In this document: positions 1-64,000 of the stretch, piece after piece | Layout of the letters: the number at the start of each line of letters is the position of its first letter | Position numbering within the stretch: position 1 is the stretch's first letter | DNA from: Nitrospirota bacterium | GTDB taxonomy: Bacteria > Nitrospirota > Nitrospiria > SBBL01 > JAADHI01 | Assembly (NCBI GenBank): GCA_029261135.1 | Contig: JAJDBX010000013.1 | Location: 431 to 64,430 of the forward strand | DNA: 64,000 nt | Reading direction: 5' to 3' | The notes under the pieces: model-generated | The model's input: the letters and a program-made list of their open reading frames with translations, nothing else | Databases searched by the model: none | Told to the model about the DNA's origin: nothing | Position numbers and translations under genes: made by a program

Positions 1-504
1 TGAATCTCGTGAAGTGTTTTGTGGAGAGATTGAAGTCGATGAGTCTTATTTTGTGGTAGGCGTAAGGAAAAAAGGGACGAGGTGCAGGCGGAAAGATTCC
101 GGTCTTTGGTCTTCTAAAGCGCGGTGGGCCTGTGTATGCGAAGATTATTCCCGATGCATCTTCAGACTGATTCCGATTATAGAGCGTAAAGTGCTTCCTG
201 AGAGCATTGTTTATTTTGATTGCTGGCGTGGATATAACGTGTTAGATGTTTCAGAGTTTAAGCACTATCGAATAAATCACAGTGAATGATTTGCAGACAA
301 GAAAAATCATACCAATGGGATTGAGAATGTTTGGAATCAAGCGAAGCGACATCTACGTAAATTTAATGGAGTACCCAAAGACTATTTTGGTCTATTTTTA
401 AAGGAGTGTGAGTGGTGTTTTAATCCCCCGAATCCACTAGAGAAATTACATCAACTAAAACAATGGGTTAAATAATATCTACCTTAGTTATCTAGGATAG
501 CCCC
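1..504 (+). mobile_element. IS1595-family (IS1016-like) element, 3' part; frameshifted transposase remnant with right terminal IR
   Basis: Motifs across frames: GEIEVDESYF, GKIPVFGLLKRGG, IIERKVLPESIVYFDCWRGYNVLDVSEFKHYRINHS, NGIENVWNQAKRHLRKFNG, LFLKECEW; several frameshifts/stops; end ATCTAGGATAGCCCC (to 504) resembles the IS1016-type GGGGCT IR. Confidence 0.85.
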
Positions 505-650
505 TTAATAAGTCGTGATACTATACGCCGTAGATATGCCAAAAGGAAGGTACAGAACGAATTAATGAAGGTTATTCTTTATAATGCTGTAGACCCTATT
601 TCATGACGATGCAATACATCTAATGTCTTGACGAGCACACCTTAAGGCTC

Positions 651-1007
651 CTATGGATCTGAGTCCGATTTCCCTGCTTCAATGCAGGTCACACCCTCGG
701 AACCCGCTGTGGCACCGTGAGGAATACCGGGAGGCAGGATCAGTCGATCCCCGTGATTTAGTGTGAAGGTTTGTTTCAGAGTGGGAAGTTTAAATGTAAT
801 TTCCCCCTGTACACAAAATAATGTCTTTTTGAATTCATGTGAATGAACGTCAAAAGCTTCTTGAGCTTTTCTCGACCAGCGTGTCCATTGAATGTCTCGT
901 CCTTCAAAAAAACCGATGATTTCAGATTCGGGCAAGAGATGCTTGTGAGGCCAGCGGATGATATCAATTCCACCTGCAAAAGTTTCATGAAATGAGGGTT
1001 CGGTCAT
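651..1007 (-). CDS. Cupin domain protein
   Basis: HSH...LFCVQGEITF...LNHGDRLILPPGIPHGA cupin motifs. Confidence 0.8.
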   Translation of the reverse strand: MTEPSFHETFAGGIDIIRWPHKHLLPESEIIGFFEGRDIQWTRWSRKAQEAFDVHSHEFKKTLFCVQGEITFKLPTLKQTFTLNHGDRLILPPGIPHGATAGSEGVTCIEAGKSDSDP

Positions 1008-1036
1008 AATATTTTCGTCCTTCGTTTTATCATCCT

Positions 1037-1549
1037 TCAGTCTCCCCCTAAATAAAGCTTTGCAAGCTCAACATATTGTCGGGCCGATTTTTTCAAAAAA
1101 GTCGACTCTTCGGCAGTGAGTACGCGTTTTACCCTTGCAGGGGCACCAAAGGCCAGGCTTCCGGATGGGATCTCCATGCCCTCTGTCACAATGGATCCGG
1201 CACCGACAATCGCCCCTTCACAAATTTTTGCACCGTCGAGAACAATCGCACCCATGCCAATCAACACACGGTCTTTAATCGTACAGCCGTGCAGGGTGAC
1301 ATGATGTCCAACGGTCACCTCATTGCCAATGACCAGAGGATGCGTTTTTCGTGTGACATGAAGCATCGAAAGATCTTGGATATTCGTCCGTTCGCCAATG
1401 CGAATAGTGTTCACATCGCCCCGAATCACAGTTCCAAACCACACGGAGCTTTCGATGCCCACCTCAACATCGCCAATCACGTCGGCTGAGGGTGCAATAA
1501 AGACACTGGATGAAATAGTGGGACTAATCTTGAGAAAAGGATGAATCAT
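1037..1549 (-). CDS. Gamma carbonic anhydrase family protein (YrdA/CaiE-like, hexapeptide repeats)
   Basis: FIAPSADVIGDV, SVWFGTVIRGDVN, NIQDLSMLH, VGHHVTLHGC; start moved to ATG 1549 behind AGGAG. Confidence 0.92.
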   Translation of the reverse strand: MIHPFLKISPTISSSVFIAPSADVIGDVEVGIESSVWFGTVIRGDVNTIRIGERTNIQDLSMLHVTRKTHPLVIGNEVTVGHHVTLHGCTIKDRVLIGMGAIVLDGAKICEGAIVGAGSIVTEGMEIPSGSLAFGAPARVKRVLTAEESTFLKKSARQYVELAKLYLGGD

Positions 1550-1642
1550 GGGTGACTCCTTCACATTTATTGACACCGAAAGATACCATGTCAATTGCCA
1601 GGACAGCAAGAAATGAAGACTTCTAGCTATAGGGGACGTCCC

Positions 1643-1671
1643 TTGACAAAATGTGATCGTTTCAATATCAT
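1643..1671 (+). promoter_or_regulatory. Sigma70-type promoter for the 1865 gene
   Basis: TTGACA-N17-TATCAT. Confidence 0.6.
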
Positions 1672-1864
1672 GACTCCGCTTTAGCCTGGCGCTCTAAATT
1701 TTCTTTTCATGTTCGATATGGTGCTTTTATAGGCAGAGTAAATGATGAATTCAATACAAATTTTTGAAAAGAGAGGTAACTGAATTGAAAAAGAAGGCAG
1801 TTTATTCTTTTTTGCGTTTAGTTATCTCAATTTAGTTACCTCTATGATTAAAGGAGAGATATAG

Positions 1865-2707
1865 ATGAACAAAACTTCTAAAGTGCTTGGTTTGGCACTT
1901 GCAATGGGTTTAGTGACGACCCCGCTCGTATTCGCAAAATACGCGGAAGGTCCTGTCAGTGGCGGCGGAAGCATTACCGGTAAGGTTTCATTTAAGGGGG
2001 CACAGCCTGCTCCGAAAGAATTTAAGCTCGGAGGGTTCCCGCAACCGGAGTTTTGTGGAAAAGTCGATTCCAAAGATGGCATCCGCATGCGTCAAGATGT
2101 GCGCGTCAGTGGCGGTGGACTGGGTGACGTCGTTGTTTATATCGAAAAAATCGAAAGTGGGAAACCCTTTAAAACAATCGAGGCGAAAATTGTATCGGAT
2201 GGGTGCCGCTTTTTAGTCGCTGAAGGGGAAGGACCTTCCCGAGCCGTGACGGTTGTCGTCAACGCGAAAAAAACGGGTAAGAAATCGATCATCAAAGTAA
2301 AAAACCTTGATGCCGACCCCAGTGACCCTAAAACAGCGGGGGGAGTCCTCCACAACCCGCACGGCTATGATGTGAAGGGCGTCATTACCAAGACGACCTT
2401 CAACAAACCGCTTCCAAAATTGAACCAAGAGATCACGATTAAAGTCAAAAAAACATGGTTCAAGAAGACAGATTCATTTTTGAAGATTGAATGTGATCAG
2501 CACAACTACATGAACGTCTGGGCGCTTCCGGTTAGAAATCCATATTATGCCGTAGTCAACGACGACGGCACTTTTTCAATCGGTGACGTCCCTCCAGGAA
2601 AATATCAGCTAAAAGCTTTTCATCAAGAACTCGGCTTTAAAACTGCGGATATTACCGTGGCCGGCGGTGCAGCTGCCACTGCAAATTTTGAATTTGCCGC
2701 AAAATAA
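1865..2707 (+). CDS. Exported carboxypeptidase-regulatory-like domain protein with cupredoxin-like insert
   Basis: Signal peptide (..PLVFA/K), GGSITGKVSF, HNPH and CDQHNYM motifs, NPYYAVVNDDGTFSIGDVPPGKY; RBS GGAGAG. Confidence 0.75.
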   Translation: MNKTSKVLGLALAMGLVTTPLVFAKYAEGPVSGGGSITGKVSFKGAQPAPKEFKLGGFPQPEFCGKVDSKDGIRMRQDVRVSGGGLGDVVVYIEKIESGKPFKTIEAKIVSDGCRFLVAEGEGPSRAVTVVVNAKKTGKKSIIKVKNLDADPSDPKTAGGVLHNPHGYDVKGVITKTTFNKPLPKLNQEITIKVKKTWFKKTDSFLKIECDQHNYMNVWALPVRNPYYAVVNDDGTFSIGDVPPGKYQLKAFHQELGFKTADITVAGGAAATANFEFAAK

Positions 2708-2727
2708 CTCGCGTCAACATCTGTTCT

Positions 2728-2763
2728 AAAAAAGAGGGGAGTTTTGGCTCCCCTCTTTTTTTT
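2728..2763 (+). terminator. Rho-independent terminator (likely bidirectional)
   Basis: AAAAAAGAGGGGAG-TTTTGG-CTCCCCTCTTTTTTT. Confidence 0.9.
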
Positions 2764-2836
2764 ACTCAGATCTTTCGAAAATCAATCCCTATTCAACCTT
2801 ACAAATATTTCTTTGCCTCTGAATTAAAATACCGCA

Positions 2837-2865
2837 TTGCCATTGAAGGCATTTTCAATTATATT
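2837..2865 (+). promoter_or_regulatory. Putative sigma70 promoter for DGDI operon with inverted repeat in the spacer
   Basis: TTGCCA-N17-TATATT; ATTGAA-N6-TTCAAT overlaps the spacer. Confidence 0.4.
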
Positions 2866-2962
2866 GTCCCTAATGTTTGTGATGGAGAAGAAAAAAGCCT
2901 TATACCTTGAATATGGCTTCAATGAAATTCAAAGTATCGCCAATACAACCCTGGAGGTGGAT

Positions 2963-3295
2963 ATGCCAAAAACAGTGCTCAAAAAAGATTTAGAAGAGGC
3001 CATTGAAAAAGGAGACTCTGGAAAAATCACGGGAACATTGAAAAAGATATTTCTCAACGCAGTTGAACTGAACATCAAAACGACAGTCACAGATCAGCCC
3101 GGGCCAAAAACAATTTCCACAAAGATTAATATTATCGATGGGGATATTGAAACATTTCTCCACAAAGAATTTGCGCCGGACGCAGAAAAAGTCACGGCTT
3201 TCCATAAAGAACAAGTCAATAAAGGCGAAGAAATTATCGCAAGGAATCTCAATACCCTTAAAACCCTTGGGCAAAGCCTGATGGAACTTTTCTAA
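2963..3295 (+). CDS. Hypothetical protein, DGDI-motif family (gene 1 of 3)
   Basis: GGAGG RBS before ATG 2963; AVELNIKTTV, STKINIIDGDIET, FHKEQVNKG. Confidence 0.7.
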   Translation: MPKTVLKKDLEEAIEKGDSGKITGTLKKIFLNAVELNIKTTVTDQPGPKTISTKINIIDGDIETFLHKEFAPDAEKVTAFHKEQVNKGEEIIARNLNTLKTLGQSLMELF

Positions 3296-3309
3296 GTCCG
3301 GCGATCATC

Positions 3310-4131
3310 GTGAGTGGAAAAATCAATGAAATACTGATCGATGCGACGACTTTAGAAGTCAGTTCCCTTCTGGTTGAAGGCATTTCCGGACGTAAAATGC
3401 CCGGGGTTGCAGTCGCCTTTTTTGAAACCGTGCATGCCTGGGCCATTCAGTTTGAGCTTCTGACGGCAGACTTGAGAATTCCTGACCCGCTGCCCACGGA
3501 AGAAGAGGCAATCGAACCTGAATATCATATCGTTGCATCCACACGGGCCTGGCTCAAAAATGATGACAGCCCGGCCAATGAAATTGAAACCTATGAGAAA
3601 AATTTCACTAACCTTGCCGAGAACCCTTTGATGTTACAAATACTTGATTCTCAGTCGATGTTCTCTTTTCAAATACACCAAAGCAAGCAACTAAAAATGA
3701 GAGGAGAACAAGCAAAAACCCCTCGTCAATCTTCAGAGCTTAACCGTTTAATGAAAATTCAAATGCGCCTTTCAAAACTGCGATTTTATTTCTTAAAAAC
3801 AATCGAAACCAATGCAGCGGAGGGTTCCGATAAAAAATCTTTGGATAAAAATATGCTCGTCAATCGTGATATTCAAGAACTCCGAAAACTATGGGACTTG
3901 AAAGACGGCTACATTTTTGCCCAGAATACAGTACAACTCGATGGGGATATCATTAGCAGGCAAAATCTCCGTTTATACCAGGATCCCCGTCTGAAAGAAC
4001 GGACAGCACATCTCTTGGATTTCCATTATCAAAATGTTGATGTGGGCATGAAACATTGGCATTTTATTATCGATACCATCATCAGTTTGGCAAAAGCCGT
4101 CGGGACCGCGATTGTCTCCCCCTTCAAATAA
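3310..4131 (+). CDS. Hypothetical protein, DGDI-motif family (gene 2 of 3)
   Basis: 273-aa ORF; ATTLEVSSLLV, AQNTVQLDGDIISR, FHYQNVDVG. Confidence 0.75.
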   Translation: MSGKINEILIDATTLEVSSLLVEGISGRKMPGVAVAFFETVHAWAIQFELLTADLRIPDPLPTEEEAIEPEYHIVASTRAWLKNDDSPANEIETYEKNFTNLAENPLMLQILDSQSMFSFQIHQSKQLKMRGEQAKTPRQSSELNRLMKIQMRLSKLRFYFLKTIETNAAEGSDKKSLDKNMLVNRDIQELRKLWDLKDGYIFAQNTVQLDGDIISRQNLRLYQDPRLKERTAHLLDFHYQNVDVGMKHWHFIIDTIISLAKAVGTAIVSPFK

Positions 4132-4255
4132 AACCATTCCACTGACACATATTGGAGCGGGTATTGTCACCTTCCCCGTACCATTTTTGTCTGAAAAAAG
4201 TGCTGTGCGATTGAGTCCGCAGTGCCAAAACTCCGGATCTTCAGAAAGCATCAAA

Positions 4256-4675
4256 ATGATGGATCGCCCTTTATTTTTTGAAGTACTTAAAATCGGAGGC
4301 AATCTCCAAAACCTCTTTAAAAAAAACGGTTCTTTTTATGTCGAACTACTCCAGGGGGGCTTTCTTCAAAATGGGGCCATTACCCTGATCGGCTTGATGC
4401 CGGAAGCGGATAAATCCAATTCCAGTCTTCTAACAGAGTCTAAAAAAATCATGAAAACCATCGTTCAACTAGATGGAGACATCATCTGCCAAATAGACAA
4501 AAGTCTTTTAAAAGAACAAGAACTCAGGGCCCTAATCCAGGGGTTTACCCTTGTTCAGGATCAATTCTTTAAAGGGTTTAAAACCGTCCTCACCTCAATT
4601 CGACGTGTCATTATCCTGCTCCTCTCTCTTCTCATTCCGGCGATTTATCTCATTTGGAAAATAATCTTATCCTAA
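4256..4675 (+). CDS. Hypothetical membrane-anchored protein, DGDI-motif family (gene 3 of 3)
   Basis: KTIVQLDGDIICQI; C-terminal hydrophobic helix VIILLLSLLIPAIYLIW; start uncertain (4112 or 4256). Confidence 0.65.
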   Translation: MMDRPLFFEVLKIGGNLQNLFKKNGSFYVELLQGGFLQNGAITLIGLMPEADKSNSSLLTESKKIMKTIVQLDGDIICQIDKSLLKEQELRALIQGFTLVQDQFFKGFKTVLTSIRRVIILLLSLLIPAIYLIWKIILS

Positions 4676-4768
4676 ATCACAGTCGCGCTTCATCCAGTTG
4701 ATACTCATAGGCCCAGTTGACACTCAAGAGGCCGCGTTGATAAACTGCCTTTTTACACGGGAGGTTTC

Positions 4769-5764
4769 ATGGCAAAACGAAAAGCAATCGCACTATTATC
4801 CGGAGGGCTGGACTCGACCTTGGCCGCAAAAATCATTTTAGATCAGGGAGTTGAGATTCTCGGCCTCTATCTAGACAGTCCTTTCGGCTGCAAAGAAAAT
4901 GTTGAGGGTGTCGCAAAACATCTTGGCATTCAACTGAAGATTGTTGATAAAGGCATGGCCTATGTCGAGTTGATCCGCAAGCCTAAATTCGGTTATGGAA
5001 AAAACATTAACCCCTGCATCGACTGCCGGATATATATGTTCCAAATTGCAGAACGTGTGATGAAGGAGGAGCAGGCTGATTTTATTATTACCGGTGAAGT
5101 GCTCGGGCAACGTCCAATGTCGCAACGCCGAGATGCCATGGATACCATCGACCGTGAAAGCGAAACGGCAGGGATCGTACTACGCCCGCTTTCAGCACAG
5201 CATAATCCCCCAACACAAGCCGAGCTGTCAGGATGGGTTGATCGAGAAAAACTGCTCGATATTAGCGGGCGAGGTAGAACAGAACAATTGAAATGGGCCG
5301 AGGCACTTGAACTGAAGGAATATTCATCACCCGGAGGCGGATGTTTATTGACCGATGCCAATTTTTCTGTTCGCTTAAATACCTTCTTTGAGCAAAATAA
5401 AAATCCAACAATGACAGAGGTTCGACTCTTAAGATATGGACGACATTTTGATCTTTCCGACGATGCGCATTTGGTGATTGGTCGAAACGAAGCTGAAAAT
5501 GATCAACTGGAGGCGGTCTCTAAATCTGCTGTTTCAGAAGAAAAAATGACTTTATTCCAACCCGATTTTTCCGGCCCGGTGGCCGTGTTATCGGGTGGAA
5601 ACCGCCCCGAAATTCTCGATGAAGCGGCAAAGCTGATTGCAAAATATGCCAAAAAAGGCCTGATGGATAAGCAGAAGATTGATGTCACAACAGGGGAAAC
5701 AAAAGCTCGAATCACCGTCCAATTTCCACCCGAAGCGTCTTCAGAATTACTTACCATCGTTTAA
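4769..5764 (+). CDS. PP-loop tRNA thiouridylase (ThiI/MnmA-like)
   Basis: LLSGGLDS PP-loop, NPCIDCR, TGEVLGQRPMSQ, GGGCLLTD, GRHF. Confidence 0.85.
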   Translation: MAKRKAIALLSGGLDSTLAAKIILDQGVEILGLYLDSPFGCKENVEGVAKHLGIQLKIVDKGMAYVELIRKPKFGYGKNINPCIDCRIYMFQIAERVMKEEQADFIITGEVLGQRPMSQRRDAMDTIDRESETAGIVLRPLSAQHNPPTQAELSGWVDREKLLDISGRGRTEQLKWAEALELKEYSSPGGGCLLTDANFSVRLNTFFEQNKNPTMTEVRLLRYGRHFDLSDDAHLVIGRNEAENDQLEAVSKSAVSEEKMTLFQPDFSGPVAVLSGGNRPEILDEAAKLIAKYAKKGLMDKQKIDVTTGETKARITVQFPPEASSELLTIV

Positions 5765-5774
5765 TAGGCTTGAA

Positions 5775-6404
5775 ATGATTTTTGAATCTTTTCCTGTCGG
5801 CCCATTTCAATGTAATTGCATGATTCTGGGCTGTGAGAACACACAGACTGCTATTATCGTCGATCCAGGGGAAGAAGCCGAACAGATTTTATCTGTGTTG
5901 TCACAGCATGGGCTCAAGGTCGTCTATATCCTTCATTCTCACGCCCATCTTGACCATATTGGTGCAACAAAGACCGTTCATGAAAAAACCGGGGGAAAAA
6001 CCGGTCTTCATGAAGATGACATGTTTCTGTGTGATCATCTCTCAACGCAGGCCGAACTCTTTGGCTTGCCTACCCCAGAAACACCCATCATTGATCAATT
6101 TTTAAAAAATGGGGATACCCTTTCGTTCGGGAATTATTCGATAGAAGTGCTGCACACGCCGGGGCACACACCGGGAAGCTTGAGCTTTTTTATCGATACT
6201 GTAGGGTTAATCACGGGTGATACACTTTTTGCTGGAAGCGTGGGACGAACCGATCTTTGGGAAGGGTCTCATCCCACATTGATTTCATCGATAAAAAAGA
6301 ACTTACTCACTTTCCCTGATGAAACAATTGTTTATCCGGGCCACGGCCCAAAGACCACTATTGGCCGAGAGCGTCAAAACAACCCTTTCTTAGGAAATAT
6401 TTGA
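5775..6404 (+). CDS. MBL-fold metallo-hydrolase (GloC/YcbL-like)
   Basis: HSHAHLDH, HTPGHTPGS, TGDTLFAGSVGRTD, PGHGPKTTIGRE. Confidence 0.9.
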   Translation: MIFESFPVGPFQCNCMILGCENTQTAIIVDPGEEAEQILSVLSQHGLKVVYILHSHAHLDHIGATKTVHEKTGGKTGLHEDDMFLCDHLSTQAELFGLPTPETPIIDQFLKNGDTLSFGNYSIEVLHTPGHTPGSLSFFIDTVGLITGDTLFAGSVGRTDLWEGSHPTLISSIKKNLLTFPDETIVYPGHGPKTTIGRERQNNPFLGNI

Positions 6405-7381
6405 AAGTGATGAAGACCGGTTATTTTAGCCATCCCCTATATCTTAAACATGACACGGGAATCAGACATCCTGAATCCCCCCAACGGCTCTCCATTTTGG
6501 ATCAAGAAATCATCGGGCGAAAGGACTCAGATGCTATCCTTGCACTACAAGAGAAGCTTGAAATCATCACGCCCTCCCCGTTCAAGAATTTGTACGATTG
6601 GATTTCTGAGATCCATCTCTCCAACTACACCAATCGTCTCAAAGAGAAAGTCCCCAGAGCAGGACAGGTTTATTTAGATCCTGATACACCAATTTCTCCC
6701 GAATCACTTGCTGCCGCTGAAATGGCTGTTTCTGCGGTACTATGCGCAATCGATGCCGTTATGAATCAATCGATCCAAAATGCTTTTTGTGCAATCCGTC
6801 CGCCGGGACATCATGCTGAGCCAGATCATGCCATGGGCTTCTGTCTCTTTAATAACGTTGCTGTAGGGACACGCTATATTCAAAAACAGTATGGGCTCGA
6901 AAAAATTTTCATCATTGACTGGGATGTGCATCATGGAAATGGGACACAACATATATTTTATGATGACCCCTCTGTCTTTTATTTTAGTACACACCAATTC
7001 CCCTGCTATCCGGGCACAGGTGCAACAGAAGAACAAGGGAGTGAAATGGGCTTAGGCTATACCTTGAATGTCCCACTTTCTGCCGGTGCAGGTGATGCCG
7101 CACTACTGTCAATATTTAATAAAGAACTTTCTGAGGCCCTTTCTCAGTTTCAGCCTGATTTTATTTTGATTTCAGCAGGCTTCGATGCACACCGGGATGA
7201 CCCCTTGGCATCTTTGGAAGTCAGCACCGAAGGATTTGAATCGATGACAGAAATTGTTTGCTCTCTGGCCGAGACACACTGTGAGGGAAGGATCGTATCC
7301 TGCCTGGAAGGCGGATACAACCTGGAAGCCCTGGTACAATCTGTTGAAAAACACCTAAGGGTACTCGCCCTTCCCGAATAG
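6401..7381 (+). CDS. Zn-dependent histone deacetylase family protein
   Basis: HPESPQRL, RPPGHHA, MGFCLFNN, IDWDVHHGNGTQ, SAGFDAH, LEGGY. Confidence 0.93.
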   Translation: MKVMKTGYFSHPLYLKHDTGIRHPESPQRLSILDQEIIGRKDSDAILALQEKLEIITPSPFKNLYDWISEIHLSNYTNRLKEKVPRAGQVYLDPDTPISPESLAAAEMAVSAVLCAIDAVMNQSIQNAFCAIRPPGHHAEPDHAMGFCLFNNVAVGTRYIQKQYGLEKIFIIDWDVHHGNGTQHIFYDDPSVFYFSTHQFPCYPGTGATEEQGSEMGLGYTLNVPLSAGAGDAALLSIFNKELSEALSQFQPDFILISAGFDAHRDDPLASLEVSTEGFESMTEIVCSLAETHCEGRIVSCLEGGYNLEALVQSVEKHLRVLALPE

Positions 7382-7601
7382 AGCGGTGATCTTCTTCGCA
7401 GATATCTGCAATCTGAGTTGTTTGTATCCTCAGTTTTAAAGAAAACCCATATTCATTTTTTTCCAGATAAAGTCAAAAACTTGGTTTTATTGACATTTTT
7501 TGTCTTCTTTTAAGAATCAGAAGATCTCACTTTCTTTCTTTAAATATGTAAATTTGAATGATTTATTGTATCTTTTTAATGTTCTTCCCTCTATTTATAA
7601 A

Positions 7602-7617
7602 CGGCACATATGTTGCT
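7602..7617 (+). promoter_or_regulatory. Sigma54 (RpoN) -24/-12 promoter
   Basis: CGGCACATATGTTGCT: GG-N10-GC, matches YGGCAC-N5-TTGCW, ~60 bp upstream of ATG 7675 in an AT-rich region. Confidence 0.7.
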
Positions 7618-7674
7618 GTTTAATTCAGCAAAGTCTCACAACCCTGTGAATTGTGAAACATAAGGTTAGACAAG

Positions 7675-7953
7675 ATGAGTTCTATACAATACCGACCTAA
7701 AGAAGTGTGCAAGTTACTAGAACTTTCTTATCGCCAGCTTGAATACTGGGTCTTGATTGGCGTCGTCAAACCCGCATTTGAACCTCACGGCAAGAAAAAG
7801 TACCAGAAATTCAGCTATGAAGACCTTCACTTTTTAAAAAAAGTAAAAGCACTGACAGATGAAGGCTATCTTGTCAGCCGAGCAGCCGAAAAACTCAGAA
7901 AATTGATGAACCAAGAAAAAAATGTTCAATATTCTGTGAAGGTGGCGTCTTGA
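7675..7953 (+). CDS. MerR-type HTH DNA-binding protein (no effector domain)
   Basis: YRPKEVCKLLELSYRQLEYW..IGVVKP...FSYEDL..LK.VK.L.DEG. Confidence 0.8.
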   Translation: MSSIQYRPKEVCKLLELSYRQLEYWVLIGVVKPAFEPHGKKKYQKFSYEDLHFLKKVKALTDEGYLVSRAAEKLRKLMNQEKNVQYSVKVAS

Positions 7954-7988
7954 CTAGACGGTTTAGAAGCGTGCTTTAAGAAGGAGCT

Positions 7989-10900
7989 ATGATGGTAACA
8001 CAATGCCCGAAATGCCAAGTGACACAAAGAATTGAGTTCAATCAATTTGACGAAGATTCCGTAATTTTCTGTGGTGATTGTCAGAGCCCATTAAGGATAA
8101 AAGTCGTATTAGAGATTGCTGGAAACGCTGGCGAACAATATACAAACAGCCTTGACCAAGCGCTTCCTTCAAGTGAAAAAAGAGAGAATCAAAAGTCAGT
8201 CATCGTTTGCATTGATGGAGAGGCAACACGGGCTGTGGTCAAAGAAATACTAGAACAAGCCGATTTTCATGTGCTTGATATCCCTTCAGGCATATCAACG
8301 TTCATGTCCATGAAACTGGAGGCCCCTGAGGTGGCACTCATTGATGCGGGTTTCACCGATATGTCGGGTACAGAATTAAGTGCTCAGATTAAGGGAAATT
8401 CAGATCTTAAAAATACCGCCACGCTTTTAGTCAGTTCAATGTTTGAAAAAAATACAAAGTATCGACAACAACCTCCTAATTTATACGGTGCAGATGATTA
8501 TATTGACCGTATTCAAATTCAGACCCAACTATTGTCGAAAATAGAAACCCTCCTAAAAAACAAAGCGAACGGACAGCAAAAATCATTGGACGCATTAGAA
8601 TCCGTACTTGAAACACCTTCTGCAGAAGAACTCCTTACCGGAGGAGGCGAAAGCCCAAGTGCAAACGAAATTTCAGAGGAAAGAGTAGAAGTCGACGAAC
8701 AATCATTCCAGGGTGCTGAAGCACCTGAAACGCCACCGTCCGTTCAAGCAAGTTCAGGGGAAGCATCTTCTGAAATACCAGCAGAAGCGCCGATGGAAGA
8801 AGATTCCGAAGCGCTCAAAGAGGCGAGGCGTCTTGCAAAGCTGATCGTTTCCGATATTGCTTTGTATAATGAAGAGAAAGTGGTGGAAGGTCTTCAAAAA
8901 GGGATTTTTTATCAAATTCTTGAAAATGATATTAAAGAAGGAGAACGTCTTTATGAATCGAGGGTGGATGAATCACTTTATGATTTAGGGATCTTCGAAC
9001 AAGAAATAAAATCGTTTATTGAGAAAAGAAAAGAAAGCCAAGATCAGCGACCTGAAATCATGAACGATTTTCCTGAAGCCGTACAAAAATTAGATGTGAA
9101 AACCGATAAAATTTCTCAAACCCCTGAAGCGGATACCAGTGAAGCAGAACCAGAGACTGAGACAGAAATCTCGGCGGGGCAAGGACCCATTTTTGATAAA
9201 AGTGACGAGGCACTCAAGAAAGCGACTCAAATTTCCCGGGATATTATAAGTGATATTATCAAGAGCAATGAAGATAATCTGCCGAAAGTCATTGAGATAG
9301 ACGATCTTTATGAAATTCTTGGCGATGAAATTATGACGGGTCGACAACTTTTTGAACAAAAAGTGCCCGCATATTTTGATTCGAGCCTTTATGAGGAAGA
9401 AATTGACCGTATCCTTGAAGAGAGAAATGGGGGAGAAGGCCCACTTGTTGATGAGATCCTGTCAAATCCAGAGACGAAATCACCTGAAGGTCAAAACTCC
9501 CGGACCTCACATGAAGGTTTAGAGATTCCTGAACCTGAGGATTCAGTGGATGTCATCAAACAAATAGAACAAGAGGCCGTGAATGTTGTAGAAGGCTCAC
9601 CTCCCCCAATGCCGGAGAGTGCTTGGGAAGATTCCGTTATCCCAGAGACCCAAAATACCGATGATGTCTTCAAACAAATGGAACAAGAGGCCACAGGTGT
9701 TCCAGAAGGCTCACCTCCCCCAATGCCGGAGAGTGCTTGGGAGGATTCCGTTATCCCAGAAACCCAAAATACCGATGATGTCTTCAAACAAATGGAACAA
9801 GAGGCCGGAGGCGTGTCTGAAGAGGCTGTTTCTCAAACCCAGGAAAATATTTGGGAGGATTCTATTCCCCCCGAAGTCAAAAATACAAGAGATGATTTTA
9901 GAGAAATGGATCAAGAAATCGATCCTGCAGTCACTGGTGACATTCCTCAAACGACAGATAGTGCATGGGACGATTCATTCGCGGGTCCAATCCCTGAAGA
10001 TCCAAACGATCTATTTAATCAATTGGAACAAGAGGTCTCGGCCGTGGCCGAAGTAGATACACCTGCACTGGAGAAAGCTGACCTTTCTCCAGAAAATGGA
10101 GAAATCGATGATCTTCTTGGCAATCAGAAAAGTCTCTCGAACCAACCCGAGCAAGACGCTTCCATACCACAACTTGAAAAAGATAAGGCCCTCCCTGAAA
10201 TGGGGAGCACAGATGATATTTTTGGAAAAATGGAAAGTCCAAAGGAAGCTTTCGAGCAAGATAGGGGTACGCCGCAACTTCAAGAAGATAAAGCTCACAC
10301 CGCTGCTTCACCTCAATCTGAAGTAACGTCTACATTCGCGACATCCGAAATAGAAGACTCAAATGAAATTAAAGAAGCCAAGCGGATTGCAAAAATTATT
10401 CTCTCTGATATTGTGATTTACAATGAAAAGAAAGTGGAAGAAGGCATAAAGAATAATACCTTTCATCTTGTCCTTCAAGAGGAAATAAAAGAAGGACGTA
10501 TCCATTTTGAATCAAGAGTCTCTAAAAATATCTTTAAATCAGGACTTTTTGAAAATGTGATCGACGACTTTATCCTAGACAGAAACACCACAGCAGATCA
10601 GTCTGCACCCAGTCCGGATAACACACCTGATGTAGTGGAAGAACAATCCGAATTTTTTCCAGCCGAACCGACAGCAGCAGTACCATCACCAGAAGAGGAT
10701 ATTTTCGGGATTGAATCCAACCCGGAGATTGAAACTCGCAATGCAGCCACGGAAGCCCCAAGCGCTCCTATGCCCTCAGGAAATGGAAATGCATTGGTCG
10801 CCGAAACAAAGGTAGAGAAAGAGGCACTGCGACTTGCAAAGATCATCGTTTCAGACATTGTGATCTATAACGAAGATAAAGTCGAAAAAGGCATTCAATT

Positions 10901-11051
10901 CGGCAATTTTTATGAAATCCTTGAAGAGGAGATCAAAGAAGGAGAAGCCCTTTACGAATCACGTGTCTCTAAAGAAATATTAGAAGAAAAAAACTATTTA
11001 AAAGAGGCCATTGAAGATTTTATTAGCAAAAAATCCACGGCCTCTTCTTAA
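7989..11051 (+). CDS. Zn-ribbon + atypical receiver (REC) domain + acidic disordered linkers + four RomX-like helical domains
   Basis: CPKC/CGDC; REC (VALIDAG, LYGADDYIDR); four copies of A.R.AK.I.SDI..YNE.KV..G.....F...L..EIKEG...YESRV (second copy degenerate); RBS AAGGAG. Confidence 0.8.
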   Translation: MMVTQCPKCQVTQRIEFNQFDEDSVIFCGDCQSPLRIKVVLEIAGNAGEQYTNSLDQALPSSEKRENQKSVIVCIDGEATRAVVKEILEQADFHVLDIPSGISTFMSMKLEAPEVALIDAGFTDMSGTELSAQIKGNSDLKNTATLLVSSMFEKNTKYRQQPPNLYGADDYIDRIQIQTQLLSKIETLLKNKANGQQKSLDALESVLETPSAEELLTGGGESPSANEISEERVEVDEQSFQGAEAPETPPSVQASSGEASSEIPAEAPMEEDSEALKEARRLAKLIVSDIALYNEEKVVEGLQKGIFYQILENDIKEGERLYESRVDESLYDLGIFEQEIKSFIEKRKESQDQRPEIMNDFPEAVQKLDVKTDKISQTPEADTSEAEPETETEISAGQGPIFDKSDEALKKATQISRDIISDIIKSNEDNLPKVIEIDDLYEILGDEIMTGRQLFEQKVPAYFDSSLYEEEIDRILEERNGGEGPLVDEILSNPETKSPEGQNSRTSHEGLEIPEPEDSVDVIKQIEQEAVNVVEGSPPPMPESAWEDSVIPETQNTDDVFKQMEQEATGVPEGSPPPMPESAWEDSVIPETQNTDDVFKQMEQEAGGVSEEAVSQTQENIWEDSIPPEVKNTRDDFREMDQEIDPAVTGDIPQTTDSAWDDSFAGPIPEDPNDLFNQLEQEVSAVAEVDTPALEKADLSPENGEIDDLLGNQKSLSNQPEQDASIPQLEKDKALPEMGSTDDIFGKMESPKEAFEQDRGTPQLQEDKAHTAASPQSEVTSTFATSEIEDSNEIKEAKRIAKIILSDIVIYNEKKVEEGIKNNTFHLVLQEEIKEGRIHFESRVSKNIFKSGLFENVIDDFILDRNTTADQSAPSPDNTPDVVEEQSEFFPAEPTAAVPSPEEDIFGIESNPEIETRNAATEAPSAPMPSGNGNALVAETKVEKEALRLAKIIVSDIVIYNEDKVEKGIQFGNFYEILEEEIKEGEALYESRVSKEILEEKNYLKEAIEDFISKKSTASS
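9567..10035 (+). repeat. In-frame 114-bp (38-aa) tandem repeat inside the 1020-aa protein
   Basis: Unit starts at 9567, 9681, 9795, 9909, ~10026; first two units nearly identical (GSPPPMPESAWEDSVIPETQNTDDVFKQMEQEA), later ones degenerate. Confidence 0.9.
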
Positions 11052-11246
11052 GCACCATTTTCCCTTAAGTCAGTCCACATTTTTGCATCTTTAGAGAAAA
11101 AACTACCCTCCGACGACTCAATCAGTCCGAACTTACTTTTAATTGGGCTATTTCCCCTCAAGAGTAGCTCCCTTGCTTTCTCTTTAAACTTCATGTACCA
11201 TCGCCACGTTTTTTATTTTTTATTGTAGGTCTGATGGGAGTGATCG

Positions 11247-11624
11247 ATGAAAAAAATAACCGCAGGACTATTACTCATGACGACCTTATTCTTCTTTCTT
11301 CCAAGAGACGTAAATGCCGCTGAAAGAAATGATGGCATGCGCGAAGTCTTAAGAAGTAGTGTTTACGGTGGATTAACTGGAGCCCTGATAGGAACAGCAT
11401 TTCTTGCATTTCGAGAAAAGCCCAGCGACCACTTGAAAGATATTCGAGTCGGTGCCGGAATCGGGATTATTATCGGGACGCTTTACGGTCTAGCAAAAAC
11501 AACCTCCCTTGTTGAAATCAAAAAAGGGACAGTCACCGTGCAGATGCCAAGCCTTCGAATCAATGTAGACCAAGATACAGACAGCCTTCGCGGATCAATC
11601 GATCTGCTCAAAATCCCTTTCTAG
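11247..11624 (+). CDS. Exported/membrane hypothetical protein with glycine-rich helices
   Basis: Signal peptide; YGGLTGALIGTAFLAF and GAGIGIIIGTLYG; upstream TTGCTT-N17-TACCAT. Confidence 0.7.
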   Translation: MKKITAGLLLMTTLFFFLPRDVNAAERNDGMREVLRSSVYGGLTGALIGTAFLAFREKPSDHLKDIRVGAGIGIIIGTLYGLAKTTSLVEIKKGTVTVQMPSLRINVDQDTDSLRGSIDLLKIPF

Positions 11625-12907
11625 GGGCGCTCCAGTATGGTCGCTGTGATATAGGTACCTGTACCTGCATGACTGTGAATGAGTCCTCGCTTTGCCTCTT
11701 TGACCTGTAAGCGGTCGCTTTTTAGGTGTTCTTTGATCGTCCCCTGAAGCTGCCAAAAGGCAAAAACCGCCTGCATAAGACCTGTCGCCCCCACAGGATG
11801 ACCACAGGCAAGTAATCCCCCACTAGGGTTCACAATCATGCTACCCTGCGAAGGAAGATCAAGGCCGTAGTCAAAATCAGGAAGAAAAGGGTGCCCTTCC
11901 TCAACAAATTTTCCACCGTCACCATACTTGCACAAGCCCAAGTCTTCGTAGGTTTGAATTTCGGAAGAGGTATAGGCATCGTGCAATTCGATAAAGTCAA
12001 GATCTTCTATCGGGTGGGTCACACCTGCCATTTCGTAGGCCAGTTTGGCGGCCATCCTTCCCCCGCGAAAGGAATGCACCCCTGGGTATTTTAAGTCTTT
12101 ATAATCAGATTCATTCTCATGTGGCAGGAGTAGGACCTCTCCATGAGGGCGATCCGACATACGCATGGCGTCAGTGCCCGTTCCAACCCCGGTGATTTTA
12201 ATCGGGTTTGAACACAGTTTCTCTGCCATTTCTTCAGTCGCCAAAAAGGCCACCGCAGCCCCGTCGGACATCGTGCAGATATCCAACATTGTCAAAGGGC
12301 TTGCCACCATGACGGCATTTCTCACATCGGAAATACTGAGTTTTTGAGGACTTTGTGCATAGGGGTTATATTCCGCATTGCCATGGTTTTTAATCGACAC
12401 CATCGCCATCTGATCTGTCGTCGTGCCAAATTCGTACATATGACGTTGCACCATCATGGCATAATAGCCACTGTAGAACCCGCCCACAGGATAGTCAAAA
12501 TTGGTGTCTGAGGCGAGGGCGATAAACTCATTTCCCTTCCAGGTATTCACGTGCGACATCGTTTCAAAACCAAAGGCAAGGCAAAGATCCATTCTACCCG
12601 AAGCCACCGATTCCCAAGCGGACTGAAAACAAAGCCCGCCTGTCGCACCGCCCCCCTCCACCCGCCGTGAAGGTTTTGGACAGAGACCAAGATAATCTTG
12701 CACCATGATGCCCGCCATCAACTGGCGTGTAAAATGGTCGGAAAAATAGGATGCAACACTGCCGTCAATCATCTCCAAAGTCAGCTTGGGCAGTTCTGCA
12801 CGTGCCGCCTCAAAGGCCACTTTCACCATAAGACGAAAATCCATTTCGGGATTGGCTTTTTTAAAATTCGTAATTCCTCCCCCAATCATATAAACAGGGC
12901 GCATCAT
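11621..12907 (-). CDS. SCP-x-type thiolase-fold protein lacking the canonical active-site cysteine
   Basis: KNHGNAEYNPYAQ, DICTMSDGAA, IELHDAY, VNPSGGLLACGHPVGATG; RVEGGGATGG where Cys is expected; start 12907 behind GGAGG. Confidence 0.85.
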   Translation of the reverse strand: MMRPVYMIGGGITNFKKANPEMDFRLMVKVAFEAARAELPKLTLEMIDGSVASYFSDHFTRQLMAGIMVQDYLGLCPKPSRRVEGGGATGGLCFQSAWESVASGRMDLCLAFGFETMSHVNTWKGNEFIALASDTNFDYPVGGFYSGYYAMMVQRHMYEFGTTTDQMAMVSIKNHGNAEYNPYAQSPQKLSISDVRNAVMVASPLTMLDICTMSDGAAVAFLATEEMAEKLCSNPIKITGVGTGTDAMRMSDRPHGEVLLLPHENESDYKDLKYPGVHSFRGGRMAAKLAYEMAGVTHPIEDLDFIELHDAYTSSEIQTYEDLGLCKYGDGGKFVEEGHPFLPDFDYGLDLPSQGSMIVNPSGGLLACGHPVGATGLMQAVFAFWQLQGTIKEHLKSDRLQVKEAKRGLIHSHAGTGTYITATILERP

Positions 12908-12935
12908 CTCCTCCAGTTTTTGATTATTATGTGTT

Positions 12936-13361
12936 TCAAGTGTTTTCAATCATCTTCGTCACAAAAGATACAATTTCATCCATCGACGTGCCCGGTGTAA
13001 AAATATCTCTCACACCCATCTCTTTTAAAGCCGTAACATCTTCATCCGGTACGATACCGCCGCCAAAAAGAGGGATATCTTCAGCTTTTTCTTTTTTGAG
13101 TCCTTTAATGATTTCTTTAAAAAGTGTCATGTGTGCCGCAGAGTGAATGGAAAGCCCGATGGCATCCACATCTTCTTGGATCGCAGAGGCCACAATTTCA
13201 GCTGGCGTATTATGCAATCCCAGATAAATCACATCCATGCCTGCATCCCGCAAGGCTCTTGCCACAACCTTAATGCCGCGGTCATGGCCATCCAGACCAA
13301 TCTTTGCGAGCAAAACGCGATGATGCTGCGCGAAAGCGGTCTTATCTATCTGAAAAGCCAT
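12936..13361 (-). CDS. Cobalamin-binding subunit of methylmalonyl-/isobutyryl-CoA mutase family
   Basis: AKIGLDGHDRGIKVVARALRDAG, GLSIHSAAH, FGGGIVP, IFTPGT. Confidence 0.92.
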   Translation of the reverse strand: MAFQIDKTAFAQHHRVLLAKIGLDGHDRGIKVVARALRDAGMDVIYLGLHNTPAEIVASAIQEDVDAIGLSIHSAAHMTLFKEIIKGLKKEKAEDIPLFGGGIVPDEDVTALKEMGVRDIFTPGTSMDEIVSFVTKMIENT

Positions 13362-14199
13362 TGTCCGGCACCTCCTCCAATAAAAAGCGGTTTTCCACTT
13401 GTTTCAGATAACCCATGCGCACCTTTGGATCGTGTTGAAAAATCAAGAGCCAGTGCTCCTCAAACGCCTGCTCTAATAAAGTCCGTTTTGTTTCTAAGGT
13501 GGTTAAAGGGAAGAGATCATAGCCCATAATGTAGGGGAGTGGAATATGGCTTGCTGTCGGAATCAGATCACCCAAAAAAACCGCTTTTTGACCCTGTGAT
13601 TCAATCAATACCGCTTGGTGATGCGCCGTGTGCCCGGGAGTACGAATCACTGAGATACCTTTCAGAATTTCAGAATCCCCTTCGAGTAAGTTCAGGCAGG
13701 CTTGGTCTGTGAGCACCTCATAATTTTCAAGCAGGTAACTTGCCTTCGTCCGTTCATTCGGTGCTTTGGCCGCCTCCCATTCTCCCTTTTGAATAAAATA
13801 AGAAGCTTTTGAAAAGGTGGGATGAATTTGCCCATTGTCATCTAAACGGGTATTTCCCCCCGCGTGATCGAAGTGAAAATGTGTATTAATCACAAGATCA
13901 ATATCGTCAGCAGAAAGACCACACTTTAAAAGCGATTCTTCTATAGACGGCCTCCGTTCGACCCCATAAATCTTGTTGAATTTATCACTGCACTTATTCC
14001 CGATCCCGGTGTCTACTAAAATATTTTTGCCCTGCGCTTTAATTAAGAGTACGCCTAATTCAAGCTGAATGCGGTTCTGCGAATCGGCGGGATGGTGTTT
14101 TTCCCAAACCGTCTTGGGCACCACACCAAACATGGCGCCACCGTCGAGCCGAAGCATCCCGTCTGTGAGTGGATATATTTCAAAAGCGCCCAGTTTCAT
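13342..14199 (-). CDS. MBL-fold hydrolase, YtnP-like
   Basis: LDGGAMFGVVPK, THFHFDHAGG, TPGHTAHHQ, MGYDLFP, FQHD. Confidence 0.9.
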   Translation of the reverse strand: MKLGAFEIYPLTDGMLRLDGGAMFGVVPKTVWEKHHPADSQNRIQLELGVLLIKAQGKNILVDTGIGNKCSDKFNKIYGVERRPSIEESLLKCGLSADDIDLVINTHFHFDHAGGNTRLDDNGQIHPTFSKASYFIQKGEWEAAKAPNERTKASYLLENYEVLTDQACLNLLEGDSEILKGISVIRTPGHTAHHQAVLIESQGQKAVFLGDLIPTASHIPLPYIMGYDLFPLTTLETKRTLLEQAFEEHWLLIFQHDPKVRMGYLKQVENRFLLEEVPDNGFSDR

Positions 14200-14336
14200 A
14201 AAAGTAATTATATCCGCTTGTCCTGCATCGGTAAACCAAAGGCTTAAAAAAGGGATTAATTAGGGATAGGCTTGAATCAGTCAGCATTTCAATATACCAT
14301 CTGCTTTTTAGTCATATGTTTCAGGCGAGGATCTAA

Positions 14337-14612
14337 ATGACTCAAGATTACAGCGCGGCTTCTTATTGGAAAAAGAACCTGCAATACCTCTCCATCTTAC
14401 TGTCCGTCTGGTTCATTGTTTCTTATGGCTGTGGCATTCTCTTTGTGGATCAACTCAACAAAATTCGCATCGGGGGCTTTTATCTCGGTTTTTGGTTTGC
14501 ACAGCAGGGGGCGATTTATGTCTTTGTGATTTTAATTGGCATCTACGTACAATTGATGAAACGGCTTGATCGACAATACAACGTTCATGAACAAGAGGCC
14601 GATCCCTCATGA
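14337..14612 (+). CDS. Solute:sodium symporter small subunit (DUF4212)
   Basis: YWKKNL, LGFWFAQQG; overlaps the start of the symporter; upstream TTGAAT-N17-TACCAT. Confidence 0.9.
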   Translation: MTQDYSAASYWKKNLQYLSILLSVWFIVSYGCGILFVDQLNKIRIGGFYLGFWFAQQGAIYVFVILIGIYVQLMKRLDRQYNVHEQEADPS

Positions 14613-16309
14613 ATGTGCAAACCTGGACCTACATCATGGTCGGCCTTTCCTTCACGCTTTACATCGGTATTGCTATTTGGGCCAAAGCCAAGACCCGAAG
14701 AGATTTCTACGTTGCAGGGAAACATGTTCACCCCATACTCAACGGCATGGCCACCGCCGCCGATTGGATGAGTGCGGCTTCCTTCATTTCTATGGCCGGA
14801 TTGATTTCATTCATGGGGCGGGACGGCGCAGTGTACTTGATGGGATGGACCGGCGGATACGTCCTGCTGGCCCTTTTGCTCGCACCCTATCTGCGCAAAT
14901 TTGGTAAATTCACCGTGCCTGATTTTGTGGGTGACCGCTATTATTCTCAAGGGGCCCGCTTCGTCGCTATTGTTTGCGCCATCTTTGTTTCATTTACCTA
15001 CGTTGCCGGACAGATGCGGGGTGTGGGTATCGTCTTTTCTCGATTTTTAAATGTGGATATCACTGTGGGCGTGCTCATTGGCATGGGGATCGTCTTTTTT
15101 TACGCCGTGCTCGGCGGCATGAAAGGCATTACTTACACCCAGGTCGCACAATACTGTGTTTTGATTGTTGCTTACTTGGTACCCGCCATTTTTATTTCTT
15201 TGTTGATGACCGATACCCTCATCCCGCAAATCGGCTTCGGTGGCACCCTTGCAGACGGCTCCGGGGTCTACCTGCTCGACAAGCTCAATGGCCTCAGCGC
15301 GGAGCTGGGCTTTAATTCATACACAGATGGGCATAAAACAACGATTGATGTCTTTTTCATTACCGCCGCGCTCATGGTCGGCACTGCAGGTCTTCCACAT
15401 GTCATCGTCCGCTTTTATACCGTACCCAAAGTGGCTGCTGCCCGGAGTTCTGCCGGTTGGGCCTTGCTCTTTATCGCGCTTCTCTACACCACAGCCCCGG
15501 CGGTTGCAGCCTTCGCGAGAACAAACCTGCTTACCACCGTTTCAAACATGGCCTATGAGCAAGCCCCCGAATGGTTCAAAAATTGGGAAGAGACAGGCTT
15601 GATCAAATTTGACGATAAAAATAAAGATGGTGTGATTCAATACCGCGGCCCGAATTCGGATATTGAAAACGAACTGACCATCGACCGGGATATTATGGTC
15701 CTCGCCAATCCGGAAATTGCCAATCTCCCCAACTGGGTTATCGGCCTCGTTGCCGCTGGCGGATTGGCGGCAGCCCTCTCCACTGCCGCCGGATTGCTTT
15801 TGGTGATCTCCACTTCGATTGCGCACGATCTACTGAAAAAAGAGCTGATGCCCAATATCAGTCATGAAAAAGAACTGCTCGCGGCCAGAATCTCCGCAGG
15901 TTTCGCAGTTTGTATTGCGGGTTATTTCGGGCTCCATCCCCCCGGTTTTGTGGCAGAGGTGGTTGCCTTTGCTTTTGGGCTCGCGGCCTCCTCTTTTTTC
16001 CCCGCCATTATCATGGGTATTTTTTCAAAACGCATGAATAAATATGGCGCGATCAGCGGTATGATTATTGGCCTTATTTTTACAGCAGCTTACATCATCT
16101 ATTTTAAATTCATACATCCAGAATGGAACACCCCAAGCCATTGGTGGTTTGGGATTTCACCGGAAGGAATTGGAACCATGGGCATGTTGATCAATTTTTT
16201 CGTGGCCAATGTGGTGTCCTACCGCACGGCACCACCCCCGCTTGAAATCCAAGAACTCGTCGAACAGATTCGTATTCCGCGACAAGAACCAAAGAGTCAG
16301 GCGACATAA
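14609..16309 (+). CDS. actP: Cation/acetate symporter (SSS family)
   Basis: NGMATAADWMSAASF, APYLRKFGKFTVPDF, GTAGLPHVIVRFYT, AAGGLAAALSTAAGLL. Confidence 0.88.
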   Translation: MNVQTWTYIMVGLSFTLYIGIAIWAKAKTRRDFYVAGKHVHPILNGMATAADWMSAASFISMAGLISFMGRDGAVYLMGWTGGYVLLALLLAPYLRKFGKFTVPDFVGDRYYSQGARFVAIVCAIFVSFTYVAGQMRGVGIVFSRFLNVDITVGVLIGMGIVFFYAVLGGMKGITYTQVAQYCVLIVAYLVPAIFISLLMTDTLIPQIGFGGTLADGSGVYLLDKLNGLSAELGFNSYTDGHKTTIDVFFITAALMVGTAGLPHVIVRFYTVPKVAAARSSAGWALLFIALLYTTAPAVAAFARTNLLTTVSNMAYEQAPEWFKNWEETGLIKFDDKNKDGVIQYRGPNSDIENELTIDRDIMVLANPEIANLPNWVIGLVAAGGLAAALSTAAGLLLVISTSIAHDLLKKELMPNISHEKELLAARISAGFAVCIAGYFGLHPPGFVAEVVAFAFGLAASSFFPAIIMGIFSKRMNKYGAISGMIIGLIFTAAYIIYFKFIHPEWNTPSHWWFGISPEGIGTMGMLINFFVANVVSYRTAPPPLEIQELVEQIRIPRQEPKSQAT

Positions 16310-16468
16310 TTTCTTTGATCTTGGTGCCAATTATCCCCTGGAGATTATTGCCTCATCCACAGCAATTCTTTACTATGGACCCTTAATAAAAAAACACCGA
16401 TCATTTTTGGATGACTTCGCCTGCTCCGTGTCTCATTGGTTTTTAAATAAATGTAGAAAAGTTGGATT

Positions 16469-17665
16469 ATGCAATATGACGTGATTATCGTAGGAGCTGG
16501 CCCGGCAGGAAGTACGACAGGCCGGGAATGCGTCGTACGCGGCCTGTCTGTCCTCTTAATCGATAAGGCCATTTTCCCTCGAGATAAACCCTGTGGCGGG
16601 GCAGTGTCGCTACGAGCCGCGGTCTTATTGCCTTTTGATCTCACGCCGGTCATTGAGCGGACAACACATGCCATCCGTTTTAGTACCTCTTGGAAGTCAC
16701 GACTGACGCAATCAGCGAAAGACCCTTTGATCCATTTTACACAACGGCGTACTTTGGATCACTTTCTCCTCGAAGAGGCGAAAAAGAATGGGGTGACGGT
16801 GCGTGAAGGCACTCAAATTAAGGAGATCAATTTCCCTCAAAATCGTAAAAAAAACCCTGTGATTGTGCGAACAGATCGTGAAACATTTCGGGGAAAAACA
16901 GTGGTTGCGGCAGACGGGGCGGCGGGAATAACCGCCCGAATGGCGGGGATTCCCACACCGCGATGGCGAGGGCTTGCCTTAGAGGGAAATATACAACCGA
17001 AAGGGGGGGTCCCAAAACTTTGGAAAAATTGTTTCGGTCTGGATACCGGGGATATTCCTGGGGGATACAGCTGGATTTTTCCAAAGAGGGATCATCTGAA
17101 TATTGGCGTCGGCGGCCTCTCATTGGGAAAAAACAGCCTAAAAAACAAACTGGAAATTTTGATGCGTGCTCAAGGCTGGCACATAGCGGACATTGAGGGA
17201 CTAAAGAGTTTCTCCCTTCCCCTTCGAAAACCCGATGCGCCTCTTGTAAAAGGCAATACGCTCTTGGTTGGCGATGCTGCGGGCCTCGTTGACCCTTATA
17301 GTGGGGAAGGCATTCACAATGCGATTCGAAGTGGGCAAATGGCCGCGAAACACTTGTCGCATTATCTCTCCGGAGGCCGGTCGGATCTCAAGGGTTATCA
17401 GCAGGAAATGGCGCAAACGGTGTTGAGGGATATGGATGTCTCTTTACAGCTTTTTATGTTGATTCATTTGCTGCCATTGCGACTTGCAGAACGACTGCAT
17501 CATGATCAGGCGCGATGGCCTTTGATTTGCCGGATTCTTCGGGGAGAAGCACAATATCAAGACTTGAAACAGGGACCCGCTTTTCTTTGGACACTACTTG
17601 ATTATATGCTGCGTCCTGCGGCTTTCCCTTTTGTTTCTAAAATATTGAGACGTTTGAATCGATGA
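16469..17665 (+). CDS. Geranylgeranyl reductase family FAD oxidoreductase
   Basis: YDVIIVGAGPAGS, FPRDKPCGG, AADGA, GYSWIFPK, LVGDAAGLVDPYSGEGI. Confidence 0.9.
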   Translation: MQYDVIIVGAGPAGSTTGRECVVRGLSVLLIDKAIFPRDKPCGGAVSLRAAVLLPFDLTPVIERTTHAIRFSTSWKSRLTQSAKDPLIHFTQRRTLDHFLLEEAKKNGVTVREGTQIKEINFPQNRKKNPVIVRTDRETFRGKTVVAADGAAGITARMAGIPTPRWRGLALEGNIQPKGGVPKLWKNCFGLDTGDIPGGYSWIFPKRDHLNIGVGGLSLGKNSLKNKLEILMRAQGWHIADIEGLKSFSLPLRKPDAPLVKGNTLLVGDAAGLVDPYSGEGIHNAIRSGQMAAKHLSHYLSGGRSDLKGYQQEMAQTVLRDMDVSLQLFMLIHLLPLRLAERLHHDQARWPLICRILRGEAQYQDLKQGPAFLWTLLDYMLRPAAFPFVSKILRRLNR

Positions 17666-18034
17666 GAGTGTTTGTTTATTGAATGTTCCGGTCGGTAGAA
17701 GTCGTCGTGCAGCGGGACAAGTCGCCGATCATATTTCTCATTCGCATAAGCGCTAATCGAAAGGAAGAAAAGGAATGATATTAAAAAAAGTCGAAAGATC
17801 TAATCTAAAGTCTATACGAGATTAATAGGGCCATCCTAGAATATTGCCCTGAACATCACCAATGAACACAGGTGATGTTCAAATGCTAGAAATCCAGCGA
17901 ACAAGTCTTGGCGTAAAGAAGAAAATTTGATGGAAGTGTTTATCAAAGGTTTAAAAAAAAGGAGGGTGAACTGATACTTTTACTTCTGCCCGAAAAACGA
18001 ATGACCGGATCTCTATTTTTAAAGTGAGACCTCA

Positions 18035-18705
18035 TTAACTGCAAAATTCAGAGTTGTGATCTAAATTGTTATATTTCCCCCATAATAAACCGTTTTTTTT
18101 ATTAAAGACCATTTGTTCATTGGCTTGTTTAGAAAGATCATGCGTCGGATCTACGATTGAGGACACAATTTGACTGACCACGGCAGTGACCAATGCCCCC
18201 ACCACACCGCCACCACTGTTTCCTGATCCTTGAACAACATTTTGGGATCGAGCCATAGGGTTTTTCCTGAAGTGACATGCACCAAACGTGCACGGGCTTT
18301 TATGACCGTATTTGAAGATAATACCTGAAATTTTTGGCCCCAGTCTTCGATCGTCACATAAAGCACTGCATCTGCACCAAGTATATTATGAATTTTATCA
18401 AGCGGAATATTGTGCATTTCTCCAGGGGTGGGTAAGCCATTTTCTTTAAGGAAGGCATCAATCACAGCAACGGGAAAAACGTAGTAACCGCATTCTGCAA
18501 GTGGGCGTGAAATGGTAGAGAGATAGATGTAAGAGGCATCGACCTCAAGCGATTCATTCAAGGGGGGTAAAACCAATATAGAACGAGGTCGATGGTCTCT
18601 AAAATTAGAATAATCTTGTTGTTGAACGGTCGCACATGCACTGACGGAGATAAAGAAAATCATCAGTAAAGAAAAACGCATACAATGTGATGCATGCCTC
18701 ATCAT
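18035..18705 (-). pseudogene. DUF799 (GNA1162-like) lipoprotein, frameshifted near 18255
   Basis: PRSILVLPPLNES, PLAECGYYVFPVA, GADAVLYVTI; the C-terminus (NSGGGVVGALVTAVVSQI..GLLWGKY) is in another frame. Confidence 0.8.
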
Positions 18706-19079
18706 TTATTCATCCTTTCTAGGATTCCATCGACAAATTTTTCAGACTCTGGAAATAACGATTTCTCTCTATTGAATTCCTGATGAGCTGCACTGGTATT
18801 TCCTTTTAAAAAATACATATAAGCCAAGTGGGCATGAAGCCCAGGCGCGACTCTTTTCCCTTCGGCATGTGTTTTACCAATTTCTTCTGTGAGTTTGGCA
18901 ATTTGAGTGTCTGTATCTGCCTTCCCTGGATTAATGTAGATATCATATGTAATCGCTTCATATTCGTTCCATCGATACATCGTGGGTTTGGATGAACAAG
19001 CAGCGCTTACAAAAGAAAAAAGAACCAAAGTGCTTAGAAGGAGGTTTTTTTTCAAATGCTTCTTATGCCTTAATTCCAT
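18702..19079 (-). CDS. DUF4810 lipoprotein
   Basis: Lipobox SAAC; MYRWNEYE, VAPGLHAHLAY, EKSLFPES. Confidence 0.85.
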   Translation of the reverse strand: MELRHKKHLKKNLLLSTLVLFSFVSAACSSKPTMYRWNEYEAITYDIYINPGKADTDTQIAKLTEEIGKTHAEGKRVAPGLHAHLAYMYFLKGNTSAAHQEFNREKSLFPESEKFVDGILERMNK

Positions 19080-19762
19080 TGACCTTGCTCCAGACCAAGA
19101 ACCAGTTTATTGACCGCCTCCATAATTGCGAGATTAAGCACCTTTCCGTTGAGTGTTGCGTCATATCCTGCAGTTGAACCAAAACCGATAAATTCCCGGT
19201 TACTCAAGTCATATTCTCCTGCACCTTGCGTTGAAAAAATGATTTCAGAAGTAGACACCTCGATCACATTTAAAGTGACCTTTGCATAGGCCAATTGCCT
19301 TTTTCCTGCCCCGAGAATGCCAAATAACATTCTATCTCCAGTCGTCCGTCGACCGAATTCAGTCACATCCCCTGCAATCGTCACTTGTGCTCCTTTAAGC
19401 TTTTGTGTTTCGCCACGGATGTTTGATTCTCTCTTGATTTCACGCATATTTTCCCGATCAACCAGGACGAAACGTCCAGTTTGCTGTAAGTGTGATTTCA
19501 ATGTTGTTTTGGCTTGGTTCCCAAGTTGATCTGAACCATCGGAAAAGATACCTCGCATATAAGTCGATCTATTTTGAAAACTCCCGACGACCAAGGTCTT
19601 TTTGACTCCCGTAAATGTTGTTCCTGAAGAGGTCACGACTTGTGGGGTCAGTGTCCGATGAGATTCTGTCGCACATGCACTCATTAAAAGTAAGAAGAGT
19701 GGAATAAAAAGAATTCCTTTGTGCATAAATGAACGATGGTCTGAAGTAAAAAAATCTTTCAT
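19070..19762 (-). CDS. CsgG/HfaB-family lipoprotein
   Basis: Lipobox MSAC; FQNRSTY, LGNQAKT.L.SHLQQTGRF.LVDR, GDVTEFGRR, GYDATLNGKVL. Confidence 0.88.
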   Translation of the reverse strand: MKDFFTSDHRSFMHKGILFIPLFLLLMSACATESHRTLTPQVVTSSGTTFTGVKKTLVVGSFQNRSTYMRGIFSDGSDQLGNQAKTTLKSHLQQTGRFVLVDRENMREIKRESNIRGETQKLKGAQVTIAGDVTEFGRRTTGDRMLFGILGAGKRQLAYAKVTLNVIEVSTSEIIFSTQGAGEYDLSNREFIGFGSTAGYDATLNGKVLNLAIMEAVNKLVLGLEQGQWN

Positions 19763-20227
19763 AGAATTCCTCCATGATGTTGAGGCTTTTTTTTAAAGCA
19801 TGAGTGTTTGGCGTACTTTAATTATGTAGACCTCAATTGTCCCCATTGTTTATTTAAAATCAAGAGTCTTGTTCTAGAATTTGATCCTGAGAAGATATCC
19901 GGACTGATTTAATGTTGTAAATAATTTTTACTGTCCTTTCACACAAAATCTGAGATACAGAAGAAAACAAAGACGTATTGGGTTGGCATACTATCACAAA
20001 AATGTACGATATCGGGGAAGAAATCGTCGCACAAGATCTTACTTCGCTTGATTAAAACCTGAGACTTTCCCCAACTCTATTGCTTTGGAATTGAAAGTCA
20101 TTCTTAATTCACAAGAGATAAGTGATCGATCCCTTGAAACAGGATCCCTAAATCACAATATTTCTCTGCCCTGATCTAGAACCAAAATTTAGGGACATTC
20201 AGTTCGTTCTTGTGTAAATAGAATCTT

Positions 20228-20569
20228 TTATTCGACTGCAAAATGGGCAAGACTCCCCTGCAATGCGAGGCCAATGGCCAAACCTGCGGCTCCGAGCACC
20301 ACAATGAAGGAGGTTGTCGCAATCCCCACCATGGATTCAACGCTGATCAATGACATCAGCCTCAATCCCCAAGAGGCCATATTACAGAGAAAAGGAGTTA
20401 AAATAGCGTCGACTTTCGTCTCTTCAAGCGATTTATTCATCAAGCGAAAAATGTCTTTGATTACCCATAAAACGATAAATAAAGTAAAAATGACGAGAGC
20501 CAGTTTGGGGAAATTCACCATTACAAGTTCAATCCCTTTGATCGAAATAGTTACCAAATCATTCATCAT
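20228..20569 (-). pseudogene. MscS mechanosensitive channel N-terminal fragment
   Basis: VGIATTSFIVVLGAAGLAIGLALQGSLAHFA then stop; cytoplasmic domains missing. Confidence 0.8.
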
Positions 20570-20664
20570 AACCTCCTTTACTTAAGTTCCATGATACGGT
20601 ATTGATATGAATCCACGGTCGCTTCATCTAATATCTTGGATTGACCCGAGGATATTTTCTAGTT

Positions 20665-21151
20665 TTAAGGCTGCTGAATCAGACGGAATTTTTTTAATCT
20701 GACGATCCACGAGAGTAGGGCTTTGATCTTCCGTTCGACCACTTCTGGGTCTTTGATGCCGACTAAGCGTTCCACCTTTCCTATTTTAATTTTTAATGAA
20801 ATCGTTCCAATCCCAAACAGAAAGTCAAGCGGGCCCTGCCAGATTTTGACTTCATTAATTTCTTCCAAAGGAAGTCTGAGGTTTGTTTTTCCAAAGACCC
20901 CCTGTGATTTGTAGATACTTTGACGTGTCACCTTCTAAGCAATTCTTTGGCCTAAAAATACGCCCAGTCCTGTAAACAGGGCAAACCCCAAACCATAAGA
21001 CAAGACCTGCACGTACAGAAAAAACGACACTGATAAACCACAAGAAAGTATATTCCACCCAGGATGGATGGCCAGACCAGACCAAGGGTTCATATTCTTT
21101 TTCACGATTCAATGGGCTTAATTTTTCTATTAGACCAGGAGAGTTCCACAT
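20665..21151 (-). pseudogene. Bacterial PH-domain (bPH_2-like) membrane protein, frameshifted
   Basis: PLVWSGHPSW + TM in one frame; VTRQSIY..G.FG...LPLEEI.EVKI.QGPLD.LFGIGTI..GIKDP in another. Confidence 0.65.
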
Positions 21152-21470
21152 TCTTATCTCCTATTTTGTTTCTCTTCGCGATGTCGCCCTGAAAAAAGTC
21201 ATACAACATACCCTGAAGAGTATTCGGATTAAGGCTTAAAAAGGCTTCCTTCATCCAAAGATCAACTTGGATAAGCTCGACCTCTTCAATCGAAAGCCTT
21301 AAGACTCCATCACCTCTCCAATTATTTTGTAAAGGAACCCCCGAGAATAGATTTCATCTAGACACAAAATTCTTAAGTTTATTTTAGAGAAAAGATGTTT
21401 AGAAAAACTTCAATTTTTGTCTCATAAAATATGAGGACCCCTTATTTTTTTACTCCTGATGGTGCAGCAC

Positions 21471-21504
21471 TTTTCCACAGTTTATGTGGATAAGCTGGGA
21501 ATAA
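21471..21504. promoter_or_regulatory. DnaA-box triad with DARS-like arrangement
   Basis: TTTTCCACA-N5-TGTGGATAA-N2-TGGGAATAA; additional TTTTGCACA at 21554-21562. Confidence 0.6.
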
Positions 21505-21801
21505 CTTCGCTCAATTTTTTGAAAATCCCTTGATTTATCCAGTGATTTCACTGTTTTGCACAAGAAAAAGGCAATAAAAATTACTCAATGAAATCAATAC
21601 ATTCGAGCAAGTAGGTGCACTATGCCCAAACAATAGGCCAAGCTCAGTTATTTAAACTGAAGTCAATATACTAAATGTTGTTAACACTGTTGATAGGATA
21701 CAATATATAGAAATTCATTATTCTAAAAAGGCAGGGTTCAAAATAAGTTGGCAGATGAAGGCCTTGACACATGATGCCTGACAGGTCATATTTCGACCAC
21801 C

Positions 21802-22326
21802 TTGCATAAGAGGCCCAGTTCTAAGGAGATACACTCTTTGCCAGTTCACATCAAATTTTTACTCCGCTTTCTGATATGTTCAGTTCTTTTTGTTTCGCTT
21901 GGGAATGCAGAAGAGATTGAGATTAAAGTCTCAAAAATCGCAAGCAATTTATACGTGATCGAAGAAAAACCCATTCTAATACAAACCCACAACTGTGATG
22001 CGGTGAATGACAATCAAAGCCCCTTTCTCAGGATTAATGAAAGATCAAAAAAAATCATATTCCATAAGACAGAGAGGACATGTGAGGTAAAAGCTGCCTA
22101 TAAAAGAAGTTCGGAAGGGGTCGGCAGTTATTCTGTCATCATCCACTACGATACAGAAAATTGGTATGCGATTTCGAGTACAGATTCATACATCAGAACA
22201 AAGCAATGCGCCAGCCGAACTCAAGGGGAAAAAGCCGTCTTATCTTTAAGCGGAACGGGGTTCGGGACTTTACATATTCATGATTTAGAATGTTGGGTGG
22301 AAGGGGTTTACACACAAATAGAATAA
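21802..22326 (+). CDS. Exported hypothetical protein with two internal Cys-containing half repeats
   Basis: Hydrophobic signal (LICSVLFVSLGNA); NLY...IQTHNC...CEVKAAY / NWY...IRTKQC...CWVEGVY; start uncertain. Confidence 0.6.
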   Translation: MHKRPSSKEIHSLPVHIKFLLRFLICSVLFVSLGNAEEIEIKVSKIASNLYVIEEKPILIQTHNCDAVNDNQSPFLRINERSKKIIFHKTERTCEVKAAYKRSSEGVGSYSVIIHYDTENWYAISSTDSYIRTKQCASRTQGEKAVLSLSGTGFGTLHIHDLECWVEGVYTQIE

Positions 22327-22475
22327 GCTGAATCCGATGAAAAAGTCTGAGACAGGCCTTGGACAGGACTTTCTAGAGAACTCTCCCTCGACTTTGCGGG
22401 ATCTCCGGCCCTGAAGCAAGATCTAGGCAATCTAAAAACGGAGACGATAATATAAAAAGACCCCAGCCCAATTTA

Positions 22476-23381
22476 TTAAGATGCTTTCTTGCTCTGAATA
22501 AACTTTATATTCTCCCGAACAGCCTTCGTATTCGGGTGTTCCTTGCCTAAGCTGAGTTCAAGGATGGTAAGGGCCTTCATTTGAAAGCCAATCGCGCGGT
22601 CGATGTCTCCCTTGGCCCGCCAGGCCTCACCGAGATTACTGTAACTGGTCGCGATCTTGGGATGTTGGCCTCCAAAAACCTTCAGCTTGATATTGAGGGC
22701 CTCGTTGAAGAGTTCGATGGCCCGCTCAAGCTCGCCCTTCAACACCAAGGCCAAGCCGAGATTATTGTAAGTGGTGGCAACGAGGGGGTGCTGATCTCCG
22801 AAGACCTTTAAATTGAGGGTAAGGGCTTTGTTAAAAAACCCGATGGCACGATCAAGGTCTCCCTTGGCCACCAAAGCCAAGCCGAGATTATTGTAAGTGG
22901 TGGCGACATTGGGATCTTCGTCCCCCGAGGCTTTCAGGTCAATCGCAAGCGCCAGGTTATAGAATTTGATGGCGCGATCAGAGTCGCCGAGGGCATCCCA
23001 GACTGAACCGAGATTGTTGTATCGGATGGCAACATTGGGATGTTGGTCTCCAAAAACCGCCAGGTCAATGGCAAGTGCCAGGTTATAGAATTCAATTGCC
23101 TTCTTGTAGTCGCCTTTGGCATCCCAGGTCGTAGCGAGGTTATTATACCTGATGGCAACATCAGGGTGTTGGTCTCCCAAGCCTTTTAGATCAATTGAGA
23201 GTGCTTTTCTGAAGAGTTCAGTGGCCTTGTCGTAGTCACCTCTACTATACGCCGCCTTGCCGAGACTGTTGTGAGCCCTCGCATCCCTGCTTCCAGTTTC
23301 AGACTGAAAATCAGGCGACACAACACAACCATGAGTAAAGAGAGAGATGAAGAGGGTGATGATGAGATAGGTCAACTTCAT
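22476..23381 (-). CDS. TPR lipoprotein (42-aa kinesin-light-chain-type repeats)
   Basis: Lipobox THGC; about six repeats of GDQHP.VA..YNNLG...KGD...AI.F.N.AL; 126-bp periodicity. Confidence 0.9.
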   Translation of the reverse strand: MKLTYLIITLFISLFTHGCVVSPDFQSETGSRDARAHNSLGKAAYSRGDYDKATELFRKALSIDLKGLGDQHPDVAIRYNNLATTWDAKGDYKKAIEFYNLALAIDLAVFGDQHPNVAIRYNNLGSVWDALGDSDRAIKFYNLALAIDLKASGDEDPNVATTYNNLGLALVAKGDLDRAIGFFNKALTLNLKVFGDQHPLVATTYNNLGLALVLKGELERAIELFNEALNIKLKVFGGQHPKIATSYSNLGEAWRAKGDIDRAIGFQMKALTILELSLGKEHPNTKAVRENIKFIQSKKAS

Positions 23382-23874
23382 GATATCCCTAAATGCGAAT
23401 TTTACAGGAGAAAATACGACTGTCTAATAACATTCCCTCACAGAACGGTCAATCCCTTCAGATTACAAATTCAAGTAATTTCCCTCCCCGACCCCAATTA
23501 AAACTAATTTTAGCCTTCTTTTCCAACTATTGAAGCCGCCACAAAAAGGCATAGAATAGTCACGTAAATAAGCCCAAACTGAACATTAAAAATGGAAGAA
23601 TATGCTATGGATATGATAGAAACAATATTTTACGTCATAAAATAATTCTTTTATAATTAATTAGTTATAATTTAATACTCATAGTAAAACTTAAGATTTT
23701 TAGCTCCTCCAATCGTGAGGGGTTTAAACGGAGAAAAGATTCACGACACTATTTGTAGAGTGAGTGTGCGTTGTGGAAAATTTTCGGGATTTTCTTTACA
23801 GACCTTGATATAGGAGCGACAGATACAAGACAAAGCGCTTGCATTTTTTAGAATAAAGTCCTGCAATGCAGTTG

Positions 23875-24684
23875 TCAGGAGCTGCTTGTCGTTTCCAATT
23901 TCGCTTGCCCTTTTAATCCGAGCTGGTCATCCAGATAAACCACCAGGATTGGAAGGCGAGAAACCATAAATACGATATAGAGTAAATCTATTCCCCACTT
24001 CGGAAAATTGATTACTTCAGGAAAAACCTTTGCACCCATCTCGATGAACACCGGGATGCCCCAAAAAATGACGAGAAAAGGAATAAATTCTACAAAATTT
24101 TTAAAAACAAAATTGTAGCTGGTTTTAATCGCGTTATATGGACTCAGTTCCCTGACCACAATCACAACAGGCGCCAGACTAAAGAGCGGCACCAAGATCA
24201 GATTAAAAAAAGCACCAGATAAATGTAAGACAGCGCCACTATTGAATGATTCAAGTTCCCCAGAGATATATCGCACAAAAGCCAGGGACAGATTGAGCGT
24301 GAGCCCCATGATGAACATTTGTACAAGCGCGAGTTTAAAAATGGGATAGAAATATCGCTGTGCGAGCACAAGAAACTCACTGAGATCGACATTTTGATGC
24401 AAGAGGACACTTTTGAAGGAACTCATTAAACCCGCATTAAAATAAGGCTGGATCACAAGCGCCACAAATAAACTCAAAATCGAAGTAAAAACGATTGATT
24501 CCGAGTCCGAGGTATTGCCCGAATTAAAATAAGTCGAAATAAATGTCGCACAAGAAAAAAATAAAACCGTTACACAGGCCACGAAGCGATTGGCCGCAAA
24601 CAGAGCAAGCCCCCTGACAACAAAATGGCCTAAGGTCATCATCAATACATCCTCCCCGACTGATTTAAAGTCTTTCTTATACAA
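23875..24684 (-). CDS. Multi-pass membrane hypothetical protein
   Basis: About six hydrophobic segments, LAPVVIVVRELSPYNAIKTSYNFV; start uncertain. Confidence 0.55.
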   Translation of the reverse strand: MYKKDFKSVGEDVLMMTLGHFVVRGLALFAANRFVACVTVLFFSCATFISTYFNSGNTSDSESIVFTSILSLFVALVIQPYFNAGLMSSFKSVLLHQNVDLSEFLVLAQRYFYPIFKLALVQMFIMGLTLNLSLAFVRYISGELESFNSGAVLHLSGAFFNLILVPLFSLAPVVIVVRELSPYNAIKTSYNFVFKNFVEFIPFLVIFWGIPVFIEMGAKVFPEVINFPKWGIDLLYIVFMVSRLPILVVYLDDQLGLKGQAKLETTSSS

Positions 24685-25196
24685 ATCACAAAGCCAACAG
24701 ACAAGAGATTATTTTCTCGAATCATACGGGGCACCACTCCCACTCTGCAAGAGATGACGAGGCTTTCAGGTCTCAGATCGAGTGTTGGTCATCTTGTAAG
24801 CTATTCTTAGATCCTTCACCCTGGGGGGAATCAAAGCCCAACGGTAATGAGACAGAACCCGTGTCCCACCAAGATCGACAATTCTCATCACCAGAGAAAA
24901 CACGCGGAATCAATCTCAAAAGGTCAGATCATTCAAAATGTGATGAGTGTATGGTTTTATTGTTGATGAAAAACAGCAGTATTCACACCCATAATCCACG
25001 CTATTTATTGAAAATATCGTCGGTTATTTCTAAGAGAAAAAAGAAGGGCAAATCGACGACAACAAAGTCAAAGGAATGATGCAGACCGCTTACTTCCAGA
25101 AAGTGTGATTTTTGATTCACGATCAAGAGTATAAGCTTTCAAACGCAATTCGAGGATAATGAGGCTCAGGAGAAACTAAAATGAAGCAATTGGAAG

Positions 25197-26054
25197 TAGT
25201 GTCCTAAACTATTTGGAGTTTATCTAAAGTTGCACGGGCACGATCAACTTTTGCCAATATTTCTTCAGCAGATTTGGTCCATACGAAGGGCATCGGATCA
25301 TCATGATGCTTTTCGATATAACGAAAGATATTTTTTCCCAGATCTTTCACTGAGCACACCAAAAAATCTTTCAAGCAAATTTAACCACGATGAACTGGTG
25401 GGTGTGAAGTGTAGAAATACTCTTTTTTTCCGCTTGAGCCAATTTCGAATCTTTTCATGTTTGTGGGTCGCATAGTTGTCCACAATAATATGTATGTCTT
25501 GACACGCTTCTGTTTGTTTCTCAACCTGTTTTATAAACTTCAGAAATTTTTGATGGCTGTGTTTTCGATAACATTCTCCGATCACCCGACCTCTTGCCAC
25601 TTCCAGAGCAGCAAATAAAGTGCTCGTACCGTTTCTTTTGTAGTTATGGGTCACGGTTCCACAACGACCTTTCTTCAAAGTGTTTATCATTGCTCACTTT
25701 AAACGTTTTACAGGTGGGGTTTGAACCCAAGGGATTGCCAAACACGATGAACAAAACTATGCGTGGTGTTGAGTGCTTTAGCGAGTGTCCGCGTTGACTA
25801 ATGGCTTGCATTGTCAGGCAGTCATCTTAATAATCTTCCGCATCGTAAAACCTTCCTCTGACAACAAGACTATTCGTGAATATTCTATGAGTCTAATCGA
25901 AGTTCTCCGGCTTCTAACATTTTTCTTTAACTGTTGCTTCTCTTCCAATGACAATGAAATCTTGGCTGCGACTTTCATCCCGACTCTCTCATTTATAATG
26001 GTTTTTCGGTATCATAACATCAAGCAACATAATAGTCTTTTAGTTGAGACACTA
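25197..26054 (-). mobile_element. IS630-family element, internally deleted and frameshifted
   Basis: Terminal IRs TAGTGTCCTAAACTA / TAGTTGAGACACTA; fragments MKVAAKISLS..RIVLL (ATG 25978), WSTRTLAK, THNYKRNGTSTLFAAL, DNYATHK, HFTPTSSSWLN, PFVWTKSAEEI. Confidence 0.88.
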
Positions 26055-26146
26055 CACTAGATAACCCCGGAAGTGAAAACCACAATTATTCCAACAAAGT
26101 AGTACAGACTACATTATTCCCCCGTAAAAAATATTATCTTGTCAAT

Positions 26147-26431
26147 ATGCTGACTCTAGACTTGTATATTTCCTCAGACTGTTCTTGTAGGGAATCGGCA
26201 TTAGCGATAGCCAAAAGGGTAATAAAAGAAGTGCCGGGGATTAAGCTGATACTTCGATCCGAGCAAGCGGATGAAGAGTGGGCTCAATCCCATGAGGTCA
26301 TCGTCTCCCCGACCTTTGTTTTGGAGGGAGAAATTTGTGCAATCGGTGAACCGAGCTTGGAATATCTTGTAAAGCAGTTAAGAGATCGTTTGTCGGGAGA
26401 AGGGATGAGTCAGAATTCAGACAGACCTTAG
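26147..26431 (+). CDS. Thioredoxin/glutaredoxin-fold small protein
   Basis: LDLYISSDCSC, VIVSPTFVLEG, GEP. Confidence 0.6.
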   Translation: MLTLDLYISSDCSCRESALAIAKRVIKEVPGIKLILRSEQADEEWAQSHEVIVSPTFVLEGEICAIGEPSLEYLVKQLRDRLSGEGMSQNSDRP

Positions 26432-26476
26432 TCACTTACTCGCGGGAATTTCAGAAAGAAACCTATAAAAAAGGAG

Positions 26477-27088
26477 ATGAAAGTGATGAAACGATACGTG
26501 ATTTTTATGATGCTGGGAGGAGCTTCTCTCTTGTTCGTTAACGGGTGTTCATCCATGGGAGGGAGGCCTGCGATGGGTGCTGAAGGAAAACATGCGCAAA
26601 TGAAGATGGACTCAGGCAGTTCATATCTAATGCCACCGGGCAAAGTCAAAATGATGATGCAGATGATGATGACGATGAAGCCGGATACCTTAGAGGCCGG
26701 CCATAAGCGCGGCGAGAAATTGTTTTACTCCGAAACGCTCGGGGATAATAAAAGTCGAAAAAGCTGCGGAACCTGTCACGAGGATGGGGGAACCGTGGGT
26801 GGTGCGGCCGAAATGAAGTGGAAAGGAATGGCGATGAAGGTGAATATCCCGACATTGAAGGGTGCGGCGGCCCATTTCCCCAAACCGATGGGACCGATGA
26901 AAGCCTTGGTTGATTTGGCCAGTATGAACAACATGTGCATTATGACTTTTCTGAAAGGGAGCCCCATCAACAAGAATAGCCAGGAATCAATCGACCTTGT
27001 CGCATATGTGACTTCCTTTAGTCGGGGAAAACGCTTAGAACCCGGCAAAGAGAAGATTGTGCCTCGTCCAGTTCCGGGGGCGATGTAA
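26477..27088 (+). CDS. Monoheme c-type cytochrome lipoprotein, SoxA/TsdA-like domain with Met-rich segment
   Basis: Lipobox VNGC; CGTCH; AAHFPK, NNMCI..FLKG.P...LVAYV; KMMMQMMMTM. Confidence 0.75.
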   Translation: MKVMKRYVIFMMLGGASLLFVNGCSSMGGRPAMGAEGKHAQMKMDSGSSYLMPPGKVKMMMQMMMTMKPDTLEAGHKRGEKLFYSETLGDNKSRKSCGTCHEDGGTVGGAAEMKWKGMAMKVNIPTLKGAAAHFPKPMGPMKALVDLASMNNMCIMTFLKGSPINKNSQESIDLVAYVTSFSRGKRLEPGKEKIVPRPVPGAM

Positions 27089-27089
27089 A

Positions 27090-27135
27090 AATAAAACAGG
27101 GAGGAATGCCTTTGGGTATTCCTCCCTGTTTTATT
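27090..27135 (+). terminator. Rho-independent terminator
   Basis: AATAAAACAGGGAGGAAT...ATTCCTCCCTGTTTTATT long stem. Confidence 0.88.
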
Positions 27136-27175
27136 GAAGCAAAAATTCGAGAAAGTTCATGAGAAGGAGATCACC

Positions 27176-27835
27176 ATGAGACGAAAAAATAAGCTGCGCA
27201 TTGGATTTATTTTGGGATTGGCCCTATGGGTGTGGATCTCCGGATGGGTCACGTTTCAAGGGCCGATCGAAGCCAGTTCCCAAGAGACCTCAGATGACGA
27301 ATATGCTGGAGACCCCGTGGCCGGTAAAAAGCTCATGAGGGATTTAGACTGTTATCAATGCCATGGCATCGGAAAGGAGGGAGGAGATGTTGGTCCTGAT
27401 TTAACGAATGTCAGATTGAGGCGATCCAAAGAATGGCTGTTCCAATGGCTTGAAGACCCGAGTCTCAGCCGGCCATCGACAGGCATGCCTGCCTTCGAAT
27501 GGAAGTCGTATGAAGAAATTAATAACATTATTGCCTATCTGGATACATTGAAGACGCCGGTCGATAGTGCAAAAATTCTCAAGGAAAAAGACCTTATCAA
27601 GGCCGGTGAGATGTTGGTCGAAGCCTACGACTGTAGAGCATGTCATACTATCAAGACGGGTGGATTGGATATTTATCCGAATCTAACAAAAGCCGGCGAA
27701 AAGCTTCGACCCGAATGGGATAAAAAATTTCTCAAAGATCCTTCCGCTTGGGATGTTTACGCTTTTATGCCTAACTTTCATCTTTCCGATCAGGAAATTG
27801 AAGCAATCGTCGTGTATATTATGAGCAAAAAATAA
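27176..27835 (+). CDS. Membrane-anchored diheme cytochrome c
   Basis: CYQCH and CRACH, each followed by GPDL/YPNL and MP axial Met; N-terminal TM; RBS AAGGAG. Confidence 0.88.
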   Translation: MRRKNKLRIGFILGLALWVWISGWVTFQGPIEASSQETSDDEYAGDPVAGKKLMRDLDCYQCHGIGKEGGDVGPDLTNVRLRRSKEWLFQWLEDPSLSRPSTGMPAFEWKSYEEINNIIAYLDTLKTPVDSAKILKEKDLIKAGEMLVEAYDCRACHTIKTGGLDIYPNLTKAGEKLRPEWDKKFLKDPSAWDVYAFMPNFHLSDQEIEAIVVYIMSKK

Positions 27836-27855
27836 GACTTTGTCTGGGAGGCTGT

Positions 27856-28998
27856 ATGTACGTTTCATTACTCTTTCTTTCGGCACTTTTTCTTGCCTAT
27901 GCCAATGGCGCAAACGATAATTTTAAAGGCGTGGCGACGCTGTATGGCAGCCAAACCGTTGGCTATAAAACCGCCATTCGAATTGCAACAGTTGCTACTT
28001 TTTCGGGTTCGATCGCTTCCTTTTATTTGGCACAAGGACTGGTCGCAAACTTTTCCGGAAAAGGCTTTATCCCACAAGATATTGCCGGTGGTGCTGTCTT
28101 TCTCATGTCAGTCGGCTTCGGGGCAGCGGCAACCGTGATCTTGGCAACTCGCCTGGGTTTTCCTATTTCGACAACCCATAGCTTGGTGGGTGCTTTGTTG
28201 GGTGCCGGGATCATGGCCGTGGGCTGGGATGTCAATTTTCAGCGTTTAGGCGGAACCTTTTTTATCCCCTTGTTCGTCAGTCCTTTTATCGCCTTTACGC
28301 TCTGTGCCATCGTATATTGGATATTTAATCGCAGCAGAGAGGCAATGGGTCTCAGCAAAGAAAGTTGTGTCTGTGTGGGTGAACAGAGGAGATTTGTGCC
28401 CGTCAGCAGTTTAATCGCCACGGACGCTTCTTATTCAGATCAGCCCATGGCATTGAACGCACTGGGTAATCGTGACCTTTCCATTGCGGTTGCCAACACG
28501 AATGAATGTGTCGATTTGTACACAGGCAGGGTATGGGGCATTGGCTTACAGAAACTGCTCGATCTCTCACATGGCCTCAGTGCAGCCGTGGTTTCATTTG
28601 CGAGAGGATTAAACGACACCCCGAAAATTTCGGGTTTACTTGTGGCAGTACAAGGATTCGATATCCGATGGGGGATGTCTGCCATTGCTGCCGGGATGGC
28701 GATGGGTGGATTACTCAATGCACGCAGGGTCGCTGAAACCATGAGCCATAAAATTACAGACTTAACACATGGCCAAGGTTTTTCAGCCAATCTGATAACC
28801 GGGTTTTTAGTGATCGTTGCCAGCAAATTTGGGGTGCCGGTATCGACCACACACGTTTCTGTGGGTGCGATTGTGGGAATCGGAGCCGTGAGCGGTCATC
28901 GCAATATCAAGATAATTTCTAATATTATGCTTTCCTGGCTGATTACATTGCCGATCGCAATGATATTCAGTGCATCTATCTATTTCATTTTTTCTTAG
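27856..28998 (+). CDS. PiT/PHO4-family anion transporter (phosphate or sulfate, CysP-like)
   Basis: ANGANDNF, GFPISTTH, ARGLNDTPK, GVPVSTTH. Confidence 0.9.
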   Translation: MYVSLLFLSALFLAYANGANDNFKGVATLYGSQTVGYKTAIRIATVATFSGSIASFYLAQGLVANFSGKGFIPQDIAGGAVFLMSVGFGAAATVILATRLGFPISTTHSLVGALLGAGIMAVGWDVNFQRLGGTFFIPLFVSPFIAFTLCAIVYWIFNRSREAMGLSKESCVCVGEQRRFVPVSSLIATDASYSDQPMALNALGNRDLSIAVANTNECVDLYTGRVWGIGLQKLLDLSHGLSAAVVSFARGLNDTPKISGLLVAVQGFDIRWGMSAIAAGMAMGGLLNARRVAETMSHKITDLTHGQGFSANLITGFLVIVASKFGVPVSTTHVSVGAIVGIGAVSGHRNIKIISNIMLSWLITLPIAMIFSASIYFIFS

Positions 28999-29122
28999 TG
29001 AGGTGCTATTGCAGCATGCACGGCCCAATAGCTAAAATAGTTTTCCACAGTTTTCGTATTGTCGTCGTAATAGCCCATAGTGCGGATAGGTTTTCCATCA
29101 ACCAAGAACTGGAGAATCCCCA

Positions 29123-30073
29123 ATGAAACGATGGCGTATCCTGTTTATCCTCTCTTTTCTCCTTCTCGGTTCGATTTTTTTATCTTGTTCCAATCCAAGC
29201 GGTTCAAACTCTGAAGCAAGTCATTGGACGATTCAGAAAAGCGGCACCACAGCGAACCTCAGTAGTGTGGTATTTGTTAATAACGAGAAAGGTTGGGTGG
29301 TGGGAGAAAATGGAACGATCCTTCATAGTAAGGATGGGGGAAAGACCTGGAATCCTCAGAAAAATAGTACAGATGCCGATCTGTTTTCTGTAGATTTTAT
29401 TAACGCGCAAGAAGGCTGGGCAGCAGGCAGTCAAAATACCTTCCTTCATACGCGTGATGGGGGACATTCCTGGTCGGTCATATCTCAAAATGGTGAAAAG
29501 ACGATTTTAGATATTGATTTTATCACGAAAGATAAGGGTTGGTCCGTTGGCACATTTCAAGATGTATTTAAAACAGATACGGGGGGGGCTCAGTGGGAAT
29601 CCCAATCGACGGAATCGACATTCAATTGGACAAGTGTTTTCTTCTTAGACCCGCGTGTCGGATGGGCGACCAGTATGCGGGGAGATATTATCCATACCCT
29701 GGATGGCGGGAAGACCTGGAAAGGTCAGATCCGGATTATACTCCCTCTAGCTGCGGTTCATTTTGTCGATGCGTTGATTGGCTGGTCCGGTGGTGCTGGC
29801 GGCAAACTTCTCAGTACGCAGGATGGTGGAGAAACCTGGGTGGAACAGAACTCAGGGGTAGAAGCAAATCTCTGGGGGCTTGTTTTTGTAGATCGACAGC
29901 TTGGCTGGGTCGTGGGAGAAAAAGGGTCAATACTACACACAACCGATGGAGGTCAACAATGGGTACAAAGCCCGAGCGGGACCCATGAAGATCTCTGGAA
30001 TGTCACATTTTCGGATGCCTCACACGCTTGGGCCGTAGGTCATGGGGGAACGATCCTCCGGTATGCTCGTTAA
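29123..30073 (+). CDS. YCF48-like BNR/Asp-box beta-propeller lipoprotein
   Basis: Lipobox FLSC; repeated GW.VG..G.IL.T.DGG.TW. Confidence 0.88.
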   Translation: MKRWRILFILSFLLLGSIFLSCSNPSGSNSEASHWTIQKSGTTANLSSVVFVNNEKGWVVGENGTILHSKDGGKTWNPQKNSTDADLFSVDFINAQEGWAAGSQNTFLHTRDGGHSWSVISQNGEKTILDIDFITKDKGWSVGTFQDVFKTDTGGAQWESQSTESTFNWTSVFFLDPRVGWATSMRGDIIHTLDGGKTWKGQIRIILPLAAVHFVDALIGWSGGAGGKLLSTQDGGETWVEQNSGVEANLWGLVFVDRQLGWVVGEKGSILHTTDGGQQWVQSPSGTHEDLWNVTFSDASHAWAVGHGGTILRYAR

Positions 30074-30453
30074 ATCCTAAATAAAAGACAGGAGAGGATT
30101 CTTTTCTTTCAAGAAATAAAGACTCCGTAAATCCAAAATAATGGGGACTTCTCCTCGTTACTTCTACTCTCCATCGTCCGATCCTTCATCACGTCAAAAT
30201 GCTACGAGATCCATGAGTTGCCATTTCCGGCCAATAATGGATCTCGGAAAACAGGGGGATCTTTCTTCTTTCAAATAAGTCTTTGATCTGTACGCCAGAC
30301 TACATCCCAATCGCTAAAGTCCTGCTATCTTATGACATATCCTAGATGTGAAGACTGAAACCGGCTATTCATTTATTCACCTAAAAATAGGGAAAATTAG
30401 TTTAAGCCCAGGATGAGAAAAGACGGTCATCCCTATGAAAAGGAGAGACAATC

Positions 30454-30798
30454 ATGACGGTGGATCTTACAGAAATTCAGGAAAAACTAAATAAAGTTTC
30501 TTGTCCCGTATGTCGCCATTCGACAATCGATGTGACCTTAAGATGTGATTTAGGATACGGAGAGTGTCTCGCAGTGGCAGGATGTAAAACCTGTGGAACG
30601 CAGTATGAGGTATCAACAGAAGGCCGTATATTAGAGAACGGCAAAAGATACACTCCAAAACTGGCTTGTCCAGGGTGTAACGAATCTGAGGTCAAACTGG
30701 AGATGCGCTGTGAACTTCCCTCCCGCCAATGTTTCTATGTGGCCCATTGCGAACCATGTAAGCATTCATTTATTACAAAAGAGGAGGGTATGCCATGA
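30454..30798 (+). CDS. Cys-rich protein with duplicated six-cysteine module
   Basis: CPVC..RCDLGYGEC..CKTC and CPGC..RCELPSRQC..CEPC; RBS AGGAG. Confidence 0.75.
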   Translation: MTVDLTEIQEKLNKVSCPVCRHSTIDVTLRCDLGYGECLAVAGCKTCGTQYEVSTEGRILENGKRYTPKLACPGCNESEVKLEMRCELPSRQCFYVAHCEPCKHSFITKEEGMP

Positions 30799-31523
30799 AA
30801 ATTATAGTTGCAACACCACTCTTTTTTGTAGCCCTCTTTGGGGCATCCTTGTGGTTTAGTGAGGCATCAGCATCAGAGGTGAAGGCTGATATCTCTATTT
30901 CAAACAATTATCTCTTTCGTGGGCTCACTCAAACCAATGATCAGGCTGCGGTACAGGGTGGCATCCAGTATCATCATCCTAGTGGTTTTTCTGGCGGATT
31001 GAACGTTTCCAATGTGGACTTCCGGCCTGGTGCTGGACCACAACGTAAATCGGTCTACACGGACAATGAAAACATTTATTTTTTTTCTTATGGCGATAAA
31101 TTGGGCGTTCTCGGTTATGAAGTTGGCGCAACAAACTATGAGTACCCATCGGGTGGGGGACCTCGGTTTCATGAGTTTAATGGTGGCATCCAATATAACA
31201 ATTATCGTCTTTTCCTCAATTATGATCCGGAACACGAGAATCTCTACTCAGCGCTTAATTACGAGGCCGAGATTAACGAAATCCTTTCCTGGCGCTTCCA
31301 TATCGGTTATTACCAGTTTGATGATCCCAGGGCATTAAGAAGAACCCCAAAATTCGATGACTACGGCGACATCAGTATTGGCATTAGAAGAAAGCTCTCT
31401 GCCGGGTTTGTGTGGGGTATGGATTTTACAGAGACGGATCTCGATACGGACTACAACGACGAATACTCGCACTTCGTGATATCGCTACACAAGTCATTTG
31501 ATCTGTTTGAGATTTCAGATTGA
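30795..31523 (+). CDS. TorF/Gcw_chp (TIGR02001-like) outer-membrane protein
   Basis: SNNYLFRGLTQT, AVQGGIQY.H.SGF, SNVDF, YEYP. Confidence 0.8.
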   Translation: MKIIVATPLFFVALFGASLWFSEASASEVKADISISNNYLFRGLTQTNDQAAVQGGIQYHHPSGFSGGLNVSNVDFRPGAGPQRKSVYTDNENIYFFSYGDKLGVLGYEVGATNYEYPSGGGPRFHEFNGGIQYNNYRLFLNYDPEHENLYSALNYEAEINEILSWRFHIGYYQFDDPRALRRTPKFDDYGDISIGIRRKLSAGFVWGMDFTETDLDTDYNDEYSHFVISLHKSFDLFEISD

Positions 31524-31861
31524 AGCTTATGGGTAGGTACATTAAAGTCTTTCGATTGTGGATTCTCGTTCCTGCCCGCCTCAAGCCCGAAGCCCTGTCG
31601 AAAAGATGGTTCAAGCACTTGCAGGCGGTACCAGATTGGTCGATTCATGGAGGATCCAGGCATTTTGAATAGGGGTGAAGAAAAGACCCCAATATAAAGT
31701 GCTGAGTTGGCAATTAAGAAATAAGGGAAAGCGTTTTGGTAACGGCACAAACGACAATCATACCGCAGAAGATAAAGACCTGCTGAAGAAGCAGGTTTAT
31801 CATTAAAGGGCACAAATCGGATTTGTACTTTGAATCTCGTTTTTACATGGAGAAAACAACT

Positions 31862-32506
31862 ATGGATTTAAAACAAGAAATTGAGAAGATGCAGCAAGAA
31901 CTTATCCCACAAATTCCAGAAGGTATCCTAAAGACTATTTTATCTGAAACTGAAAAGCTTGTCTCTTCCGGTCTCACAGATACAAGTCTTAAGAAGGGTG
32001 ATTTAGCCCCTTCCTTCACGCTGCCCAATACAACAGGGGTACCAATCACTTCCACCGATTTTCTGAAAACAGGTCCTCTGGTTGTAAGTTTTTATCGAGG
32101 AGGCTGGTGCCCATATTGTAATTTGGAACTTCATGCGCTCCAAAAAACCTTGCCAGAAATGAAAGCATTTGGCGCACAACTTGTGGCGATCTCACCCCAA
32201 AGCCCTGATAATTCCCTATCTACCCTGGAAAAGCATGGATTGACATTCGAGGTACTCAGTGATGTGGGCAACAAGGTTGGACAGGACTTTGGTCTGGTTT
32301 TCGCTTTAGCCGATAGGCTTCGTCCGATCTACAAGGAGTTCGGTTTCGATATCCCCGCTTACAATGGGGATAATAGCTATAAAATTCCGATTCCAGCAAC
32401 GTACATTATTGCCTCTGACAACACGATTGTCTACAGCTTTGTAAACGCTGATTATAGCCAACGTTCAGAACCTGCAGATATTATTGATACGCTCAAAGGG
32501 ATTTAA
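31862..32506 (+). CDS. Peroxiredoxin-like AhpC/TSA protein
   Basis: GPLVVSFYRGGWCPYCNLEL, LVAISPQSPD, PIPATYII. Confidence 0.9.
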   Translation: MDLKQEIEKMQQELIPQIPEGILKTILSETEKLVSSGLTDTSLKKGDLAPSFTLPNTTGVPITSTDFLKTGPLVVSFYRGGWCPYCNLELHALQKTLPEMKAFGAQLVAISPQSPDNSLSTLEKHGLTFEVLSDVGNKVGQDFGLVFALADRLRPIYKEFGFDIPAYNGDNSYKIPIPATYIIASDNTIVYSFVNADYSQRSEPADIIDTLKGI

Positions 32507-32982
32507 GTTTTAAGAAGAGATTAAGAAAAATGAAATGAAGTTGACTTTATCCTAATAAAGCATTTTGTGACTGGAACGGCAACGCGTTGTGGGACATCAG
32601 GTGTTGGAAAGAGACGAAAATTTAAGATGATCCCCTGGAGTTAATCAGTCTTCCGATTAAAAATAACGGAACATTCCCCTGTTAGCTTTCCTCTGAGATT
32701 ATTCTATTTTTTTGACACTTTTTGAATTTAAATCGCAGCTCAAAAATTCTAGCCCCTGAATATGAAGTTTTCTAAACTAAAATTATAACGCTAGATTTTC
32801 ATAAAAAAATCGTTGGTTATTTTATTCGTTATTGTATGCGGAGATACATCTAAATAAGGCTGAATAAAGGATAATTCTAACATAGTCGATCAGAAGGGAA
32901 TCATGGAAAAGTGAATTTCGAAGAAAGTAGGATCTTGAAATTACAGATTTCCCATATTTGAAATAAAGAAAAGGAGGGTGTG

Positions 32983-33153
32983 ATGCAGTGCCCAAGATGC
33001 GATGGCCTGATGGTCTCAGATCGGTTTCAGGATTTGAAAAATAGTACAGGCGAGTACAATTTTTTTGGTTCTCGTTGCATGATCTGTGGGGAGATTCTGG
33101 ATCCCACTATCTTAAAAAATCGAGAAGACATAGAACTTGAAATGGCTTATTAA
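32983..33153 (+). CDS. Small Zn-finger protein (56 aa; below the ORF-track cutoff)
   Basis: AAGGAGG RBS; MQCPRCDGLMVSDRFQDLKNSTGEYNFFGSRCMICGEILDPTILKNREDIELEMAY. Confidence 0.85.
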   Translation: MQCPRCDGLMVSDRFQDLKNSTGEYNFFGSRCMICGEILDPTILKNREDIELEMAY

Positions 33154-33198
33154 GTGAACTTTCGTTCATCTACAAACAAATGAGAGGAGGATCAAACA

Positions 33199-33496
33199 AT
33201 GAACGAGCCTACGATTAATCTTTACCAGGCAGAATGGTGTTCCTATTGCCGGAAGGTACGGATGTCGCTCACAGACTTGGGGATCACCTATACCCGCGTG
33301 AATGTCCCGCGCGACAAGGCTGAAAGGGGGAGCGCTCTTCAGGGTCTCAGGTCAGCGAGGAATCCCAACTCTCGTACAGGGTGACATCGTCATTGCGGAT
33401 GACGACGATGCCATCATTGCCTACCTGAAAGGTCGCTACAGTCAAGATTCAAAACTGAATTCAGGAGAAGTAGAAGAAACAGGTGTCTTAACATAA
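33199..33496 (+). pseudogene. Glutaredoxin/GST-N domain protein, frameshifted in a G run
   Basis: LYQAEWCSYCRKVR...VPRDKAER then, in the next frame, LFRVSGQRGIPTLV.GD...IIAYL; extra G at ~33326-33330. Confidence 0.82.
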
Positions 33497-33604
33497 ATGA
33501 TGCGAAACGGATTATTTACCATTCATAAAATGGGGCCTTCTTTAATAAAGGGTCATCGGCCCATGCGACCAAAATAAAATGCGTATCATCCAAATAGAAA
33601 CGAA

Positions 33605-33985
33605 TTGGATCCAGCCTTGACAGCACAACGATTTCAGACAGAGGTTCAGGAAATCCCAGGTCGGCCTGATGTTCTTATGCTCCTTGTCCAAGGAAGGATC
33701 AGCTATCATGAGGCGCCGGAGTTTCGAGAAATCATCTTTGATAAAGTCGCGAATACACGGGGCTCAGTCCTGGTTGTTGACCTGGGAGGGGTTGAGCAGA
33801 TTGATACAGCAGGTCTAGCAGTATTGCTTGAAGGTCTCTTGAGCGCTCAACTGCGGGATCTGCAGGTTCTTCTTTGTCAGCCAAGTGAATCGGTCGTTCA
33901 GGTTTTCCGCATGGCTAACCTGAATGAAGCCCTTGAGGCTTCTTGTACTTCACGGGGCGAGGTTGAGCAGCGCCTGATGTCGTAG
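33605..33985 (+). CDS. STAS domain protein (MlaB/anti-sigma antagonist-like)
   Basis: LVVDLGGVEQIDTAGLAVL, PSESVVQVF. Confidence 0.8.
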   Translation: MDPALTAQRFQTEVQEIPGRPDVLMLLVQGRISYHEAPEFREIIFDKVANTRGSVLVVDLGGVEQIDTAGLAVLLEGLLSAQLRDLQVLLCQPSESVVQVFRMANLNEALEASCTSRGEVEQRLMS

Positions 33986-33993
33986 GAATCTCT

Positions 33994-34791
33994 ATGGTAA
34001 GTCAGTTTATTCGTGGAGTAGGGCACAATTCCCTCGGGCTACTCGCAGAAGCCGGTGGGGTATGGCAACTCGCCGTGGCGAGTGTTGACTGTCTATTCGT
34101 CGGTCCTTTTCATGGTGATCGGATCCGTATTCGCCCCACGATTCTGCTGATCGTCAAAGCCGGTTACAATTCACTGTCGCTCTCTTCTCTGATCGCCCTG
34201 CTCGCCGGGATGATTATGGCCCTACAATCAGCGCAACAATTGGGTGAAGTGGGGGCGATCAGCCTGATGCCGAATCTGGTGGCGTCGTCGATTATCCGAG
34301 AGCTTGCGCCACTCCTCACGGCCATCATTGTGGCGGGCAGGTTCGGGTCCGCGATTGCTGCGGAGCTTGGTACGATGAAGGTGTCACAAGAGATCGATGC
34401 CTTGACCGTCATGGGGATTCATCCGATTTCTTTCCTCGTCGTCCCTAGGCTTTTGGCTCTCGCTATCTCTCTCCCCTGTCTGGTTATTTTTTCGGATCTT
34501 GTGGGGATCTTTGGCGGGCTGATGATTGCCGTCGGTGTCCTTAAGCTCGGAGCAACAGGGTATATGATCAGTACTTTCGATGCCCTGCAGTTGCAAGATG
34601 TTGCGACGGGTCTTGTTAAATCTCTTATTTTTGCCGTGATTATCGGCTTGATCAGTTGCCGGCAAGGGCTGAAGACCCAGGGGGGTGCGGAACAGGTTGG
34701 ACGTGCGACCACGGCCTCTGTGGTGCACTCTATTATTTTAATCATCGCTGCTGATCTTTTTGTCACGGCGATATTCTATCTTAAGGGATAA
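33994..34791 (+). CDS. mlaE: MCE-system ABC permease
   Basis: RELAPLLTAIIVAGRFGSAIAAELGTMKVSQEIDAL, GGAEQVGRATT. Confidence 0.92.
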   Translation: MVSQFIRGVGHNSLGLLAEAGGVWQLAVASVDCLFVGPFHGDRIRIRPTILLIVKAGYNSLSLSSLIALLAGMIMALQSAQQLGEVGAISLMPNLVASSIIRELAPLLTAIIVAGRFGSAIAAELGTMKVSQEIDALTVMGIHPISFLVVPRLLALAISLPCLVIFSDLVGIFGGLMIAVGVLKLGATGYMISTFDALQLQDVATGLVKSLIFAVIIGLISCRQGLKTQGGAEQVGRATTASVVHSIILIIAADLFVTAIFYLKG

Positions 34792-34795
34792 GGAG

Positions 34796-35626
34796 ATGAC
34801 GCAAACAACACCATTGATAGAAGCCCGTGGGCTCATAAAATCGTATAGAGGGCGGCGCATCATCGATCAATTGGATCTCACCGTAAACCATGGAGAGACC
34901 CTTGTTATTCTCGGTGCGAGTGGAAGTGGCAAGAGCACTTTACTCCGATGTCTTACCGGTCTTGAGCGTCCGGATGCTGGTTCTGTTCATATCCAGGGGG
35001 TCGATATTTTTGCCGACGATCAGGAAGCGATTGCTTCTCTGCGCTGTCGGATGGGGATGGCATTTCAGGGCGGTGCGCTCTTTGAGTCAATGACTCTCGC
35101 AGAAAATATCAATCTGCCACTGTCAGAATTCACCCGACTTCCGGTCTCAACACGACAAATTATAACCAGAATCAAGCTCGGAATGGTCGGTCTCGAAGAT
35201 GCGATGGATCTATTTCCTTCCCAGATCAGCGGAGGGATGAGAAAAAGAGCCGCTCTCGCGCGTGCCCTCGCCCTTGATCCAGAAATGCTTTTTTTTGATG
35301 AGCCGTCGGCGGGTTTAGATCCCGTTGCCTCAGCAGGTCTCGATCTTCTAATATTACAACTCAAGGAAGTGTTTCAGGTCACCCTCGTTATGGTCACACA
35401 CGAATTGGCGAGTGCTTTTTCCATCGCGGATCGTCTGGCATTAATGCATGAGGGCCGATTCTTAGTCGTTGGCTCCACCGCTGATGTGAAAAAAAGCAAA
35501 GACCCAATCGTTAGAAGATTCCTTGAGCGGATCCCTGCTAAGGCCCTGGAGGGTTCAAATTTCTACCAGCGCTTCACAGAAAGTGCGGGTGACTCGCGAG
35601 CAGTCCCGGAAGTGAACAATGAATAA
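34796..35626 (+). CDS. mlaF: MCE-system ABC ATPase
   Basis: GASGSGKS, FQGGALF, SGGMRKRAALARALALDP, FDEPSAGLDP. Confidence 0.92.
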   Translation: MTQTTPLIEARGLIKSYRGRRIIDQLDLTVNHGETLVILGASGSGKSTLLRCLTGLERPDAGSVHIQGVDIFADDQEAIASLRCRMGMAFQGGALFESMTLAENINLPLSEFTRLPVSTRQIITRIKLGMVGLEDAMDLFPSQISGGMRKRAALARALALDPEMLFFDEPSAGLDPVASAGLDLLILQLKEVFQVTLVMVTHELASAFSIADRLALMHEGRFLVVGSTADVKKSKDPIVRRFLERIPAKALEGSNFYQRFTESAGDSRAVPEVNNE

Positions 35627-36578
35627 TGAAACGAGATGGGCTGAAATCAAGGTAGGGGTTTTTGTCATAGGGGCTTTTTTGATCCTGATCATCGGCTCCC
35701 TTTGGATTACCGGGTCTCTATTTTTTCGAGGTCACCAACTAGATTATTGGGTTCTCATGAAAAGCTCTGGCGAGATAGAAGTCGGGGATCGCGTCCGAAT
35801 GTCGGGTGTCAGCGTTGGTCGAATCAAAGAAGTCAGGCTGCGTACAGACAAAGAATGGCCCGTCGCCTTTCAGGTCGCGCTCAGACCAGATGTCCCGATC
35901 AAAGCTGATAGTATGGCCCAGATTTTGACCTCAGGGCTGCTCGGAGACGGCTCGCTTCAGATCGGTCCAGGGACCTCCGAAGCACCTCTCCTAAAGCAGG
36001 GCGGAGAAATTTTCGGTCAAACCGCCCCGGATCTTCAGGAGCTCTTAGAAAAAATGGATCAGATGACAGGATTTATTAATGAAGTTTCCAAAGAGGCTCG
36101 GCCTGTTCTGGTGAATCTAAAAACGCTCATTTCAGAAGACAATGCAATGTATGTTCGGGAAATTCTTTTGGGTTTACAAGAAACAGTTGATCAGTCGGGG
36201 CCCCGTTTTTCTTCGCTCACGGCACGCCTTGATTCGATTTCTGAGCGATTGGAGACTGAGCTTGAGGAGGTGCCTCTGGTGATGAAGACCTTCTCGGAAC
36301 TCGGAAGCGATTTTCGGACGGCGATAGGCCCAAAGGGATCACGGTTAACAAAAATAGTTGATCGGGCGGAAAATACACTCATCTCGGCTCAAAGGTCTCT
36401 GTCGATCATAAACATCAATCGAGAGGAACTTGGCTCTACAATGAAAGACCTTCGGGCGACTGCATCAAATTTTAAAGAGTTCTCCCAACAGATCAAGGAA
36501 AGACCCTTCACCCTCACCCGTATTCATCCGGAAGCGGATCGTCGGCCCGGCCAAACACTGACGCAGGGCAGCCGATGA
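35619..36578 (+). CDS. mlaD: MCE/MlaD family protein with long helical C-terminus
   Basis: EIKVGVFV TM, VRMSGVSVGRI, GLLGD..LQI.PG. Confidence 0.85.
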   Translation: MNNETRWAEIKVGVFVIGAFLILIIGSLWITGSLFFRGHQLDYWVLMKSSGEIEVGDRVRMSGVSVGRIKEVRLRTDKEWPVAFQVALRPDVPIKADSMAQILTSGLLGDGSLQIGPGTSEAPLLKQGGEIFGQTAPDLQELLEKMDQMTGFINEVSKEARPVLVNLKTLISEDNAMYVREILLGLQETVDQSGPRFSSLTARLDSISERLETELEEVPLVMKTFSELGSDFRTAIGPKGSRLTKIVDRAENTLISAQRSLSIININREELGSTMKDLRATASNFKEFSQQIKERPFTLTRIHPEADRRPGQTLTQGSR

Positions 36579-37192
36579 AGCAATCATTGAGTCAATTGTT
36601 TCCCTTTATCCTCCTTTTATTTTCAGTTGGCTCGGGTTGTACAACAATCCCTAAAACACATTATTATCTACTCGAACTTGTAAAAGAAACTACCTTACAT
36701 GCTGAGGGAAGTAATCCCGGAATTGAGGTTGAGGTCAAAAACTTTCTTGTCGATCCACCTTATGATCAGGATCGAATTGTCTATCGGATGGGTTCAGGGA
36801 GTGCTGAAGTTGGCTTCTATGCCTACCATCGCTGGGCTGTTCCTCTGTCGCACATGTTGCCCAAGTTGGTGGCAGATAGCTTTAGTGAGACACCCGGCAT
36901 CACATCAATCGTACCTTCCATCCCGGGCCGACCCTATAGTGCGATACTTGATGGAAGGCTGTTATCTCTTGAGGAAATTGACACGCCGGAGGGACACCAG
37001 GTTCGGGTCCAAATGATCCTAACACTGCGGCTTCGCGATGAGAGCGTTATCTGGTCCGAAGCTCTTAATGGGGAGGCCATGACGGAAACCAGCACGGTCG
37101 GCGCAGTCGTTGAGAAGATGAGAGAGGCCTTAGCCGTTCTCCTTGCCAAAAGTCGAGAAAGCCTCGCCTCCGCGTTATTAAAAATGCCATAA
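36575..37192 (+). CDS. ABC transport auxiliary lipoprotein (PqiC-like)
   Basis: Lipobox GSGC; HYYLLE, YDQDRIVYR, YAYHRWA. Confidence 0.82.
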   Translation: MKQSLSQLFPFILLLFSVGSGCTTIPKTHYYLLELVKETTLHAEGSNPGIEVEVKNFLVDPPYDQDRIVYRMGSGSAEVGFYAYHRWAVPLSHMLPKLVADSFSETPGITSIVPSIPGRPYSAILDGRLLSLEEIDTPEGHQVRVQMILTLRLRDESVIWSEALNGEAMTETSTVGAVVEKMREALAVLLAKSRESLASALLKMP

Positions 37193-37252
37193 AGTTCATC
37201 ACTTCAGGTCTTGGTTTTGACGTTATAGGAAGAGGAAAAATCTTAGGTGAGT

Positions 37253-38164
37253 ATGGAGGGAACACGAATTGGAATACTCTCCTGCTTATTTTTTCTGTTC
37301 TGGTCGTTATTTTTAACTCTTTGAGAGGGCATGTTTTTGGAACCCCATAATCATGTTGCGTTGTGGCCACTCTTTTTTGCGCTGGCAGGCCTAGTGGGAT
37401 TTGTTGCTGAGAGAGCAAGTCTTTGCACAGTCAAGGCGGTCAAAGAGATACTCTCCACGAGACGTGCGTATATGCTTTGGTGTTTTGCCAAAACCGTGTT
37501 ATGGGTCATCGGGATTAGCATTATTCTGGCATGGGGAATCGAAGCTCCGGGGCCAGTCTCATTGGGTTTTTCCATCCTCGTGCCAGGTCTGCTCGGTGGG
37601 GTTATTTTTGGCGTAGGTGCTGTGCTCAACAGAGCTTGCTCACTCTCGACTTTGACCCGCCTCGGGAGTGGTGATCTTGGAATGATCACGACGTTAGTGG
37701 GTTTTGTGCTTGGCGTCACGATCAATGGATTGATTGAAGAATCAAGCTCTTGGATGACACCCATTCGCGCGGCACCTTGGTTCGATCTGAATGATGGTTC
37801 TGCATGGGTGTTGGGAGTCACATTAAGCCTATGGATGCTCTGGGAAAGTATTCGCTTGTGGAGAACGGCTCCCAAAACACACTGGAAAAAGCTCTTGGCC
37901 ACTCAGTCTCGATTGTCTACTGCCGCAGCTATTCTGGGTGTAAGCAATGGCATTTTGATGGGTTTCGGGGCAAAGCTCGTTCCAGGGGGAAATGATGTCT
38001 TGTTGCTGAATGCGATCCCAGGGTTTTCCCCGCATGCTTTACCCGCCTATTTTGCGATGTTAATTGGGATTGCGATCACACTGACCATCCTTAAGTGGTT
38101 TGGGGGTGAGTGGCACAAGGTCGACTGCGAAGGAGATCTGTGCCAAGAATCTAACAAGGTTTAA
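37253..38164 (+). pseudogene. YeeE/YedE (thiosulfate transporter-like) membrane protein, probably damaged
   Basis: GFVAERASLCTV, GGVIFGVGAVLNRAC, MGFGAKLVPGGND; in-frame TGA at 37322 cuts an N-terminal TM extension; apparent internal deletion at SNGIL|MGFG. Confidence 0.65.
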
Positions 38165-38507
38165 GCGTACAGACCCTGCCACGAAAGGAGTAAAAAAACA
38201 CCCGAATAGGACATGAGTGAGGAGTTGAGGCTCTGGCCTTTGCCATTACCAGTACAGATCTTCATGGCATCAAAGTTCGCTTATTTCCTCTGCTCTATTT
38301 CTCTTAATAGTGCGAACTTTGAATAGCTTGCGACAAATAGTGGAACAATAGAGTTTAGTCAGACTCGGAGGGTATCACTGAACTCGAAAGAATGTGGACT
38401 AATCACTTCACCTTGATTGACCAGACTCAATACCGTTCCGACAATTAAGGCCAGCTTAAACGATTTTTTCAAGCAAACAAAGAGTGCATCTTTCAATATT
38501 CCCTCCG

Positions 38508-40156
38508 TCATGTGGTGTGGGATGGGCAGAAGATCTCTCTTAACTCTTTCCCGACAAAAGCGGTACAGGCTGAGGGCATAAAACTTTCAGAAGACGCCTC
38601 CTGCATTTCTTGTTGAACCCGTTCAGGGTAGGGCGCATTCAATAAGCTGCCCGGGGAGAGATACGGAAAGATTTCGTCATACCGGCGAACTTCAGTGGCA
38701 CTCACCCGTCGATGAATATGAGAGCGATTCAATTGTGAAGGATGCCGTAAACCAGAGGCCGCTAAAAGCTCAACAACACTTGTTATCGTCTTTTTATGAA
38801 AATTGGCAACTCGTTTTTCCTTTTCGGACACAACAAGTCCTTTGGTAAAAGCCGGATCTTGCGTCGCAACACCGGTGGGGCATTTGTTGCTGTTGCACTC
38901 TAAGGCTTGGATACAACCTAATGCCAGCATCATTGCTCTGGCCGAGTTACATAAATCCGCCCCAAGTGCAAAATTTTTAACCATATGAAATCCTGTGAAG
39001 ATTTTTCCACTGGCGATCACTTTGATCTCTTTTTTCAAATCAAACCCCATGAGGATATCGATGACAAATGCCAATCCATCTCTTAGCGGTGTTCCAACCG
39101 AATTTGTATATTCCAAAGGGGCTGCGCCTGTGCCGCCTTCGCCACCATCGACCGTAATAAAATCCGGTTTGATCCCGGTTTCCAGCATCGCTTTGCAGAT
39201 TGAGGCAAATTCACTTCGCCTTCCGATGCAAATTTTGAATCCGATCGGTTTTCCAGTGGATAACATCCGTAGCTTCTGTTTAAAGTCCATCATTTCAATC
39301 GGCGTTGAAAAACAAGAATGAACCGGAGGAGAATCGATACGAGTGTGTGGTAACACGCCTCTGATTTCAGCTATTTCCCGTGTATTTTTGTCCGCAGGGA
39401 GAATCCCGCCATGCCCTGGTTTAGCCCCTTGTGAAAGCTTTATTTCGATCATTTTAATGTTTTCGTGGGCAGATCTTTCTTTGAATAAGTCCTCAGAAAA
39501 ATGCCCCGACTTGTCACGGCAGCCAAAATAGCCGGTACCTACTTGCCAAATAAGATCCCCCCTGGCATCAAGTGATAGGGACTGACCGAACCTTCCCCGG
39601 TGTTGTGGGCAAAGCCGCCAATCTTGGAGCCTCCATTAAGCGCTAAAATCGCATTTTGGCTCAAAGCGCCAAAACTCATTGCCGAAATATTCAATAGGCT
39701 GGCGTGATACGGTTTGTCACATTCACTCCCCCCAACCATGACTCTGAGGTCATGGTTGATCTCTTGATCATGCAGGGCACTTAGAGAATGATCCATCCAC
39801 TCATAACCGGTGCGATAGACATTCAACTTCGTCCCGAACGGGACAGTATCACGTTGACCTTTTGCCCTTTGATAAACAACCGAACGAAACATTCGGTTGA
39901 TGGGTGTGCCATCAGTATTTGACTCAACAAAATATTGGTGAATCGGAGGACGAAGTATTTCCATAATCCATCGTCCCCGGCCAATCACTGGGAAATTTCG
40001 CCACAGGGTGTGCTTCGCCTGTAATATGTCATAAATACCGCACAAAATAAGCGGAATGATGACATACATCGACCACAAGATCGGAAACCAGAAATAAGCG
40101 ACGGCACTCACAAAAGAGAGGCTTCCAATAGAATAGATGAAGAATATTTTGCGCAT
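38508..40156 (-). pseudogene. FMN-binding glutamate synthase family protein (YerD-like), frameshifted
   Basis: NISAMSFGALS, HNTGEG, WQVGTGYFGCR, EIKLSQGAKPGHGG, VDGGEGGTGAAP, GCIQALECNSNKCPTG; one G short in the G run at ~39557-39562. Confidence 0.88.
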
Positions 40157-40517
40157 GAAATTCCCTCGTGAGACTAGATCTGTGGTTTACGGCTCAAAAA
40201 TACTCAGTTTAAAAATAAAGGGCTTAAAACCATTACCCCATATATAATATAGCCAAGGGTACATGTCTTTTATATAAGTCAGATAAAAGACAAAATATTT
40301 CTGCAAAGTTTTTTAAGCCGATGATATTATAAAGAGATGTTCTGATTGCGTGTGAAAACTATCGATTTTTATCGAAATCCATAACTTTTGGACTCACCCA
40401 AAAGGGAAGGTTTGTAGGCGCATTCGATAATTTTTGATGTTTAAATTTCTCTTGAATTTAAGGTGAAACATTAAATTCAAGAGTTTAGAGCATGATCAAA
40501 TTTTAAGATGAACTTTT

Positions 40518-41123
40518 TTAAAAACCCACATTCATTATTGGTAAAACAAAATTTCTCTGATGTAAAAATGGCATGATAGATTGAAGCGGTAAACCAATTG
40601 CGGCAAGCACATCGCCCTTTAGTTCACGAATAAACTTTCTCCCAATGCCCTGCACGGCGTAACTTCCCGCCTTATCAAGTGGCTCCCCTGTTTTGATGTA
40701 GGCTTCAATTTCAACATCCGTCATCGGGAACAGGGCCACTTCAATCTTCTCGATAATCGCTTGCGTCGTGCCATCCGAAGTATCAATTAAAAATACAGCC
40801 GTCCAAATATGATGGGTCTTGCCTTGCAGTCGTTGTAAGGTTTCTTTGGCCTTAAGCGGATTTTCGGGTTTTCCGATCTTTTGACTCTGGTATTCAATCA
40901 AGGTATCACTGCCGATGACGATGGCATTTTTTTGATCTAAAGCAACAGACCGGGCCTTGCCTTCTGCAAACAAAAGCGCTTCTTCTTTTGCGCTGAGGCG
41001 AGCATCAGAATCTTCTTCGTATGTGGGTGGGATGACATCAAAGGGAATTTGAAGCCTTGAAAGGATCTCCCGCCTTCGCGGCGAAGTCGAAGCCAGAATG
41101 AGTTTAGCTTGCGACGGGGGCAT
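40518..41123 (-). CDS. maf: Maf nucleotide pyrophosphatase
   Basis: LILASTSPRRREIL, IGSDT, GKPE, EPLDKAGSYAVQG. Confidence 0.93.
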   Translation of the reverse strand: MPPSQAKLILASTSPRRREILSRLQIPFDVIPPTYEEDSDARLSAKEEALLFAEGKARSVALDQKNAIVIGSDTLIEYQSQKIGKPENPLKAKETLQRLQGKTHHIWTAVFLIDTSDGTTQAIIEKIEVALFPMTDVEIEAYIKTGEPLDKAGSYAVQGIGRKFIRELKGDVLAAIGLPLQSIMPFLHQRNFVLPIMNVGF

Positions 41124-42291
41124 CTGATTGCCTTGTGATGTCAGCTGAAACAGGGGCGATCAAGGCTTCATTGCGAAAAGCTTTAATCAGAGTTTCAACT
41201 TCTGTCACATTGCTCGTACGCACCATTTTTGCGCGCAGTGCTTTTGCACCCGGAAAATCCCGGCAATACGATCCGAGGTGTTTCCGCATCCCGTTGAAGA
41301 ATTGCTCACCATACATGGCTTGATAAAGACGCGCGTGCTGAAGCGCGACATAAAAGCGTTCGTGGACATTAACCGTTTTTTGTGCGATCACGCCAGTCGC
41401 CACCTCGCCTTCTTGTTTTTGTTTCAAAAGGGCGCGTGCGATTTCTTTTTTGTGAAAAATCCAAGGGTTTCCCACAGCGGCGCGACCGATCAACACCCCA
41501 TCGACCCCCGTCTGCTTCACCCGGAAAATGACGTCATTCAGTCCCTTTAAATCGCCATTCCCAAGTATGAAGGAACCGGAACCCCGTGCAATCTGGACTG
41601 CTTTGGCAATCATTTCCCAATTGGCTTCTCCCCGGTACCCCTGACGGAGTGTCCGGCCATGAATGGAAATAGCAGCGGGTTTCACTTCAAGTAGATGCTG
41701 AATCCAATCTTCAATCACAATTTCACCCACGCCAATACGTGTTTTCACCGAAACAGGAATGGCTTGCCGTTCCTGTTTGGCGTGCCCACCCGCATCACCC
41801 CGGTATTTTTGAAGCCAATCGCCGACAACAGGATATTTTTCACAAATAGAAAGCGGGGCGCCACTCACCCAGCGCGTGACCCCCTCCCGCGCGGCTTTCA
41901 CAATGGCTTTCGCACGAGGCGGATCTTGAATAAGGGCCGCGCCTGAACCCAATCCCGATACTTTTTTACTGGGGCAGCCCATATTAATATCGAGTCCATC
42001 AAAACCCAATTCGCAAACCAACTGGGCCACATGATAAAAGGTTTCAGGATTGGGCCCGTATATTTGGGCGATGGCGGGGCGCTCCACCGCGTGAAAGGCC
42101 AGACCCATCAGGGCATTCTTCGCACCGTGACAAATCCCCTCGACACTTAAAAATTCGGTCATGATGATATCGGGGCGACCATGAATCGCCATCATACGTC
42201 GAAAACAGGGATCTGTAACCCCATCCATAGGGGAAAGCCCGATAATCGGCTTGGGAAGCTCCTGCCAAAAAGTATTGATTTGTGGGTGCAT
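41104..42291 (-). CDS. tRNA-dihydrouridine synthase (Dus family)
   Basis: LSPMDGVTD, DINMGCPSKKV, VSVKTRIG, IHGRT, GNGD, IGRAAVGNPW, MRKH. Confidence 0.92.
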   Translation of the reverse strand: MHPQINTFWQELPKPIIGLSPMDGVTDPCFRRMMAIHGRPDIIMTEFLSVEGICHGAKNALMGLAFHAVERPAIAQIYGPNPETFYHVAQLVCELGFDGLDINMGCPSKKVSGLGSGAALIQDPPRAKAIVKAAREGVTRWVSGAPLSICEKYPVVGDWLQKYRGDAGGHAKQERQAIPVSVKTRIGVGEIVIEDWIQHLLEVKPAAISIHGRTLRQGYRGEANWEMIAKAVQIARGSGSFILGNGDLKGLNDVIFRVKQTGVDGVLIGRAAVGNPWIFHKKEIARALLKQKQEGEVATGVIAQKTVNVHERFYVALQHARLYQAMYGEQFFNGMRKHLGSYCRDFPGAKALRAKMVRTSNVTEVETLIKAFRNEALIAPVSADITRQSDAPVAS

Positions 42292-42440
42292 CTTAAAATC
42301 TCATTAAAAAGATTAAACCGGGTTTTTATAGCATATCCGCTGAGATGAAGAAAGCCGTCCCAAGCGATTAAAAACCGGACATTATAGGGTGACAAGCGTG
42401 TTCAGGTCATTATAAAATGTGCGTCACTTTGGGAGGGCTT

Positions 42441-43562
42441 ATGGAAAAACAAGGATTTCTAAACGGTTTATCCAATCTAGAGTTAAGACTGATTGAGGTC
42501 TGCCGTGCAATGGCAGAAGATGACAAAGTCTTTGTGAGCGCAATAGACCTGCTGAAAGTCATCGCCCTCAATGACTTTCATTTGGACGAAGAAAGCTTTG
42601 AAGAAGAATGTGAGACACTGAATGCTGAAGTCTTGCCCCTCGACCAATACCCTGAAGAAAGCGTCGGGAAGGCCTATCGTACCCTGCTTCAGATGGGACT
42701 GCCCTGGAGAAAGCGATACCCGCTTTTCAGTTTAAGCGGCATGATTGGCGATTTTCATGATGAAGTCCCTTTCGGACCGGAATCGGTCGAGCTGCGTCTT
42801 TCAAAAACCACACAAGTCCTGTTGCCCATCGATAAAAAACCGCTATTACCCCTTGCCCTTTTAAATGGCGTGAAATTATCAGACGGAAGCGAAGTCCCGC
42901 CTCACAATTTGGAAGAACTCTGGCTCGCCATGGAGCACGTCCGCCAAGAACCCAACTTAACATTGCTGGATTTAATGGAGGTAATTCCAGGGCCTGATTT
43001 TGGGCCGGGTGGCACCGTTTGTGATTTTAATGAGGTCTACACCCTCTATGAAAAAGGCGAAGGATTCATCACATTAAGAGGAGAAATCGATACCATCATT
43101 GATGGTGGTCGCACACGAGTGGCGATTAAATCGCTTCCGCATGGGGTGTTGATTCAGGCCGTTCTAGAACAAATTCGTGCCCTCAGTCTGGAAGAAAACT
43201 TCCCATTTTTCATTTTTAAAGATACATCTCAAGGGATGAATACCCATATCGTGATTGATATGCCCCCCGCACTTTCAGCAGAACAACTCAAATCCGTGCT
43301 TTATCAAAAAACCGATCTAGAGCGATCTATACGTTTTAAGTGTGCCTTCAAAGATAACAAGGCTTGGTTGCTTGAAGGCCCTCTGATTTCTATTTTGAAA
43401 AAAGCGGTTTCCCATTGCACTTCGGCTTGGACACAAAAAGATGGTGGATCTGTTGATGTCGTTCCTTTATTTCGCGACATTATTCGGGTCGGAGGATACA
43501 AAAATCCCATGACAAAACTCACCGATGATCGTCGGACAACTCTTCTTAAAGGTATCTCATGA
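42441..43562 (+). CDS. Truncated GyrA/ParC-like paralog lacking the catalytic tyrosine
   Basis: RYPL, LLNG, VPPHNLEEL, IPGPDFGPGG, GEGFITLRG, SLPHGV, LYQKTDL; PFGPESVELRLS replaces AAMRYTEARL; RBS GGAGG. Confidence 0.8.
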   Translation: MEKQGFLNGLSNLELRLIEVCRAMAEDDKVFVSAIDLLKVIALNDFHLDEESFEEECETLNAEVLPLDQYPEESVGKAYRTLLQMGLPWRKRYPLFSLSGMIGDFHDEVPFGPESVELRLSKTTQVLLPIDKKPLLPLALLNGVKLSDGSEVPPHNLEELWLAMEHVRQEPNLTLLDLMEVIPGPDFGPGGTVCDFNEVYTLYEKGEGFITLRGEIDTIIDGGRTRVAIKSLPHGVLIQAVLEQIRALSLEENFPFFIFKDTSQGMNTHIVIDMPPALSAEQLKSVLYQKTDLERSIRFKCAFKDNKAWLLEGPLISILKKAVSHCTSAWTQKDGGSVDVVPLFRDIIRVGGYKNPMTKLTDDRRTTLLKGIS

Positions 43563-44434
43563 AGGCATTCGTTTTTGCCAATGACCAAAATCCGACACAA
43601 GAGATTAACGGCTTGAGTTATGCCTATCTTCCACTTGAAGGTCGCCCCATACTACTCTACGTCTTGATGGCCTTGGATCGTGTTTCTGATATTGAAGAAA
43701 TTACTGTTGTTGGGTCTCAGAAAAAGATCATGCGGGTGATTGAATCGGTGATGTTTGAGATGCCCTTTCAAAAGACAATTGCTGTTTTGGAACAAAAACC
43801 CACTTTATTTGAAAGTATGGCGGATGTGAACAAAGATCGGGGAGACGGACTTGAAATGCTTTCAGAACCTGCGCTCTTTTTACCAGGAAATATCCCCTAC
43901 CTGACCTCAGCCGAAATTTCGACTTTTATTGCCGCATCGGATATGAGAAAATCTGATGTTTGTCTTTCAATCGCCTCAAAAAATGCCCTCAAATTTTTCG
44001 CTCAAAAAGAAGTCACTCGCCAAAATTCCCCCTCATCAAGTCAGACTGTTCGCCTTGGGAATCTTTTAATTGCACGAAGCGAGTCGCTTTTCAAAAATAT
44101 CGTCTTGAAAACCTTTTATGAACATTTAAAAGAATCAAGCTATGATGCAAAAACATTGGAAGGTTTCTTTAAATACCCAGGATTTAATGATGAAAGCAAG
44201 GCTCAAAAACCTTCCCTGTCTGATCTTGAAGAAAACCTGTCACAATACCTAAACTTAGACTTTAAGTTTTCTGAGACAGTGACCGCTGGAAATACCTTTG
44301 CTGTACGTGATCATAATGCCTATCAATTTGTACAAAGGCAATTTAGTGACTGGCGGGAACAGATTATCGAACTCAAAAGTGAGGACGGGGAACAAATTTG
44401 TTCGATTTCAGGAACCATCTGCGATTCCAGATAA
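43559..44434 (+). CDS. Degenerate NTP-transferase (MobA-like) domain protein
   Basis: AYLPLEGRPILLYVLMAL, IEEITVVG, ALFLPGNIPYLT; lacks the N-terminal LAGG and has N for the usual D; ATGA overlap with the upstream gene. Confidence 0.6.
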   Translation: MKAFVFANDQNPTQEINGLSYAYLPLEGRPILLYVLMALDRVSDIEEITVVGSQKKIMRVIESVMFEMPFQKTIAVLEQKPTLFESMADVNKDRGDGLEMLSEPALFLPGNIPYLTSAEISTFIAASDMRKSDVCLSIASKNALKFFAQKEVTRQNSPSSSQTVRLGNLLIARSESLFKNIVLKTFYEHLKESSYDAKTLEGFFKYPGFNDESKAQKPSLSDLEENLSQYLNLDFKFSETVTAGNTFAVRDHNAYQFVQRQFSDWREQIIELKSEDGEQICSISGTICDSR

Positions 44435-44437
44435 GCT

Positions 44438-45730
44438 TTAGGGGAATAGACCGCGGGCAAGCTTGGCTTTCGCAATTTTTTGGACAGAAAGCATTAAAGC
44501 CGCCAAACGCATATCCACCTTTTCGGTCAAAGAAAGCTGAAGTACGTTGTTAAAAGCCGAGCACACAATCTCACGCAAGCGCTCATTGATTTCCTGCTCT
44601 TTCCAAAAAAAGTTTTGTAAACCCTGAACCCACTCAAAGTATGAAACAGTAACCCCTCCCGCATTCGCTAAGATATCAGGGATAAGGAATAAACCCCGAT
44701 CCTGTAATATTTTGTCGGCGGCAAGTGTGGTGGGACCATTCGCAGCTTCGGCGAGAATTTTACAAGAGATCCGTTCTGCGTTATCGCGTGTAATTTGTTC
44801 TGAAAGGGCTGCAGGCACCAGCACATCACAAGTCAGTTCTAATAGATCTTTGTTGCCAATAGGCTCACTTTCTGTAAAACCCTCAACAAATTGCGTCTTT
44901 TCAACATGGGCTCGTAAGGCAATAATATCCAATCCGTTCGGATTGTAGATGCCAGACTTCACATCACTCACAGCGATCACCTGACAACCTTCTTCATCTA
45001 TAATCTGTGCAGTATTTGCACCCACATTTCCAAAACCCTGAATAACAATTTTTTTCCCTTCAGGTGTCATTTTAAGGTGACGCATCGCTTCCATGATGCA
45101 AAAAACAACACCCCGCCCCGTCGCTTCAGTTCGACCGAGCGACCCCCCGATGTTAATAGGTTTCCCCGTCACGATTCCCGGGATGGAGTAGCCTTTAAAC
45201 TGACTGTACGTGTCCATCATCCAGGCCATAATCTGCTCATTGGTGCCGATATCAGGCGCAGGCACATCCATCTCTGGCCCAATAAACCGGATGATTTCAG
45301 CAGTAAATCGTCGCGTTAATCGCTGGAGTTCATTACGGGAAAGGGCATGTGGGTCACAACGGACACCGCCCTTGGCGCCCCCAAAGGGCAAACCCATCAA
45401 GGCACATTTCCAGGTCATCCACATGGCCAATGCAGAAACCTCACCTAAGTTGACATCAGGATGGAAACGAATGCCTCCCTTAGAAGGACCCAAAGTTGTG
45501 TCGTGGTGAACCCGGTAACCGTGAAACACTTCGACGCTGGCATCATCCAAGCGAATGGGAATATTGACCATGATCGCGCGTTTGGGATCCGTGAAGCGTT
45601 TTCTTAAATTGGGATCGAGTGAAAGTTTATCTGCGGCCTGTTCAAATTGTGCGAGGGCCATTTTGTAAATGGGGGTAAAGTATTCAGGATTATCTCGATG
45701 TTCGTTTCGACGCGGGGTCATCTCTTTCAA
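44438..45730 (-). CDS. gdhA: Glu/Leu/Phe/Val dehydrogenase
   Basis: GPSKGGIRFHP, LPFGGAKGG, DVPAPD, GRTEATGRG, IQGFGNVG, EAANGP, PDILANAGGV. Confidence 0.93.
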   Translation of the reverse strand: MKEMTPRRNEHRDNPEYFTPIYKMALAQFEQAADKLSLDPNLRKRFTDPKRAIMVNIPIRLDDASVEVFHGYRVHHDTTLGPSKGGIRFHPDVNLGEVSALAMWMTWKCALMGLPFGGAKGGVRCDPHALSRNELQRLTRRFTAEIIRFIGPEMDVPAPDIGTNEQIMAWMMDTYSQFKGYSIPGIVTGKPINIGGSLGRTEATGRGVVFCIMEAMRHLKMTPEGKKIVIQGFGNVGANTAQIIDEEGCQVIAVSDVKSGIYNPNGLDIIALRAHVEKTQFVEGFTESEPIGNKDLLELTCDVLVPAALSEQITRDNAERISCKILAEAANGPTTLAADKILQDRGLFLIPDILANAGGVTVSYFEWVQGLQNFFWKEQEINERLREIVCSAFNNVLQLSLTEKVDMRLAALMLSVQKIAKAKLARGLFP

Positions 45731-45841
45731 AGCCCATTAAAAGATAAACTGTCTTTGACTATTCTAGCAGAAATTTTAAAATGAGTGCGGTACTCGGTTT
45801 AAATCGCCAAGATGAGATCTATTTTGTTGGAGATATTTCAT

Positions 45842-46645
45842 TTATTCAGAAAAAAAACGAGGAAGGTCACGAACTGCAATCATTCCAATTAAATCACGAA
45901 CCGAAAGCACTCCAATGATTTCACCCCCTTCACTCACACCCAGGTGGCGAATCCCTTTTGTTTCCATTAGTTCTGTTGCATCTTGGACTGAGGCATTGAT
46001 GTCGATATCGATAATCGGGGTGTTCATAATCACGCCGACAGGCACATCAGAAGCTTTTAGGCCATATCCAATCACTTTCCTAACCAAGTCGGCCTCTGTC
46101 ACAATACCCGTAAAAACCTCTTCTTGCATGACGAATAAACAACCAATTTTTTCCGAAGTCATTTTATGAGCTGCTTGACTCACCGTCGCAGAAGCATTAA
46201 TTGTTTTCACATCCCGATGTGTCAGCGCTGTTAGAGGTTTAATCACGTCCTCAGCATCTTCCATCGGTCCTTTCACCACAGACAAGAAAAACCGCACAAT
46301 ATCACGAACAGAAATCATCCCAATCACTTCCCCGTTTTCGGTGACCGCGAGATGACGAATTTGGTTAAAGTACATCAAGTGATTTGCATCCATGGCCGAT
46401 TTTTCGATATCAACATCGATCAAAGGATGAGTCATCACCAATTCAACGGAGGTGTCGAGGGCCATACTCGTAGGAAAAACCTTTCGGACAAGATCACTGT
46501 CGGTCACAATACCCACGACCTTTCCTTCTATTTCAACAAATACGGATCCGATTTTCCGGTCTCGCATGATGGACCCGGCTTCCTGTATTGTTGATTTTGA
46601 AGGAATCTTAATAATTTCCCGATGAACCAAACGACTGACAGACAT
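45842..46645 (-). CDS. Tandem CBS-pair protein (4 CBS)
   Basis: Two CBS pairs (KIGSVFV..VGIVTDSDL, IRHLAV..GMISVRD, repeated); start 46645 behind AAGGAG. Confidence 0.88.
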   Translation of the reverse strand: MSVSRLVHREIIKIPSKSTIQEAGSIMRDRKIGSVFVEIEGKVVGIVTDSDLVRKVFPTSMALDTSVELVMTHPLIDVDIEKSAMDANHLMYFNQIRHLAVTENGEVIGMISVRDIVRFFLSVVKGPMEDAEDVIKPLTALTHRDVKTINASATVSQAAHKMTSEKIGCLFVMQEEVFTGIVTEADLVRKVIGYGLKASDVPVGVIMNTPIIDIDINASVQDATELMETKGIRHLGVSEGGEIIGVLSVRDLIGMIAVRDLPRFFSE

Positions 46646-46833
46646 ATTCAGCTCCTTTTTAATATGAACGACCAACGAAGCTATTCGAATGGTATCCAAA
46701 TTATCCATAACTGTCAATTCTTTCAGGGGCTTAAGATTGACTTTGATGGGTTTGTTCGGTACATTAATATTCAATATCTGTATCCGTTTGCTTGATTTCT
46801 TGCGATGAACTTTTCCCATGTTGAGGAGGTCTA

Positions 46834-48513
46834 ATGGAACGGCCTTGGTTGTCGTCCTATGAACCCAAAGTCCCTGAATCAATCGAATATCCAAATGTCC
46901 CACTCTGCCAATTTTTAAGCGATTCAGCCAAACGTTACCCTGAAAAAGATGCGCTTTCTTTCTATGGCAATCGGACAAGCTATCGTGTGCTTTTAGAACA
47001 AGCAAATCGGTTTGCAAACGCACTTATCGGGCTTGGGGTTAAAAAAGGTGATCGGGTCGCGATCATGCTTCCCAATATCCCTCAATGCGTTGTCGCCTAC
47101 TACGGGGCTTTAAAAATGGGTGCGGTAGTTGTCATGACCAATCCCCTGTATTTGGATCGGGAGATCCAAATACAGATGTCAGATTCTGGCGCTGAAACCA
47201 TCGTAGCACTCGATTTTTTTTATCCACGCATTGAACCCGTTCTCAAGAAAACCCCGCTCAAAAATATCATTCTGACCTCTGTTCGGGATGCACTTCCCTG
47301 GCTCTTATCCCTCCTTTACCCCCTAAAAGCATGGAAAGAAGGACAGTGGCTTAAGATACGAAAAGTGCCCCCTATTTATGACATGAAATCCTTGATGGCC
47401 TCAGCCGCATCCTCCCCGCCTGCTCAAAAAGTGACATCCTCTGACCTTGCGCTGTTGCAATATACCGGCGGGACAACCGGGACACCGAAAGGCGTCATGC
47501 TCACTCATCGGAACCTCGTTGTGAATGCAATTCAATGTCGGCATTGGATGCCTTCTCTTCAAGAAGGGAAGGAACGCTTCCTCGCAGTGATTCCATTTTT
47601 TCATGTTTACGGAATGTCCGCTTGTATGAATATGGCCATTTTTCTTTCTTCAACCCTTATTTTGCAAGCACGCTTTGTGACCAAAGATGTTCTCAAAGCC
47701 ATACATAAAATGCACCCCACCATTTTTATGGGCGTACAAGCCATGTATGTGGCCATTAACAACTTTCCAAACTTGAAAGATTATGATCTTTCGTCTATTA
47801 AGGCCTGTATTTCCGGTGCGGGGCCACTTCACCAGGAAGTCCAACATCAATTTGAAAAGAATACCGGCGGAAAACTCGTTGAAGGATACGGACTCTCTGA
47901 GGCCTCTCCTGTGACGCATGCCAATCCCATTGATGGACAACGAAATGCCGGATCCATCGGCCTTCCTGTTTCAGATACGCTTGCAAAAATTGTCGATATA
48001 GAAAACACAGATAAAATATTAAATATTGGTGAAGTGGGTGAACTTGTGGTCAAAGGACCCCAGATCATGAAAGGGTATTGGCAACAAGAAGAAGAAACCG
48101 CCCATGTCTTAAAAGACGGCTGGCTCCATACCGGGGATATGGCACGGATGGATGAAGAAGGATTTTTTTATATCGTGGATCGTAAAAAAGACATGATCAA
48201 AACAAAAGGGGAAAATGTATATCCGCGTGAAGTTGAAGAGGTGCTCTTTCAATTCTCCAAAGTACAGGATGCGGTTGTTGTGGGTCTTCCCGATCAGTTT
48301 TCCGGAGAAATCATAAAAGCGTACATCGTACTTAAAACAAATACTTCGGCAACAGAAGCAGACATATTAAACTTCTGCAAAGATAAACTTGCTTCATTTA
48401 AAGTACCTAAAACGATTGAATTCCGGACAGAACTACCGAAAACTATCATCGGGAAAGTTTTAAGACGGGTCCTTCTCAATGAAGAGATGAAAAAATTAGA
48501 AGAGGTCGCATGA
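46834..48513 (+). CDS. fadD: Long-chain fatty acid-CoA ligase
   Basis: YTGGTTGTPKG, EGYGLSE, GWLHTGD, IVDRKKDMI, NVYPREVEEVL; upstream TTGACT-N17-TACATT (46737-46765). Confidence 0.92.
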   Translation: MERPWLSSYEPKVPESIEYPNVPLCQFLSDSAKRYPEKDALSFYGNRTSYRVLLEQANRFANALIGLGVKKGDRVAIMLPNIPQCVVAYYGALKMGAVVVMTNPLYLDREIQIQMSDSGAETIVALDFFYPRIEPVLKKTPLKNIILTSVRDALPWLLSLLYPLKAWKEGQWLKIRKVPPIYDMKSLMASAASSPPAQKVTSSDLALLQYTGGTTGTPKGVMLTHRNLVVNAIQCRHWMPSLQEGKERFLAVIPFFHVYGMSACMNMAIFLSSTLILQARFVTKDVLKAIHKMHPTIFMGVQAMYVAINNFPNLKDYDLSSIKACISGAGPLHQEVQHQFEKNTGGKLVEGYGLSEASPVTHANPIDGQRNAGSIGLPVSDTLAKIVDIENTDKILNIGEVGELVVKGPQIMKGYWQQEEETAHVLKDGWLHTGDMARMDEEGFFYIVDRKKDMIKTKGENVYPREVEEVLFQFSKVQDAVVVGLPDQFSGEIIKAYIVLKTNTSATEADILNFCKDKLASFKVPKTIEFRTELPKTIIGKVLRRVLLNEEMKKLEEVA

Positions 48514-49700
48514 AAGAGATCGCAATTATTGAAGGCGTTCGGACGCCAGTTGGAAATTTAGGTGGGGCACTAAAAGAGATCACAAATCAAAAAATGGGAG
48601 AATTGGTGGTGAGAGAGGTTCTCAAACGTGCCGATATCGATCCCGCACTTGTTGAGGAAGTCATCTTTGGTTGTGTGGGACAATATAGTGATGCGACCAA
48701 CCTTTCCCGCGTCATTATGCTCATGGCCGGGCTCCCCATTACGACACCTGCATATACCGTTGCCCGGAATTGTGCTTCCGGAATGCAGGCCATTGTGAAT
48801 GCCTGTCAAAACATCCTCTCTGAAGATGCGGATCTTCAGATTGCGGGTGGGGTTGAAAATATGAGCCTTGCCCCCTATGTTTCTCGAGATATGCGCTTTG
48901 GTGCACGTTTGAAACATTCGCAAATGATTGACTCAATCTGGGAAGGACTCACCGATGGTTTCTGCGGCCAAATTATGGGCAACACAGCAGAAAACCTGGC
49001 CGAAGAATTTGACATCTCCCGTCAGGAACAAGACAAATATGCCGTCGAAAGTCACAAACGTGCTTTTCGCGCTACGCGTGAAGGGAAACTCCGGGAAGAG
49101 ATTGTCCCTGTTTCGATTCCCAAAAAAGTGGCAGGCAAGGAAGTCACCCCCGAAGTATTTGCCCAAGATGAAGGGCCCAATATCGCACTGACAGAACAAA
49201 TCCTTTCCCTCTACCCAACAATCTTCAAAGAAGGCGGATCTGTCACACCGGGTAACGCCTGTCCCATTAGCGATGGGGCTGCCGCAATTGTGATCATGTC
49301 TGCCGAAAAAGCAAAAACACTTGGGAAAGAACCGCTGGGTTATGTGCGCGGATATGCTTCTGTTGGCGTTGAACCCTCACGAATGGGCATCGGGCCGACA
49401 GCTGCCATTCCAAAAGCACTCCAAAAAGCAAAATGTGCCCTTTCAGACATCGAACTGATCGAAGTCAATGAAGCCTTTGCCGTCCAATACCTTGCGGTTG
49501 AGAGGGAGTTGGGCTTAAATAGAGAGATCACCAATGTGAATGGCGGCGCAATCGCCCTGGGACATCCCGTCGGTATGAGCGGAACGCGTCTCGTTATTAC
49601 GCTTTTAAAAGAAATGAAAAGAAGAAATCTCAGTTTGGGCGTCGCCTCGCTTTGTGTAGGTGGAGGGCTCGGATCTGCTATGGTACTTGAAAGAAAATAG
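48510..49700 (+). CDS. Acetyl-CoA C-acyltransferase (thiolase)
   Basis: NCASG, EVNEAFA, NGGAIALGHP, SLCVGGG. Confidence 0.93.
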   Translation: MKEIAIIEGVRTPVGNLGGALKEITNQKMGELVVREVLKRADIDPALVEEVIFGCVGQYSDATNLSRVIMLMAGLPITTPAYTVARNCASGMQAIVNACQNILSEDADLQIAGGVENMSLAPYVSRDMRFGARLKHSQMIDSIWEGLTDGFCGQIMGNTAENLAEEFDISRQEQDKYAVESHKRAFRATREGKLREEIVPVSIPKKVAGKEVTPEVFAQDEGPNIALTEQILSLYPTIFKEGGSVTPGNACPISDGAAAIVIMSAEKAKTLGKEPLGYVRGYASVGVEPSRMGIGPTAAIPKALQKAKCALSDIELIEVNEAFAVQYLAVERELGLNREITNVNGGAIALGHPVGMSGTRLVITLLKEMKRRNLSLGVASLCVGGGLGSAMVLERK

Positions 49701-49708
49701 GAGAAACG

Positions 49709-50917
49709 ATGTATATTTATAAAGCTGCTGTGATTGGCGCAGGCACGATGGGCGCAGGAATTGCCCAAGTCATTACTTATTCCGGTCTCCCCGTCATTTT
49801 AAGGGATATGAATCAAGAAGCCGTTGATCGTGGTCTTGCAACCGTTCGTAAAATCTATCAAAACCGGGTCGATAAAGGGAAAATGACTGAATCTGAAATG
49901 GAACAGAAGATGGCCCTGGTTTCTGGGGCAACAGACAATTCCGGTTTCTCAGATGTGGATATCGTCATTGAAGCGATTTATGAAGATATCGCTGTAAAAC
50001 AAAAACTATTCCAGGAACTCGAATCGGTTTGTCCTGAAGGATGCATTTTTGCCAGCAATACCTCTTCCCTGCCCATTTCAGCCATCGCCTCAGCCACAAA
50101 AAAACCGGACAAAGTGATTGGCATGCATTTTTTTAATCCCGCACCCGTCATGAAACTCATTGAAGTCATCCCCGGATTGGGGACTTCGGACGAAACCATT
50201 GACGACGTGGTTTTATTTTCTGAAAGTCTTCGAAAGATTCCCATTCGCGTACAAGAATGTGCGGGATTCCTGGTGAATCGACTTTTAATGCCCTACTTAA
50301 ATGAAGCGGCAATTGCACTGCAAGAAGGGGCGGAACCCGCAAAATCCATTGATGCGGCGCTTGTCGATTTCGGGATGCCCATGGGCCCTTTAACCTTATT
50401 TGACATGGTCGGCATTGATGTTTCAGTCAAGGTCTCGGACATCCTTCATGATGCGTACGGCCCACGCGCAACAGCCGCCGCCATTCTTCGTGAACTCGAA
50501 AAAGCAAACAGACTCGGGACAAAAAATGGCGCGGGGTTTTATGAATATGATGATGAAAAGAGAGAAGACCTCCAAATCTTGATTGATAAGGTAGAAAATA
50601 AAGGCGTTGAAAAGTCTGAATTTTCAGCAAACAGACTGATCATGCCCATGATCAATGAGGCCGTCATCTCTCTACAGGAGGGGGTTGCTTCTGCAGAGGA
50701 TATCGACATCGCCATGATGGCCGGCACGGGGTTTCCACAAGATAAAGGGGGGCCGCTTCATTATGCCGATCAAATCGGGGTCGATGTCGTTTTATCCGAA
50801 CTTGAATCCCTCACAAAAGCACACGGAGAGCGCTTCTGGCCCGCCCCGATGCTCAAGCGAATGGTACTGGGCGGGTATCTGGGGGAAAAGGCCGGAAAAG
50901 GCTTTTTCCATTATTAA
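49709..50917 (+). CDS. 3-hydroxyacyl-CoA dehydrogenase (duplicated C-terminal domain)
   Basis: VIGAGTMGAGIA, ASNTSSL, GMHFFNP, GFLVNR, PMGP. Confidence 0.92.
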   Translation: MYIYKAAVIGAGTMGAGIAQVITYSGLPVILRDMNQEAVDRGLATVRKIYQNRVDKGKMTESEMEQKMALVSGATDNSGFSDVDIVIEAIYEDIAVKQKLFQELESVCPEGCIFASNTSSLPISAIASATKKPDKVIGMHFFNPAPVMKLIEVIPGLGTSDETIDDVVLFSESLRKIPIRVQECAGFLVNRLLMPYLNEAAIALQEGAEPAKSIDAALVDFGMPMGPLTLFDMVGIDVSVKVSDILHDAYGPRATAAAILRELEKANRLGTKNGAGFYEYDDEKREDLQILIDKVENKGVEKSEFSANRLIMPMINEAVISLQEGVASAEDIDIAMMAGTGFPQDKGGPLHYADQIGVDVVLSELESLTKAHGERFWPAPMLKRMVLGGYLGEKAGKGFFHY

Positions 50918-50945
50918 TAGTTGCATCACCCATTAGGAGGCACCC

Positions 50946-51725
50946 TTGGCAGAACAACTGATAAACGTGATAGAAGATGACGCGGTCGCAACCCTCACGA
51001 TCAATAATCCCCCCAAAAATGTGCTGACCATCCCATTAATGGGTGAATTAGAAAAGTCCATTGATGAAATTTCCAATAATCCTGCAATTAAAGCCGTCGT
51101 TATTACAGGCTCCGGGCCGCTTTTTATTGCCGGGGCCGATATCAAAGTCATTGCGTCAATCAAATCCACAGATGATGGCGAATCGCTTGCAAAAAAAGGG
51201 CAGGCCCTTTTTAACAAAATCGAGCAGATGCAAAAAGTCGTGCTCGCAGCTATCAACGGATATTGCCTCGGTGGCGGAATGGAATTGGCCATGGCTTGTC
51301 ATATTCGCATTGCGGGTGATCGATCCCGGATGGGACAGCCTGAAATCAATCTCGGGATTATTCCTGGATTTGGTGGCACACAGCGGCTTCCGAGAATTGT
51401 GGGGCAAGCAAAGGCCATTGAACTCATTTTAAGTGGCGACATGATTAATGCCGAAGAAGCGAAGCGGATTGGCCTCGTAAATAAAGTGGTGCCAGAAGGA
51501 GAAGTCCTAAAGCAAGCAATGGGCATGGCGAAGAAACTCGCCTCAAAAAGCCGTTGTACCATTGAAGCCATTCTCAAAGCCATAGAAGAAGGGATGAATG
51601 AACCGCTTTCAATCGGCTTGAGCCGGGAAGCGCAACTCTTTGGAGAAATTTGCCAGACAGAAGATATGAAAGAAGGGGTCACCGCATTCCTCGAAAAACG
51701 ACAACCGAAGTTTCAAGATAAATAA
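50946..51725 (+). CDS. Enoyl-CoA hydratase
   Basis: FIAGADI, INGYCLGGGMELAMAC, PEINLGIIPGFGGTQRL. Confidence 0.93.
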   Translation: MAEQLINVIEDDAVATLTINNPPKNVLTIPLMGELEKSIDEISNNPAIKAVVITGSGPLFIAGADIKVIASIKSTDDGESLAKKGQALFNKIEQMQKVVLAAINGYCLGGGMELAMACHIRIAGDRSRMGQPEINLGIIPGFGGTQRLPRIVGQAKAIELILSGDMINAEEAKRIGLVNKVVPEGEVLKQAMGMAKKLASKSRCTIEAILKAIEEGMNEPLSIGLSREAQLFGEICQTEDMKEGVTAFLEKRQPKFQDK

Positions 51726-51736
51726 AAAGAGGACTT

Positions 51737-52897
51737 ATGGATTTTAATTTCACAGAAGAACAAACAATGCTCCGCGACATGGTTCGGAAATTTGTGGATA
51801 AGGAGATCAAGCCGCTCGCACAACAGATTGACAAAGAACACAATGTCGATCTCGTCAAATCAATATTCAAAAAAGGATCTGCGCTTGGCCTTTACGGTAC
51901 CCCCTTTCCTGAAGCCTACGGCGGCTCCGGCATGGGTGAAACGGGCTACGCCATTCTAATTGAAGAACTCTCACGCGGCTGCGCCTCGACCAGTGTCACC
52001 ATCGGCGCACATATCGGTCTGGCAGGCATGTCCATCCTCATTGGTGGAAACGAGGAACAAAAGAAAAAATACCTAAGCTCCATCGCATCCGGAGAAAAAA
52101 TGGGCGCTTATGCCCTCACAGAACCCGGTGCGGGTTCTGATGCGGCCAGCTTGCAACTTTCGGCAAAAGAAGAAGGCGACGATTATATTCTGAATGGCAC
52201 TAAACTCTGGATTACCAATGGCGATATCGCAGACATCATTGTCGTTTATGGACTGACCAACCCTGAGCTCAAAGCCAGAGGCGGGATAACCGCATTTATT
52301 GTCGAAGCACCAAGCGCCGGTTTTTCGGCAAATCGCATCGAAGATAAAATGGGTCTGCGGGGTTCTGCCACGGCCGAATTGGTGTTTGAAAACGTGCGTG
52401 TACCTAAAGAAAATGTATTGGGAAAAGTTGGAATGGGATTTGCGATTGCGATGGAAACACTCGACGAATCCCGGCTTTCATTGGCGGCCGCCTGCATCGG
52501 TGCAGCAAAAGAAGTGCTTTCCATGTCTGTCGATTTTTCGAAAAAACGCGTCGCATTTAAACAAGCCATTGCAAGCTTTCAGGCCATTCAATTTATGATT
52601 GCGGATATGTCGGCAGAAATTTATCAAATGGAATCCATTGTGTATCGCACAGCATGGCTCTATGACCAGGGGAAAAAGATCCCGAGAGAAGGTGCGATTT
52701 GCAAACTTTTCTGCTCCGAAGCCTTAGACCGTATTGTGGATAAAGCGGTACAAATTCACGGCGGGAACGGGTTTATGGGGGAACATCCCGTTGAACGATT
52801 CTATCGGGATTCGCGTGTCAATCGTATTTTTGAAGGCACCAGTGAGATCCAGCGCATGGTCATTGCAGAAGATGTCATCAAAAACGGGAGTGATTAA
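51737..52897 (+). CDS. Acyl-CoA dehydrogenase
   Basis: ALTEPGAGSD, NGTKLWITNG, KMGLRGS, QIHGGNG, RIFEGTSEIQR. Confidence 0.93.
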   Translation: MDFNFTEEQTMLRDMVRKFVDKEIKPLAQQIDKEHNVDLVKSIFKKGSALGLYGTPFPEAYGGSGMGETGYAILIEELSRGCASTSVTIGAHIGLAGMSILIGGNEEQKKKYLSSIASGEKMGAYALTEPGAGSDAASLQLSAKEEGDDYILNGTKLWITNGDIADIIVVYGLTNPELKARGGITAFIVEAPSAGFSANRIEDKMGLRGSATAELVFENVRVPKENVLGKVGMGFAIAMETLDESRLSLAAACIGAAKEVLSMSVDFSKKRVAFKQAIASFQAIQFMIADMSAEIYQMESIVYRTAWLYDQGKKIPREGAICKLFCSEALDRIVDKAVQIHGGNGFMGEHPVERFYRDSRVNRIFEGTSEIQRMVIAEDVIKNGSD

Positions 52898-52899
52898 AC

Positions 52900-53694
52900 A
52901 TGAATATTGCGGCCTGCATTAAACAAGTCCCTGCGACAGAATCTAAAATACGCCCTTCGACGGATGGAAAAGATATAGATCGGACGGGCCTTTCTTATGT
53001 GGTCAATCCCTATGATGAATTCGGTGTCGAAGAAGGACTCAAAATAAAAGAACAACTGGGTGATGGAAGCGTCACGGCAATCAGCATCGGCGGTGAAAAA
53101 GTCGCAGAAGCCTTACGGACCTGTCTGGCTGTCGGTAGTGATCAAGCCATTCATATTCAAGACGATGCCATTGAAGGGAGCGATGGCCATGCCATCGCGC
53201 GTATCCTCGCCGCAGCACTCAAAAAGAGCGATTACGATATTATCTTTTTCGGAAGGCAGGCTATTGATGATGACAGCGGTGCGATTGGAATTCATGTGGC
53301 CGATCTGATGGGATTGCCGCATGTGGCCGGGATCAACAAACTTGAAATCATTCCTGACGAAAAACGGGCTGTGGCCAACCGGCAGATCGAAGGCGCGACA
53401 GAGGTGATCGAGATTTCCCTTCCGGCAATATTTACCTGTCAGAAAGGGCTCAACGAACCCCGTTATGCATCACTTCCGGGCATTATGAAAGCTAAGCAAA
53501 AACCGATGACGGTTTTGAGCCTCTCAGATCTGGAGATCAGTGCAGACAGCGTGGACAGCTCCAAGGCAAAAACAACGGTGATTAAAATAGAATCCCCCCC
53601 GGCGCGATCCGCCGGGATCATCATTGAAGGCAGTCCAAGTGAAGCGGTTGCGGAACTGATTCGACTTCTTCGTGAAGAAGCGAAAGTGCTGTAG
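52900..53694 (+). CDS. etfB: Electron transfer flavoprotein beta subunit
   Basis: CIKQVP, NPYDEFGVEE, GRQAIDDDSG, NEPRYASLPGIMKAK. Confidence 0.92.
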   Translation: MNIAACIKQVPATESKIRPSTDGKDIDRTGLSYVVNPYDEFGVEEGLKIKEQLGDGSVTAISIGGEKVAEALRTCLAVGSDQAIHIQDDAIEGSDGHAIARILAAALKKSDYDIIFFGRQAIDDDSGAIGIHVADLMGLPHVAGINKLEIIPDEKRAVANRQIEGATEVIEISLPAIFTCQKGLNEPRYASLPGIMKAKQKPMTVLSLSDLEISADSVDSSKAKTTVIKIESPPARSAGIIIEGSPSEAVAELIRLLREEAKVL

Positions 53695-53735
53695 TTTTCT
53701 AAAATTGAATCGGTCAATTGTAATGAGGAGATCAT

Positions 53736-54722
53736 ATGTTCAATATTCTCGTCTTTTGTGAACAAAGAGACGGAAAGATCAAACGCGTGGCTTTAGAAGC
53801 GCTTGGCGCGGCCTTAAGCTTGACATCAGACGGCGATCAAGTCACTGCCGTCTTAATCGGTGAAAATATTGCCTCTCAAAAAGAGACCTTGGTCTCGGGG
53901 GGGGCGGATAAAATTATCCTGGTTGAAGCGCTCACTCTTAATACCTATTCTTCAGAAGCTTATGGGCGCATCGTTTCAGATATTGCAAAAAAGGAGAATG
54001 CCTCTCTCATCTTGATGTCTGCAACCGCGATGGGGAAAGATCTGGGACCCAAAGTCTCTGCCCGTCTTGAAGGGCCTTTTGCCGGAGATTGCATCAAGCT
54101 CACACTCGATGATGAGGGGAAAATGACCGCCACCCGTCCCATCTACGGGGGAAAAGCCACCTCAACTGTTCTGAGCCATCAGGCCAGTTTTCAAGTGGCC
54201 ACACTGCGTCCGAATGTTTTTTCTGTACATGATCAAGCAGCCACCCAAGACCCCCAGGTCGAAAACTATTCAGAAATACCGGATCTTTCAAACTTGAAAG
54301 CCATCATCAAAGAGGTTGTTTCTACTGCCGGTTCAAAAATCGAGTTGACCGAAGCCAATATTATCGTCTCCGGTGGTCGCGGAGTCAAAGGACCTGAACA
54401 CTTCGATATAATCGAAGCCCTGGCTGAAGCACTCGGCGGTGCGGTCGGCGCTTCTCGTGCGGCTGTGGATGCGGGATGGAAACCCCACAGCTACCAAGTG
54501 GGACTCACGGGAAAAACGGTCTCCCCTTCTTTGTATATCGCATGCGGGATTTCAGGGGCGATACAGCATCAAGCCGGGATGTCTTCTTCAAAATATATTG
54601 TTGCGATCAACAAAGATCCAAACGCCCCTATTTTCAAGATTGCAAATTACGGCATTGTGGCCGACCTTTTTGAAATTGTCCCGCTCTTGACAGAAGCCGT
54701 AAAAAAAATGAAGAATGAGTAA
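53736..54722 (+). CDS. etfA: Electron transfer flavoprotein alpha subunit
   Basis: RPIYGGK, VSGGRG, VGASRAAVDAGW, QVGLTGK, GISGAIQH, AINKD. Confidence 0.93.
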   Translation: MFNILVFCEQRDGKIKRVALEALGAALSLTSDGDQVTAVLIGENIASQKETLVSGGADKIILVEALTLNTYSSEAYGRIVSDIAKKENASLILMSATAMGKDLGPKVSARLEGPFAGDCIKLTLDDEGKMTATRPIYGGKATSTVLSHQASFQVATLRPNVFSVHDQAATQDPQVENYSEIPDLSNLKAIIKEVVSTAGSKIELTEANIIVSGGRGVKGPEHFDIIEALAEALGGAVGASRAAVDAGWKPHSYQVGLTGKTVSPSLYIACGISGAIQHQAGMSSSKYIVAINKDPNAPIFKIANYGIVADLFEIVPLLTEAVKKMKNE

Positions 54723-54817
54723 GCACCCTCTCCCCGACCTAAACGCGTCTCCCTTTTATACGAGGGGGAGGAAGATATGCCCTCTTCATTTTAAGAAAAA
54801 GCCGTTGGAGGATTTCT

Positions 54818-56128
54818 TTGTCTGATAAATTTGATGTCGCTATCGTCGGGGCGGGCCCATCCGGCTCGGCAGCGGCGCTGACCTTAGCAAAAGCAGGATT
54901 ATCCGTCGTTGTTTTTGAGCGCGGTGAATTTCCGGGCGCCAAAAATATGTTTGGCGGGGTGCTTTATACCTCGATTCTGAATCGCCTTGTGCCAAACTTT
55001 TGGGAAGAAGCACCGCTTGAGCGCCATATCACTAAACGCCGATTCGGACTTTTTTCTGAAAAGGCCGAGGCCGCATTTGAATTTAGTTGTCAAGATTTCA
55101 ACCAATCTCCCCCTTTCAACCAAAGCTTTTCAGCCCTCCGTGCTCAATTTGATCCTTGGCTTGCCAAAAAAGCGGAAGAAGCCGGTGCCCTCATTATTCC
55201 TGAAACGGTGGTGGATGATTTACTTTGGAATGAGGGTCAAGTTATCGGGGTAAAAGCCAGACGAGAAGGGGGCGAGATTGAGGCCAATGTGGTCATTGCT
55301 GCCGATGGCGTCAATTCTTTTATCGCAAAGAAAAGCGGGCTCAGAAAAGACTTTAATTGGAATGTACTCGCCGTCGGCGCCAAAGAAATTATTGCGCTGC
55401 CCCGAGAAACCATCGAAGACCGTTTCTCACTCGAAGGTGATGAAGGCGTGGCCATGGAATTCTTCGGAGACGCCGTCGCCGGAACCGTGGGTGCTGGATT
55501 TATTTATACGAACAAAGAGAGTCTTTCCGTCGGTGTCGCTTGTTCCATTAATGCCTTTATCGACCAAAAGATTGTCCCCAATGACTTACTCGAACGATTT
55601 AAAAAACATCCCAGTATTCGGCGTCTCATTCGTAAAGGGGAAACCCTCGAATATTCCGGACATATGATTCCAGAGGGGGGATTCAAGCAAGTGCCGGAGG
55701 TACTCACGGATGGCCTGCTTCTAGTCGGAGACGCCGCTCACTTGGTCAATGCCTCCTTTTATCATGAAGGAACCAATCTTGCCATGGCATCAGGGCTTTA
55801 TGCAGCCGAAACCATTATTGAAGCCAAAGAAAAAGGGGATTTTTCACGGCGAGGACTTGAATCTTATCGCAAAAAATTAGAAGAGAGCTTTGTATTGAAA
55901 GATCTTCAGAAATACCGGAACGTCGAAGCGTGGGCGCATAAAAACCCGAAGTTCTTTAAAGCATATCCTGATCTTTGCCTCGACTTGCTGAAAGACTATT
56001 TCACGGTATCGGAAAAACCAAAAGGCACAATACAAAAAGAGATCGTCAAAAAAATCCGCTCAAACATCAACCCGCTCCGCATGCTGGTCGAAATCAACAA
56101 ACTCAGAAAAACCTTCTTCTCATCTTAA
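54818..56128 (+). CDS. fixC: FixC-family FAD-dependent ETF oxidoreductase
   Basis: IVGAGPSG, ERGEFPGAKNMFGG, ADGVNS, GFIYTNKESLSVG, EYSGHMIPEGG, GDAA. Confidence 0.88.
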   Translation: MSDKFDVAIVGAGPSGSAAALTLAKAGLSVVVFERGEFPGAKNMFGGVLYTSILNRLVPNFWEEAPLERHITKRRFGLFSEKAEAAFEFSCQDFNQSPPFNQSFSALRAQFDPWLAKKAEEAGALIIPETVVDDLLWNEGQVIGVKARREGGEIEANVVIAADGVNSFIAKKSGLRKDFNWNVLAVGAKEIIALPRETIEDRFSLEGDEGVAMEFFGDAVAGTVGAGFIYTNKESLSVGVACSINAFIDQKIVPNDLLERFKKHPSIRRLIRKGETLEYSGHMIPEGGFKQVPEVLTDGLLLVGDAAHLVNASFYHEGTNLAMASGLYAAETIIEAKEKGDFSRRGLESYRKKLEESFVLKDLQKYRNVEAWAHKNPKFFKAYPDLCLDLLKDYFTVSEKPKGTIQKEIVKKIRSNINPLRMLVEINKLRKTFFSS

Positions 56129-56475
56129 AGTAACACGCGTCATTCAGTGCAAGTCCTATTTGAATGGATTTGAGGGTTTGGCCGGAAAGGTCTTTCCATT
56201 CGATGAGGCCGTAAGTATTTTGGACGATTATCATTAGTGCTTCTCTCTGATTCTGATTTTTAAAAAATAAAGGGCAATCATAGGCTTGACCTCTTATTAC
56301 ACGCTTCCATTTGGGGGAGTTTCGATATTATTTAAATTCGTCAAGGGAATGAGAAATGTCATTCGATCAAAAATATTTGGCAGGGAACTCAGCAGATTTA
56401 TGTGGAGTGGTTATACTATAGTTATCTGTCTCAAACGAATATTGTTTACATTCAGAACTTTTTAAATCCGAAACG

Positions 56476-58110
56476 GTGTTGTTTGTCGTGAAAACACAGC
56501 AAAAAATAGTCCTTTTCCCGCTCAGCCTCATGATTTGCATCATGACGCTGAGCTTTGTCGTTCTTGAATCCTCTCTTGAATCCTTCCTCGAAAAACGGAT
56601 GCAGGTAGAGCTTCAGGCTTTTGCATCCATGTCGCTGGACTCTTTAAGTTTCCTAGAAAATAAAAGAGATTTTTCTTCTGTCGATGATCTTGCAGATAAT
56701 CTCGGGGCACTTTCTGGCGCAAGAATTACTTTTATCGATACAAAAGGTGTGGTTTGGGGGGATTCGGATTTGAGCTTGGAAGAAGTTAAAGGAATTGAAA
56801 ATCACGCCAAGCGCCCGGAGGTGATTCTAGCGATGAAGGAGGGTTTTGGTTCCTCCAAACGCTACAGTACCAGCGTAAAACAGGAAATGTTATATGTTGC
56901 TGTATTTAAGAACAGCAAAGCACGTGATACAAAGTATCTGTCACGAGCCTCATTTTCCCTAGGAATTGTTGCCGAGGAGATGAGACGCTGGCAATGGATG
57001 TTCCTGGTGATCGGTTTTTTGAGTTTAATCGCGGTCTCCTTTTTTGGATGGCTTGCGGGGCGGATGATTTCTAGAGCCGTAAAACGTGAGAAAAATCATT
57101 TGGAGCAGCGGGTTACAGATCGCACACGAGAAATCTCATTGATACAGACGATGGGAGGAATGCTGAATGCCTGTGCCTCGATTGATGAGGTCGGGGCAAT
57201 TATCACGAATATTATGCCGGATCTGTTCCCTCACACGCATGGCGCAGTCGCAATACTCAAGGCTTCACGCAACCGTCTGGAAATACTGGCAAGCTGGGGC
57301 AGACCTTGGCCGATCGAACAGGGTTTTCATCCGAAAGAATGTTGGGCTTTAAAAAAAGGTCATCAGCATTTTTCTCATTCTGAATCGCTCAAAATCCCTT
57401 GCCCACATCTTCTTCTTGACTTATCTGTGCAAAGTCTTTGTGTCCCGCTGCTTGCTCAGACTGAAACCATCGGCACCTTTCATTTGCTCAGCGATGCAGT
57501 CTTAACGGAAGAGAATACACGTCTCGTGACGCCTCTGGTGAAGCAGCTTGGTTTGGCTTTGGCCAACATCCAGCTTCGCGATCATCTGCGGGAACAAGCG
57601 ATCCGTGATCCATTAACCGGGATGTATAATCGCCGTTATATGATGGAGTCCTTCGAGCAGTTTCTCAGTCGGGCAAAAAGAAAAGAATCAACGGTCGCTG
57701 TGATGATGGTTGATTTTGATCATTTTAAGCGTTTTAATGACACCTTTGGTCATGAAGCGGGGGACTTTGTTTTGGTCAATATCTCCCGTGAGATTAAGCG
57801 GAACATGCGTGCTGAAGACATTGTTTGCCGTTACGGCGGAGAAGAATTTTTCTTGGTTTGCCCTGATATCTCTTTAGATAATGCCCCTATGGTTGCGAAT
57901 AAGTTGTGCGAATCGATTCGCCGACTGGATCTGAGTCTCAAGAAAAAATCACTGGGCAGTTTGTCCATCTCTATTGGCATCTCTGTTTTCCCAATACATG
58001 CGGATTCCGTGGAGGGATTGATGAAATTGGCCGACGAAGCGTTGTACCGGGCAAAATCCGAAGGACGAGACCGCACCATGCTTGCCGAACTGGAACCAAC
58101 GCTTCCTTAA
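56476..58110 (+). CDS. Membrane diguanylate cyclase (PhoR-like sensor + GAF + GGDEF)
   Basis: Two TMs; RITFID..G.V.GDS..ENHAKRPEV..RYSTSV; CWAL GAF; DPLTGMYNRR, DHFKRFNDTFGH, RAED I-site, GGEEF. Confidence 0.9.
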   Translation: MLFVVKTQQKIVLFPLSLMICIMTLSFVVLESSLESFLEKRMQVELQAFASMSLDSLSFLENKRDFSSVDDLADNLGALSGARITFIDTKGVVWGDSDLSLEEVKGIENHAKRPEVILAMKEGFGSSKRYSTSVKQEMLYVAVFKNSKARDTKYLSRASFSLGIVAEEMRRWQWMFLVIGFLSLIAVSFFGWLAGRMISRAVKREKNHLEQRVTDRTREISLIQTMGGMLNACASIDEVGAIITNIMPDLFPHTHGAVAILKASRNRLEILASWGRPWPIEQGFHPKECWALKKGHQHFSHSESLKIPCPHLLLDLSVQSLCVPLLAQTETIGTFHLLSDAVLTEENTRLVTPLVKQLGLALANIQLRDHLREQAIRDPLTGMYNRRYMMESFEQFLSRAKRKESTVAVMMVDFDHFKRFNDTFGHEAGDFVLVNISREIKRNMRAEDIVCRYGGEEFFLVCPDISLDNAPMVANKLCESIRRLDLSLKKKSLGSLSISIGISVFPIHADSVEGLMKLADEALYRAKSEGRDRTMLAELEPTLP

Positions 58111-58274
58111 AAAACGTCTCAATTCTATTTTTAATTCTGGAATTTGTGGCAAATTATTCTTAATGGCTCCCATGATATTTTCGACTTGGGCTAGGCGTTA
58201 CGTTTCTTTATCTTCAGAAAAAGGGGTCAAGCCTGCTGTTGACTTTTATTTATTGATGTCACATTGTCGCGGCC

Positions 58275-58860
58275 ATGTCTCACGCTACGTCTTTTATAGC
58301 CCGGAATATGGTATCACGTCATGAACCGGGGTCGAAATGGGGAAGGTGCTTCTCTTCATCTGAAGACAATCTCGCCTTTCTTGATCTGCTGAAAGAATCA
58401 ATTGCTCTTTGGGGTATTCGGATTAGTCCATATTGCATGATGCCGAATCACGATCCCCTTTTGCTTTAAACGCCGGATGCAAACTTGGATCAATGTATGT
58501 GGCATATCAACGGTAATTAGACACAACGATTTAATCGACAACACAAAAAAGAAGGCTCGCTTTTTCGCAGCAGGTACAAATCGATCCTCCATGAAGAAGA
58601 CAACTATCTCCTGAAACTCGTAAAATAGATCCACCGGAATCCACTTCGTGACGGTTGGATCCGCAAGTTTCAAGAGCTGGCTGAAAGAGAAGTTTTTCCC
58701 CGGTCAGATCAACAGGAGATACGGCGATTTACCTGACTCGGCAGTACTGAAGGGACACTCTAAAAAAAAATCGGCTTGGCATTCAGCATATCAAAATACA
58801 GCACAGTTAGCACCATACCATTAAACATAAAAGAGCAGTTATCAAAAGATGAGCAACTGA
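58275..58860 (+). pseudogene. REP-associated tyrosine transposase (Y1/RAYT)-like remnant
   Basis: WYHVMNRG, YCMMPNH, HING, RFNR, RYKSIL, IHRNP across frames with many stops; trailing KYSTVS helix. Confidence 0.75.
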
Positions 58861-58865
58861 GAGCA

Positions 58866-58975
58866 ATGGATTCGCTTATTTTTGCGTGGGCTTCTTGCCC
58901 AAAGCGCTTTCTAAAGTGTGTCAGCATCGAATCGTGAAACGAGGCTGTATCTTGATACGAAGACAGACCGAGTGA
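58866..58975 (-). pseudogene. IS5-like transposase fragment
   Basis: LGLSSYQDTASFHDSMLTHFRKRFG resembles the IS5-family N-terminal segment. Confidence 0.55.
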
Positions 58976-59393
58976 ATGAGCCCTGTAAAGTATTTTGTGT
59001 AACTGCCCTGGTCATACAAGGAGATAACTGCTCCTCAAAGACAATCATAAAATAATTCATGGGTTCTTTCCAATTTCTAATGGGCATCGTCCACTTTTTC
59101 GATGCCGATCATATGGCCAGATAAACCACTTTTGTCGCAGAGTCATCACTCGGAAACAGTTTCCGCGTTTTGACCGACTTACGAATCACACTGTTGAGTG
59201 ACTCAATGGCATTGGTCGTATAGATCACTTTTCGAATGTCTGCTGGGAAATCAAACAGTGTGATCAGATGAGGCCAGTGAGTCCGCCAGGATCTGCTGAT
59301 CTGCGATCCCAGTGTAAAGCCCCCAATTTTAGTACCAGTAATTTAAGTAGAATTTTTGATCATTGAGAGGCCCTCAAAAATTCATAAGGTGTT

Positions 59394-60152
59394 TTATTTC
59401 CCCAAAGACTCATGAGGCCGTTCTGAGTTATATTCGTACATCCATCGGGTTGTTCTTTCCCGGACTTCATCCAAATCTGAGAACAGATACAAATCTAAAA
59501 CATCTTCCCGATAGGTCCGGTTAAACCGTTCGATATAAGCGTTTTGCGCAGGTTTGCCTGGCTTAATGAAGTCTAAGTCCACGTGGTGTTTTTTTGCCCA
59601 TTCACGCAGTTTCTGTGAAATAAATTCCGGGCCATTATCCATCCGAATGTATTTGGGATACCCCCGCCATTCGGCTATACAATCGAGCTTTCTTGTCACA
59701 CGTTCAGTAGGGAAAGATCGATCAATTTCTATCCCCAAGGCTTCTCGATTGAAGTCGTCTATGATGTTCAAGGTGCGATAGGTTCCACCTGCTGCAAGAC
59801 TGTCCCGCATGAAGTCCATTGACCAACAAATGTTCGAATAAAGCGGTTGAACCAAGGGTTCTGGGTTTCTACTGGGAAAGCGTCTCTTCGGCTTTTTTCT
59901 TAAATTCAGGGACAGTTCACAGTACACACGGTACACGCGTTTATGATTCCAGGGCTGGCCCTGTATTTTTAAACGCTGAAACATCTTATTAAATCCCCAT
60001 CTCGGTTTATCTTTTGCCAACTGCCGCAAATGCGTCTCAATCATATTGTCCTCATTTGGCTTCGCCTGATAACGATAGGCCGTGCGACTCACCCCAAAAA
60101 GGCCACAGCTTCTTCTTTCGGAGAAGCGGTGAGCTTCAATGGCATATCGCAC
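59394..60152 (-). CDS. IS3 transposase OrfB (integrase core)
   Basis: WNHKRVYRVY, WSMDFM, DDFNRE, DNGPEF, PGKPAQNAYIERFNR. Confidence 0.9.
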   Translation of the reverse strand: MRYAIEAHRFSERRSCGLFGVSRTAYRYQAKPNEDNMIETHLRQLAKDKPRWGFNKMFQRLKIQGQPWNHKRVYRVYCELSLNLRKKPKRRFPSRNPEPLVQPLYSNICWSMDFMRDSLAAGGTYRTLNIIDDFNREALGIEIDRSFPTERVTRKLDCIAEWRGYPKYIRMDNGPEFISQKLREWAKKHHVDLDFIKPGKPAQNAYIERFNRTYREDVLDLYLFSDLDEVRERTTRWMYEYNSERPHESLGK

Positions 60153-60175
60153 GAGCGTTTTTCGATCAGCTGGCT

Positions 60176-60442
60176 TTACAACTTTTTTTCAATCACATCC
60201 TTTAAAACCTGATGATCCAGACTCAATTCTGAATACATCCGCTTCAGTCGAAGGTTTTCATCTTCAAGGGCCTTCAACCTTTTAAAATCTGAGGCTTCAA
60301 GGCCGCCATATTTTGCCCGCCATTTATAAAATGTCGCATCACTCATCCCATTTTTTCGGCACAAATCAACAACGCTCATCCCGTTCTCTGCTTCTTTCAG
60401 TATCGACATAATTTGGGAATCGGTAAATCTCGATCACTTCAT
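60176..60442 (-). pseudogene. IS3 transposase OrfA with a stop at codon 3
   Basis: ATG AAG TGA TCG AGA TTT ACC (MK*SRFTDSQI); TFYKWRAKYGG, RLKALEDENLRLK. Confidence 0.8.
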
Positions 60443-61487
60443 CGTAAAGCCTCCTTCTCCATTCATTCTAAAAGAAAACTCTACTCCTAACTGGTTCTAT
60501 TTTAGGGGAGGCTTACCCCAGGCCTCTGCAAAACGATCCAGCTCAAGGCTTGCTTCCTGCTCTGTGGTGGAGTGATAGATTCGCTTCAAATCTGCTGTGA
60601 CGGCTTTGTCGTCTTTCCAGGGGACGTATTTTAATGCATTGCGTACCATGTGGATGATGCAGAGCTGAAGCCTGGCATCGGGAAAAGCGGTGTTGCCCGA
60701 ATCAGGAAAACCACTAAGACCATCAACACAGACAATTAGAATCTCCTCGACGCCACGGTGTTTAAGCTCTGTGAGTACCTGTAACCAGAATTTGGCCCCC
60801 TCTGTCTCGGCGATCCACAGCCCCAATAACTCCTTGTGCCCCTCCAGATTCACGCCCAGTGCAAGGTAGATCGATTTGTTGATCACTCGCTTGTCCTGAC
60901 GAATCTTGAGCACGATACAATCAAGATAAACAATGGGATAAACGGCATCCAGAGGACGATTCTGCCATTGAATGACTTCTTCCATCACGGCGTTGGTGAC
61001 CTTTGATATCAGCCCTGCTGAGACCTCGGCACCATACATCTCCTGAAGAGCATCAACGATATCTCGTGTGCTCATCCCTTTGGCATAAAGGCTCAGTATC
61101 TGATCATCCATCCCCGTGATACGGGTTTGGCCTTTGCCAATGATGTCGGGTTCAAATGTGGCTTCACGGTCACGCGGCGTATCAATCACGATTTCGCCAT
61201 GATGGCCTTTTAAGGTTTTTGGACTGTAACCGTTACGACTGTTACCGCTATTGTGACCCTTCACATCATAGGGACTATAACCAAAATGGGGTTCCATCTC
61301 GGCTTTTAATGCGGCCTCGACGGTGATTTTTGTAAGCTGAGCGCTGAGGGCGCTTAGGTCTTCTGGGGTTTTAAGGTCTTTCGCTAGCTCGGATGCTAGC
61401 GCTTTTATCTTTTCTTGTTTCTCTCTCATACTCATTATTAGCCTCCAATTGTAAGGTAAGAAATAATGAGCAGTTACTCAATTTATT

Positions 61488-62189
61488 TTACAGGCTCAAT
61501 AAATTTAGGCGTAATCTCCTATTCTCAAAGTTAGGCATAACCTTTCCCAGCAAGCCCCAGAATCTAGACCCGTGATTATGTTCTTTTAAATGACATAGTT
61601 CATGAATAATGACATAATCAATACATTCTGTTGGCACCTTGATCAGGTTTTTGTTGAGTATGATTTTCCCGGACTTTGTACAGCTACCCCATCTATTTTT
61701 TAAGTCCCTAATGACTAGTGGTGCTGACATAATACCAAAGTGACTTACTTTCTTGATGCATTCAAGATATCTTTTATTAAATACGGTACTTGCTTTTTCT
61801 GTATACCAGCAATCCATTAATTTTTTTATATCTTGAGCCATCGGTTTTTCAGAGCAAGTCACATGAAAATAACCCCTAAAACATTTAACCCTCTCTTCTG
61901 TCCCTATTCTTATAATTAATCGAAACTGACGACCTAAATATCTGTGCGTTTCGCCACTCACATATCTACGGGGCGGTTGTTTTGGCAAATAAAGCTCAAA
62001 CTCTCGCTTAGACTTGCGTATCCATCTCCCTCTTTTTTTAACTTTTTCTCTTATTTTATTGATATCCGTCCCAAGCGGGGCGCTTACGGATACCGACAAA
62101 TCTGGATGCACATGAATTGCTAGCGTCTTACGCTCCTTAAATTCATAGGTGTAAGGTATCCGAGTTCTACCCCATTGAACCTCATCCAC
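61488..62189 (-). CDS. M48/DUF45 (YgjP-like) zinc metalloprotein associated with type I R-M
   Basis: YVSGETHRYLG, RWGSC, DYVIIHELCHL, NHGSRFW; last codons and stop come from the IS256 IR. Confidence 0.88.
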   Translation of the reverse strand: MDEVQWGRTRIPYTYEFKERKTLAIHVHPDLSVSVSAPLGTDINKIREKVKKRGRWIRKSKREFELYLPKQPPRRYVSGETHRYLGRQFRLIIRIGTEERVKCFRGYFHVTCSEKPMAQDIKKLMDCWYTEKASTVFNKRYLECIKKVSHFGIMSAPLVIRDLKNRWGSCTKSGKIILNKNLIKVPTECIDYVIIHELCHLKEHNHGSRFWGLLGKVMPNFENRRLRLNLLSL

Positions 62190-62194
62190 CGTAT

Positions 62195-64000
62195 TTATGC
62201 TCCTGCCAGTTTTTTCGCCACGCCAATACAGCGTTCCATGATCATGTCCATATCATCTGTCGTCAGCCTAATCCCTCTATTATTTCGCACATCGAACAGA
62301 TAATCATCGATGTCATTTTGTATTTTACTAATGACATCATCATTGCGGTGCCAATCACGTATTTTTTGCTTAGCAATAATACCCTCAATATCCAAGGCCA
62401 AACCAGCAATCGTTATTTCATCTAAATGAGTATGTGAGGTCTCATAATGCGCTGGGGGTTCTGCGACCATAAGAACATCTTCTTCATTAGAGACCATCAC
62501 CTCGTTTAGCACACCAAAATAAGCCTGAGCTTCCCGGTGCCCTTCCAATTTCACGGGAACATCGTCTTCATACCCACGTCGCATTTTTTCCATGTACTCG
62601 GTTTCTAGTCTTAGATATTCAGATTGATCAATACGACCTTGTCGATAATCATCAATTGTTTGTTGAACCAATTCAGCAAACTTTTTATAGAAAACGGGAT
62701 CTTCTTCCATCTTTTCAGTGATAGTTTTTTTATTTCGATGTGCTATCATGTCTGCTTTGGCCACTTTACTTTCTCGTTTCTGCACCTCCGCATCAAAGGT
62801 TTCAGTATCAAATATATTCACCATCTCCGTGACGATCCCCACATTCGGTGCCTGAATATGGCTATCCATGACCTTACGGATTTGTTTCTCGTATTGGGCG
62901 AAATCAATTGTCTCGGCATAACGCTGCTGAACGGATGCACGCAAGCTGCGGAAATGTTTTAAATCGTTTTTGTAACTCTTGATACGGTTTTTAGGCGTAT
63001 CTTGATAGAAGTGCTGAGTCGATAAAGCCACAACGAATACTTTTGAAAATTCCGTTAAAGCCTCATAAAATTCCTGGCGTCTGTCAACAGGATCCAAGTG
63101 TCGTTCCATCGATTCATTATCATGTTTGTTCTTGACCTCCTTGAATACGGCCCATAGATCCGAGTGTAATTGCGACAGTTTGGCCACTTCCTCATGGGTA
63201 TCAATTACTGCACCTTGGAGCAACACATCTTCTGCGTCATAACCGGCCAGAGAATCGTAGGTTTGCATCGCCTCATTCAGGCTACCCAGCACCCCCCGAT
63301 AATCGATAATGTAACCGTAATCTTTATCGGAAAAGAGACGGTTCACTCGAGAAATCGCCTGTAGAATACTGTGATCTTCCAGCTTCTTATCGATATAAAG
63401 CACCGTATTTCTGGGCTCGTCAAAGCCGGTAAGCAACTTGCTCACGACAATCAGTATCTCCACCCCATCTTCACGACCGAATGATGCTTTTATCTGTTTA
63501 ACATAATCCTCTTCATGGCCAAACCGATCCATCATCTCTTTCCAAAATCGATTCAGCAGCGGGAAATCTTCTTCTTCAATGGTATCGCCGCCCTCGCGTG
63601 TATCCGGTTTCGACATAATGACTTCACAGCTCACCATGCCGTAATCATTCATATAATTGCGGTACAAAATGGCGCTGCTGCGTGAATCGCTAGCAAGCTG
63701 CCCTTTAAAGCCAGTGCCCTGGAAATTCTCGCGATAATGTTTGCTAATATCATAAGCGAGTAAGGCCACGCGCTGTTCGAGCTTATGGATCATCTCCTTT
63801 GAGGTCATTTTTCGTTTGAGATCTGCTTTCTGCTTTTGAGTCAAGCCCTCAGTTAAACGCTCAAACCAGGCATCCATTGCCTCTTTATTCATTTCCAAAT
63901 TAGCAATGCGTCCTTCATATAACAACGGCAATACGGCTTTATCTTCCACAGTAGCTTTACGGAGCGGATAACTATGAATCAGACCACCGAATTTGCGCGC
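62195..64000 (-). CDS. hsdR: Type I restriction endonuclease subunit R, C-terminal part (runs off the window)
   Basis: AVLPLLYEGR, ILIVVSKLLTGFDEP, LYIDK, LQAISRVNR, GYIIDYRG. Confidence 0.92.
   Translation of the reverse strand, partial: ARKFGGLIHSYPLRKATVEDKAVLPLLYEGRIANLEMNKEAMDAWFERLTEGLTQKQKADLKRKMTSKEMIHKLEQRVALLAYDISKHYRENFQGTGFKGQLASDSRSSAILYRNYMNDYGMVSCEVIMSKPDTREGGDTIEEEDFPLLNRFWKEMMDRFGHEEDYVKQIKASFGREDGVEILIVVSKLLTGFDEPRNTVLYIDKKLEDHSILQAISRVNRLFSDKDYGYIIDYRGVLGSLNEAMQTYDSLAGYDAEDVLLQGAVIDTHEEVAKLSQLHSDLWAVFKEVKNKHDNESMERHLDPVDRRQEFYEALTEFSKVFVVALSTQHFYQDTPKNRIKSYKNDLKHFRSLRASVQQRYAETIDFAQYEKQIRKVMDSHIQAPNVGIVTEMVNIFDTETFDAEVQKRESKVAKADMIAHRNKKTITEKMEEDPVFYKKFAELVQQTIDDYRQGRIDQSEYLRLETEYMEKMRRGYEDDVPVKLEGHREAQAYFGVLNEVMVSNEEDVLMVAEPPAHYETSHTHLDEITIAGLALDIEGIIAKQKIRDWHRNDDVISKIQNDIDDYLFDVRNNRGIRLTTDDMDMIMERCIGVAKKLAGA

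Follow-up and report, generated by a model that had tools for sequence, protein, structure and literature searches.

A three-gene operon of distant paralogues with a predicted tail-anchored member, and its possible role as a membrane-associated hetero-oligomer

Three consecutive genes of a Nitrospirota bacterium, here designated g1, g2, and g3, encode proteins that, as judged from profile comparisons, are distant paralogues built on one module. They occupy positions 2963 to 4675 of the window, i.e., the whole 64,000-nucleotide stretch of DNA that was analyzed. Our preferred reading, to which we assign a probability of about 0.42, is that this paralogue operon encodes a hetero-oligomer that is anchored by g3 and has a structural or organizing function, as chromosomal housekeeping rather than phage defense. 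The most likely location of such a hetero-oligomer is the cytoplasmic face of the membrane, with g3 holding it there. Like modules of g1, g2, and g3 would join by strand pairing and helix bundling, the tail anchor of g3 would hold the product at the cytoplasmic face of the inner membrane, and the complex would act as a structural or organizing membrane assembly and not against phages. A hetero-oligomer is inferred because the genes overlap, are paralogous, and diverge together. A prediction of the complex of g2, g3 (residues 1 to 160), and g1 as the partner gave a score of 0.11 against a mark of 0.32 and was counted neither way.

Operon organization

The operon and its flanking signals comprise the following features.

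2728..2764, + strand: intrinsic terminator of the upstream gene, a 15-bp GC-rich hairpin (2728-2761) followed by a U run
2837..2865, + strand: candidate sigma-70-type promoter (TTGCCA, 17-nt spacer, TATATT), a 10/12 consensus match only
2953..2957, + strand: Shine-Dalgarno sequence GGAGG, 5 nt 5' of the g1 start codon
2963..3295, + strand: g1, 110 aa, ATG start, soluble, bare module
3310..4131, + strand: g2, 273 aa, GTG start, soluble
4112..4675, + strand: g3, 187 aa, TTG start, predicted to be tail anchored, overlapping g2

An earlier sequence-only reading of this DNA described three co-oriented ORFs behind a strong terminator, and both are present. The ORFs are tightly packed, with 14 nt between g1 and g2 and a 20-nt overlap of g2 and g3. 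Thirteen other closely related trios (L002 to L018) have g2-g3 overlaps of 4 to 44 nt, while more distant loci mostly have gaps instead, of up to 229 nt. The upstream hairpin has a folding energy of -22.6 kcal/mol (z = -5.1), and equally good folds were found in 0 of 200 shuffled sequences. This terminator separates the operon from the gene before it. A consensus terminator scan did not include this hairpin in its list. No terminator was evident 3' of g3 (z = 0.33). The promoter that had been proposed for the operon corresponds to a site with 10 of 12 matches, but the proposal goes no further than this consensus match, and promoter-like sites of this kind number 7 in the region versus 4.3 expected. 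The operon is probably self-contained and translationally coupled.

A shared module around the DGDI motif

DGDI is present in each of the three proteins at the following places.

3137..3148, + strand: DGDI turn of g1, residues 59 to 62
3940..3951, + strand: DGDI turn of g2, residues 211 to 214
4472..4483, + strand: DGDI turn of g3, residues 121 to 124

Only 15 of 4282 ORFs of the whole genome (0.35%; six-frame translation, ≥100 aa) contain DGDI, so that three adjacent carriers are far beyond chance. The longer core pattern proposed in the sequence-only reading stood in part: taken literally, it matches g1 and g3 alone among the genome ORFs, but it fails for g2, whose motif, NTVQLDGDI, is a relaxed form. 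The motif is strongly conserved among relatives of each protein. In 80 g1 sequences, G60 does not vary and D61 is ≥90% conserved; in 71 g2 sequences, neither G212 nor D213 varies; and in 23 g3 sequences, D121 does not vary and D123 is ≥90% conserved.

The motif lies in a module of about 60 residues that is common to g1, g2, and g3 and consists of a strand, a tight [DEQ]GD turn, a second strand, and a long amphipathic helix that usually begins with F-H. In hhalign comparisons, g1 aligned with the C terminus of g2 (95.0%, E = 3.9e-8, 62 columns), residues 22 to 51 of g1 aligned with residues 1 to 30 of g2 (85.5%, E = 5.7e-6), and g3 aligned with g2 (96.3%, E = 1.5e-9). The direct match of g1 and g3 was weak (35.7%, E = 3.9e-4), and the part of g3 before the motif aligned with neither g1 nor g2. 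The FH..[QN]V segment downstream of the motif and the [ET]L[NE][IV] strand upstream of it, both noticed previously in g1 and g2, fall within these alignments. A g2 profile searched against the 4282 genome ORFs matched only g2 itself, g3 (1.1e-4), and g1 (6.8e-3). Profiles were needed because pairwise BLASTP linked g2 and g3 only (25 residues, E = 0.003) and did not link g1 to either; links from shallow profiles (58.7%, 90.4%, and 1.9%) were weaker than those from deep ones. The hhalign alignments and HMM cross-matches thus bear out the suggested paralogy of the three proteins through one homologous module, and the three modules probably have a common fold.

Architecture of the three proteins

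Two further features distinguish g2 and g3 from the bare module of g1.

3400..3909, + strand: helical insert of g2, approximately residues 31 to 200, predicted bundle
4604..4666, + strand: transmembrane (TM) helix of g3, residues 165 to 185, with 2 residues after it

The g1 protein has two N-terminal helices, strands at residues 38 to 43, 51 to 55, and 62 to 67, a D59-G60-D61 turn, and an FH-initiated amphipathic helix at residues 74 to 109. Its AlphaFold2 model has a mean pLDDT of 79.4, and hydropathy analysis indicated no TM helix.

The g2 protein resembles a g1-type module that is interrupted between strands 1 and 2 by a helical insert of about 170 residues. Residues 1 to 30 correspond to the helix and strand 1, while residues 204 to 270 align with residues 51 to 110 of g1 and correspond to strand 2, the DGD turn, strand 3, and the FH helix; the C-terminal helix (residues 252 to 270) is borderline hydrophobic. 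The insert varies in length among relatives and is modeled by AlphaFold2 as a block with pLDDT values of 68 to 94 up to residue 170 and 59 to 75 up to residue 200. The best-conserved parts of g2 (residues 1 to 27 and 201 to 224) have pLDDT values of <50 in the monomer model and the insert is confident, which would fit folding on assembly. AlphaFold2 drew the g2 module as helices, with low confidence, and the g1 module is predicted as strands.

The g3 protein consists of an N-terminal extension, a module core (residues 111 to 153), an amphipathic juxtamembrane helix (residues 148 to 167), and the C-terminal TM helix. The long form of g3 appears to be the real one, since its N-terminal LTHxGxG..F.VP motif is conserved in relatives. 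The prediction that one member of the trio is membrane anchored was upheld, as the best 19-residue Kyte-Doolittle window (residues 167 to 185) scores 2.51 and all windows of >1.6 start at residues 156 to 169. On hydropathy, g3 fits the tail-anchored class, with a single C-terminal hydrophobic helix and no N-terminal signal sequence.

Searches for known families and structures

No characterized family accounts for the trio. None of the three proteins scored above the curated cutoffs of Pfam-A and NCBIfam, no PHROGs family matched them, and the cyanobacterial trios likewise matched no Pfam or NCBIfam family. For 22 of 24 g1 relatives, no Pfam family was found at an E value of 0.01 or better; one of the 24 matched DUF6847 below the cutoff. 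The Pfam matches of two long g1 relatives (P0075 and P0100) fall on repeat domains that are not part of the module, and no Pfam family recurs among 80 g1-family members. AncM (slr2070), a cyanobacterial membrane-anchor protein, was considered as a possible counterpart, with reference to PMC12661324 and PMC13353191.

Structural searches gave a similar picture. The best E values in profile searches of the PDB were 0.014 for g1 and 0.03 for g2, and the corresponding matches, to the N-terminal region of a large toxin and to CagM, respectively, were taken as chance. Foldseek found no match to solved structures at an E value of 0.001 or better, and the ESM Atlas contained no usable match for g1 or for one cyanobacterial g1. 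The best Z scores of a wide structural search, 5.7 for g1 and 8.3 for g2, are both within background; the bundles of mitofusin, BDLP, and LemA matched the g2 insert at Z scores of 6.7 to 7.8, the range expected of helical bundles.

Some weak matches point to a zincin-like domain, degenerate or atypical, that would bind metal or act as a hydrolase, with a metal site made up of the conserved Asp of the turn and the His at the start of the helix. The polar positions that are conserved are indeed those of G-D and F-H. Selecase was found by Foldseek at E values of 0.12 to 0.55, the best 50 BFVD matches include seven SprT-like proteins, a zincin protease, and a metallopeptidase-domain protein, and Z scores of 2.7, 2.4, 2.2, and 2.2 were obtained for selecase, TTHA0227, BlaR1, and SPRTN, respectively. 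Peptidase_M3 matched 5 of 80 members, with a best E value of 0.033. Nevertheless, such a domain is very improbable, as HExxH is missing (g1 reads F80-H81-K-E-Q-V and the consensus of 80 sequences is FHxxQV), all fold scores are background (best Z scores, 5.7 and 4.3), and the His of F-H is lost in Nitrospirota-type g3.

Distribution, gene order, and selection

The trio moves as a unit and diverges jointly, faster than its flanks. Its order is kept in all seven genome loci, which include Myxococcota- and Desulfobacterales-labeled metagenome-assembled genomes (MAGs) with unrelated flanks. Of the 62 metagenome loci that extend far enough past g1, 54 have a g2-like gene after it, and of the 45 that extend far enough past g2, 34 have a third gene with the motif and a C-terminal TM helix. 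Homologues therefore co-occur, in an order conserved across phyla. In two phyla the trio is rare, being present in 3 of 401 genomes of the Nitrospirota and in 3 of 301 genomes of the phylum of one Desulfobacterales genome. Sequencing runs listed for this DNA comprised four DNA runs, all of a single biofilm metagenome study and three of them possible sources of the DNA itself, and no RNA run. Relatives, among them 489 cyanobacterial clusters, are named "hypothetical protein" only. The clustered hypothetical proteins of cyanobacteria to which the sequence-only reading referred do exist.

All three genes are under purifying selection, with dN/dS ratios of 0.07 to 0.13 for g1, 0.07 to 0.08 for g2, and 0.23 to 0.30 for g3. 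In comparisons with two congeneric genomes, identity is 64 to 83% for the flanks, whereas g1, g2, and g3 have values of 50, 47, and 34% in one comparison and 55, 41, and 33% in the other. Two deeply diverged versions of the trio thus occupy one syntenic site within one genus, and in the g2 tree the two same-genus clades are not sisters. Patchy distribution and a module that diverges faster than its flanks are also features of conflict systems.

Shared ancestry need not imply one complex; g1 and g2 could, for example, be soluble regulators or chaperones and g3 a membrane protein with an unrelated action. The g1 family is larger (111 representatives) than the narrow g2 family (31 proteins), no recognizable g2 follows g1 in 8 of the 62 metagenome loci, which suggests that g1 may also act alone, and additional g1 copies in cyanobacteria have long acidic tails, which are disordered and several hundred residues in length. 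We nevertheless consider separate functions unlikely, since tight gene order, overlaps, and joint divergence would scarcely be expected of genes that do not function together.

Evidence bearing on a defense role

The suggestion that the operon might function in defense found no support. PADLOC-DB 2.0.0, a library of 2023, yielded no family for g1, g2, or g3 at E values of up to 1. Pfam annotation of the neighbors of 12 related loci and of the window revealed no defense genes beside the trio, and the closest restriction-like gene is 57 kb away. Relatives were not found in phage or plasmid collections, and 0 of 120 pattern matches in viral contigs were confirmed.

A conflict system (an abortive infection, toxin-antitoxin-like, or other anti-phage module) would make g3 a small membrane-disrupting effector that is restrained or triggered by g1 and g2. 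The rare and patchy occurrence of the trio, its low identity relative to the flanks at one syntenic site, the separation of the same-genus clades in the g2 tree, and the small size, tail anchor, and fastest evolution of g3 are all consistent with such a system. Against these stand the results of the defense, phage, plasmid, and viral-contig searches, as well as stable synteny, the 489 cyanobacterial clusters, and purifying selection on all three genes, and a conflict system is therefore not a likely explanation. If the trio is one, it has been missed by current defense catalogues.

Genomic neighborhood

The context of the trio is one of housekeeping genes and varies between lineages. No fourth universal component was found, and recurrent neighbors are lineage specific. 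In one cyanobacterial lineage, ebsA (NCBIfam NF045587, 159.8 bits versus a cutoff of 33) is the second gene upstream of g1 in 17 loci and the third in one, an 87-aa gene directly precedes g1 in 22 loci, and 12 loci have a GH19-like gene after g3. Another cyanobacterial type of trio lies beside maf and psbP, and FecR-like, OmpA-like, and CHASE2/HD genes come after the trio in locus L017.

These neighbors suggest that the trio could be an accessory of an envelope machine (type IV pili, protein secretion, or cell wall remodeling), recruiting or positioning the machine at the membrane. The fixed order of ebsA, the 87-aa gene, and the GH19-like gene and the genes after the trio in L017 are in agreement with this, as is the role of EbsA, which, according to PMC8092324 and PMC11407516, is needed to build pili and has PilB and Hfq as binding partners. 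The link to ebsA is nevertheless restricted to one lineage, in which the synteny may simply be inherited; ebsA, the 87-aa gene, and g1 are spaced about 180 to 190 nt apart; and no such neighbors occur in the Nitrospirota, in the Myxococcota- and Desulfobacterales-labeled MAGs, or in the maf/psbP cyanobacterial type. An envelope accessory is accordingly quite improbable.

Significance

The trio keeps its gene order across phyla, is abundant in cyanobacteria, and has so far been without a name, a family model, or a recognized structural relative. If its subunits assemble at the membrane, as in the g3-anchored hetero-oligomer favored here, they would be a new building block of bacterial membrane organization. 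Such an assembly may take the form of a filament, a pore, or a membrane-remodeling complex, as suggested in the sequence-only reading. A bolder form of this proposal, that the trio is a new kind of membrane complex, a tail-anchored hetero-oligomer of three paralogues of new fold that tethers or shapes membranes from their cytoplasmic face and is common in cyanobacteria with sporadic transfer to the Nitrospirota, Desulfobacterota, and Myxococcota, is unlikely. Cyanobacterial genetics would gain a defined set of "conserved hypothetical" genes, some of them beside the pilus factor gene ebsA, and the three profiles built here are possible seeds for family models.

Comparison with known systems

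YbaB/EbfC nucleoid-associated proteins are about 110 aa in length and have a helix-three strands-helix topology, and g1 resembles them in size and in the order of its secondary-structure elements. In contrast to them, g1 has partners that include a membrane protein, it has no Pfam match, and YbaB/EbfC proteins are absent from the best 50 matches of the wide g1 fold search.

Minimal zincins (selecase and SprT-like proteins) have the same order of elements, a sheet of three strands and then a long helix with a conserved His at its start. The trio differs from them in lacking HExxH, and the superposition with selecase (Z = 2.7; root mean square deviation, 6.4 Å over 66 residues) is background. 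The type IV pilus locus linked to EbsA has the trio as a gene neighbor in one cyanobacterial lineage only, but the trio has no homology to EbsA, and neither the window nor the other lineages show this link.

SNARE-type tail-anchored coiled coils provide an analogy for the proposed assembly, in that they combine related subunits, long amphipathic helices, one C-terminal anchor, and one extra bundle. Unlike them, the trio has a strand-turn-strand element before the helix, belongs to the bacterial cytoplasm, and has no sequence or fold match to them, and its assembly is putative.

Phage shock- and Lia-type operons are small operons that respond to membrane stress and act at the cytoplasmic face. 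PspA with PspB and PspC, and LiaH with LiaI, likewise combine soluble helical proteins with a small anchor. The trio and the 80 g1-family members have no Pfam match to PspA_IM30, and ESCRT-III-type or PspA structures are absent among the g2 fold matches listed, where helical models have a high background. The trio differs from phage shock- and Lia-type operons in possessing a strand-turn-strand element and subunits that are paralogous to one another.

Operon organization and the shared module

The three plus-strand genes form a compact operon with the following features:

2728-2761, upstream of g1: terminator hairpin, -22.6 kcal/mol and z -5.1 on folding, U run after
2837-2865, upstream of g1: promoter-like site, consensus match only
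2963-3295, +: g1, 110 aa, ATG start, GGAGG 5 nt upstream of the start
3310-4131, +: g2, 273 aa, GTG start, 14 nt past the g1 stop
4112-4675, +: g3, 187 aa, TTG start, 20-nt overlap with g2

On the plus strand of the window, the trio is bounded by the next gene downstream, with no evident terminator after g3, and upstream by the strong terminator that the sequence-only reading had placed there. This hairpin is missing from a consensus terminator scan despite its folding energy and U run. The promoter proposed in the same reading remains a candidate, present as a site resembling the consensus. The long form of g3 is judged to be the real one from its N-terminal "LTHxGxG..F.VP", which is kept in relatives.

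The DGDI motif first spotted in these adjacent ORFs is real. It occurs in 15 of 4,282 six-frame ORFs of ≥100 aa in the whole 3.2-Mb genome, three of them g1, g2, and g3, and its G-D pair varies little or not at all across alignments of relatives (80 g1, 71 g2, and 23 g3 sequences). Pairwise BLASTP among the trio returned a sole match of 25 residues between g2 and g3. Profiles made from relatives of each protein linked g1 residues 51 to 110 with g2 204 to 270 (95.0%, E 3.9e-8), g1 22 to 51 with g2 1 to 30 (85.5%, E 5.7e-6), and g3 111 to 153 with g2 201 to 247 (96.3%, E 1.5e-9); the direct g1-g3 link was weak (35.7%, E 3.9e-4), and the g3 stretch ahead of the motif aligned with neither g1 nor g2. 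Searched against the whole genome, the g2 profile matched g2, g3, and g1 and nothing else. In the metagenome loci described below, distant g2-like proteins were also picked up by the g1 profile (E 1e-8 to 1e-3). These profile links mark g1, g2, and g3 as paralogues built on a single strand-[DEQ]GD-strand-helix module, as had been supposed.

Predicted structure and membrane anchor

In the AlphaFold2 model of g1 (mean pLDDT, 79.4), two helices are followed by three strands, the DGD turn joins strands 2 and 3, and a helix of 36 residues forms the C terminus. Together with the profile alignments, this model allows g2 to be read as a g1-type module split between strands 1 and 2 by a helical insert of ~170 residues. 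The insert is predicted confidently, and the conserved g2 ends (residues 1 to 27 and 201 to 224) are drawn in the monomer as helices with pLDDT of <50; a fold common to the three modules is therefore suggested by the profiles rather than by the models. The expected transmembrane helix at the end of g3 was found at residues 165 to 185 (Kyte-Doolittle, 2.51), with two residues beyond it and a strongly amphipathic helix ahead (148 to 167; hydrophobic moment, 0.74). A hydropathy scan detected no hydrophobic stretch in g1, and the C-terminal helix of g2 is borderline (1.69).

Linkage, selection, and divergence

Conserved clustering was evident in both genomes and metagenomes. In a collection of 5.8 billion proteins, the narrow g2 family has 31 members, all lacking Pfam domains, and the g1-g2-g3 order is present in all seven genome loci found with this family. 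Five of these loci are in Nitrospirota metagenome-assembled genomes (MAGs) and have syntenic flanks; the flanks are unrelated in the other two, whose MAGs are labelled Deltaproteobacteria (Myxococcota in the tree) and Desulfobacterales. The wider g1 family (111 representatives, E of 0.001 or better) yielded 80 metagenome loci, with a g1 gene called in 76. A g2-like gene was the next plus-strand gene in 54 of 62 loci with ≥700 nt downstream of g1; among 45 loci with ≥500 nt past g2, the third gene had the motif in 35, a transmembrane helix in its C-terminal half in 38, and both in 34, these counts including several near-duplicates and so not being independent. No fourth component recurred across lineages among the neighbors of related loci. 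In close relatives (dS 0.2 to 0.6), dN/dS was 0.07 to 0.13 for g1, 0.07 to 0.08 for g2, 0.23 to 0.30 for g3, and 0.03 to 0.05 for the gene upstream. The three are real genes that travel together.

Flanking genes are 64 to 83% identical to those of two genomes placed in the same genus as the window (G315, locus L005; G341, locus L008), and g1, g2, and g3 are 50, 47, and 34% and 55, 41, and 33% identical, respectively. In a second set of relatives (L002 to L004 and L011), module identity to the window is 55 to 73%; for L002, the flanks are 67 to 79% and g1, g2, and g3 are 72, 73, and 56% identical. The two module versions form separate, well-supported clades within an unresolved polytomy of the g2 tree. 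Because the module diverges more than its flanks and the versions separate in this tree, the trio looks to have been replaced as a unit at a fixed site or to evolve in bursts; under either scenario, the three genes move together.

Genomic context and proposed role

Whichever profile was used (g2 or g1), Nitrospirota carriers of the trio were confined to 3 of 401 sampled genomes: that of the window and the only two others sampled from its genus. The trio also occurred in 3 of 301 genomes from the phylum of the Desulfobacterales MAG. This patchy distribution and the unit-wise divergence keep alive the possibility, raised by the sequence-only reading, that the trio is a phage defense system. Against it stand a chromosomal, housekeeping, lineage-stable context and absence from mobile elements: no relatives were found in 72,556 plasmids, 50,697 phage records, or viral contigs, and PADLOC gave no match. 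Upstream lies a secreted CarboxypepD_reg-like protein gene, and downstream are genes for PP-loop/ThiI-like, metallo-beta-lactamase-fold, and histone deacetylase family proteins; the remaining window is housekeeping save a small number of transposase genes and, toward the far end, a gene resembling a type I restriction R subunit.

The transposase genes or fragments (IS1595-like, DDE_3, rve, and Mutator family) and the restriction-like gene (2-286, 25304-25690, 59397-61435, and 62198-63949) sit toward the ends of the window, well away from the trio. Elsewhere, a 1,020-aa protein (7989-11051, +) has a weak receiver domain match (27.2 bits, under the cutoff of 30.2) and four ~60-residue units (…IVSDI.LYNE.KV..G…FY..L.E.I.EG..LYESRV…) with long acidic linkers between them, and a MerR family gene (7675-7953) lies just 5′ of its gene. 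Two adjoining ORFs (38511-40156, -) both match a glutamate synthase conserved region and could represent one gene that is split or carries a frameshift. A lipoprotein trio (CsgG-like, DUF4810, and GNA1162-like) lies at 18154-19762 (-).

Gene overlap, conserved order, paralogy, joint divergence, low pLDDT at the conserved ends of the g2 monomer model, and the tail anchor lead us to infer, tentatively (probability, about 0.4), that the trio is a membrane-anchored structural complex. Its proteins would assemble through their like modules into a hetero-oligomer, which g3 would anchor to the membrane from the cytoplasmic side. Of the hetero-oligomer originally envisaged, paralogy, gene order, and the g3 anchor are upheld, and the assembly itself is proposed.

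Comparison with known families and cyanobacterial loci

The trio proteins matched no family in Pfam, NCBIfam, PADLOC, or PHROGs and no PDB entry by sequence, and fold searches gave no match beyond background. Small zincins recur in weak fold rows, but HExxH is missing and Z is ≤2.7.

The sequence-only reading had pointed to similar clustered proteins in cyanobacteria, and many metagenome loci were judged cyanobacterial from their neighbors, psbP and ebsA among them. A search with a g2 of cyanobacterial origin gave 489 relatives (E of 0.001 or better; Coleofasciculaceae, Allocoleopsis, Lyngbya, and others), and those named are all "hypothetical protein." One recurrent cyanobacterial arrangement runs in the order maf, a pair of g1 copies of which one has a long acidic tail, g2, and a multi-transmembrane g3. 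In cyanobacterial loci, the module of a second g1 copy is continued by an acidic, proline-rich stretch of ~250 to 850 residues that is probably disordered (L020, 4977-6596; L043, 4965-7520; L067, 5607-6698; proteins P0078, P0091, P0138, P0145, and P0151). The other recurrent arrangement, limited in its ebsA linkage to one cyanobacterial lineage, has the order periplasmic binding protein gene, ebsA, unnamed 87-aa gene, g1, g2, g3, and a GH19-like 420-aa gene; the ebsA-type order is kept in L021, L022, L026, L034, L035, L037, L044, L047, L050, L051, and other loci. EbsA is a pilus biogenesis factor of cyanobacteria (PMC8092324, PMC11407516).

Follow-up and report, generated by a model that had tools for sequence, protein, structure and literature searches.

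An open reading frame of 1020 aa, located at positions 7989..11051 (+) of the analyzed window, a stretch of 64,000 nucleotides, combines a receiver domain with repeated modules resembling RomX, and the question is whether it unites the RomR and RomX proteins of Myxococcus xanthus in one chain, as proposed in the initial annotation of the locus, or employs the modules differently. From the N-terminus, the protein consists of a zinc ribbon, a receiver (REC), two RomX-like domains, a region of acidic repeats, and two more RomX-like domains. A Shine–Dalgarno sequence, AAGGAG, read from the sequence (7980..7985, +), occupies nucleotides 4–9 upstream of the ATG. The composition of the protein is strongly acidic (224 Asp and Glu residues vs. 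91 Lys and Arg, net charge −133, pI 4.18), in line with the acidic linkers noted initially; linker 1, at 8562..8804 (+), has net charge −17. Judging by composition, the linkers are probably disordered, and by homology the RomX-like repeats are predicted to adopt a three-helix fold. The 13 homologues (570–1002 aa, 25–64% identity) have related architectures with positionally orthologous domains.

The four modules lie on the forward strand at 8805..9047 (domain 1, aa 273–353), 9201..9446 (domain 2, aa 405–486, divergent), 10359..10601 (domain 3, aa 791–871), and 10809..11048 (domain 4, aa 941–1020, C-terminal), and the repeats are 33–51% identical to repeat 1. Taken singly, none of them matches a Pfam or NCBIfam family. 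A profile of all four, searched against the PDB, retrieved M. xanthus RomX (8zna_A, E = 2.9e-22, 81.8 bits), and each repeat by itself matched the same chain, with E-values of 2.6e-13 (53.3 bits), 2.4e-07 (34.6 bits), 3.3e-13 (52.9 bits), and 8.1e-18 (67.4 bits) for domains 1, 2, 3, and 4, respectively. Judged by sequence, the four repeats are true homologues of RomX, a small protein that keeps MglA, the polarity GTPase of Myxococcus, in the active form. The initial annotation had placed four copies at positions that agree with these and had called the second one degenerate, which is the weakest single match; the RomX sequence that it cited, together with the advice to align the repeats to RomX, is borne out by these matches.

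According to a 2024 preprint, mutations of R11, R14, and D19 in helix 1 of RomX abolish the exchange activity, and R11A/R14A also abolishes binding of MglA-GTP (10.1101/2024.02.20.581209). At the equivalent positions, repeats 1, 3, and 4 read R/K/D; repeat 2 reads Q/R/D, with Gln at the R11 position, and has a conserved motif, “KAPAYFDSS” (consensus of relatives). Among 232 RomX-like domains from 155 proteins, these positions hold Arg in 203, Arg or Lys in 219, and Asp or Glu in 227 domains, respectively. The same preprint describes RomX as docking on RomR-REC in a 1:1 ratio, with Trp87 inserted into the RomR-REC/RomX interface (10.1101/2024.02.20.581209). A C-terminal Trp of this type is absent after all four repeats; such a tail is found in 14 of 33 standalone RomX proteins vs. 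nine of 199 domains of longer proteins. The column of RomX R76 is occupied by R, R, R, and K in the four repeats, this mapping being approximate, with the HMMER numbering one off L75/R76 of the paper.

In the domain tree, the repeats fall in a clade separate from the standalone RomX proteins, and the domains cluster by position, the C-terminal type being supported at 97/83, the domain-2 type at 100/99, and the domain-1 type at 87/90. By the 97/83 branch, domain 4 and the C-terminal RomX domains of multi-domain homologues are orthologues. The tree shows all four modules to be ancient paralogues, every one of which has kept its position.

The N-terminal four-Cys zinc ribbon (CPKC...CGDC, aa 1–40, 7989..8108, +) is assigned from the cysteine alignment and weak matches to Pfam zinc-ribbon families. 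Cys6, Cys9, Cys28, and Cys31 are invariant in all eight aligned relatives, so the ribbon seen in the initial annotation stands. Of 85 related representatives, 39 contain a receiver, and 16 of these also match PF13717 (Zn_ribbon_4). Among solved structures in the PDB, the ribbon profile matches the LysW zinc ribbon best (E = 6.3e-5).

The receiver (aa 69–191, 8193..8561, +) is atypical. Over aa 72–184 it scores 27.2 bits against PF00072, slightly below the cut-off of 30.2, and it matches many NCBIfam receiver models; searched against the PDB, it retrieved generic receivers only and no RomR chain. As initially read, the acceptor Asp119 (“ALID”) is retained, together with Ser149/150, and the conserved Lys is replaced, by Arg174 (“YIDR”). 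The acidic pair is reduced to Ile75–Asp76, the first pocket acid being lost, so that the canonical set of phospho-acceptor residues is incomplete by the Lys and one pocket acid, and phosphorylation is uncertain for this reason, though the Asp is kept. Arg is common at the Lys position of RomX-linked receivers (47 of 88 domains, vs. Lys in 27).

Between domains 2 and 3 lies an acidic region with net charge −60 (9447..10358, +), whose core (9543–10088) is built of 38-residue repeats. The unit combines “..(E/D)SAWE(D/S)..” with “D(V/L)F.(Q/E)(M/L)E” 13 residues further on, and the Trp codons at 9624, 9738, 9852, and 9966 account for all four Trp residues of the protein. At the DNA level, this corresponds to a 114-nt tandem repeat of 2.3 copies with 92% identity. 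The Trp/Phe motif is conserved in 27 units from eight proteins, one to five per homologue, and such a conserved acidic 38-residue Trp/Phe repeat looks new. A separate candidate interpretation, that the “AWE” repeats are RomR-C motifs in multiple copies, was rejected, as they do not match a profile of 45 RomR-C-like tails; the analogy is a loose one, limited to acidity and the presence of Trp.

The genome is a 95% complete Nitrospirota MAG, and relatives of the protein come from MAGs of Nitrospiria, Nitrospira, Nitrospirota, and Ca. Manganitrophaceae, in agreement with the suggested non-myxobacterial host. The gene is surrounded by genes for a deacetylase, a MerR-type regulator, a thiolase-like protein, and a 125-aa protein; the latter has no Pfam or NCBIfam match, and the MerR-type protein matches MerR_1 alone. 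The MerR-type HTH gene (92 aa, 7675..7953, +; PF13411, MerR_1, 38.6 bits) ends 35 nt upstream of the 1020-aa frame, and its orthologue is directly upstream in three of three same-genus loci with upstream DNA and in six of seven loci of named relatives; the two genes are possibly co-transcribed. Neither mglBA nor pilus genes are adjacent. The genome-wide search proposed in the initial annotation did find the expected partners: an mglB-mglA pair (318.7 bits for MglA and 171.8 bits for MglB against the solved M. xanthus proteins), in which MglA retains E108, E111, and E115, and type IV pilus genes, namely, four PilT-family genes above the family cut-off, plus PilM. In six-frame ORFs of the same genome no further RomX domain was found, the 1020-aa protein being the sole carrier.

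RomX domains track MglA across Nitrospirota, with joint gains and losses. Among 41 relatives, 27 have both, two have RomX domains only, three have MglA only (all of these less than 90% complete), and nine have neither; among 150 genomes of the phylum, the respective numbers are 69, 1, 8, and 72. MglA is thus present in 27 of 29 RomX-bearing relatives and in 69 of 70 RomX-bearing genomes of the phylum. The assumption that an MglA-type GTPase accompanies this architecture holds for the genome under study and for most RomX-bearing relatives; in G001, a 98% complete genome of the same genus with five RomX domains, protein searches found neither MglA nor MglB. Two metagenomic proteins consist of an MglA-like GTPase fused to three and two RomX-like domains, respectively, and one of these fusions is 45% identical to MglA of the genome under study over 191 residues (E = 1e-56). 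RomX-like domains are also fused to TIR domains, protein-kinase domains, and membrane anchors, and thus the link between the fold and MglA does not extend to all contexts.

A profile search yielded 2492 representative proteins with RomX-type modules. Relatives with a single RomX domain (about 330–400 aa) occur within the same order and class, and many representatives come from other groups. Four to five positionally orthologous modules occur only in the genus of the host and its close kin, and among the 150 genomes of the phylum the number of modules per genome never exceeds two; such a four-to-five-module array looks new. The relatives are labelled “PleD family response regulator” in databases, and some match PF09192 (actin-fragmin kinase), one of them above the cut-off.

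Taking all this into account, we are moderately inclined to regard the 1020-aa protein as an amplified zinc ribbon–REC–RomX regulator that would serve as a multi-module docking scaffold for MglA-GTP. No other protein of the genome carries the domain, and modules 1, 3, and 4 keep all three MglA-GTP-binding positions. Each module would be a three-helix bundle whose helix 1 binds MglA-GTP in the manner of RomX, and since the modules are set on long, probably disordered acidic linkers, a single chain might accommodate as many as three or four molecules of MglA-GTP. The RomX–MglA complex is weak and transient, as stated in the preprint (10.1101/2024.02.20.581209), which provides the rationale for multivalency: weak binding sites in one chain could give a high local capture capacity at the cell pole. 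MglA-GTP concentrated or stabilized there might then steer machinery located at the pole, with type IV pili as the likeliest case; the zinc ribbon and the atypical receiver would serve as the input or anchoring part, and the acidic Trp/Phe repeats as short motifs on which another partner docks. MglA is monomeric; that multivalency is advantageous is thus argued and not observed. Several points speak against a scaffold, namely, the G001 genome without detected MglA and MglB, the fusions of RomX-like domains to TIR and kinase domains and membrane anchors, the divergent repeat 2 without R11, the absence of linkage to mglBA and pilus genes, the loss of receiver residues, and the dispute over RomR/RomX as a GEF or an effector.

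In an extended form, which we put forward tentatively and consider rather unlikely, the protein would be a one-chain polarity hub, with the RomX modules as a multivalent store of MglA-GTP, the Trp/Phe repeats docking MglB, the RomR-like protein of the genome, or a TPR effector, and the two-sided valency possibly driving polar clustering or condensates.

The single-chain reading of the initial annotation, with the receiver standing in for RomR, the modules binding to it in cis, and the entire protein acting as an MglA GEF in place of separate romR and romX genes, draws on the joint presence of a receiver and RomX domains in one chain, on the lack of a standalone RomX in the genome, and on the basic residue that all four repeats have in the R76 column under the approximate mapping; the preprint also proposes that the REC–RomX interaction is built into fused regulators (10.1101/2024.02.20.581209). 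The genome encodes a candidate RomR on a separate contig, C75: P0157 (270 aa) consists of a receiver, a linker, and a helix, and the spacing of E, K, W, and E in this helix is that of E390/K391/W394/E402 of RomR, as described in PMC12719032. We infer that P0157 is the RomR of this genome. A profile of the RomR-C-like motif of its family matches neither the Trp repeats nor the C-terminus of the 1020-aa protein, which is without the RomR-C-type helix, and BLASTP detected no similarity between the two receivers; given the separate RomR-like gene and the missing helix, the 1020-aa protein does not replace RomR. The interface Trp is missing from all four repeats, and in other Nitrospirota a zinc ribbon–REC–RomX protein coexists with a Trp-tailed standalone RomX, which makes the fused family a lineage parallel to the canonical pair and not derived by its fusion. 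The activity itself is disputed between preprints, one describing a GEF and the other an MglA-GTP effector, RomRX, that is not a GEF (10.1101/2024.10.31.621274). What stands of the initial proposal is the RomX homology, the MglA-contact residues, the non-myxobacterial host, the presence of mglBA and type IV pilus genes in the genome, and the co-occurrence of RomX domains with MglA in relatives; the one-protein RomR–RomX GEF is improbable.

About equally doubtful is the possibility that the bundles have moved away from MglA to become general modules for protein–protein contacts or oligomerization, the protein being a polar or signaling scaffold for other clients, e.g., pilus ATPases, TPR effectors, or c-di-GMP proteins. 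This would fit the fusions with TIR, kinase, and membrane-anchored proteins, the G001 array without detected MglA or MglB, the position of the gene away from mglBA, and the conserved motif of domain 2 that is unlike RomX, but the presence of MglA in nearly all RomX-bearing genomes, the conservation of the MglA-contact residues, and the existence of MglA–RomX fusion proteins argue for a retained link with MglA.

Four DNA runs from a single study, of which two are possibly the source of this DNA, match the stretch containing the gene except for one G>A difference, and positions 9619–9777, within the 114-nt tandem repeat, are not bridged, contigs of all four runs breaking there, so that the exact copy number has no independent bridging. 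It is nevertheless extremely improbable that the long repetitive frame is a decaying gene or an artefact of metagenome assembly, wrongly joined or without function, since, despite the breaks in the repeat, the remaining stretch is matched by the four runs, 1020 codons are open in frame behind a good ribosome-binding site, the domains have positional orthologues in the 13 homologues, and synteny is kept in relatives.

Knowledge of RomX comes from one organism, in which it is a weak 1:1 adaptor of RomR and MglA-GTP, and the modules considered here show RomX to be a widespread, portable, MglA-linked domain for which there is no Pfam model; they also correct the database labels “PleD family response regulator” and PF09192 of the relatives. 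For the docking scaffold that we favor, the array offers a test bed for whether such a module contributes to polarity by valency and avidity or by catalysis. The polarity hub, if true, would represent a design principle of bacterial GTPase polarity without a counterpart in Myxococcus, which divides such functions among separate 1:1 partners.

Compared with known systems, the four repeats are all homologous to M. xanthus RomX (8ZNA, a three-helix bundle) and share with it the helix-1 residues and the co-occurrence with MglA; RomX is a standalone protein (95 residues in the 8ZNA chain), whereas the protein described here has four copies in one chain and no Trp tail. RomR, according to PMC10329633, comprises a REC domain, a disordered region, and an acidic C-terminal helix. 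This helix, RomR-C, contains a conserved Trp (W394) and binds MglC. The 1020-aa protein resembles RomR in its N-terminal receiver and in the long acidic low-complexity sequence, with Pro residues, that comes next, and differs in the absence of the RomR-C helix, in a C-terminus formed by a RomX domain, and in Arg for Lys in the receiver. An analogy to the ribbon can be drawn, as in the preprint, from the ZnR domain of GltJ, a component of the M. xanthus gliding machinery, which is reported to bind MglB (10.1101/2024.02.20.581209). Both are N-terminal zinc ribbons in proteins of the MglA circle; no sequence link was found, the ribbon-profile matches in the PDB being generic ribbons, with no chain named GltJ among them.

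The zinc ribbon–REC–RomX proteins are a large, widespread family already noticed in 2024, when regulators with a Zn finger, a REC domain, and a RomX-like fold, e.g., A0A2N6E6P0, were found by Foldseek, as reported in the preprint (10.1101/2024.02.20.581209). Our literature search found this source alone for earlier “RomX-like” fused regulators, and no paper on RomX in Nitrospirota. The regulators found by Foldseek share with the 1020-aa protein the order of a zinc ribbon, a receiver, and a C-terminal RomX-like fold; as described in the main text of the preprint, they have one such fold in tandem with the receiver, whereas the 1020-aa protein has four, together with the acidic Trp/Phe repeats.

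The ORF at positions 7989..11051 of the forward strand (1020 codons), preceded 4–9 nt upstream by the ribosome-binding site AAGGAG, encodes a very acidic protein (by composition, 224 Asp and Glu vs. 91 Lys and Arg residues; pI 4.18). Its N-terminus is a four-Cys zinc ribbon, whose Cys6, Cys9, Cys28, and Cys31 are invariant in eight out of eight aligned relatives, and residues 69–191 form a receiver domain (27.2 bits in Pfam, with the cut-off of 30.2), which is also matched by NCBIfam receiver models. The receiver keeps the acceptor Asp119, has Ile75 at the first pocket acid position, and carries Arg174 at the position of the conserved Lys; the latter substitution is a family trait, as Arg occupies this position in 47 out of 88 receivers of RomX-bearing proteins, and Lys, in 27. 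Records of the relatives are titled as metagenome-assembled genomes of Nitrospiria, Nitrospira sp., Nitrospirota, and Candidatus Manganitrophaceae, and database names for them include “PleD family response regulator.”

The protein further contains four repeats, at residues 273–353, 405–486, 791–871, and 941–1020 (33–51% identity to the first repeat), for which the Pfam search yielded no covering family. Compared with solved structures, the four-repeat profile matches RomX (8zna_A; E-value 2.9e-22, 81.8 bits), the next match having E-value 1, and each repeat alone also finds 8zna_A (E-values 2.6e-13, 2.4e-07, 3.3e-13, and 8.1e-18 for repeats 1–4, respectively). Judging by this similarity, all four repeats are assigned to RomX domains, and the RomX motif given in the initial annotation is confirmed, being present in the 8zna_A alignment of the repeat profile. 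Pfam includes no model for the RomX domain, whose helices at positions 10800–10940 (residues 938–984) and in relatives yield spurious matches to PF09192 (actin-fragmin kinase), one relative, P0019, even exceeding the 24-bit cut-off with 26.3 bits.

According to the preprint on RomX, R11, R14, and D19 of helix 1 form the MglA-GTP side, and L75/R76 and W87, the side facing the RomR receiver (10.1101/2024.02.20.581209). In the alignment, the residues equivalent to R11/R14/D19 are R/K/D, Q/R/D, R/K/D, and R/K/D in repeats 1–4, respectively; the column aligned approximately with R76 is basic in all four, with the alignment and the published numbering differing by one. None of the four repeats is followed by Trp; such a Trp tail is found in 14 out of 33 standalone RomX-like proteins vs. 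nine out of 199 domains within longer proteins.

With E-values limited to 0.001, the repeat profile retrieves 2492 representative proteins, and with the limit at 1e-10, 432; at least four matched stretches are seen in eight of the best 150 representative matches. Among 155 proteins, 116 have one RomX domain, 14 have two, 15 three, seven four, and three five. The order of zinc ribbon, receiver, and RomX is common, because in the Pfam scan of 85 representatives 39 contain a receiver, and 16 of these also Zn_ribbon_4; small GTPase and TIR domains occur in two representatives each. Receivers with a tandem RomX-like fold, along with a zinc finger, have already been described on the basis of Foldseek comparisons (10.1101/2024.02.20.581209). 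Other architectures include a membrane anchor with four RomX-like domains (P0022, P0037), TIR and protein kinase domains with two RomX-like domains (P0087), TIR with RomX-like domains (P0094), and HEAT repeats fused to a zinc ribbon–receiver–RomX protein (P0015); in a class-level relative (G037, locus L007), a HEAT-repeat protein is encoded at 2457–4034, downstream of the zinc ribbon–receiver–RomX gene.

Genomes of the same genus have two to five RomX domains in one gene (split across two contigs in G006), and sister genera, one or two domains. In the phylum sample, every one of the 70 genomes positive for RomX has one or two domains, those with two having them at separate loci; the inspected case, G108, combines a fused protein with an 88-residue standalone RomX bearing a Trp tail. 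G108 belongs to another Nitrospirota family, and its fused protein is of the zinc ribbon–receiver–RomX type; the standalone gene (contig C1, locus L043, 2826–3092, forward strand) lies directly upstream of a gene for a 706-aa EF-G-like GTPase.

In the tree, built with 58 domains of 23 proteins, the domains group according to position, even between homologues with just 35–64% identity. The C-terminal (support 97/83), domain-2 (100/99), and domain-1 (87/90) types form clades, as do an additional N-proximal type missing from the studied protein (99/97) and, separately, the standalone RomX proteins (100/94). As the domains cluster by position, the array is old, and each module has been retained individually; this favours distinct or additive roles of the modules over a recent repeat expansion.

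Domains 2 and 3 are separated by an acidic stretch of 304 residues (net charge −60) that includes 38-residue units; the DNA of two units is nearly identical (period 114 nt, 2.3 copies, 92% identity). All four Trp residues of the protein lie inside these units. Selecting units by a Trp with a loose D-V-F-x-E-M-E pattern after it gave 27 units in eight proteins; outside the selection pattern, Ala at −1 (26/27), Asp at −3 (22/27), and Pro at +3 (17/27) are conserved, and the 13-residue spacing is fixed in 23. The motif does not occur elsewhere among ORFs of the same genome, nor in the two full-length single-RomX relatives that were read (L035 and L037). [quoted passage not shown]

The genome (3.22 Mb, 77 contigs, 95% complete) encodes an mglB–mglA pair on a contig other than that of the array gene, with 318.7 and 171.8 bits against the solved M. 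xanthus MglA and MglB, respectively, as well as four PilT-family genes whose scores exceed the family cut-off, together with PilM and a FliG; the six-frame search with the repeat profile found no RomX domains outside the studied ORF. The single MglA has 195 aa; in the phylum sample, many Nitrospirota have a second, long-tailed MglA paralogue within open frames of about 300–700 aa. Just upstream of mglB (contig C66, locus L001, 1057–1353, forward strand) lies a 98-aa ORF that matches no family.

Among 41 relatives, including this genome, 27 have both RomX and MglA, two RomX only, three MglA only, and nine neither; the corresponding counts for 150 genomes across the phylum are 69, one, eight, and 72. 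Owing to relatedness, the genomes are not independent, but entire families have both or neither. The three MglA-only relatives are each less than 90% complete, the single RomX-only genome of the phylum sample is 79% complete, and the RomX-only relatives are G008 (52%) and G001 (98%). The latter, from the same genus, is a real exception: one of its proteins, of 967 aa, contains five RomX domains, but protein search found neither MglA nor MglB; as mglA and mglB are adjacent, one missing contig could explain this. MglA-like GTPases are fused to RomX-like domains in two metagenomic proteins, P0021 (805 aa, three domains; 45% identity to MglA of the studied genome, E-value 1e-56) and P0046 (1005 aa, two domains).

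The array gene adjoins neither mglBA nor pilus genes, and the order deacetylase, MerR-like gene, array gene, 125-aa gene is conserved. The MerR-type HTH gene (7675–7953, forward strand, 92 aa) ends 35 nt upstream of the array gene and keeps this position in three out of three same-genus loci and six out of seven loci of named relatives. Upstream of it, at 7630–7660, the contigs from the four public runs all either break or diverge, with an alternative flank, suggesting strain variation or a repeat boundary.

The initial annotation had proposed a possible one-protein RomR–RomX polarity/GEF scaffold. This reading is partly supported: the RomX half stands, and the RomR half is weakened by a separate candidate RomR orthologue, P0157 (270 aa; contig C75, 66888–67697, reverse strand, outside the window), which came up when the genome's 51 ORFs with a receiver were screened for low-complexity tails. 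Its receiver is canonical and retains the Lys, and is followed by a linker and a conserved C-terminal helix, in agreement with the homologues described for RomR (PMC10329633), and in its motif “...EKVAWEVV.P.AE.EIKKEI.RLQ” Glu, Lys, Trp, and Glu at −4, −3, 0, and +8 reproduce the spacing of RomR E390, K391, W394, and E402 as reported (PMC12719032); the PDB holds no RomR chain for comparison. Its 55 homologues are from Nitrospirota wherever named, most keeping the helix. P0157 is present in 31 out of 41 relatives, and its tie to MglA is looser, because three of these genomes have neither MglA nor RomX. The two receivers have no BLASTP similarity; if P0157 is indeed RomR, the array protein is not a RomR substitute. 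As for the GEF role, one preprint reports that RomX alone stimulates exchange (10.1101/2024.02.20.581209), whereas another describes RomRX as an effector, not a GEF, and RomR as competing for MglB (10.1101/2024.10.31.621274).

We favour, with moderate confidence, a model in which the protein is a docking scaffold that can capture several MglA-GTP molecules. Each of three or four RomX bundles, carried by flexible acidic tethers, would take MglA-GTP by helix 1, and such multivalent capture would increase local capacity and dwell time at a pole and thereby place polar machinery, type IV pili being the likeliest candidate. Homology, residue conservation, co-occurrence with MglA, and the age of the array are established here, whereas binding, valency, polar position, and output are inferences. 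The zinc ribbon and the atypical receiver would likely serve as input or anchor, and the acidic repeats, as docking motifs. In the literature searched, no paper describing tandem RomX arrays was found. RomX-type MglA partners fused to receivers are known, and the amplified RomX array with its novel acidic repeats looks new.

Follow-up and report, generated by a model that had tools for sequence, protein, structure and literature searches.

The closest described relatives of the protein reported here are the breakage-reunion domains of GyrA and ParC (GyrA59, ParC55; PF00521). In GyrA, the WHD and the tower are the DNA-binding modules, His78, His80 and Arg32 of the N-terminal arm are cleavage residues, the arm accounts for a large part of the GyrB contact, and the toxin CcdB binds the coiled-coil region. 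Gyrase is modulated by the small proteins YacG, GyrI/SbmC, MfpA/Qnr and MurI through binding rather than catalysis, none of which, to our knowledge, is derived from GyrA. Their folds were absent among the top PDB matches of the present protein, and searches of Pfam, NCBIfam and the literature returned no non-catalytic GyrA-derived protein and no description of a GyrA paralog lacking both the tyrosine and the gate. Two further systems are comparable by analogy. The type IIB relatives (Topo VI 'mini-A', TopoVIB-like and Spo11 paralogs) appear to offer a topoisomerase subunit that was likewise reduced or inactivated and re-used, mini-A and TopoVI-like subunits being named in a preprint (bioRxiv 10.1101/2022.05.08.491100), but they belong to an unrelated fold class. 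ClpC2 is homologous to part of the drug target ClpC1 and is reported to protect mycobacteria from cyclomarin A (PMC10030653); it may be viewed as a similar case, in which an essential target has a truncated copy that is not an enzyme and acts by binding, although it comes from another protein family.

The gene described here lies in a window of 64,000 nucleotides (the whole stretch of Nitrospirota DNA that was analysed), and its product is homologous to GyrA/ParC far beyond chance. It scores 79.8 bits against Pfam PF00521, above the cut-off of that family model (31; E 2.5e-22), its best solved chain is ParC 2inr (E 1.9e-20), and the best Foldseek match of its AF2 model is Bacillus subtilis GyrA (E 8.7e-22). 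The PF00521 match covers only profile positions 131-321 of 432, and scores against the NCBIfam equivalog models for gyrA and parC (62-99 bits) stay below the cut-offs of 629-902. An earlier note on this DNA had described an open frame with a good ribosome-binding site, which is borne out by the uninterrupted frame (42417/42441-43562, plus strand) and the site just upstream of it (Table 1), the ATG at 42441 being the start methionine common to the orthologs. The sigma-70-like match sits between dus and the paralog, in a divergent spacer of 149 bp; 6 consensus sites were seen against 4.1 expected in shuffles, and the promoter and terminator scan was at chance level. Four sequencing runs contain the stretch, all of them DNA from one study, and three may be the source sample.

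Table 1. Positions in the window of the paralog, its parts, its upstream signals and the gene that follows it.
Feature	Position	Strand	Remark
Sigma-70-like promoter match GTGACA-18-TAAAAT	42389..42418	+	weak, consensus match only
Ribosome-binding site GGGAGGG	42430..42436	+	5 nt before ATG at 42441
CDS, dead gate-less GyrA/ParC-like 'head-only' protein, 373 aa	42441..43562	+	stop TGA 43560-43562
Degenerate winged-helix (CAP-like) core, residues 1-130	42441..42830	+	alignments, VIA range
Family-specific acidic helical insert, 26 residues (43-68)	42567..42644	+	near-invariant E50/E54/E58 stripe, C57
Former active-site stretch FGPESVELRL, residues 111-120	42771..42800	+	Glu114 for Arg, Ser115 for Tyr
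Tower domain, residues 131-330	42831..43430	+	LLNG, PPHNL, PGPDF, TDLE; best-conserved part
C-terminal return segment, residues 331-373, ends D362-x-R364-R-T	43431..43559	+	alignments, model
Nucleotidyltransferase-fold gene, 291 aa, GlmU/IspD/MobA-like	43559..44434	+	downstream context, not obligate partner

Our comparison shows which parts of the breakage-reunion domain the protein has kept: the winged-helix core, the tower and, at the end, the D-x-RRT strand that closes the domain. It shares with GyrA/ParC the RYP, LLNG, PPHNL, PGPDF and D-x-RRT motifs but, unlike them, has lost the N-terminal arm, a linker of 20 residues between WHD and tower, the coiled coil together with the C-gate, and the entire CTD. 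The AF2 model (pLDDT 87.4, pTM 0.85) predicts that the winged-helix and tower fold is present. In the VIA alignments, model residues 1-371 extend over S. aureus GyrA 32-491 (Z 30.6, rmsd 3.3, 334 residues aligned) and over E. coli GyrA 32-524, where the aligned residues again number only about 334. The winged-helix core opens at the xGL..R motif, the point after the missing arm, and the linker (residues 136-155 of the GyrA of the same genome) is filled at 20/20 positions in 35/35 canonical rows and at 1/20 in 9/9 family rows. About 40 residues lead from the stump helix to the D-x-RRT end; as the earlier note had held, the coiled coil and C-gate (the primary dimer interface) are missing. Since the last 43 residues are not new sequence but are homologous to the strand that ends the GyrA N-terminal domain, with its conserved D-x-RRT motif, the coiled coil was cut out internally. 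The protein terminates 9 residues past the RRT motif and has no PF03989 match, which confirms the claimed loss of the C-terminal beta-pinwheel domain. What has been added, unlike in GyrA/ParC, is the acidic insert, modelled as a helix at residues 50-62 (block pLDDT 96-97); the sequence LDEESFEEECE previously pointed out there occupies residues 48-58. The protein is small, confidently predicted and without membrane parts.

Every collinear GyrA motif listed in the earlier note is present in the translation, namely NGL (residues 8-10), RYPL (92-95), LLNG (140-143), PPHNL (153-157), IPGPDF (182-187), GEGFITLR (206-213), LPHGV (232-236) and LYQKTDL (287-293). Three motifs for DNA cleavage and DNA bending have been shown to be rewritten: the HPHGD helix of the quinolone-resistance region reads YPEES (residues 70-74), as had been proposed, AAxRYTE reads FGPESVE (residues 111-117, nt 42771-42791), and the GIAVGMAT DNA-bending loop is shortened, with 7-8 of its 11 residues aligned and other letters in them. 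Equivalents of His78/His80 and of Arg32 of the N-terminal arm are not present. The catalytic Arg-Tyr had been called absent, and the paralog indeed reads Glu-Ser there; across 34 orthologs the Arg column holds E in 23, D in 7 and N, S, G and A in one each, and is basic in none, while the Tyr column holds S in 17, Y in 12, L in 3 and G in 2. Position 115 is thus variable, with Tyr in 12/34 orthologs, never beside Arg; no family-specific alternative Tyr aligns to the active site. Given what is known of type IIA topoisomerases, the parts that are lost imply that a covalent DNA link, a C-gate dimer and DNA wrapping are not possible. The rewritten surfaces are strongly conserved within the family (YPxSVGYAYR, GPE-x-VELR, L-x-DG and the E50/E54/E58 acidic stripe), and two Cys pairs (C21/C301 and C57/C326) co-vary, C21 and C301 being lost together (5/5 sequences without C21 are also without C301). 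All 34 members are acidic, with pI 4.75-6.34 and a net charge of -3 to -22.

The paralog is clearly kept under purifying selection in a small group of Nitrospirota; its orthologs include Manganitrophus-like ones. It occurs as a single-copy open frame in 27 of 121 sampled genomes of the class, full length in 26 and cut by a contig end in one, with stops in none. Thirty database proteins belong to the family (365-392 aa, 49-100% identity), its length remains within 364-392 aa even where identity falls to 39%, and 42 columns are invariant among 34 sequences. In six unsaturated pairs (dS 0.64-1.10) NG86 dN/dS was 0.073-0.168, and the same genome pairs show the paralog evolving faster than the canonical head (40-47% vs 67-80% identity). 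The 'maintained pseudo-enzyme' of the earlier note thus stands on open frames, dN/dS and an Arg column that is never basic, and orthologs that exist and are constrained argue against neutral divergence. Among 1.84 billion representatives there were five full-length family clusters (454-587 bits) and five fragments, below which scores fall to 143 bits, that is, to canonical proteins; no fused form of the family was found among them.

A canonical gyrA does exist elsewhere in the genome, as one copy (825 aa) adjoining gyrB on another contig; topo IV is absent, and there is no second gyrA or gyrB besides that pair. Unlike GyrA/ParC, the paralog is not encoded beside a B subunit, no B-subunit or TOPRIM gene adjoining it in the loci examined. 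In a 54-row tree (a subset of 114 rows, partly drawn at random) the family falls outside Nitrospirota GyrA and apart from the second, ParC-like copy that family f7 has. However, an AU test did not reject a clade made up of the family and Nitrospirota GyrA (delta lnL 3.3, p 0.45), and the paralog may have arisen from gyrA, from parC or from something older. An anti-phage defence function or a phage-encoded protein found no support: there were 0 matches among PADLOC defence families, only weak generic topo II matches in PHROGs, and no family member among seven relatives on viral contigs (24-35% identity).

Overall, a maintained, dead, head-only derivative of GyrA/ParC that works by binding is the best explanation of these data, a plausible one if still somewhat short of probable. 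Conservation of the rewritten surfaces within the family suggests a binding module, and as to its target we tentatively prefer to see the paralog as a gyrase-head mimic. Such a protein would act via binding, not catalysis, and would engage something that normally docks on the GyrA head, for instance one of the gyrase subunits or an inhibitor or toxin directed at gyrase; this engagement would buffer or tune the only type II topoisomerase of the cell. The earlier note had put forward, as possible roles, a GyrB sink, a decoy for toxins or phage inhibitors, or a regulator of supercoiling. The missing arm and linker make the canonical GyrB interface doubtful, which speaks somewhat against a simple GyrB sink. 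A complex prediction for the paralog with the TOPRIM-to-C-terminus half of its own GyrB, run twice without controls, scored 0.00 each time (the mark being 0.32) and speaks neither way. Also against the mimic reading, the quinolone-resistance helix motif is gone, and the known quinolone, simocyclinone and CcdB sites on GyrA lie in regions that are rewritten or deleted in the paralog. That a protein homologous to part of a drug target can serve as a protective decoy has a precedent in ClpC2 and its relation to ClpC1 (PMC10030653).

Two more head-only GyrA-like groups were found among metagenome proteins, MINI (P0093, P0129 and P0182-P0189, one of them labelled Planctomycetota) and ACT (P0299, P0301-P0309 and P0322), the nearest canonical relatives of the latter being Solirubrobacterales GyrA. 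Both groups retain the D-x-RRT end and lack the arm, the linker, the coiled coil and the CTD, the cuts falling where they fall in the paralog. In most ACT members a Clp_N domain, which ClpC2 also has, is present at the N-terminus, and these head-only families with the same excisions, one of them Clp_N-fused, are new here. ACT has lost the Arg in 10/10 members and is variable at the Tyr; MINI keeps Arg-Tyr in 6/10 and has a 35-45-residue insert at the place of GIAVGMAT; a further protein, P0174, has an extra, unassigned 180-aa domain. The acidic insert and Cys pairs of the Nitrospirota family occur in neither MINI nor ACT. The profiles of the Nitrospirota family and of MINI align from end to end (probability 99.9, E 8.4e-37, 336 columns), and in a 58-row tree 23 head-only rows lie on one side of a branch (SH-aLRT 99) and 35 canonical rows on the other. 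For this tree nine rows, mostly long or compositionally odd and including MINI_P0189 and ODD_P0173, had been dropped before the ACT and actinobacterial rows were added; it is unrooted and has long branches, so it does not establish common descent of the head-only groups. A search of 351 sampled Planctomycetota genomes with P0187 (E<=1e-45) returned no MINI protein, and a metagenome scan for MINI with generic patterns gave relatives at 27-34% identity only (80 of 600 kept), which were taken as canonical because none came near family-level identity. It is conceivable, if rather doubtful, that the Nitrospirota family, MINI, ACT and P0174 form a scattered, so far undescribed superfamily of one origin that shed all elements touching DNA, GyrB or the second protomer and now serves as stand-alone gyrase-head mimics, decoying gyrase-directed toxins or antibiotics or tuning gyrase, in which the acidic stripe and Cys pairs of the Nitrospirota proteins could make binding redox- or metal-dependent.

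Retention of the WHD and tower could also mean that the paralog is a DNA-binding protein, either nucleoid-associated or a transcription-type regulator, in which these modules read DNA or DNA shape and leave it uncut. R16, which corresponds to the second Arg in the HRR motif of canonical proteins, is present in 7/7 rows of alignment A6, and R92, R119, R168, R213, R224, R226 and R364 are invariant or nearly so. The fusion of Clp_N to a head could fit as well, given that a preprint describes ClpC2 of mycobacteria, which is a Clp_N protein, as a repressor (bioRxiv 10.64898/2026.06.30.735635). However, each of the three canonical DNA-contact motifs (HPHGD helix, Arg-Tyr, GIAVGMAT loop) has given way to other sequence, the helix-turn-helix position has received an inserted acidic helix that is conserved, the net charge is negative in 34/34 members, and without the main dimer interface a two-fold DNA saddle is not expected, and we regard DNA binding as unlikely.

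A comparable degree of doubt attaches to a scaffold or adaptor for non-gyrase proteins, which at this locus would form a complex with the nucleotidyltransferase-fold (NTase-fold) protein encoded downstream. The start of that gene overlaps the stop of the paralog by 4 bp (ATGA), and in the genera g1 and g2 the two adjoin in 10/10 genomes. The fold of the neighbour resembles GlmU/IspD, and its glycine-rich loop is degenerate in the source genus, so the neighbour may also be non-catalytic; other head-only families bear extra protein-binding domains (Clp_N, and the 180-aa domain in P0174). The genes do not track each other, however: the NTase-fold family is present in 26/27 genomes of the order, including five without the paralog (three in g163, one each in f4 and f5), and was found in 0/5 f8 genomes, all of which have the paralog, and in the closed f3 genomes G421 and G423 the two genes are far apart. 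The paralog is followed by the NTase-like gene in g1 and g2, by a DEAD-box helicase in f2, by PilZ in f8 and by EamA in f3, and no neighbour was conserved across the whole family in the loci compared. As the overlap is limited to two genera, the NTase-fold gene is not an obligate partner; we infer that this translationally coupled neighbour is a lineage-specific association and that the paralog genetically stands alone.

Far less probable still is that the paralog remains an enzyme, a cryptic subunit of a nuclease or topoisomerase with another nucleophile and a separately encoded TOPRIM protein. The Tyr at the catalytic position in a third of the orthologs (12/34) and the Arg-Tyr of the related MINI proteins would favour it, but the protein studied here has Ser for Tyr and Glu for Arg, the Arg column is basic in none of the 34, the residues equivalent to His78/His80 and Arg32 are gone, no TOPRIM gene is adjacent in the loci examined, and the genome has one GyrB-family gene. 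A functionless, decaying gyrA/parC duplicate, to which divergence faster than that of the canonical head might have pointed, is refuted by 27/27 open frames, dN/dS of 0.07-0.17, 42 invariant columns and a constant length (364-392 aa).

Gyrase is essential, a major drug target and among the best-studied molecular machines, and the existence of the paralog raises the question of what the GyrA head binds once it is freed from topoisomerase duty. The recurrence of the same excisions in three groups suggests a general and overlooked use of the fold. If the paralog, read as a gyrase-head mimic, engages gyrase or gyrase poisons, it would define a class of protein that is new, an endogenous modulator of gyrase or a decoy for resistance.

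The gene occupies an uninterrupted reading frame for which ATG 42441 is the likely start, because GGGAGGG stands 5 nt upstream of it and the equivalent methionine begins all orthologs; the open frame and good ribosome-binding site of the earlier note are both upheld, and every GyrA-type motif it listed was found in the translation where that note had placed it. The encoded 373-aa protein scores 79.8 bits against Pfam PF00521 (DNA gyrase/topo IV subunit A; cut-off 31), through residues 135-328 only (profile positions 131-321 of 432), and in a search against the sequences of solved structures it matches 46 distinct GyrA/ParC chains, S. aureus ParC (2inr; E 1.9e-20) being the best. No NCBIfam model claims it (62-99 bits against cut-offs of 629-902 for the gyrA/parC models) and no dedicated family is held in Pfam, NCBIfam, PADLOC or PHROGs. 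Among 1.84 billion cluster representatives, a profile search recovered five full-length family clusters (370-379 aa, 454-587 bits), five fragments and no fused form; after these the scores fall to 143 bits, reached by type IIA proteins that are canonical or fused. At the sequence level, the Nitrospirota proteins are thus a distinct family, and the abstracts reached by a full-text literature search held no description of a Tyr-less, gate-less GyrA paralog.

The top solved Foldseek matches of an AlphaFold2 model built from 34 family sequences (pLDDT 87.4, pTM 0.85) are all GyrA/ParC N-terminal domains, led by B. subtilis GyrA (4ddq; E 8.7e-22, TM 0.70), and VIA-align (Z 30.6, 334 residues aligned) shows model residues 1-371 covering residues 32-491 of S. 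aureus GyrA and 32-524 of E. coli GyrA. These matches identify the predicted structure as a GyrA head, made up of the winged-helix core, the tower and the strand that ends the N-terminal domain, and they agree with the earlier observation that the C-gate coiled coil and CTD pinwheel are missing. In canonical enzymes the breakage-reunion domain is closed by D-E-RRT-E-I, and the last 43 residues of the paralog end in its counterpart, D362-x-R364-R-T. Since this end is kept at the C-terminus, the motif indicates that the coiled coil and C-gate were removed internally and the CTD cut directly after it; reading the C-terminus as the retained closing strand goes beyond the earlier account. The N-terminal arm is absent, the protein beginning at the xGL..R motif, as is the 20-residue linker between winged-helix domain and tower (positions 136-155 in the source genome's canonical GyrA), of which 20/20 positions are filled in 35/35 canonical rows of a 58-row alignment and 1/20 in 9/9 family rows. 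Changes affect three motifs of catalysis or DNA contact: the alignments bear out the proposed changes of HPHGD to YPEES and of AAxRYTE to FGPESVE, and show a shorter, different sequence in place of the GIAVGMAT loop. The acidic insert noticed near the N-terminus is a helix of 26 residues (43-68) at the helix-turn-helix position.

Across 34 orthologs, the catalytic Tyr position is occupied by S (17), Y (12), L (3) or G (2), and the preceding Arg position by E (23), D (7) or N, S, G and A (one each), and is basic in 0/34. The paralog lacks the Arg-Tyr pair, as had been proposed; as a conserved feature of the family, loss of the Arg stands, but Tyr is still present in 12/34. A large protein database holds 30 family proteins (365-392 aa, 49-100% identity), the few named members being labelled Nitrospirae, Nitrospiria or Candidatus Manganitrophaceae. 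The orthologs sought in related genomes were found in 27 of 121 sampled genomes of the class, exactly one copy each and none with a stop, one copy being truncated by a contig end; an earlier phylum-wide sample had 10 in 401 genomes. Within the window's order the paralog is carried by 21/27 genomes (genera g1 7/7, g2 3/3 and g163 0/3; families f2 2/2, f3 6/6, f45 3/3 and f4, f5 and f46 0/1 each), and outside it by families f8 (5/5) and f11 (1/4) and by none of 85 genomes from the other families, among them f6 (0/50) and f7 (0/24). Nei-Gojobori dN/dS was 0.073, 0.116, 0.131, 0.134, 0.115 and 0.168 in the six unsaturated pairs (dS 0.64-1.10, four sub-lineages), a range that excludes the window's own copy, which has no close relative and whose pairs are all saturated at synonymous sites. 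The family changes faster than the canonical head, with identities of 47, 46, 41 and 40% against 80, 70, 67 and 69% in the same genome pairs, and 42 columns are invariant among the 34 sequences. The paralog is maintained, as the earlier note held, under purifying selection, in single copy and with a vertical-looking distribution.

A canonical 825-aa gyrA was indeed present elsewhere, directly adjoining an 804-aa gyrB on another contig, one of each; the source genome (95% complete) holds no second A or B subunit and therefore no topo IV. Just one A subunit is encoded in most families of the class sample. In f7, which is without the paralog, 24/24 sampled genomes have another, full-length and ParC-like (PVQRR), while 50/50 of f6 have one only; topo IV-like enzymes are therefore spread patchily through the class, and their presence does not match that of the paralog.

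Genes and reading frames around the GyrA/ParC-like paralog (window positions)
Feature	Position	Strand	Remark
Glutamate-synthase-family (PF01645) gene	38508-40156	-	split into two ORFs
PF01645 part one	39539-40156	-	profile positions 66-110
PF01645 part two	38508-39452	-	profile positions 139-368
maf and dus			upstream of the paralog, divergent
Paralog, open frame	42417-43562	+
NTase-like neighbour	43559-44434	+	291 aa; overlaps paralog stop by 4 bp (ATGA)
Glutamate dehydrogenase			downstream, convergent
Four-CBS-domain ORF	45842-47023	-	GTG start 47023, probably over-extended
Acyl-CoA synthetase ORF	46834-48513	+	start overlapped by the four-CBS-domain ORF, 190 nt

The neighbours are ordinary housekeeping genes, and PADLOC, PHROGs and relatives on viral contigs tied the paralog to no family of defence or phage proteins and to no viral contig. 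The 86-nt gap between the PF01645 ORFs reflects a frameshift, a pseudogene or an assembly error. The product of the gene directly downstream is modelled (pLDDT 75) with a nucleotidyltransferase fold of the GlmU/IspD/MobA kind, and Foldseek matches it to GlmU (E 1.6e-11) and a Thermus transferase (E 3.1e-11). In the window's genus the glycine-rich NTP loop of this protein has degenerated, more distant orthologs reading LLAGD.GA..K there, and with this loss and an invariant C-terminal C281...C288 pair the protein may itself be non-catalytic. The two genes are adjacent in 10/10 genomes of g1 and g2; the neighbour family occurs in 26/27 genomes of the order, five of these without the paralog, was found in none of the five f8 genomes, which carry the paralog, and lies far from it in closed f3 genomes. 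In other families the gene that follows the paralog encodes a DEAD-box helicase in f2, a PilZ protein in f8 and an EamA transporter in f3. The neighbour is not an obligate partner, and a conserved operon partner is absent.

Weaker profile-search matches include short PF00521 proteins likewise without gates, among which two further head-only groups can be recognized by sequence. MINI (P0093, P0129, P0182-P0189; 331-427 aa, one labelled Planctomycetota) has Arg-Tyr in 6/10, the others having QF, QF, RF and YY, and an insert of 35-45 residues where GIAVGMAT would be. ACT comprises eight clusters with two Clp_N repeats fused N-terminally to a dead GyrA head (P0299, P0301-P0307) and three short forms without Clp_N (P0308, P0309, P0322); Arg is lost in 10/10 (E/D/N), the Tyr position is Y in 6 and F in 4, and the canonical proteins closest to the group are GyrA of Solirubrobacterales (42-44% identity). 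P0174 (535 aa; catalytic pair I-Y) joins a 180-residue N-terminal domain without Pfam hit to a gate-less head. Arm, linker, coiled coil and CTD are lacking throughout MINI, ACT and P0174, and the D-x-RRT end is retained in each. P0173 (505 aa, AT-rich source) has the pair N-F and only a short coiled coil, and the ESM Atlas points to a further cluster, annotated 'hypothetical protein' (313 aa), in which 69% of members carry PF00521 and Actinomycetota are the most frequent source. The Nitrospirota family aligns with MINI end to end (profile alignment, probability 99.9, E 8.4e-37, 336 columns), and its profile aligns with the source genome's GyrA, a single sequence only, over 211 columns (E 1.3e-18). 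A 58-row tree, which is a quick, unrooted search with long branches and hand-chosen rows (nine dropped), splits 23 head-only from 35 canonical rows (SH-aLRT 99) and places ACT outside actinobacterial GyrA without nesting; in a 54-row set the AU test does not reject grouping the Nitrospirota family with Nitrospirota GyrA (p 0.45). Given such branches, rows and p value, one origin and convergent trimming are both possible, with neither favoured.

The phosphotyrosyl link, C-gate dimer and DNA wrapping of type IIA enzymes need parts absent here, from which it follows that the paralog can perform none of them. It would instead act as a binding module. Within the family, conservation extends to the rewritten surfaces (YPxSVGYAYR, GPE-x-VELR, L-x-DG and the EELW..E..RQ.P helix), and the E50/E54/E58 stripe on the inserted helix is nearly invariant. 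Four conserved cysteines (C21 29/34, C57 32/34, C301 27/34, C326 33/34) behave as two pairs, since 5/5 sequences without C21 also lack C301, and might form disulfides or a metal site. The reading that we tentatively favour is mimicry of the gyrase head, by which the protein would engage a gyrase subunit, or an inhibitor or toxin aimed at gyrase. In GyrA the N-arm provides much of the interface with GyrB, and its loss with the linker makes a simple GyrB sink less likely; the parts of GyrA where quinolones, simocyclinone and CcdB bind are rewritten or deleted here, which counts against a decoy for known poisons. A role in binding DNA, with the winged-helix core predicted to be kept and DNA-contact motifs rewritten, is rather unlikely, and we hold an equally doubtful view of a scaffold for the NTase-like neighbour, adjacent in two genera and not obligate, or for other proteins. 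A cryptic enzyme, even with Tyr in some orthologs, is very improbable beside an Arg position that is never basic, and a decaying duplicate, for all the faster change, is scarcely conceivable beside the low dN/dS. The protein has the fold and ancestry of GyrA/ParC and differs in architecture and presumed mode of action. For the logic of the favoured head mimic there is a precedent in the partial homologue ClpC2, which is reported to shield ClpC1 from cyclomarin (PMC10030653).
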